Shown: piece after piece, positions 1 through 7,089 of the stretch | How the letters are laid out: each line of letters opens with the position of its first letter | How positions within the stretch are numbered: the first letter of the stretch is position 1 | Translations under genes and position numbers: made by a program | IMG/VR virus record: IMGVR_UViG_3300029577_000149 | Direction: 5' to 3' (one strand) | Origin: a virus | Taxonomy: Duplodnaviria; Heunggongvirae; Uroviricota; Caudoviricetes | DNA length: 7,089 nt | The notes under the pieces: generated by a model | Told to the model about the DNA's origin: nothing | Seen by the model: only the letters and a program-made list of their open reading frames with translations | Databases searched by the model: none

Positions 1-811
1 TACCAATAAAGGTTTCTACTTTGCTGTCTTTGAATTTCTCAACAAGCAGATCACGAAATTCGTTAGCCATTTCTTCCTGCACTGCTTCCAGCTGAATAAT
101 GCGCAGAACCAGTACAGGACGATCGCCAGTGATAATGCTGAGGCGTAATTTAAACGGACGTTCTTTCAGGCCTTCAAACGGAACGCATTTAAATTCAAAT
201 GCCACTGGCATAATGTCTTTGGTTTTCGCTTCGACAGACTCCATCAGGGAGCGTTTGCCGCTGAAGTCATTGTCTTCAAAATCAGCGGTCTGGTTTGCTT
301 CAATTGTGATTTTACGGACTGCCGCAGCCGCTTTGGTTGCCTGAATGGTGTCACCATTAGCATCAAAGCCCACAAGGTAGTCGGCCCAGTCTTCAATCCA
401 TTCTGCCAGTGACTTCTGGGAGTTACGCTCGCCATTAACAGACAACAGAGCAGAAAACGGTGCTGTCTTTTTCAGTTTGAGGGTGGCGGTGTTATCTGCG
501 TGACCTGGTTCATCAATAGTACCCAGGTTAAGCACACTGACGGCTCGCATATTATCGGCATCGATAAAGCAGCGGGTGCCTTCATCTGCAAGATCTTTAG
601 AATAACGGGTAAAGTCATCGATGCTGGCAGTGGAAAGCGCACCACGGAAACGGAAGCGATTTAAATTAAATTTTTCCAGATCATGAATGCGGAAATTCTC
701 AGGCAATGCCACAGCATCGGCACCAATCTTACTGATAATTTCATTAACACCCTGAGCAGAAATAAGGGCATGGATTTGATTAATTGCGGTTGCGTCTAAG
801 TTCTGAGACAT
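1..811 (-). CDS. Prophage early-left operon protein, YfdQ-like (DUF2303-type as I recall); 3' end truncated by window edge
   Basis: Minus-strand ATG at 809-811 with GAGGA Shine-Dalgarno (plus-strand tcctc 818-822). Open frame runs to position 1 (about 270 codons); absent from the ORF track because no stop lies inside the window. Own translation starts [31 protein letters not shown] 120-aa gene followed by a roughly 274-aa gene matches my memory of the yfdP-yfdQ pair of E. coli cryptic prophages; unverified. Confidence 0.6.
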
Positions 812-876
812 AATAAGTCCTCACTATATAAAGATATTCAGTGATGAGATAAATAATCAGTTAATTAAGAACGATA

Positions 877-1239
877 TTAATGACCTGCTGCGCGGAGTTT
901 TCCGTCAGGTTCACCGGCAAGAGTCAGTAATTGTCCCTGGTCTTCCTGCAGAATAGTCAGGCGACCACCGCGATTGACATACATCGGCGTTTCGGTGGTG
1001 TCTTCTTCGGAAATTTTCCCGCGGTTAGTCGGGCGAACATATGAGAGTTTGTGTTTGATTTTCACACGGTTCTCATCAAACGGTTCGATTTCCAGGTTGA
1101 GCGAGACCTTACCTTTGGTTTTCGTGTTCATCACACCGGAAGCGACTTCACTGAGAACTGCGCCGATTTTGGTTTCAAATACGCCGCCGTCCAGCTCCCC
1201 GATAAATGCCTGCACATCAGTACTGCGTTCGCTAGCCAT
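877..1239 (-). CDS. Prophage early-left operon protein, YfdP-like, 120 aa
   Basis: ORF-track frame 877..1506 (-), but the plausible start is the internal ATG at 1237-1239 (MASERSTDVQAF...), preceded by GAGGAG (plus-strand ctcctc 1247-1252) at 7-nt spacing. The N-terminal extension to 1506 is Arg/Pro/Cys-rich and looks non-coding. Stop TAA at 877-879. Family name from memory only. Confidence 0.6.
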   Translation of the reverse strand: MASERSTDVQAFIGELDGGVFETKIGAVLSEVASGVMNTKTKGKVSLNLEIEPFDENRVKIKHKLSYVRPTNRGKISEEDTTETPMYVNRGGRLTILQEDQGQLLTLAGEPDGKLRAAGH

Positions 1240-1590
1240 TTTGCTGCTCCTCATCATATCGACCCTGCAAGGCCGATTAGTTTCTCCACAAAATAGAGAA
1301 GAACACCTGCGGTGGCAGCCGCCCGGATGGATTGGGTTATGAGCCCGTCGTCCGGTGATGCTCTTCTCTGTTTTGTAAAAACACAGCATAAAGTTGTGGT
1401 GCCGGGTGCCTCCCGGTGCCTGGCGAAGGTTGCACACCAGGCGGGTGGGTATCCACAGAAGGTCGACTGTCAGCCTCAACCTTAACCCGCGTGCGCTGAG
1501 CCGCATTCACCACAACGCTAAGAATTCTCTCTGGTTGAAAATACTTAGCTGTTATGTGCCTGCTTTTAGCCACATCAGGCGAGGTGGACC

Positions 1591-1641
1591 TGGTTATTCC
1601 CCAACAACAAGGATTCGGTTAATCTGGTTATCCCCAACAAC
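1591..1641 (+). repeat. Two direct repeats TGGTTAT(T)CCCCAACAAC (1591-1608 and 1625-1641) immediately upstream of the 1657 gene; candidate regulator-binding or promoter element
   Basis: Read directly: 17/18-nt near-identical copies 34 bp apart, ending 16 bp before the ATG at 1657. Confidence 0.5.
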
Positions 1642-1656
1642 GCAAAAGGAAAAGAA

Positions 1657-2091
1657 ATGTCCGGTAATATCTATACGCTGTACAAATCCCACTGTGAAAA
1701 TGTTGGAAAGTATCGGGGCATTGAAATCAGTGGGGTAGTGTCATCAGTCGAAATAAGCAAAGTTGAATCAAGGGCAACATTACTTACTCTTCTGGACCTT
1801 GTCTTACATGAGCACCGGAAGAAATTCGGCACTCCCTATAATCAGTTGAATGGGAAAAAAGCTCTGGTTCACCTTATTCTGATGAAGCATCACTGGATGC
1901 CAAAACAGATTAATGAGATGAAATTTGATGAACTTCTTCTTTCAATTCAGGATGAACTCACGCTTGATAAAATAAGCGTAACCGCCCAGAAATTTTTAGA
2001 TTATCGAGACTGGAGATCACAAATTCATCACTTTGATGATTTTGACGAAAATGAATGGGATCCTAATTTGTCTGCACAATATCTAAAGTAA
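1657..2091 (+). CDS. Hypothetical protein, 144 aa, AT-rich accessory (moron-like) gene; no family recognised
   Basis: ORF-track 1657..2091 (+). AAGGA Shine-Dalgarno at 1646-1650, 6 nt before the ATG. Hand-counted G+C of about 32-42% in three 60-nt lines inside the gene versus about 58% in a line of the replication region. Acidic C-terminal tail (HHFDDFDENEWDPN). Transcribed against the leftward early operon. Confidence 0.6.
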   Translation: MSGNIYTLYKSHCENVGKYRGIEISGVVSSVEISKVESRATLLTLLDLVLHEHRKKFGTPYNQLNGKKALVHLILMKHHWMPKQINEMKFDELLLSIQDELTLDKISVTAQKFLDYRDWRSQIHHFDDFDENEWDPNLSAQYLK

Positions 2092-2269
2092 CATCCTGTG
2101 ATAAAACCGTGATTTCCTGATCCAGTTTTTTTAAGGAGTCTATTGTTTCCTGTCGATAAGACAGCACTTCACGAAGCTGGTTTATAGCTGCCAGCTTCTT
2201 TGCCATCCACTCGTAAATTTCCTCATTTGTGTATCCGGGTGCGACGATTTTTGGTTCTGTTTTGTGCAT
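2063..2269 (-). CDS. Hypothetical small protein, 68 aa; first gene downstream of the predicted pL; no arginine-rich N-like motif
   Basis: ORF-track 2063..2284 (-) trimmed to the ATG at 2267-2269 (MHKTEPKIVAPGYTNEEIYEW...), with GGAGGTG Shine-Dalgarno (plus-strand cacctcc 2275-2281). Heptad-like, charged C-terminal half. Its 3' end overlaps the 3' end of the 1657..2091 gene by 29 bp. Confidence 0.55.
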   Translation of the reverse strand: MHKTEPKIVAPGYTNEEIYEWMAKKLAAINQLREVLSYRQETIDSLKKLDQEITVLSQDVTLDIVQTN

Positions 2270-2314
2270 TTCACACCTCCTCAAGTTATCAGTTACTTGT
2301 TGATGGGGACCAGA

Positions 2315-2327
2315 TTGTCAAAGAGCG
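2315..2327 (-). promoter_or_regulatory. boxA-like motif CGCTCTTTGACAA in the leader between predicted pL and the first leftward gene
   Basis: Minus-strand reading of 2315-2327. Compared from memory with lambda nut boxA (CGCTCTTA...) and rrn boxA (GCTCTTTAACAA). No convincing boxB hairpin follows it. Confidence 0.3.
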
Positions 2328-2436
2328 AAGCGTCCTTTAGAGCGCTTTTTTGTTGCTAACGAATCATCCTGGACTTCATATGCCCCAGGCGGCTACTTCG
2401 TGGGCGTCCTGCCTGTTCGTTGTTTCGCTTGGGTAC

Positions 2437-2464
2437 ATTATGTATCTCAAAGGTACATTGTCAA
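2437..2464 (-). promoter_or_regulatory. Candidate pL with overlapping OL half-site repeats
   Basis: Minus strand reads TTGACA (plus 2459-2464), 16-bp spacer, CATAAT (plus 2437-2442). TGTAT-N7-GTACA (plus 2441-2457) lies in the spacer and a weaker TGTTT-N7-GTACA at 2421-2437, matching the operator consensus found between cI and cro. Confidence 0.45.
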
Positions 2465-2468
2465 GTAT

Positions 2469-2491
2469 AAAAAAACCTGCCGAAGCAGGTT
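2469..2491 (-). terminator. Intrinsic terminator for the cI transcript
   Basis: On the minus strand: 7-bp stem AACCUGC/GCAGGUU with UUCG tetraloop (plus 2474-2491) followed by a U5 run (plus A-run 2469-2473). It starts 13 nt after the cI stop codon and lies just before the pL -35. Confidence 0.55.
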
Positions 2492-2503
2492 CATAAACAT
2501 TGA

Positions 2504-3178
2504 TTAGGCTTTGATTTTGTATCTTCTTGGTTTTCCTGAGAAAATCACTGTACCAATTATAGAGCAATTACCGTTGATCTTAATGTAAGGCTCAGGCCAG
2601 TTTGGGTTTAACGCTTTGAGATAACGCTGTGTCCCATCTTCTATCAACCTTTTGAAGGTGGTTTCACCTGTATCGTGCATCAATGCAATAACGTCGTCAC
2701 CGTGGCAGGCAGGTACTTCAGGATCGACAAAAATCATGTCTCCCGGGCGGTACTCATCAATCATTGAATCACCTATCACCCGCAAGATATAAGTCATTTC
2801 CCCACAGGGTACAGGGCAGGGATACGTTTCTGCTGTGCTCAAATCAACCTCAGAATATCCAACTTCTTTCCATGCTCCGGCCTGTACCCATGATATGACA
2901 GGGACTAATGTGATTTGTTTATTAGTGATTGAAACATCAGGTTTTTTTGTGATGTTCGTTGTCTGGTGTTCTTGATCGAGCCATCCGACAGGCAGGTCGA
3001 AACATTTTTCGATGTGTCGTGCCATGCTGTCACCGATATTTTTAGTAGCACCATCTCCCATAAACCTGCTGGTCTGGGTTGGCTCGCGATCAATCATAGT
3101 GGCAAAGGAAGAATTCCCGCCAACACCATCTCTCAGTTTTCTGGCGTTAGACCGCCGGATGTCATGGATTGTTTTCAT
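2504..3178 (-). CDS. cI: CI-like prophage repressor with C-terminal S24 (LexA-type) autopeptidase domain, 224 aa
   Basis: ORF-track 2504..3178 (-). C-terminal half carries the S24 hallmarks: candidate Ala-Gly cleavage site (VQAGAW), Ser nucleophile in GDSM, and Lys in TFKRL, alignable by eye to lambda CI and LexA C-terminal domains. Divergent from a Cro-like gene across an operator-bearing intergenic region. Confidence 0.85.
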   Translation of the reverse strand: MKTIHDIRRSNARKLRDGVGGNSSFATMIDREPTQTSRFMGDGATKNIGDSMARHIEKCFDLPVGWLDQEHQTTNITKKPDVSITNKQITLVPVISWVQAGAWKEVGYSEVDLSTAETYPCPVPCGEMTYILRVIGDSMIDEYRPGDMIFVDPEVPACHGDDVIALMHDTGETTFKRLIEDGTQRYLKALNPNWPEPYIKINGNCSIIGTVIFSGKPRRYKIKA

Positions 3179-3193
3179 AACGAAATTAAAACT

Positions 3194-3263
3194 CTTGTAC
3201 CGTTAAGGTACAAGTATCTTGAAGGTTCATTTCAATCATGTAATATGTACACCGGAGGTACAT
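3194..3263. promoter_or_regulatory. OR region: two TGTAC-N7-GTACA operators flanking a candidate pR; possible leaderless pRM
   Basis: Operator 1 at 3194-3214 is a perfect 8-5-8 palindrome (CTTGTACC gttaa GGTACAAG); operator 2 at 3245-3263 is ATGTAC accggag GTACAT. Candidate pR: TTGAAG 3219-3224, 16-bp spacer, TAATAT 3241-3246. On the minus strand TTTAAT sits at -12..-7 relative to the cI ATG, suggesting a leaderless cI mRNA as in lambda pRM. Confidence 0.5.
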
Positions 3264-3268
3264 ATTGT

Positions 3269-3469
3269 ATGAAAGCGTATTGGGACTCTTTAACCAAAGA
3301 ACAGCAGGGCGAGTTGGCCGGAAAAGTTGGCTCAACATCTGGCTACTTACGGCTGGTTTTCAATGGCTATAAAAAAGCCAGTTTTGTGCTGGCTAAAAAA
3401 CTTGAGCAATGCACGTCAGGTGCAATTACGAAATCTGACTTAAGACCGGATATCTATCCGAAAGATTAG
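3269..3469 (+). CDS. cro: Cro-like HTH regulator (YdaS / Cro-CI family), 66 aa
   Basis: ATG at 3269-3271 inside ORF-track frame 2966..3469, preceded by GGAGGT (3255-3260). The stretch of that ORF upstream of 3269 overlaps cI antisense and is not coding. Translation MKAYWDSLTKEQQGELAGKVGSTSGYLRLVFNGYKKASFVLAKKLEQCTSGAITKSDLRPDIYPKD fits a small HTH regulator; the RPDI-type C-terminus matches my memory of YdaS-like proteins. Confidence 0.75.
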   Translation: MKAYWDSLTKEQQGELAGKVGSTSGYLRLVFNGYKKASFVLAKKLEQCTSGAITKSDLRPDIYPKD

Positions 3470-3500
3470 CAGAACACTTTCAATTTTTAACCACAGAACG

Positions 3501-4074
3501 ATGAGGCTAATCGTGGGTAAGCATCACTGGAAAATAGAAAAACAGCCTGAGTGGTACGTGAAAGCTGTCAGAAAAACTATCGCGGCGTTGCCGGGTGGTT
3601 ACGCNNNNNNNNNNNNNNNNNNNNNNNNATGTAACAGAAAACGCTTTATTCAACCGCCTTCGTGCAGATGGCGATCAGATTTTCCCGCTGGGATGGGCAA
3701 TGGTTTTACAGCGTGCTGGTGGCACTCACTTCATTGCTGATGCTGTGGCGCAGTCTGCAAATGGCGTCTTTGTGTCTCTTCCTGACGTCGAGGATGTGGA
3801 CAACGCCGATATTAACCAGCGTCTGCTGGAAGTCATTGAACAGATCGGCAGTTATTCAAAACAGATTCGTTCAGCAATCGAAGACGGTGTAGTGGAACCG
3901 CATGAGAAGACAGCAATTAACGACGAGCTGTATCTCTCAATTTCGAAGCTGCAGGAGCATGCAGCACTTGTCTACAAAATTTTTTGCATTTCAGAAAGTA
4001 ATGACGCCCGCGAGTGTGCAGCTCCGGGCGTCGTGGCGTCGATTGCTTCTGGTTGTGGAGAAACTAACGCATGA
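3501..4074 (+). CDS. YdaT-like (CII-position) regulatory protein, interrupted by a 24-N gap
   Basis: ORF-track 3501..3740 (frame 0, before the gap) and 3595..4074 (frame 1, after the gap) are most simply one gene whose frame across the gap is unknowable. Sits directly after cro as in Rac/CP-933P ydaS-ydaT. Start uncertain: ATG 3501 has no Shine-Dalgarno; GTG 3513 has GAGG at 3503-3506. Family from memory. Confidence 0.5.
3605..3628. other. Run of 24 N (assembly gap or masked bases)
   Basis: Literal n characters at 3605-3628. Confidence 0.95.
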
Positions 4075-4409
4075 ACAGTTTAACAACACACTACCGTCGC
4101 TCGCAACTGATTGCGCTTCCTTTACCGGGTGGAAAAGCGAAGGTGGAATATTGCTATGCAGTGAATGTACCAGGTGACAGGGAAATTGTAACCCACAGCT
4201 TTGCAGAGTGGGCTGTGGGTGATTTCAACCGGCAGAAGGAGACAGTCCTTTGCGACAAGTTAACCGCTGGTTCAAAGATCACTACGGAGTGCCCGTCAGA
4301 GTCATTCGTTGGGAGCCGGAAACACAACGGGTTATCTACCTCCGCGAAGGTTATGAGCATGAATGCTTCAGTCCGCTCGAACAGTTTCGTCGTAAATTCA
4401 GGGAAATAG
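4071..4409 (+). CDS. Hypothetical protein; ORF as written is 112 aa but the C-terminal third is probably out of frame
   Basis: ATG 4071 overlaps the upstream stop (ATGA), suggesting translational coupling. The first ~56 codons ([57 protein letters not shown]) look protein-like; the remainder is Ser/Thr-rich junk-like sequence. Confidence 0.4.
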
Positions 4410-4429
4410 AGGTCGGTCATGAGCACTAA
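4250..4429 (+). CDS. Alternate-frame coding segment (-1 relative to the 4071 ORF): either the true C-terminus of a frameshifted gene or a separate small TTG-initiated gene
   Basis: Own translation of frame 2: [62 protein letters not shown], stop TAA 4427-4429. AAGGAG at 4236-4241 lies 8 nt before TTG 4250. The frame opens after TGA 4220-4222. Too short to appear in the ORF track. Confidence 0.35.
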
Positions 4430-5360
4430 ATTAACCGGCTATGTATGGGATGGTTGCGCTGCATCAGGCATGAAGTTATCCAGCGTGGCAATTATGGCCC
4501 GCCTGGCTGATTTCAGTAATGACGAAGGTGTGTGCTGGCCATCAATTGAAACCATTGCCCGTCAGATTGGCGCGGGGATGAGTACCGTCAGAACGGCTAT
4601 CGCACGGCTGGAAGCAGAAGGCTGGTTAACGCGTAAGGCGCGTCGCCAGGGTAACCGCAATGCGTCGAATGTTTATCAGCTTAACGTTGCGAAGCTTCAG
4701 GCAGCGGCATTTTCTCAACTGTCAGATTCTGACCCGTCAAAATCTGACGCATCAAAATCTGACCCGTCAAAATTTGATGCGTCGAAATCTGGCAAAAAAG
4801 CGGGTTTTCACCCGTCAGAATCTGGCGGGGATCCGTCAGTAAAATCAAAACATGATCCGTCAGATAAAAAACCTTCTCGTCCGGACGCTTCGCAACCGGA
4901 CACGCAGACGGCTGAACAGGATTTTTTAACTCGCCATCCTAATGCGGTTGTATTCAGCCCTAAAAAGCGCCAGTGGGGGACGCAGGATGATTTGACCTGC
5001 GCACAGTGGCTCTGGAAAAAAATCATCGCCCTGTACGAGCAGGCTGCCGAATGTGACGGCGAGGTGGTTCGTCCCAAAGAACCGAACTGGACAGCCTGGG
5101 CAAACGAAATTCGCCTGATGTGTGTACAGGATGGGCGTACTCACAAACAAATCTGCGAGATGTACAGCCGCGTCAGCCGCGATCCGTTCTGGTGCCGTAA
5201 CGTGCTCAGCCCGTCGAAGCTGCGGGAAAAATGGGATGAGCTTTCCCTGCGCTTATCGCCGTCCGTCAGCACGTACACCGAAAAACGCGAGGACCCGTAC
5301 TTCAAAGCCAGTTACGACAACGTGGACTACAGCCAGATCCCGGCAGGATTCAGAGGGTGA
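4419..5360 (+). CDS. Phage replication initiation protein (lambda O-like architecture), 313 aa
   Basis: ORF-track 4419..5360 (+), AGAGG Shine-Dalgarno at 4407-4411. N-terminal winged-helix-like segment (WPSIETIARQIGAGMSTVRTAIARLEAEGWL), a central low-complexity repeat linker (DPSKSDASKSDPSKFDASKS) encoded by the iterons, and a Trp/Cys-rich C-terminal domain. Confidence 0.75.
   Translation: MSTKLTGYVWDGCAASGMKLSSVAIMARLADFSNDEGVCWPSIETIARQIGAGMSTVRTAIARLEAEGWLTRKARRQGNRNASNVYQLNVAKLQAAAFSQLSDSDPSKSDASKSDPSKFDASKSGKKAGFHPSESGGDPSVKSKHDPSDKKPSRPDASQPDTQTAEQDFLTRHPNAVVFSPKKRQWGTQDDLTCAQWLWKKIIALYEQAAECDGEVVRPKEPNWTAWANEIRLMCVQDGRTHKQICEMYSRVSRDPFWCRNVLSPSKLREKWDELSLRLSPSVSTYTEKREDPYFKASYDNVDYSQIPAGFRG
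4729..4788 (+). repeat. Four tandem 15-bp iterons inside the replication gene; candidate origin of replication
   Basis: CTGACCCGTCAAAAT (4729-4743), CTGACGCATCAAAAT (4744-4758), CTGACCCGTCAAAAT (4759-4773), TTGATGCGTCGAAAT (4774-4788). Further CCGTCAG copies at 4812, 4833 and 4857, then an A/T-rich tract at about 4840-4872. Same layout as ori-lambda within gene O. Confidence 0.6.
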
Positions 5361-5362
5361 TC

Positions 5363-5851
5363 ATGAGTCTGTTAAATGACGTTCAGAAATTCATTGAAGC
5401 CCATCCGGGGTGTACTTCCGGAGACATTGCGGATGCTTTTGCAGGTTACTCACGGCAGCGCGTTCTGCAGTCTGCAAGCAAGTTACGTCAGAGTGGGCGT
5501 GTGGCTCACCGTTGTGAAGGAGATACACGCAGACATTTCCCGCGCCTGACTGAGAGAGCGCAGGAACCAGAACCACAACCAGTTCGAGAAACCAGACCTG
5601 TGCGCAATTTCTATGTCGGCACTAACGATCCACGGGTGATTTTGTGCCTGACCCGCCAGGCTGAAGAACTGGAGTCCAGGGGCTTATACCGTCGTGCTGC
5701 AACCGTGTGGATGGCGGCATTCCGTGAAAGCCACTCCCAGCCAGAACGAAACAAATTTCTGGCGCGTCGTGAGCTGTGTTTACGGAAAAGCAGCAAGCGC
5801 GCTGTATCGAGTGATGAGTGGTATCTGTCAGGGAATTACGTGGGGGCGTAA
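5363..5851 (+). CDS. PerC-family-like transcriptional regulator with an N-terminal winged-helix-like segment, 162 aa
   Basis: ATG 5363 inside ORF-track 5357..5851; AGAGGG Shine-Dalgarno at 5352-5357; overlaps the upstream stop (TGA 5358-5360). C-terminal motif ELESRGLYRRAATVWMAAF resembles the GLWRRAA-type core I remember for PerC/Pch proteins; unverified. Confidence 0.5.
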   Translation: MSLLNDVQKFIEAHPGCTSGDIADAFAGYSRQRVLQSASKLRQSGRVAHRCEGDTRRHFPRLTERAQEPEPQPVRETRPVRNFYVGTNDPRVILCLTRQAEELESRGLYRRAATVWMAAFRESHSQPERNKFLARRELCLRKSSKRAVSSDEWYLSGNYVGA

Positions 5852-6177
5852 TGACGACGTTAACTCAATGCCAGCAGCAGGTGCTGGATATGCTGATTTC
5901 TTATCAGAAAGAACGTGGCTTCCCGCCAACCAATCAGGAGGTGGCAACCATGCTGGGATACCGTTCAGTGAATGCAGCGGTGGAGCATCTTCGCGCACTG
6001 GAGAAAAAAGGCGTCATCACGATAAAGCGTGGCGTGGCCCGGGGCATCACGCTTCATACCGCGGTGAAGGACGACGACAGCGAGGCGGTCGGGATTATCC
6101 GCTCACTGCTTGCCGGTGAGGAAAACGCCAGGCTGCGTGCAACCCACTGGTTACATAAGAGGGGCCTGAAAGTATGA
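5851..6177 (+). CDS. LexA N-terminal DNA-binding-domain homolog lacking the S24 peptidase domain, 108 aa
   Basis: ATG 5851 overlaps the upstream stop (TAATG) inside ORF-track 5818..6177. MTTLTQCQQQVLDMLISYQKERGFPPTNQEVATMLGYRSVNAAVEHLRALEKKGVITIKRGVARGITL aligns by eye along its length with the E. coli LexA N-terminus ([68 protein letters not shown], from memory). No Ala-Gly/Ser/Lys protease module follows. Confidence 0.75.
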   Translation: MTTLTQCQQQVLDMLISYQKERGFPPTNQEVATMLGYRSVNAAVEHLRALEKKGVITIKRGVARGITLHTAVKDDDSEAVGIIRSLLAGEENARLRATHWLHKRGLKV

Positions 6178-6563
6178 AGCTGATCCTGCCTTTCCCGCCC
6201 AGCGTGAACACGTACTGGCGACACCCCAACAAAGGGGCGTTTGCAGGTAAGAGCCTGATAAGCGCGGCGGGGCGAAAATTTCAGAGCGCGGCGTGCGCAG
6301 CAATAGTTGAACAGTTACGTCGTCTGCCGAAACCAACGTCGGCACCTGCTTCAGTGGAGATCGTGTTGTTTCCTCCGGATAACAGGATCCGCGATCTGGA
6401 CAACTATAACAAGGCGCTGTTTGACGCCCTGACCCACGCGGGGGTGTGGGAAGACGACAGTCAGGTGAAAAGAATGCTGGTGGAGTGGGGACCGGTTATC
6501 CCGGAAGGGAAGGTCGAGATCACTATCAGTAAGTACGAGAAAACGGCGGGTGCAGCCGCCTGA
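6174..6563 (+). CDS. rusA: RusA-family Holliday junction resolvase, 129 aa
   Basis: ORF-track 6174..6563; ATG overlaps the upstream stop (ATGA). Motifs LPFPPSVNTYWRH and RDLDNYNKALFDALTHAGVWEDDSQV match RusA ([39 protein letters not shown], from memory). Confidence 0.85.
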   Translation: MKLILPFPPSVNTYWRHPNKGAFAGKSLISAAGRKFQSAACAAIVEQLRRLPKPTSAPASVEIVLFPPDNRIRDLDNYNKALFDALTHAGVWEDDSQVKRMLVEWGPVIPEGKVEITISKYEKTAGAAA

Positions 6564-6582
6564 TCAAGAGGAGAAACGAAGT

Positions 6583-7089
6583 ATGAATAATCTGATGGTC
6601 ATTGATGGTATTGAAGTTCGTCGTGATGCTTATGGACGTTACAGCCTGAACGATCTGCATCGCGCAGCAGTAGCATCTGGTGCAAATGCCAGAACCAAGG
6701 AGCCAGGAAAGTTTCTTTCCAGCCAACAAACTGTTGAACTTGTTCATGAATTGACCAACACCCAGAATTTGGGTGTTGACCCGGTGAGTGTGATTCATGG
6801 GGGAAATGAACGGGGAACGTATGTCTGCAAAGAACTGGTGTATGCCTATGCAATGTGGATCAGCCCGTCATTCCATCTAAAGGTGATCCGTACTTTCGAT
6901 ATGGTAACCAGCGCACCGGAAAAATTATCCGGGCAGGCTGCTGACAAGATGCAGGCTGGTGTGATTCTGCTGGACTTTATGCGCAGGGAGTTAAATCTGT
7001 CTAACTCTTCAGTGCTTGGTGCCTGTCAGAAACTCCAGGAGGCTGTTGGCTTACCGAATCTGGCACCGCGCTATGCCATTGATGCTCCT
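6583..7089 (+). CDS. KilA-N domain protein (antirepressor-like); 3' end truncated by window edge
   Basis: ATG 6583 preceded by AGAGGAG (6567-6573). Frame stays open to the end of the window (169 codons), so it is absent from the ORF track. Own translation MNNLMVIDGIEVRRDAYGRYSLNDLHRAAVASGAN...GTYVCKELVYAYAMWISPSFHLKVIRTFD is typical of KilA-N domains. Confidence 0.7.
   Translation, partial: MNNLMVIDGIEVRRDAYGRYSLNDLHRAAVASGANARTKEPGKFLSSQQTVELVHELTNTQNLGVDPVSVIHGGNERGTYVCKELVYAYAMWISPSFHLKVIRTFDMVTSAPEKLSGQAADKMQAGVILLDFMRRELNLSNSSVLGACQKLQEAVGLPNLAPRYAIDAP

Follow-up and report, generated by a model that had tools for sequence, protein, structure and literature searches.

Two small genes that converge tail to tail beside the repressor of a lambdoid immunity region belong to two protein families, ECs1072 (gene A, 144 aa) and YdfC (gene B, 68 aa), that recur as a convergent, overlapping pair across genera and in three different genomic slots. 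They lie in a 7,089-nucleotide stretch of DNA from a Caudoviricetes virus, here called the window. The two family assignments and the conserved convergent pairing in three slots are new here. The literature covered, to which the study of Brenes and Laub (2025, Cell Host Microbe), said to have screened ECOR prophage defences, does not belong, holds no description of the pairing or of the function of either family, and nothing on ECs1072, on the WP accessions of the proteins or on SfIV_36; the DefensePredictor supplements contain neither the accession of either protein nor the names ECs1072 and YdfC. The anatomy of the locus and the family assignments can be given with high confidence, and the two genes probably constitute a module that has been selected as such. 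What the module does is a more tentative matter. The favoured reading, held at a probability of about 0.4, is an antagonistic pair in which gene A would be a lysogen-expressed exclusion or abortive effector and gene B its lytic-phase neutraliser; we infer the expression pattern, the antagonism and the role in defence alike.

By alignment, the window is a lambdoid immunity region of the SfIV/SfV/e14 type. The immunity and early region of the Shigella serotype-converting phage SfIV is 97.6% identical to it, and further close relatives include SfV and many E. coli prophages, one of which is integrated next to tRNA-Thr, downstream of proA. The layout can be read from annotated relatives: early-left genes of the YfdQ/YfdP type on the minus strand are followed by the slot studied here and then by the repressor, beyond which the plus strand carries cro-like, CII-like and O-like (replication) genes along with RusA and others. 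Lambdoid phages carry rexAB, sieB and similar cargo between cI and the early-left recombination genes. The original prediction placed a variable accessory slot in this interval, and SfV and e14 do carry other cassettes at the very same junctions. The main elements are as follows.

About 1589-2357, no strand: exchangeable cassette (moron slot), with conserved flanks and a replaced interior in the alignment of SfV, SfIV and e14
Cassette junctions, from the same alignment: left ...GGCGAGGTGG, right AACGAATCATCC...
1657-2091, plus strand: gene A, encoding a 144-aa ECs1072-family protein, antisense to the pL operon
2063-2269, minus strand: gene B, encoding a 68-aa YdfC-family small protein, first ORF of the pL transcript
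2063-2091, no strand: 29-bp 3' overlap of the convergent ORFs A and B
2282-2276, minus strand: Shine-Dalgarno sequence GAGGAGG of gene B, six nucleotides upstream of the ATG at 2269
2504-3178, minus strand: LexA-like S24 repressor of the cI/ymfK type, from annotated relatives

At least three alternative cassettes are known at these junctions (the window type, SfV and e14), and all three are convergent pairs. In SfV, orf33 (98 aa, minus strand) faces an unannotated 81-aa plus-strand ORF, itself a full-length member of phrog_3311, with a 3' overlap of 83 bp; in e14, ymfJ (102 aa, minus strand) faces ymfI (113 aa, plus strand) with an overlap of 63 bp. No mutual sequence similarity was detected among the window, SfV and e14 pairs, and their PHROGs differ. 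The base composition of the cassette also departs from that of its surroundings, with 40.2% G+C versus 47.7% in the left flank, 50.1% in the right flank and 48.5% over the whole window; the value is 39.5% over 1657-2284, 38.2% in the 144-aa gene and 44.7% in cI itself. Marked AT-richness had been claimed from sample lines of the sequence, and the bias is real (36.7% G+C in lines 1861-2040 against 58.3% in line 5401) but only moderate. Of the 1933 complete E. coli genomes with a match to part of 1500-2500, only about 420 have the cassette. Between the same junctions it is replaced by others in SfV and e14, it is present or absent among otherwise collinear phages, and its G+C is deviant, all of which bears out the idea of an acquired moron. 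As for a promoter and terminator of its own, the cassette has no consensus plus-strand promoter, a portable repeat upstream and a weak plus-strand terminator.

Both ORFs are real genes: their dN/dS values against the E. albertii copies are low (0.21-0.24 for gene A; 0.14 for gene B over codons 1-47), a sign of purifying selection, and both belong to PHROG families over their full length. Their coordinates confirm the predicted convergence with a 29-bp overlap, and gene A runs, as had been proposed, against the leftward early (pL) operon. The two proteins had been described as resembling no family that could be named, a statement that can now be replaced: the product of gene A falls in NF033230 and phrog_5286 and that of gene B in phrog_1744 (YdfC), families that are themselves uncharacterised. 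The match of gene A to the NCBIfam model NF033230 is full-length and well above the curated cut-off (157.8 bits versus 70; residues 4-144 on profile positions 2-142), and that to phrog_5286 covers residues 1-144 of 144 (E 1.5e-90). NF033230, 'ECs1072 family phage-associated protein', is a naming model ('hypoth_equivalog') for hypothetical proteins. An exhaustive profile search yields 76 cluster representatives for this family, mostly of 145-155 aa, compared with only 14 close relatives from a word-indexed search. The residues conserved in the family alignment (A4) are R54, G66, A69, H72, W80 and W134.

The AF2 model of the gene A protein is confident and all-helical (pLDDT 82, pTM 0.82). The protein has no match in Pfam, PDB, BFVD or PADLOC, and neither Pfam searches over 42 ECs1072-family members nor a comparison of the family profile with PDB sequences gave any hit. 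Fold comparison and a DefenseFinder/PADLOC-style search had been suggested as ways to identify the pair; Foldseek gave no significant fold match, and PADLOC-DB v2 returned no family at E <= 1 for either protein. Two leads for gene A were pursued and dropped. The HEPN lead had Foldseek top entries at E >= 0.84 with TM scores of at most 0.3 and no Rx4-6H motif in the family alignment, and the HD-domain lead had insignificant scores and no HD motif among the conserved residues. No homology of either protein to SieB, RexA or RexB was found, there being no Pfam match such as PF14163 for the pair and none over the 42 family members.

Gene B can be read as a 73-aa ORF from a TTG (2063-2284, minus strand); started at the ATG at 2269, it encodes the 68 aa called by RefSeq as well. 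It is related over its whole length to YdfC of the K-12 prophage Qin (39% identity over 66 aa in BLASTP, E 9e-17); phrog_1744 is matched both by gene B (E 4.8e-34) and by K-12 YdfC (1.6e-39), and gene B shares with YdfC a promoter-proximal position in a repressor-controlled lytic operon. Genes named 'ydfC' with 38-39% identity to gene B were recovered by tblastn from the phage genomes PPompW, Evi, Tritos and others. YdfC is stated to be of unknown function (PMC5069750; bioRxiv 2025.03.22.644768). The AF2 model of gene B has an extended N-terminus of 14 residues and one long helix spanning residues 15-67 (pLDDT 85). A relationship of gene B to e14 YmfJ, suggested by a shared C-terminal ..IV(Q)TN, was abandoned, as BLASTP finds nothing.

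The linkage of the two genes, which the original prediction took from their arrangement, holds far beyond the window. Among 5426 complete E. coli genomes, gene A is present in 421 and gene B in 425, the two co-occurring essentially 1:1, and about 8% of these genomes carry the module. At greater distance, the genomic contexts of distant ECs1072-family members were sampled as 16 lineages, and in 11 of them a YdfC-like gene is convergent with, and overlaps, the ECs1072-family gene, the A proteins of these paired lineages being only 22-72% identical, and about 25-72% identical to that of the window. The paired lineages are the following.

E. coli/Shigella (the window), E. albertii (L016), two Yersinia groups (L005-7 and L015) and Pectobacterium (L008/9)
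Four metagenomic or other contigs, L011, L017, L026 and L027
The Salmonella phage ST64B (Sb50, L023) and the Klebsiella phage KPP5665-2 (GP45, L024)

The ECs1072-family gene of ST64B is unannotated (L023:2845-3279). The partners share the N-terminal YdfC motif (E/K/Q)P-x-(I/F)-x-(A/N/S)...(E/D/Q)(L/I)-x-x-W-(L/M), and for each distant partner tested, the best of 38,880 PHROGs was phrog_1744 or the linked phrog_3501; two distant partners match both and thereby bridge these families. The pair occupies three slots, namely the pL-proximal one in most lineages, a cro-side operon (L011) and the Q-holin late moron slot (L023, L024, L027). Repressors and flanking genes differ among the paired lineages, and the orientation is fixed: in every context sampled, with or without a partner, the ECs1072-family gene opposes a lytic operon, and gene B, where present, runs in the direction of that operon. 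Pairing and orientation thus stay constant while the surroundings change, which points to selection on the pair and not just to linkage. In the Yersinia lineage L005, SieB adjoins the module and is likewise antisense to pL.

Exceptions to the pairing exist on both sides. An ECs1072-family gene stands without a YdfC-like partner in five lineages (L010, L013, Apirhabdus L018, Symbiopectobacterium L019-21 and L028), Symbiopectobacterium having a different convergent ORF of 136 aa in its place; a seventeenth lineage, P0101, lies outside the count of 16 and has a convergent overlapping gene. Conversely, Qin and PPompW have a YdfC-like gene without an ECs1072-family gene. Between the window and E. 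albertii, moreover, the B proteins are 94-96% identical over their first 48 aa beside A alleles that are only 72% identical, and therefore the two partners do not co-evolve tightly. Such observations might be taken to mean that A and B are unrelated neighbours, gene A being a moron with a tendency to insert behind the first small gene of a lytic operon, tail to tail with it, and that the pairing reflects linkage and shared ancestry only. The partnerless five of 16, the different convergent ORF of Symbiopectobacterium, the unequal rates at which A and B diverge between the window and E. albertii, and the fact that the other cassettes of the slot also pair a plus-strand gene with an unrelated minus-strand gene would all agree with this. 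Against it, pairing, orientation and overlap recur at A identities down to about 25-30%, with different repressors and flanks and in three slots, a recurrence not easily accounted for unless the pair is under selection. Independent neighbours are consequently given a low probability.

The timing of gene B can be judged from the signals that precede it.

2473-2492, minus strand: cI terminator (-11.6 kcal/mol, z-score -4.9), annotated as a terminator in SfV
2437-2464, minus strand: pL-type promoter TTGACA-16-CATAAT, 11/12 matches, directly after the cI terminator
2421-2437 and 2441-2457, no strand: two oL operator-like sites TGTNY-N6-GGTACA, overlapping pL
2358-2424, minus strand: conserved, structured 5' leader of the pL transcript, doubling as the right cassette junction

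The operator-like sequence is found elsewhere in the window only at oR, between cI and cro (3196-3212 and 3246-3262), and its five matches in the whole window compare with 0.03 expected by chance. A near-consensus leftward promoter together with operator-like repeats therefore marks pL and oL, and gene B is the first pL ORF. Standing first behind an operator-covered pL, gene B is accordingly part of the lytic early-left transcript and not an independent partner belonging to the lysogenic state; from this position, its synthesis is expected to await induction or infection. The leader contains four base pairs with compensatory changes, and a covariance model built from seven leaders matches SfV and Yersinia L005. 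That model does not match HK022, and the idea that the leader is a homologue of HK022 put was given up. A boxA-like CGCTCTTTGACAA at about 2320-2333 (minus strand) was likewise discarded as a nut site, since SfV and e14 lack it and its position falls within the exchangeable cassette, as was an Rfam match to STnc100 at 1395-1514, which scores below the gathering threshold and was not recovered in related loci.

Other signals lie within the cassette and bear on the plus-strand transcript and on the way in which the two genes might interfere.

1590-1608 and 1624-1641, plus strand: direct repeats CTGG(N)TAT(Y)CCCCA(R)CAAC, two copies, 15-50 nucleotides upstream of gene A
2299-2313, minus strand: shorter inverted repeat copy CTGGTCCCCATCAAC, between the pL leader and the Shine-Dalgarno sequence of gene B
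2327-2348, plus strand: weak candidate terminator-like hairpin followed by T6, at the right end of the cassette
1973-1988, minus strand: candidate terminator-like hairpin inside gene A, about 75 nucleotides past the stop of gene B

The direct repeats had been pointed out at the outset and are indeed present in two copies; the double copy also precedes an unrelated 166-aa plus-strand gene (L017:4711-4762) and is therefore a portable upstream element. The inverted copy, read as 2313-2299, had escaped the first reading of the sequence. At the left junction of the e14, SfV, Yersinia and Pectobacterium cassettes, and before the family gene of L017, a TGnTATnnT sequence resembling an extended -10 element is found instead. 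The plus-strand hairpin at 2327-2348 has a folding energy of -7.4 to -8.5 kcal/mol and a z-score of 0.04; SfIV and E. albertii keep it, with a G-U change, whereas Yersinia does not. The plus-strand transcript may end at this candidate, in which case the A transcript would be antisense to all of gene B. The minus-strand hairpin at 1973-1988 has -6.6 kcal/mol and a z-score of -2.8.

Gene A, for which a consensus sigma-70 promoter was not found, is expected to be made in the lysogen, as its orientation and one microarray table suggest. In that table ECs1072 mRNA is measurable in uninduced O157 Sakai and declines 2.1-fold as the cells pass into stationary phase (PMC2241611). The e14 cassette offers a parallel, ymfJ being an SOS/CohE-derepressed gene that occupies a position in the slot equivalent to that of gene B: late in the SOS response its induction equals that of the pR gene ymfM, and ymfI changes little (PMC11002266). 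The ymfI-ymfJ pair also figures among the convergent excludons supported by RNA-seq (PMC12288877). What the cassette itself offers towards a possible excludon is the 29-bp overlap of the ORFs and terminators that are candidates only, next to this listed e14 analogue. The antisense coupling of the partners put forward earlier is plausible, and mutually exclusive expression of A and B seems somewhat more probable than its opposite.

The same surroundings could speak for a different role, in which the cassette would help to regulate the choice between lysis and lysogeny as a module of that switch, with no part in anti-phage activity. Convergent A would damp leaky pL in the manner of an excludon, and A, B or both would tune induction, excision or early expression. 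The position right behind pL and the conserved leader RNA, the convergent architecture of all three cassette types in the slot, the listing of ymfI-ymfJ as an excludon and the motif shared upstream of both genes fit such a role. A core function, however, should not be swapped among unrelated pairs at the same junctions, nor should it move to the Q-holin late region, and a recognisable DNA- or RNA-binding domain is absent from both proteins in the domain searches. We regard regulation alone as quite improbable.

An antagonistic pair, the favoured reading, would work as follows. In the lysogen, A would be present and B off, and A would act against incoming phages by exclusion or abortive infection. 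Firing of pL would then switch A off, both by transcription that converges on A and runs through it and by the B protein, and so keep the lytic cycle of the prophage itself from being blocked. YdfC-like genes standing alone in other phages would then be anti-exclusion genes. An exclusion role for A is favoured because the module lies in the neighbourhood of rexAB, sieB and bstA and because SieB adjoins it in Yersinia L005; that A stands alone in five lineages and B alone in Qin and PPompW fits an effector with a dispensable, portable neutraliser. Several findings count against this reading. Late synthesis, as expected for B from the Q-holin slot, ill suits the neutraliser of an abortive effector that is already there, and the want of a PADLOC match, of a mention in the DefensePredictor supplements and of a consensus promoter for A, the weak plus-strand terminator, the lack of tight co-evolution between A and B and the five partnerless lineages also tell against it. 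A putative role of the module in defence or exclusion is accordingly put forward with reserve, as rather less likely than not. It is doubtful, and less likely again, that ECs1072 proteins at large are widespread exclusion or abortive effectors with a new all-helical fold, YdfC-family proteins their cognate neutralisers and the convergence an obligatory switch.

The late slot and the company kept by YdfC raise the question whether the polarity should be turned around. B would then be a host-directed lytic effector and A a lysogen-expressed antidote, in a pair that is toxin-antitoxin-like or protects lysogeny; the A protein and its antisense transcript would neutralise leaky B as well as the B-type proteins of superinfecting relatives. 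In Qin, the DicA-repressed operon that contains ydfC also encodes two inhibitors of division, DicF and DicB, and the YdfD lysis protein, the pair adjoins a holin in three lineages, a plus-strand transcript reaching 2348 would cover the entire ORF of B and its ribosome-binding site, and B-type genes are ordinary members of lytic operons without A. This last point cuts both ways, as the occurrence of B without A in Qin and PPompW implies that an antidote is not generally needed. Toxicity of YdfC is not reported, A is found without B in five lineages, and the plus-strand terminator on which full antisense coverage depends is weak. Reversed polarity, including neutralisation by both protein and transcript, is the chief rival of the favoured reading and fits almost as well; it is considered unlikely, if less so than the regulatory role or independent neighbours.

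The hosts of the module range from E. coli genomes and the Shigella phage SfIV to Salmonella ST64B and Klebsiella phages, and both of its families are uncharacterised. It is a prophage accessory unit in an immunity-region slot, built from unrecognised families in an unusual but conserved convergent design. If an effector and neutraliser switch were true, it would represent a defence family with a new fold and the first function for YdfC. It would also suggest a design rule for the cargo of lambdoid immunity regions, in which a lysogenic gene is placed antisense to the lytic operon and faces a lytic-phase partner. Even if the module is not defensive, the pairing in three slots provides a testable hypothesis of protein-protein antagonism.

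Several known systems resemble the module in part. As in type II toxin-antitoxin systems, two small linked genes lie on a mobile element and may encode an antagonistic protein pair. Those systems, however, are co-directional autoregulated operons, whereas the cassette genes are convergent, with one partner under a lytic promoter and no toxin-antitoxin family domain found in the domain searches, and the module is not classed among them. Excludons are overlapping convergent units for which mutually exclusive expression is expected, a likeness that for the cassette consists of the ORF overlap and candidate terminators only. Convergent transcription itself can serve as a switch, the pR/pL arrangement of coliphage 186 being an example. 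The closest counterparts by position are e14 ymfI/ymfJ and the orf33 pair of SfV, which share the junctions and a convergent architecture overlapping the first pL gene, with dissimilar sequences. For gene B, the nearest parallel is Qin ydfC, third gene of the DicA-repressed ydfABC-dicF-dicB-ydfD operon and likewise small and promoter-proximal; unlike in the window, no ECs1072-family gene faces ydfC in Qin or PPompW.

With regard to function, the relevant comparison is with the exclusion and abortive-infection morons that adjoin cI, namely RexAB of lambda, SieB with Esc of P22 and Rac, and BstA of BTP1. SieB, RexAB and BstA occupy the same neighbourhood as the cassette, beside the immunity repressor, and are not homologous to it. 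In the SieB and BstA systems the partner is an in-frame product or a DNA element, whereas the cassette has for this a gene of its own, convergent and within the lytic transcript. What SieB/Esc and BstA/aba have in common is a lysogen-expressed effector combined with a self-immunity factor, and this is the logic proposed here for A and B.

The pL transcript opens, at its extreme 5' end, with a conserved leader roughly 65 nt long (window 2358-2424, - strand), which is common to e14, SfV and prophages of E. coli, E. albertii, Yersinia and Pectobacterium. RNAalifold folds this leader into two hairpins and a closing stem, with compensatory changes at 4 pairs, and no Rfam family corresponds to 2358-2424. 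A covariance model of the leader matches SfV and the Yersinia locus L005 and does not match HK022. The leader may serve these N-less phages as a cis-acting antitermination or stability element, and it plays a double role in that it is the junction of the module as well.

In the Yersinia locus, the module and cI are separated by a SieB (PF14163) gene (L005 5827-6321), which shares its strand with the ECs1072-family gene. By the covariance model, the inserted sieB is bracketed by one full and one partial copy of the pL leader. This arrangement of module, sieB and leader copies shows an example of cargo stacking in the cassette slot.

Divergence within the cassette itself is mosaic when window 1657-2357 is compared with E. 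coli genomes. Of 421 genomes, 372 carry the 144-aa gene at an identity of at least 99%; on the 68-aa side most copies lie at 95-99%, and only 5 of 425 genomes reach at least 99%. E. albertii displays the opposite pattern, with 72% protein identity for the counterpart of the 144-aa gene and about 95% for the N-terminus of the 68-aa counterpart. The 68-aa gene contains a homopolymer at window 2126-2132, read as T7 on the + strand and as A7 in the gene. At this position E. albertii has T8, and the resulting frame shift replaces the last ~20 residues, so that the product has 80 aa. Among variants of the 68-aa product from E. coli and from metagenomes, some (P0043 and P0046) likewise depart at the homopolymer. 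The C-terminal third of the protein may be dispensable, or the T7 run may permit slippage.

Two genes that lack annotation were found in reference phage genomes:

SfV (L002) 3177-3422, + strand: unannotated 81-aa phrog_3311 gene, facing SfV orf33
ST64B (L023) 2845-3279, + strand: unannotated 144-aa ECs1072-family gene, facing ST64B sb50

To the left of the cassette, a conserved, G+C-rich stretch (window 1230-1589, ~57-60%) separates it from the orf32-like gene. No clear gene was found in this stretch, and its annotations differ, being either a long ORF extension (SfIV_34/35) or a frameshifted pseudogene. It harbors an inverted repeat:

1288-1312 / 1352-1376: inverted repeat within the G+C-rich stretch

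Relative to SfV and SfIV, the window carries a 51-bp deletion after ~1380. An Rfam match to STnc100 at 1395-1514 (- strand) is sub-threshold, scoring 35.6 bits against 47.

Elsewhere in the window, a stretch of consecutive Ns, either masked or unknown, at ~3571-3597 falls within the region of the CII-like (ymfL-type) gene and breaks the ORF translations. Within the O-like replication gene (4419-5360), iteron-like repeats (TCAAAATCTGAC...) at ~4720-4800 encode a repetitive SDxSKSD peptide and probably constitute the phage origin. In the related E. albertii prophage (L016), isrK and a C4 antisense RNA lie at 3464-3652 in the Ash-like region, both above their Rfam gathering thresholds; the C4 antisense RNA is a secondary immunity element of the P1/P7 type.

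Follow-up and report, generated by a model that had tools for sequence, protein, structure and literature searches.

Phage leader RNAs and their possible role in transcription elongation

To our knowledge, processive antitermination by RNA alone is known essentially from one phage family, namely from the put RNAs of HK022 and its relatives. These RNAs act on RNA polymerase via the beta-prime zinc-binding domain and suppress pausing and termination. A different kind of RNA embedded in a phage leader is the c4 antisense RNA of P1 and P7, a processed regulatory RNA. The leftward early-gene expression of many lambdoid prophages that lack N is, as far as we know, largely unstudied. Outside phages, rrn-type boxA elements operate without N in rRNA leaders and spacers, in the suhB 5′ UTR and in Salmonella CRISPR leaders, and Nus factors have been found able to block Rho without N (PMC5725501; PMC7665894).

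Here, the pL leader of an SfIV/e14-type lambdoid prophage is described. It carries a structured RNA at the start of the predicted transcript (hereafter, the leader RNA) and, further downstream, a hairpin followed by an rrn-type boxA. As far as comparative sequence data can tell, this leader RNA represents a novel family. Rfam 15 gave no match over 2353-2425 at E values up to 10, whether the whole window or 2290-2440 alone was searched, and no description was found in the searchable literature on the core sequence, put-like RNAs, e14/ymfJ or Nus targets, the core sequence returning unrelated primer matches only; an earlier description is still possible. The existence of the family is close to certain, and its most likely role, if true, would be a new variant of RNA-mediated early antitermination.

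The pL region of the window

The window (the whole stretch of DNA analysed, 7089 nt) is the immunity and early region of the prophage. Shigella phage SfIV is 98.3% identical to it over 1240-2520, and the immunity region of the K-12 prophage e14 is the same as that of the window. On the minus strand, the window encodes a DUF2303/yfdQ-like gene (1-811), a yfdP-like gene (877-1239), the first pL gene with 68 codons for amino acids (2063-2269, ATG at 2269), and an S24-type cI repressor (2504-3178). The plus strand carries a 144-aa gene of the ECs1072 family (1657-2091), which is convergent to the leftward transcript, and a cro-like gene (3269-3469). A YmfL/CII-like gene is partly hidden by Ns, and the remaining genes comprise an O-like replication gene, an ANR-type activator, a LexA-N-like repressor, RusA, and a KilA-N/Bro-type regulator.

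The predicted pL promoter (2437-2464, minus strand) has the -35 element TTGACA (2464-2459) and the -10 element CATAAT (2442-2437) separated by 16 nt, with 11 of 12 matches to the consensus hexamers. It is overlapped by a 19-bp GTAC-type operator-like palindrome, ATGTACCTTTGAGATACAT (2440-2458), which resembles those at oR; both promoter and operator are kept in K-12 e14. Transcription from pL should start near 2430. An intrinsic terminator of the cI transcript (2473-2492, minus strand) lies directly upstream of pL.

The 68-aa product of the first pL gene had been judged unlikely to be an N homologue in the original prediction, and homology searches bear this out. The protein has two arginines and no arginine-rich motif, matches phrog_1744 (function unknown) alone, finds no N family in Pfam or NCBIfam, and gives no BLASTP alignment with lambda N; its 54 database homologues are all hypothetical proteins of Escherichia and Shigella. 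Searches of Pfam, NCBIfam, and annotations likewise detected no N-like protein among all other ORFs of the window, while the same methods do pick up N-like genes in other loci carrying the leader RNA.

A conserved three-helix RNA at the 5′ end of the pL transcript

The match of covariance model R1 to the window marks the leader RNA at 2353-2425 on the minus strand (93.9 bits, E = 1.4e-30), with the core structure at 2359-2420. The RNA is thus 62-73 nt long and corresponds to about +6 to +78 of the predicted pL transcript. Its elements, all on the minus strand, begin with the 5′ strand of helix P1, ACGAA (2416-2420), which pairs with UUCGU (2359-2363) and closes the structure. Then comes a nearly invariant core of 23 nt, GGCAGGACGCCCACGAAGUAGCC (2391-2413), whose ends may form a 3-bp helix P2 (2411-2413 with 2391-2393). 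Helix P3 is built from CCUGG (2385-2389) and CCAGG (2368-2372), its loop (2373-2384) bears the conserved GGCAUAYGAA, and a conserved AUGA (2364-2367) joins P3 to P1.

The structure is supported by clean covariation. In alignment A2, which holds 13 copies from diverse phages in 73 ungapped columns, pairing holds in 95.3% of cells, and sliding the partners by one to three columns lowers this value to 24-48%; across the alignments, helices P1 and P3 are 95-97% paired versus 19-53% in the slid controls. Compensatory changes occur in 9 of the 13 pairs of A2, and the observed score was reached by none of 500 shuffles. Four of the five pairs of P1 (columns 6-10 with 63-67) and all five of P3 (columns 37-41 with 54-58) change in this way. 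P1 exists in the versions CGAA/UUCG, CCACC/GGUGG, CAUC/GAUG, and GGAAC/GUUCC and is 96.6-98.3% paired in larger sets, and P3 has five or more versions. The result was repeated on 62 distinct copies from IMG/VR (96.3%) and on 63 distinct rows taken one per species (96.6%). P2 shows G-C to G-U changes at one pair, and the G-U pairs are compatible with the pL-sense strand only. Of 216 unique copies, 133 have exactly the same 23-nt core and the others show single substitutions or small insertions; the core is near-invariant also when copies are retrieved by an anchor outside it. The minimum-energy fold of the single sequence is no better than that of shuffles (z = -0.15) and favours a non-conserved stem.

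The two strands of P3 had been noticed before as plus-strand CCAGG and CCTGG, in a set of short stems thought to be mutually exclusive. The CCTGG/CCAGG stem holds up as helix P3 and is, on the covariation just described, part of a strongly conserved RNA that the original prediction had missed; the third segment, GCCTG at 2411-2415, is present, but comparison lends it no support as a pairing partner, its columns varying without compensation. A small ORF within the leader RNA was also considered and rejected, the ATG in the P3 loop not being kept (CAUACG in many copies).

Comparison with the put RNAs

By position and size, the leader RNA recalls HK022 put (putL and putR, known also from HK639, HK75, and phiEt88). 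Like put, it spans some 65-70 nt with two hairpins right after pL, has no evident dedicated protein partner, and is found mostly in phages without N. In HK022, putL precedes nun, and in one lineage the leader RNA lies upstream of a Nun-like gene (phrog_5632) whose product is 37% identical to HK022 Nun over 91 aligned residues. The window sequence alone even has CAGGAUGA in common with put. A put-like RNA had accordingly been among the ways in which leftward transcription was thought to read through, and the likeness goes no further than position and size. The put RNA has no closing helix P1, and it has a copy at pR, whereas the leader RNA is single; the leader RNA, moreover, coexists with N and nutL in some phages.

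The put family has two stem-loops with the conserved blocks CGAACGGC and GGCGGG..CAGGAUGA..CGGCAAUG. Covariance model R2, built from six put sequences, scored 53-98 bits on true puts and found nothing on the window or on 20 family loci, while R1 found nothing in five put phages. The carriers of put (HK022, HK75, O276, HK639, phiEt88, CobraSix, and S9-5) have no member in common with the leader-RNA family by BLAST, and an alignment of put with the leader RNA (A5) gave no common blocks. Homology with put was rejected on these reciprocally negative searches and on two further points about the words that had at first looked shared, CGAAC..GGC and CAGGAUGA: CGAAC belongs to the covarying P1, and CAGGAUGA is not kept in the family and stands in a different structural context. 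It is highly improbable that we are dealing with a divergent put RNA or, as the invariant junction and core might suggest, with a riboswitch; for the latter, there is no expression platform, and the sequence downstream is unrelated between contexts.

Distribution and genomic context of the leader RNA

In sensitive BLAST searches, the most widely conserved part of the pL leader is not boxA but a segment of about 68 nt at 2356-2424. It was found in SfII, SfV, Salmonella phage ST64B, Citrobacter phiNP, Pantoea AH07, Yersinia YeP1-3, Pectobacterium ZF40, mEp237, SPN3UB, Klebsiella prophages, and the T5-like Providencia phage PSTCR5. The carriers are lambdoid phages of several morphotypes together with a T5-like phage, which is lytic and has the leader RNA in its terminal-repeat region. 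In IMG/VR, 63 loci have full-length R1 matches with 60-96 bits. Among complete E. coli genomes, the leader RNA is present in 1844 of 5426 (34%), including K-12 with its e14, and no annotated feature lies beneath it. Full-length matches occur in at least 59 species genomes among the matches listed (80 loci), 57 of them from Enterobacterales (Xenorhabdus, Photorhabdus, Yersinia, Serratia, Pantoea, Klebsiella, Enterobacter, Citrobacter, Kosakonia, and others); the carriers outside the order among the matches listed are one Pseudomonas genome and one labelled Chryseobacterium. Matches to 21 nt of the core in Alpha- and Betaproteobacteria, Gordonia, and an archaeon were discarded as chance, comprising the core alone with 23-27 bits; most of the distant 21-mer matches sampled lie within a protein gene that encodes the motif CYFVGFLP on the other strand.

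The leader RNA follows a sigma-70 promoter in nearly all cases, while the operators differ between phages and the immunity regions are mosaic. Hundreds of Enterobacterales prophages have it beside an early promoter. A crude scan found a usable promoter ahead of it in 57 of 89 contexts, and in 35 of these 57 the -10 element ends 13-16 nt before P1. In 13 annotated phages, the leader RNA shares its strand with the repressor gene and lies 100-120 nt beyond it. R1 detects one copy each in the window, the complete SfIV genome, and e14, and one per phage genome; a second copy or a pR counterpart was not found in the window, the whole SfIV genome, or other loci. Downstream of the leader RNA, at least 27 unrelated modules occur, and often, as in e14, there is just a ribosome-binding site. 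Such variety speaks against a riboswitch-like expression platform and against a terminator that would make a separate small-RNA gene.

Genes for N or Nun-like proteins are found within 3 kb in 10 of 177 contexts (about 6%), as counted by phmmer with N and Nun queries; a scan for ORFs with arginine-rich motifs was too noisy. One may ask whether the leader RNA is instead a nut-like site for an unrecognised phage antiterminator protein encoded elsewhere in the genome. An invariant core held in an irregular hairpin is what one typically sees in RNAs that bind proteins, and several proteins of the window have only a generic regulator annotation. Such a dedicated protein is nevertheless very unlikely: there is no conserved neighbour gene among the 27 downstream modules and mosaic immunity regions, the first pL gene is limited to Escherichia and Shigella while the RNA spans the order, and no protein within 2.5 kb on each side is common to the T5-like and lambdoid loci. 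The last observation favours a host partner.

The hairpin and the rrn-type boxA

The second part of the leader consists, in the 5′ to 3′ direction on the minus strand, of an A-run (2346-2351), the hairpin GCGCUC-UAAA-GGACGC (2330-2345), and boxA, CGCUCUUUGACAA (motif CGCTCTTTGACAA, 2315-2327). On the plus strand, the same hairpin forms an intrinsic terminator at 2327-2348 with a T-run, so the weak plus-strand hairpin suspected earlier of ending transcripts from the convergent gene is a real terminator. The boxA-like motif had also been pointed out earlier, at plus-strand positions 2315-2327; it is present there, and alignment reveals that it is kept in related phages.

Relative to the gamma-proteobacterial consensus GYTCTTTAANA (PMC5725501), the window boxA GCTCTTTGACA matches at 10 of 11 positions, the single mismatch being G for A at position 8; its first position is C, which is also the case in lambda. 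The purine change at the mismatch produces the residue of the Aquifex boxA and was judged tolerable from the NusB-NusE-BoxA structure (PMC3177189). SfIV and at least 30 relatives carry a boxA without any mismatch, and in SfIV and most relatives with the same leader module it reads GCTCTTTAACAATCTGG or GCTCTTTAAAAATC. In the K-12 rrnH operon, which was read directly, the leader boxA is TGCTCTTTAACAATTTATC / TGCTCTTTAACAA (with its flank, TGCTCTTTAACAATTTATCAG) and follows a hairpin, and the 16S-23S spacer boxA is TGCTCTTTAAAAATCTGG (with its flank, TTGCTCTTTAAAAATCTGGATC). The boxA of the relatives is nearly identical to these leader and spacer elements, with the ATCTGG flank included.

In the related phages, the module is composed of an A-run, the hairpin GCGYCC-loop-GGACGC, two or three bases, and boxA. 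The stem, which contains a C.A mismatch, is kept, and the loop differs from one relative to another (UAAA, UACA, CGCU, GAUU, and others). The module stops directly after boxA, from where the relatives diverge, boxA itself being kept. On the whole, the motif is, by sequence and conservation, most probably a genuine rrn-type boxA, which may bind Nus factors. Since the loop is variable and the hairpin is 5′ of boxA, the order resembles rrn boxB-boxA and not an N-type boxB, which agrees with the earlier remark that no clear boxB is present.

Of 216 unique contexts across the family, 36 have the boxA 9-mer GCTCTTTAA on the sense strand within 200 nt downstream of the leader RNA, and none of the 216 has it on the opposite strand; in about 80% of the leader-RNA contexts, no boxA can be recognised. 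A boxA comes after the leader RNA in at least five unrelated arrangements. Besides the hairpin-boxA module of the window, there are the same kind of module following a second conserved module, a bare boxA at several Xenorhabdus loci, a boxA 8 nt past the leader RNA in the T5-like phage, and, in loci of the Xenorhabdus/Photorhabdus type, a canonical nutL (boxA + GCGCUGAAAAAGCGC) followed by N-like genes (phrog_271).

These data bear on an alternative in which there is no antitermination at all: the boxA-like motif would be an accident of the U-rich sequence that flanks a bidirectional terminator, and transcription from pL would end after the 68-aa gene or read on unaided. The hairpin next to boxA is indeed a good terminator for the plus strand only, the window boxA carries a mismatch, and there are few strong sense terminators downstream. 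Against this stand the perfect boxA of SfIV and its 30 or more relatives, which marks the 3′ edge of a module with diverging flanks, its recurrence in unrelated arrangements without that hairpin, the strand asymmetry of 36 versus 0, and, in SfIV and SfV, the presence of xis and int further downstream with the orientation of the pL genes. With such conservation, an absence of antitermination is unlikely.

Among the described systems close to this part of the leader is the rrn boxA group, with a matching boxA, a hairpin just 5′ of it, and no N; in addition, the window boxA likewise precedes a long untranslated stretch. The window copy differs in its location in a phage early leader and in having C at position 1 and G at position 8. 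The lambda nut site is similar by its position in the pL leader and by its boxA, and the Xenorhabdus/Photorhabdus-type relatives have a canonical nutL after the leader RNA; the window, in contrast, has no N gene, and its hairpin lies 5′ of boxA with a variable loop and no conserved GNRA-like pentaloop. The lambda pL leader itself was rejected by R1 as a member of the leader-RNA family, although it shares a 9-mer and the arrangement CCACC-AUGA-GGUG.

The boxA is located 46 nt ahead of the start codon of the 68-aa gene, and it might rather repress translation, as at suhB (PMC5725501). The Shine-Dalgarno sequence of this gene, GAGGAGG (2276-2282), is in part included in a local hairpin (2282-2299).

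The leftward operon and the proposed control of elongation

Between the stop of the 68-aa gene (2063) and the start of the yfdP-like gene (1239), the pL transcript runs for about 820 nt without an annotated sense gene. Some 435 nt of this stretch are antisense to the convergent gene and some 415 nt are non-coding, and a segment with C in excess over G is located at 1767-1690. RNA of this sort is what boxA complexes protect. Within the leftward operon, a terminator-like hairpin with a U-rich tail is found at 1301-1324 (minus strand), and the homologous site in SfV is annotated as a putative rho-independent terminator. Only by crossing this hairpin can transcripts from pL extend into the yfdP/yfdQ-like genes and, in SfIV, into xis and int; in both SfIV and SfV, xis and int are downstream in the orientation of the pL operon.

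We propose, tentatively and with somewhat less than even confidence, that the pL leader provides RNA-only control of elongation, in which boxA and Nus factors would protect the transcript from Rho and the leader RNA would contribute in cis. The first part of the leader (about +6 to +78) would fold into the three-helix RNA, with P1 closing the structure, P2 holding the core in an irregular hairpin, and P3 presenting its conserved loop; the second part (about +86 to +116) would supply the hairpin and then boxA. As on rRNA and CRISPR leaders, boxA would recruit host NusB-S10 and then NusA, NusG, and SuhB, and the elongation complex loaded with Nus factors may resist Rho over the ~820 nt devoid of an annotated sense gene. 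The leader RNA would act in cis without a phage protein, either on the elongation complex or on a host factor bound there; its effect may be to favour read-through, to reduce pausing, or to aid assembly of the complex, and this is the most speculative part of the proposal. A cis role on the elongation complex is suggested because the leader RNA sits where phages control elongation, mostly without N. The original prediction had named put-like RNA, antitermination by boxA only, and no antitermination as the options for leftward read-through; of these, boxA-only antitermination has the best direct support, the put-like option did not survive the comparison with put, and the last is improbable as discussed above.

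In weighing RNA-only elongation control, we counted against it that there is no rightward copy, unlike nutR and putR, that sense-strand terminator-like hairpins are fewer, that the boxA has a mismatch and might serve in translational repression, and that the energy-based fold of the single sequence is unremarkable. Counted for it were the clean covariation, the early-promoter position, the self-contained character of the RNA, the adjacency of boxA, nutL, and Nun, the lack of overlap with put carriers, the near-identity of boxA with the rrn elements, and the terminator-like hairpin and C-rich segment along the operon. A crude scan showed no enrichment of sense-strand terminator-like hairpins downstream of the leader RNA (63 sense versus 196 antisense).

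The leader RNA is not simply a substitute for N, because the two coexist, and this coexistence implies that it may do something unrelated to termination. Since most of its contexts have no boxA, the leader RNA and boxA need not cooperate either. It is conceivable, therefore, that boxA alone controls elongation and that the leader RNA is a 5′ stabiliser or processing signal, a target of a host protein that binds RNA, or a decoy or anti-defence RNA acting in trans and produced first upon infection. To this possibility we assign a minor though appreciable probability. Its coexistence with N and nutL suggests that the leader RNA is not redundant with antitermination; its distance from the predicted 5′ end is usually about 10 nt at most, in many contexts a ribosome-binding site follows directly with no further signal, it is present in the terminal-repeat region of a lytic T5-like phage, and its invariant core points to a single conserved host partner. 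However, an independent small RNA gene is disfavoured by the lack of a terminator or an obvious processing site after the leader RNA, a plain stabilising hairpin needs no 23 invariant bases, neither rRNA nor the rest of the window shows significant complementarity to it, and the repeated adjacency to boxA and nutL would be left unexplained.

The complementarity was evaluated on the rrnH operon, where nothing exceeded chance matches of 10 nt, and in the window, where the only core-complementary site has 3 mismatches and is at chance level. The leader RNA thereby also differs from c4 of P1 and P7. Both are small structured RNAs in phage early-operon leaders and both are widespread in enterobacterial prophages, but the leader RNA has no match to the Rfam C4 family and no complementary target downstream in the window.

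Returning to the RNA-only control of elongation, a broader version can be formulated, according to which the leader RNA represents a second class of cis-acting, protein-independent RNAs that modify the elongation complex of the host and have no structural relationship to put. A large share of the temperate phages of Enterobacterales, and a T5-like lytic phage, would employ it for driving immediate-early transcription, sometimes in combination with boxA/Nus or with N. In this general form, the idea is for the present rather doubtful. The invariant core and the clean covariation do point to a conserved binding partner. If the leader RNA acts on RNA polymerase or on Nus factors, the textbook mechanism would be broadened; should its function lie elsewhere, it would remain a phage RNA of wide occurrence that has apparently not been described so far. 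An rrn-type boxA working without N in the leader of a phage would be a natural addition to the short list of non-ribosomal Nus targets. The leader RNA is carried by model strains, K-12 with its SOS-inducible e14 prophage and Salmonella phage ST64B.

Divergent and Distant Copies of the Leader Element

In the published genome of SfIV (L142, 28387–28459), the element, i.e., the conserved structured RNA of the pL leader, carries several substitutions (GGCAUAUAAAGUCUAGGGUGA), which fall in the P3 loop, the 3′ strand of P3, and the joining region. These changes weaken P3. The boxA of SfIV is perfect, and the window prophage has the reverse pattern.

The element is also found beside genes for N-like and Nun-like proteins. 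In an IMG/VR contig (L094), two ORFs, one N-like and the other Nun-like, lie past the leader that bears the element, at 447 and 736 nt 3′ of the element. The Nun-like product has the C-terminus VVNHAHQRNPKKKW, almost the same as in HK022 Nun; no put RNA is present here.

A lytic T5-like phage has the element as well. The copy in this phage, Providencia phage PSTCR5 (L014, 2501–2590), is a variant whose core contains GGCAAGGAAAGCCC, and a perfect boxA lies 8 nt 3′ of it. A related phage, vB_PreS_PR1, has two matches, and one of them coincides with an annotated repeat_region, taken to be the terminal repeat; with T5 as the analogue, this would be pre-early DNA.

In lambda (L320, 782–740, minus strand), the pL transcript opens with 33 nt, AUCAGCAGGACGCACUGACCACCAUGAAGGUGA, followed by boxA. 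This start and the invariant core of the element have the 9-mer GCAGGACGC in common, and a CCACC-AUGA-GGUG arrangement in it recurs in P1 and its joining region in some family members. Since the covariance model built on the element gives the lambda pL leader no score, the likeness may be either a remnant or a product of chance.

A second conserved module, UAACGCGCAGCAGGU..AACGUUCCGCYRGCC.GGCG, with a small covarying hairpin, occurs 3′ of the element in Gifsy-like and Klebsiella prophages. It was located in L010–L013 and L015 (about 2555–2610), and also in L033, L147, and L205; its position varies, being 5′ of the element in L033 and 5′ of the hairpin–boxA module in L147 and L205.

Transcription Units around the Leader

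The 68-aa gene (minus strand) and the ECs1072-family 144-aa gene (plus strand) converge with a 29-nt overlap (2063–2091). Because the next plus-strand terminator past the 144-aa gene is at 2327–2348, the transcript of this gene would be antisense to the entire 68-aa gene and boxA, ending just before the conserved leader RNA.

Further along the route of pL transcripts, the yfdP-like gene is preceded by a gap of 415 nt. Here Rfam gives a match below threshold to STnc100, a small RNA of prophages (1395–1514, minus strand; 35.6 bits against a gathering score of 47, E = 4.9e-5), and about 70 nt beyond this match lies a terminator-like hairpin (1301–1324, minus strand), annotated in SfV as a rho-independent terminator. 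This segment is kept as far as Salmonella phage ST64B.

In the rightward operon, the gap between cro and the cII-like gene is only 43 nt and contains no nutR- or putR-like element; 24 Ns (3605–3628) mask part of this YmfL/CII-like gene. The O-like replication gene contains iteron-like direct and inverted repeats with TCAAAATCTGAC units (4720–4794), which produced a spurious Rfam match to mir-5880 and are probably the origin.

Follow-up and report, generated by a model that had tools for sequence, protein, structure and literature searches.

Lambdoid origins and their helicase loaders

In phage lambda the replication origin lies within the gene of its own initiator O, between the regions that encode the N-terminal DNA-binding domain (Phage_rep_O) and the C-terminal domain. 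Four 18-bp iterons spaced ~20–24 bp apart occupy codons 116–144 and are followed by an A/T-richer stretch; P is the next gene, and O ends in ...NTDWIYGVDL. Rac YdaU-YdaV, Gifsy-1 and SPN3UB O-DnaC, and gp15-gp16 of Shigella phage 75/02 are initiators with different N- and C-domains, each with its own DnaC-clade loader encoded immediately downstream. Escherichia coli DnaT (dnaTC operon) has neither a sequence-specific DNA-binding domain nor iterons. Its globular part is PF17948, and its recruiters are PriA and PriB rather than an origin. DopC of the Cellvibrionales and Oceanospirillales joins an HTH_36 N-domain to a DnaT-derived C-terminal element, as does the initiator described below; unlike the latter it is chromosomal, lacks iterons, has a globular DnaT_C domain and is paired with the P-like DopE (Brezellec et al., 2017; PMC5509034). 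The Stx-phage replication types Eru1–3 have helicases or primases, according to the consulted parts of two papers (PMC8044961, PMC8951638). Keyword searches of the second gave no DnaT, primosomal protein or PerC; the module studied here thus apparently falls outside the types described there.

The DNA analysed here (7089 bases, 'the window') is the early region of a lambdoid prophage, and its genes were assigned from the open reading frame list with Pfam, NCBIfam and PHROGs (Table 1). The window is matched in 3617 of 5426 complete E. coli genomes, with at least 80% of its length covered in 586, and the initiator gene is 97–98% identical in the isolated phages SfII, SfIV, Kati, vB_EcoM-689R6 and others. 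Phage-sized circular records bear the initiator module, and a plasmid replicon type is absent from those records. The protein is named 'primosomal protein' in some records and 'replication protein O' in others; neither name fits, since the protein is not DnaT and is not an orthologue of O over its full length.

Table 1. Features of the window (positions from its first base; aa, initiator residues).
Feature	Position	Strand	Details
Early region of lambdoid prophage, SfII/SfIV/SfV/CPS-53/e14 type	whole window		
S24 repressor gene	2504–3178	-	
cro-like gene	3269–3469	+	
cII (CP76)-like gene	3595–4074	+	run of N inside, 3605–3628
Two small overlapping ORFs	4071–4409 and 4250–4429	+	
Initiator gene, 313 aa	4419–5360	+	ORF list; PHROG 391 'replication initiation O-like', E 3e-135
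Winged-helix core of N-domain	4485–4628	+	aa 23–70; Pfam HTH_36 (PF13730), E 4e-11
Iterons 1–5	4721–4793		GTCArAWTCTGAC in 15-bp phase; starts 4721, 4736, 4751, 4766, 4781
Short G+C hairpin	4801–4814		CGGGTGAAAACCCG; between iterons 5 and 6; terminator-like scan
Sixth iteron	4814–4826		GTCAGAATCTGGC
Half-sites in moderately A/T-rich stretch	4833–4872		CCGTCAG at 4833 and 4857
Lambda-O-type C-terminal domain	4944–5249	+	aa 176–277; BLASTP versus lambda O 181–270, E 3e-25
Portable disordered tail	5286–5357	+	REDPYFKASYDNVDYSQIPAGFRG; core DYSQIPAGFRG at 5325–5357
PerC-like gene	5363–5851	+	PF06069, E 1e-9
LexA-DBD-like gene	5851–6177	+	PF01726 (LexA DNA-binding domain), E 3e-19
RusA gene	6174–6563	+	

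Repeats within the initiator gene

The initiator begins with an N-domain of about residues 1–99, whose HTH_36 match is accompanied by weaker ones to GntR, PaaX, DnaD_N and RP-C. Phage_rep_O (PF04492), matched by both lambda O and Gifsy-1 O, is not matched by the window initiator, which is therefore a mosaic and not a whole-length orthologue of O. The C-terminal domain, for which a domain search had been called for, proved to be of replication type: it is homologous to that of lambda O (BLASTP, E 3e-25), and PHROG 277 ('replication initiation O-like') was matched besides PHROG 391. A profile of this C-domain finds 7889 representative clusters. An AlphaFold2 model of residues 158–313 has a helical core predicted with confidence (mean pLDDT 81.9), with the last 35 residues disordered. 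The C-terminal 156 residues gave no match in Pfam or NCBIfam, and neither did Foldseek of the model against the PDB; phmmer against PDB sequences returned MarR-type matches to the N-domain only. The three-helix ssDNA-binding domain of DnaT (PF17948) was not detected in the window initiator. Homologue searches with either half of the protein mostly recovered fragments of close relatives.

The original prediction placed four tandem 15-bp iterons at 4729–4788, inside the initiator frame and encoding a peptide linker, in the layout of ori-lambda and O. The array itself is recovered by Tandem Repeats Finder (period 15, positions 4728–4791, 4.3 copies, consensus TCTGACCCGTCAAAA), but its unit and number needed revision. 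When both strands are considered, the unit is better described as a 13-bp imperfect palindrome, GTCArAWTCTGAC, present six times between 4721 and 4826, the sixth copy standing apart from the phased five. The repeats do fall wholly within the 313-aa frame and encode the peptide SDSDPSKSDASKSDPSKFDASKS...; they occupy codons 101–136, and the A/T stretch codons 140–151, so that the ori-lambda layout holds with repeats at an equivalent position, the iterons again preceding an A/T-richer stretch and a homologous C-domain following. With up to two mismatches the palindrome has six matches, all in 106 bp; shuffled sequences averaged 0.78, and one of 200 reached six. The half-site CCGTCAG occurs nine times in the window against 0.72 expected, a number to which none of 200 shuffles got, and seven of the nine copies, running from 4293 to 5263, are on the + strand. 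The three further copies of the original prediction are those at 4812, 4833 and 4857; those at 4559, 4585 and 5263 lie in other reading frames and that at 4293 lies outside the initiator gene. Thus, the signal belongs to the DNA and is no by-product of the peptide repeat. Codon-shuffled versions of the gene held at most three copies of any 10-mer, compared with seven in the real gene.

The A/T-rich tract expected at about 4840–4872 exists, but its richness is modest: A+T peaks at 73% (30-bp window, 4840–4869) versus 51% for the whole window, and the tract is weaker than that of lambda. By analogy with ori-lambda, 4833–4872 is the likely candidate for an unwinding region. DnaA boxes were not found in the window, nor were sigma-70-like promoters by a simple scan of 3100–5500.

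The comparison drew on 80 loci whose initiators belong to this C-domain family, taken from different species; 70 of the initiator genes were usable. At least four regularly spaced repeats were present in 59 of the 70, a conservative count since the scan misses lambda's own, more degenerate iterons; the median repeat position was 45% along the gene, i.e. in the inter-domain linker, and the repeat sequence depended on lineage. The window motif recurs four to eight times, with nucleotide positions and 15-bp phase unchanged, in four initiators whose N-domains are 77–90% identical to that of the window (L103, L118, L122 and L126), whereas it occurs at most once in each of 65 initiators with other N-domains. 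L17 of phage phiP27 carries four copies at the same position and an N-domain that is 61% identical; its C-terminal half is different, it has no DnaT-type tail, and it comes with its own IstB-like loader and a DnaB helicase. The motif thus tracks N-domain identity and neither the C-domain nor the loader. A repeat sequence that follows the DNA-binding domain is the pattern expected of an initiator and its iterons, and we infer from this co-variation that the N-domain binds the iterons.

A DnaT-type tail and the type of loader

The next genes downstream are PerC-like, LexA-DBD-like and RusA, and Pfam detected no loader among them, in agreement with the original prediction. A loader just beyond the window would have changed this picture. 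The sequences of E. coli DnaC, YdaV, lambda P and DnaB served as tblastn queries, and none matched the window, the entire SfIV genome or any of 80 viral loci that contain the initiator, taken with flanks of up to 5 kb on either side; these 80 loci hold 98–100% identical initiator copies and are suited to a loader scan, not to a survey of diversity. The 54 annotations of SfIV include no helicase and no loader. SfV, ST64B and mEp390 have the same gene order without a loader, and a DnaC-clade loader of their own downstream of the initiator is lacking in SfII, SfIV, SfV, ST64B, mEp390 and mEp460.

The window initiator ends in SQIPAGFRG (residues 305–313) where E. coli DnaT ends in SQIPPGFRG, eight of nine residues being the same, and here it departs from lambda O. 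The same type of tail closes YdaU, the O proteins of Gifsy-1 and SPN3UB, and 75/02 gp15. In the initiator model the tail has pLDDT values below 62. When the profile of the family was aligned with DnaT (hhalign), only the 20-residue tail aligned (E 8e-7), and many family members end in RCVNHISEPDTEIPPGFRG or RDVNAISEPDNTIPEGFRG when compared with the 20-residue DnaT end. Across 104 DnaT orthologues 11 of the 20 tail positions are invariant, versus none of six in the preceding spacer. In both proteins the motif follows a spacer, which the model shows as disordered in the window protein and which is poorly conserved in DnaT. Of the DnaT-type motif RDxNxxSxPDxxIPxGFRG the initiator has the IPxGFRG end, with REDPYFKASYDNVDY in place of the upstream RDxNxxSxPD, and so retains only the last 9–11 of 19 residues. 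SfV orf39 and ST64B sb42 share the same 24-residue tail despite another N-domain, other repeats and an unrelated C-domain; initiators of Stx2c phages have only these last 24 residues in common with the module, plus the downstream genes.

DnaT-type tails with a DnaC-clade loader directly downstream are found on at least five unrelated scaffolds. These are the DnaT domain (E. coli and S. houtenae DnaT, canonical tail, next gene DnaC), DUF1376 (Rac YdaU, ending ...VNTVSLPDSAIPPGFRG, next gene the DnaC-like YdaV), Phage_rep_O (Gifsy-1 O, with a canonical tail as in SPN3UB PrpO) and two other scaffolds with canonical tails, 75/02 gp15 and an ORF of Klebsiella Kp4885-1. The tail degenerates as the loader diverges: Aeromonas and Vibrio initiators end in KPPGFN, KPEGFK or PPPGWE and accompany DnaC-like loaders that are 39–52% identical to YdaV. 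It is absent where the loader is IstB-like (27–29% identical to YdaV), as with mEpX1 gp46 and phiP27 L17, and from lambda O with its P. Rac YdaU had at first been cited as a contrast to the window. It does have its own loader, but as a mere contrast it was misplaced, since it bears the same tail and provides the key clue.

The association was examined in 77 scorable genome loci of the lambda-O family, from different species. A P homologue is the next gene after none of the 17 initiators with DnaT-type tails versus 40 of the 60 with other tails (Fisher p = 3e-7, which overstates the evidence and is indicative only, as the loci are phylogenetically non-independent). The 40 initiators followed by P have W-rich acidic tails, and the P gene overlaps their stop codon. 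Three of the 17 DnaT-type tails precede a DnaC-clade loader (L111, L114, L119); at the remaining loci the next gene is PerC, Dam, DUF1627, DUF977 or ParB-HTH. The recurrence of the tail on unrelated scaffolds is a stronger argument than the p-value. Where the record names a taxon, the loader-less loci with this tail come from Enterobacterales, except for two contigs, assigned by binning to Bacillota and Veillonella, which appear to be E. coli prophage placed in the wrong bin. A small number of further loci of this kind come from bacteria that are uncultured or lack a taxon name. The Enterobacterales are reportedly the group with a chromosomal dnaC. On these comparisons the tail looks like an adaptor that specifies the loader, the DnaT type going with a DnaC that is either encoded next to it or, in Enterobacterales, supplied by the host.

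Proposed route to the host helicase

We consider it reasonably probable that the initiator gene contains a lambda-type lytic origin of an SfII/SfIV-type phage, and that its product docks host DnaB-DnaC through the DnaT-type tail. The HTH_36-type winged-helix N-domain would bind the six palindromic iterons and form an O-some-like complex, and unwinding would follow at the adjacent half-sites and A/T stretch (4833–4872). The C-terminal half consists of a domain of the lambda O type and, after it, a flexible tail with the D-x-x-x-I-P-x-G-F-R-G ending of DnaT and YdaU. This tail, possibly together with the O-type domain, would dock host DnaB6-DnaC6 at the opened origin with no phage P, DnaC-like or DnaB-like protein taking part. 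DnaT is thought to do the same docking at restart forks, and YdaU and Gifsy-1 O with their own DnaC-like partners; DnaT and the window initiator would both act just before delivery of DnaB-DnaC. Above all the last contact is put forward on comparative grounds: co-occurrence of the tail with DnaC-clade loaders and its exclusion with P suggest that it binds DnaC or DnaB-DnaC, and a DnaT-type tail with no loader gene means that the phage probably borrows host DnaC. The original prediction had given the recruitment of host DnaC/DnaB to the C-terminal domain. The comparative evidence favours such recruitment, but points to the disordered tail and not to the globular domain as the element that would carry it out.

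The origin and initiator could be read correctly and the tail still engage PriA, PriB, SSB or DnaB, or promote ssDNA binding or filaments, with the helicase loaded through the O-type domain or by a restart primosome of the PriA type. We regard this as unlikely. DnaT lacking residues 154–179 binds ssDNA with ~2-fold lower affinity and less cooperativity, i.e. a lower Hill coefficient (Liu et al., 2014; PMC4132743), so that the tail may act on DNA or on oligomerisation; its end (FRG) is basic, and DnaT acts together with PriA and PriB (PMC13377028). However, the cryo-EM structures in the latter paper (2026) place the contacts with PriA and PriB on the globular CTD and acidic linker of DnaT, not on the tail. 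Its authors call the mode of DnaB/DnaC recruitment unknown and favour the DnaT N-domain. Our literature searches found no function for the DnaT tail or for YdaU. At least five unrelated globular scaffolds carry the tail, which makes a common external partner more likely than self-docking, and its presence, degeneration or absence tracks the type and divergence of the adjacent loader, a pattern not expected of a tail that binds PriA, SSB or ssDNA.

A phage loader or DnaB adaptor that goes unrecognised among the small early proteins seems improbable. Candidates are the products of the 112-aa ORF at 4071–4409 and the DUF4222 ORF, the PerC-like protein (which has an extra N-terminal winged helix), and the DUF968/HNH and KilA-N proteins. 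Several early genes have no assigned function, and lambda P itself is without fold-level relatives by which a sequence search could flag a new family. Nevertheless, the neighbours of loader-less initiators with this tail vary by species and include no single conserved candidate, and P- or DnaC-like genes, wherever present, overlap the initiator stop codon. It is very improbable indeed that the repeats are only a low-complexity linker made by slippage and the window copy a defective prophage remnant devoid of origin activity: the repeats are in frame, encoding a (D/A)(P/A)SKS linker, and truncation or fusion is seen in many E. coli copies, but the motif is palindromic, has additional copies out of frame and outside the gene, and is conserved together with the N-domain from genus to genus even as the peptide of the linker changes, and the gene, full length in the window, is intact also in isolated infectious phages.

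A broader proposal can be made, which we offer tentatively as quite possible but somewhat short of likely. The last 10–20 residues (...PDxxIPxGFRG) would be a portable peptide of DnaT and many phage initiators that docks DnaC or DnaB-DnaC, and within the O family the tail would set the loader, a DnaT-type tail calling for DnaC and a W-rich acidic one (NTDWxxGL, WNxxEAWExxL) for P.

An origin inside the initiator gene is ordinary for lambdoid phages. Out of the ordinary are a replication module of a single gene and its tail of the DnaT type, which comparison links cleanly to DnaC-type loaders. The module is matched in about two-thirds of complete E. coli genomes and found in Shigella phages that convert serotype and, partially, in Stx2c phages; in the literature that we searched we found no explanation of how these loader-less phages load a helicase. 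The shared tail would tie the firing of the phage origin to the recruitment of DnaB-DnaC by DnaT, and the comparative pattern narrows the question to nine residues of one peptide. If the proposal is true, it would identify the contact, long looked for, through which the preprimosome of PriA, PriB and DnaT passes over to DnaB-DnaC, and would account for the way in which phages of E. coli, Shigella and Salmonella that form a very common group replicate with a single replication gene.

Genes around the initiator in the window

Two ORFs begin upstream of the initiator gene, in different frames and overlapping by 160 nt (see table). Each has family support, and public records vary as to whether the longer or the shorter of the two is annotated. 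Downstream, the PerC-like protein is approximately twice the length of classical PerC. Its N-terminal addition (aa 6–68) is winged-helix-like, with weak MarR/BilQ-type matches, and is followed by the PerC/ANR domain (aa 96–152).

Coordinates of features in the window (or window-equivalent) and sizes of circular records that carry a copy of the initiator
Feature	Position (nt) or size	Family match or remark
cII (CP76)-like gene	3595–4074	contains 24 N at 3605–3628 (masked or unknown bases)
112-aa ORF	4071–4409	PHROG 1170, E 2e-69
59-aa ORF	4250–4429	Pfam DUF4222, E 9e-19
PerC-like gene	5363–5851	
Segments joined in initiator–RusA fusion	4419–4658 and 6384–6563	window-equivalent positions
'Plasmid' record NZ_CP081716.1	37.7 kb	
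'Plasmid' record CP085522.1	41.5 kb	

Rearranged copies, and copies that are probably episomal, excised or mislabelled

A recurrent in-frame deletion in E. coli prophages (proteins P0167–P0179), present on many contigs, joins the start of the initiator gene to the end of the RusA gene at a GNR/DNR microhomology. The product is a 138-aa protein consisting of initiator aa 1–80 and RusA aa 71–129; the DNA lost includes the origin, the part coding for the C-domain, and both the PerC-like and the LexA-like gene. Initiator copies 89% identical to that of the window are also found in E. coli assemblies on two circular, phage-sized 'plasmids' (loci L182 and L183). Neither record has a plasmid replicon type, and both are probably phage genomes, episomal or excised. 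E. coli-type prophage initiators also occur on contigs named as Bacillota or Veillonella MAGs (loci L101, L105 and L151), labels that probably result from contamination or mis-binning.

C-terminal tails of other initiators

Aeromonas phage pAEv1818 gp25 (locus L092, 851–1768) is a 305-aa protein with a genuine DnaT domain (PF17948, E 2e-16), a degenerate tail (...KPPGFN) and a DnaC-like loader directly downstream; together, the two look like a DnaT–DnaC pair carried by a phage. Further tail classes were found where no recognised loader lies downstream (loci L127–L129, L132, L136, L138, L145, L148, L149, L153, L156; L164, L172, L174). One reads ...AWNSIWKQ... or ...TWNKIWAEC... and occurs in Proteus, Morganella, Edwardsiella, Sodalis and Acerihabitans; the other, in Aeromonas, reads ...EWDLTKTMTAEKLNQMIxEGY. 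Lambda-O-family initiators from other species (loci L104–L173) nearly always end in a W-rich acidic tail, of the form NTDWxxGL or WNxxEAWExxL, when a homologue of the lambda helicase loader P comes next, and the P gene overlaps the initiator stop codon. This W-rich acidic tail may be the P-specific counterpart of the DnaT-type tail, the proposed DnaC-docking element that ends the window initiator.

Follow-up and report, generated by a model that had tools for sequence, protein, structure and literature searches.

A phage-encoded LexA-type DNA-binding head on a predicted helical tail, next to a PerC-family gene in lambdoid prophages of Escherichia coli and Shigella

Two adjacent open reading frames (ORFs) of a lambdoid prophage encode a PerC-family protein of the YfdN type and a 108-aa protein that combines the DNA-reading head of LexA with a different tail. 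Both are, we are nearly certain, ordinary accessory genes of an E. coli/Shigella lambdoid prophage of the SfV/SfIV/mEp460/CPS-53 type, located in its early-right (pR) operon. For the LexA-like protein, the best single hypothesis from sequence is that it would bind SOS-box-type sites as an uncleavable repressor, an idea we hold tentatively and judge a little likelier to fail than to be right. What remains of interest is the union of a LexA head with a new tail, widespread in prophages, together with a sister clade that sits inside LexA-controlled antirepressor operons.

The window, by which we mean the whole 7,089-nt stretch of viral DNA analyzed here, covers the immunity and early region of a lambdoid prophage, as seen from the ORF listing, Pfam and PHROG searches and the RefSeq annotation of a 98.2%-identical complete prophage located at tRNA-Thr in E. 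coli EP91B (Table 1). The S24 domain of CI shows that the repressor used by the prophage itself is of the cleavable kind. Transcription of the operon that holds both genes probably comes from the operator/pR region between cI and cro, and no consensus promoter or terminator was found on the plus strand from 4115 to 7089. The nearest phages, at 96 to 98% identity, are SfIV, SfV, mEp460, cdtI and many Stx2c/Stx2a-converting phages. The 815-bp region of the two genes has a match in 2681 of 5426 complete E. coli genomes, with at least 80% of the region matched in 2154 of the 5426, and PGAP already supplies the product names "PerC family transcriptional regulator (yfdN)" and "LexA family protein/transcriptional regulator." Since both families are thus annotated (Pfam, PHROG 362/1324, PGAP) and extremely common, the two-ORF finding as first written is ordinary genomics. 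A PADLOC scan gave no match to a defense system.

Table 1. Features of the window in gene order
Feature	Position	Strand	Remarks
yfdQ/yfdP-like genes, then ECs1072-family gene			first in the window's gene order, before cI
CI-type repressor, ymfK-like, S24 peptidase domain	2504..3178	-	Pfam Peptidase_S24, E 1.5e-26
Inverted repeat I3, between cI and cro	3236..3272	.	probable operator/pR region
cro	3269-3469		ATG at 3269
CII/CP76-like gene	after cro		interrupted by masked N run, 3606-3629
112-aa ORF	between CII/CP76-like gene and O-like replication initiator		
Replication initiator, O-like, HTH_36	4419..5360	+	Pfam HTH_36; PHROG 391, E 3e-135
Repeats inside replication initiator	4721-4783		probable origin iterons, found by repeat analysis
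yfdN-type PerC-family gene	5363..5851	+	Pfam PerC; PHROG 1324; RefSeq yfdN name
TAATG stop/start overlap of yfdN and LexA-like gene	5849..5853	+	one base common to stop and start
LexA-like gene, LexA N-terminal domain only, 108 aa	5851..6177	+	Pfam LexA_DNA_bind; PHROG 362; PDB 1lea
rusA, Holliday-junction resolvase	6174..6563	+	Pfam RusA, E 6e-15; ATGA overlap with LexA-like gene
KilA-N-domain gene, 5' part	6583..7089	+	20 nt after rusA, same operon; extends past window end

The ORF coordinates, frames and TAATG overlap given in an earlier note on this DNA were confirmed from the sequence, the 108-aa frame running from its ATG at 5851 to a TGA at 6175-6177, with a Shine-Dalgarno-like G-rich run (GGGGG) 5 to 6 nt 5' of the ATG. 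The likeness to LexA was likewise reproduced by profile search, the check that the note had named. That is, LexA_DNA_bind (PF01726) matches residues 1 to 65 over its full length (1-65/65) with an E value of 2.9e-19 (69 bits against a cutoff of 23.7), and PHROG 362 covers residues 1 to 108 (E 1.3e-59). In a phmmer search against the PDB, residues 2 to 69 align without gaps on the N-terminal domain of E. coli LexA (1lea, E 7e-16), and an AlphaFold model (AF2, 16 homologs, pLDDT 83) superimposes by Foldseek on the LexA-DNA complex 3jso with an rmsd of 1.0 A over 68 residues at 50% identity.

The proposed lack of a protease/dimerization domain holds as well. No Peptidase_S24 (PF00717) match was obtained for the 108-aa protein in the same Pfam search that finds the prophage CI; the protein stops at residue 108, and the C-terminal S24 peptidase/dimerization domain with the Ser119/Lys156 dyad is absent. 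Nor does it have the Ala84-Gly85 autocleavage site in a strand-loop-strand, and against the NCBIfam lexA equivalog (TIGR00498) it scores 70.7 bits, under the cutoff of 110.95, with model positions 1 to 91 of 203 matched. On three tested features, the protein falls outside LexA.

Within the head, the DNA contacts are largely those of LexA. Helix 3 of the E. coli protein contacts DNA through S39, N41, A42, E44 and E45 (PMC3091678); the 108-aa protein has S39, N41, A42, V44 and E45 at identical numbering, so that four of the five are kept (E44 to V). The recognition helix of the window clade, RSVNAAVEHLRAL, is of the gammaproteobacterial LexA type. An exhaustive phmmer search yielded short full-length homologs at 38 to 52% identity, and S39 and N41 are conserved through this short family, down to 38% identity. 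A profile search of genome contigs returned almost only host lexA genes, the single short-family member coming from Buttiauxella. The searchable literature on yfdN, LexA-like prophage proteins, PF01726 and truncated LexA yielded no functional work on the LexA-like protein. For LexA itself, the isolated N-terminal domain is reported to keep some SOS-box binding and repression, and for this reason its removal by ClpXP is needed for full SOS induction (PMC10584840). This property of the domain, along with the four retained contact residues, makes the uncleavable SOS-box binder suggested in the earlier note a reasonable hypothesis.

Similarity to LexA had been proposed along the whole length of the 108-aa protein, which is correct for residues 1 to 69 but not for residues 70 to 108. 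The latter make up a family-specific helical tail with two helices predicted by the AlphaFold model (74 to 88 and 93 to 103), neither of which found a match in the PDB by fold search. We read this tail as a family-specific helical hairpin, not as the LexA cleavage loop or linker. It keeps its hydrophobic pattern in family alignments, A97 and L101 being invariant, and most plausibly acts as a dimerization element, to judge from a monomer model with a pTM of 0.56. The half-site spacing for the LexA-like protein could differ from that of LexA.

If the LexA alignment is stretched to residue 90, as phmmer does, A88-G89 of the tail is set on the scissile A84-G85 of LexA (LLAGE on VAA/GE). One could take this pairing to mean that the ORF is a captured lexA gene now reduced to an inert remnant, or that it offers a decoy cleavage site, a reading to which we give hardly any credence: family length and tail are kept down to 38% identity, in Enterobacterales and beyond, the "AG" motif varies within the family (LLANEE, LLVGEE, MVERES, IDDQP), and the segment at A88-G89 is predicted to be helical (pLDDT 88 to 90), not strand-loop. 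The variable motif and the predicted helix likewise led us to rule out a cleavage-site mimic.

The earlier note had also treated the two genes as a coupled pair. Its claim of coexpression stands, in that the genes are co-transcribed and probably translationally coupled, on the basis of an operon without internal promoter or terminator matches; at the TAATG junction, stop and start overlap with no promoter or terminator between the genes. One could go further and propose that YfdN and the LexA-like protein act jointly as a dedicated two-component regulatory pair coupled in translation, given this overlap, the winged-helix domains in both proteins and the co-occurrence of both genes in the operon of the E. 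coli clade (81 of 92 scored loci). We regard such a pair as very improbable. All junctions in the operon are as tight: the upstream replication gene ends at 5360, which leaves a 2-nt gap to the yfdN ATG at 5363 or a GTGA overlap with the GTG at 5357, and the ATGA at 6174-6177 joins the LexA-like gene to rusA. Since the neighboring junctions are equally tight, the TAATG overlap does not define a pair, and the coexpression of yfdN and the LexA-like gene is due to their shared operon, not to a special coupling of these two. With such stop/start overlaps, translational coupling is likely all along the gene chain.

Gene order across relatives already contradicts the dedicated-pair model, and with it the functional pairing that the note had implied. 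Among 80 IMG/VR loci whose LexA-like gene is 97 to 100% identical to that of the window (hereafter, the close loci), yfdN directly abuts the LexA-like gene in 25, and dam lies between them in ~51. The same insertion, a 654-bp gene, is present in 27 of the best 30 phage records and is annotated in mEp460. At 38 to 52% identity, the homologs lack a PerC neighbor in eight of nine distinct contexts; examples are Rep-Dam-methylase-LexA-like-RusA, Rep-LexA-like-RusA-Rha/ANT and methylase-LexA-like-RusA-KilA-N. In the sole PerC-bearing context, Rep-PerC(78 aa)-Dam-LexA-like-x-RusA, the Dam gene again parts PerC from the LexA-like gene. Distant homologs thus stay ahead of the resolvase slot even where PerC is absent, and rusA lies downstream, with a 4-nt overlap, in homologs at 41 to 48% identity too.

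As for the partner gene, we consider YfdN to be an independent two-domain regulator, with a predicted winged helix followed by a PerC helical domain, and not an obligate partner of the LexA-like protein. Its 162-aa ORF extends from the ATG at 5363 to a TAA at 5849-5851 (164 aa in RefSeq, which uses the GTG at 5357). The PerC-like C terminus reported earlier is supported by an above-threshold match of PF06069 to residues 98 to 152 (E 1.1e-9, 38.9 bits against a cutoff of 22.6), and PHROG 1324 aligns with residues 1 to 161 (E 5.4e-77). An AF2 model (pLDDT 77) predicts a winged helix at residues 3 to 60, a disordered Pro/Glu-rich linker at 63 to 84 and a three-helix PerC domain at 90 to 149. A fold search with this model returned only generic MarR/ArsR winged-helix matches with E values above 1e-3, and the resemblance to ANR-family small regulators is sub-threshold (24 bits versus 32).

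Although PerC proteins had been invoked as activators of virulence genes, the YfdN type is not known to act in this way, and its nearest studied short homolog, the group-3 protein PchE, barely activates ler (<2-fold; PMC5931665). In the same study, YfdN goes by the name "the K12 unique PerC homologue," and its gene was removed from the ler reporter strain as a precaution (PMC5931665). Residues 94 to 145 of YfdN align with residues 1 to 52 of PchE at 40% identity over 52 residues. The Sakai PchE (ECs_1588) is a 90-aa protein encoded in prophage Sp7, with the PerC domain alone in common, and we therefore rule out that YfdN is PchE. A filamentation screen in UTI89 had a hit in the region holding yfdN2, the causal gene not being resolved by the screen.

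Does the prophage DNA itself offer sites for a LexA-type head? A scan for LexA boxes, proposed in the earlier note, came back negative in that the window has no site with a perfect CTGT-N8-ACAG core; sites with one mismatch number six versus 2.4 expected, and 8 of 200 shuffles reach six. Upstream of the LexA-like gene, we counted no SOS boxes in 117 kb of the window clade, and 54 of the 80 close loci have none within 4 kb. Neither a dinI gene in the window nor a small antirepressor-like ORF in the window clade was detected. The complete EP91B prophage possesses a single SOS box, in the first codons of a late-region methyltransferase gene. Candidate boxes are scattered in related phages: TACTGTAAAAATAAACAGTG overlaps the first codons of the late-region DNA methyltransferase gene in mEp460 and the EP91B prophage, SfIV-like variants have TACTGTATTTATGAACAGTA upstream of KilA-N, and another candidate is found in the immunity region of mEp460.

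The lack of an SOS box in the window or upstream in the window clade speaks for a different target: the LexA-like protein may be a regulator specific to the phage, or an accessory factor that binds DNA, and have an operator of its own. It might then act on intermediates of replication/recombination or on the downstream nin-region genes rusA, KilA-N and Q, its LexA fold reflecting evolutionary origin only. This alternative would also suit the fixed position of the gene between the replication module and the resolvase slot, with rusA directly 3' in all 80 close loci and RusA, NinG or DUF968 downstream in the distant and sister clades, and the different tail, which implies a different dimer geometry; the rusA/nin-region synteny could equally indicate a role in replication or recombination. 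It sits less well with a recognition helix of the gammaproteobacterial LexA type that keeps four of five contact residues, and the repeat search turned up no other conserved palindrome near the gene.

The sister clade bears on both readings. It comprises P0138, P0167, P0215 and P0232, with ~40% identity to the window protein, and was analyzed in 80 viral loci, in 68 of which the 1.5 kb upstream contain a near-consensus SOS box. In total, 76 boxes fall in 115 kb of sister-clade DNA, where shuffles lead one to expect 0.16, and 12 of the 15 crude protein clusters of the clade have boxes. The box usually lies ~620 to 700 bp upstream of the LexA-like gene and immediately before a dinI homolog (67/80), in whose place a few loci have a RecA_C-like gene. 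Next comes a 75- to 82-aa ORF with a GTG start (79/80), and then the LexA-like gene.

This arrangement recalls the operon of Gifsy prophages, in which a LexA box is followed by dinI, a gene for a small GUG-start antirepressor, and irsA (Lemire et al. 2011, PMC3121763). The sister-clade LexA-like gene occupies the irsA slot of Gifsy-2, and the 66-aa gene after that slot is homologous to the gene after the sister-clade LexA-like gene (37 to 45% identity). The occupant of the slot in Gifsy-2, STM1020, is a DUF1367 protein with no similarity to the LexA-like protein; identity with IrsA of the Gifsy phages was thereby ruled out, the genomic slot alone being shared.

If a LexA-type protein were a feedback repressor of SOS boxes, one would look for its gene inside an operon controlled by host LexA, which is where it lies in the sister clade. 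This embedding in operons under SOS control, together with dinI or a RecA_C-like gene, also counts against a private operator. At the same time, many sister-clade recognition helices are altered (SSSNAVLLHL, with E44L and E45L), and the upstream box is still host-consensus. For that reason, the box may serve host LexA only, and it may say little about the phage protein's own target. Variation of the helix beside a constant box fits an operator of the phage's own, and we rank this possible, if on balance improbable, explanation just below SOS-box binding, as nearly as likely.

Under the preferred hypothesis of SOS-box binding, events might unfold as follows. With the order replication initiator, YfdN, Dam (in most relatives), LexA-like protein, RusA, KilA-N, DUF968 and Q in the pR operon, yfdN and the LexA-like gene would be transcribed together only upon inactivation of the S24-type CI or upon infection; because both lie in a pR operon under an S24-domain CI, they should, by analogy with lambda, be made after induction or infection. 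The 108-aa protein then supplies a LexA-type DNA-reading head without the RecA-sensitive domain; this makeup and the position of both genes in the operon are the parts of the scheme that the analysis demonstrates. Its helical tail would dimerize it, and the dimer would bind CTGT-type palindromes and repress LexA-controlled promoters once host LexA is depleted. Repression would in this way be re-imposed or kept at promoters of the host, the phage or co-resident prophages, with RecA* unable to inactivate the repressor. The benefit, speculatively, would be to curb SOS functions, induction of rival prophages and SOS-controlled morons and, in Gifsy-like phages, to make the antirepressor operon self-limiting.

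In its fullest form, the proposal describes a RecA-proof, phage-made LexA surrogate that, dimerized through its tail after induction, would sit on SOS boxes and shut the host SOS regulon. In rival prophages, antirepressors, colicins and SOS-controlled morons (the late-region methyltransferase is one example) would be silenced too, as functions under LexA control, and in the Gifsy-like sister clade there would be negative feedback on the dinI-antirepressor operon. So complete a scheme we consider doubtful.

Should SOS-box occupancy prove true, common prophages of E. coli, Shigella and Salmonella, including Stx2c/Stx2a-converting phages, would carry an uncleavable LexA head, a widespread layer of phage control over SOS in ~40% of E. 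coli genomes. The duration of the SOS response, mutagenesis, induction of toxin phages and cross-induction of co-resident prophages after DNA damage would all be affected, and it would become clear why Gifsy-like phages have the LexA-like gene in their LexA-controlled antirepressor operon. Should the protein not bind SOS boxes, it would be one more annotated nin-region accessory regulator.

Of known proteins, the N-terminal domain of E. coli LexA, LexA(1-84) (1lea, 3jso), is the closest to the 108-aa protein, sharing the winged-HTH fold, the residues S39, N41, A42 and E45 with their numbering, and the lack of an S24 domain. The phage protein differs in being a gene product, not a cleavage product, and in its 40-residue two-helix tail, which is unrelated to the LexA linker or C-terminal domain. 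Whereas the LexA cleavage fragment ends in VAA, an end recognized by ClpX, the 108-aa protein ends in ...GLKV. It further departs from LexA in being phage-encoded in a pR operon, in having no SOS box upstream and in scoring below the NCBIfam lexA cutoff.

YfdN, in turn, resembles the PerC/Pch proteins of EPEC/EHEC, for example, PchE, in its PerC-domain match and in being prophage-borne. However, it is almost twice as long as PchE, having in addition a predicted winged helix at the N terminus and a disordered linker, and its gene is part of a lambdoid replication/nin region instead of a P4-like element as for the PerC/Pch proteins compared. The nin region of lambda offers the same position, tight packing and stop/start overlaps, with a resolvase (here, RusA) preceding Q; it is not known to include a LexA-like or PerC-like gene.

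Finally, the LexA-controlled operon of the Gifsy prophages (PMC3121763) separates the two clades. The window clade differs from it in lacking the SOS box, dinI and the small antirepressor-like ORF, and in its S24-type, cleavable CI. In the sister clade, although Gifsy-2 itself has a DUF1367 gene (the irsA homolog) and not a LexA-like gene in the slot, we find exactly the same architecture, at the same position in the nin region.

Codons 3 to 9 of an N6/N4 DNA methyltransferase gene share their sequence with part of a near-consensus SOS box, TACTGTAAAAATAAACAGTG. In the EP91B prophage, which is 98% identical to the window, this gene belongs to the late region, with Q on one side and the lysis genes on the other. 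In the distant phage L098, a similar box is found ~40 bp upstream of the phage's own methyltransferase gene. These boxes suggest a methylase moron under SOS control. Another SOS box, TACTGTATTTATGAACAGTA, falls within the 165-bp intergenic region between rusA and the KilA-N gene of SfIV, whose rusA is a pseudogene with a premature TGA. About 5 of the 80 close IMG/VR loci also have an SOS box between these two genes, at +700 from the start of the LexA-like gene; in the window, the rusA-KilA-N gap measures 20 nt and no SOS box is present there.

Coordinates of features in the window and in related loci
Feature	Location	Strand	Match
SOS box at methyltransferase	L093:30896-30915 (EP91B, outside the window); L002:10735 (mEp460); L098:6739		
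SOS box between rusA and KilA-N gene	L003:32639-32658 (SfIV)		
RecA_C-like protein, 95 aa	L096:3310-3597; also L205, L219, L223, L245 (sister-clade loci)		Pfam RecA_C
ECs1072-family phage-associated protein	window 1657-2091	+	NCBIfam, 157.8 bits
73-aa ORF, convergent with ECs1072-family gene	window 2063-2284	-	
Run of 24 N	window 3606-3629		
Clustered repeats	window 4721-4783		

Some phages encode a small protein that matches the C-terminal domain of RecA (39 bits versus a cutoff of 27). In the sister-clade locus L096, its gene takes the place held by dinI in most loci of that clade, following an SOS box and preceding an antirepressor-like ORF and the LexA-like gene; a role as a RecA-filament modulator is possible. 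Several database proteins, among them P0131, P0132, P0149, P0152 and P0153, carry two tandem LexA_DNA_bind domains per chain and no S24 domain, which may represent an alternative route to a two-headed LexA-type binder that lacks the dimerisation domain.

The ECs1072-family gene and its convergent ORF separate the CI gene from the left operon, a position that in lambdoid phages is often occupied by genes for exclusion or by morons; PADLOC returned no match for either. The masked or unknown bases of the window lie within the CII/YmfL-like gene, and since the reading frames on either side disagree, the true length of the run is not 24 nt. The gene is intact in the EP91B prophage (558 nt).

Within window 4419-6563 and the related loci L005-L007, the only replication protein is of the HTH_36/Phg_2220_C type, and no gene for a helicase loader (lambda P- or DnaC-like) could be recognised ahead of the nin-type genes. 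In L005-L007, the replication gene is directly followed by the LexA-like gene, with a 4-nt overlap. Inside the window's replication-initiator gene, inverted and direct repeats of 13 to 19 nt (such as GTCAGATTCTGAC and GTCAAAATCTGAC) are clustered and encode the repetitive peptide SDPSKSDASKS. These repeats are probably origin iterons like those of lambda O.
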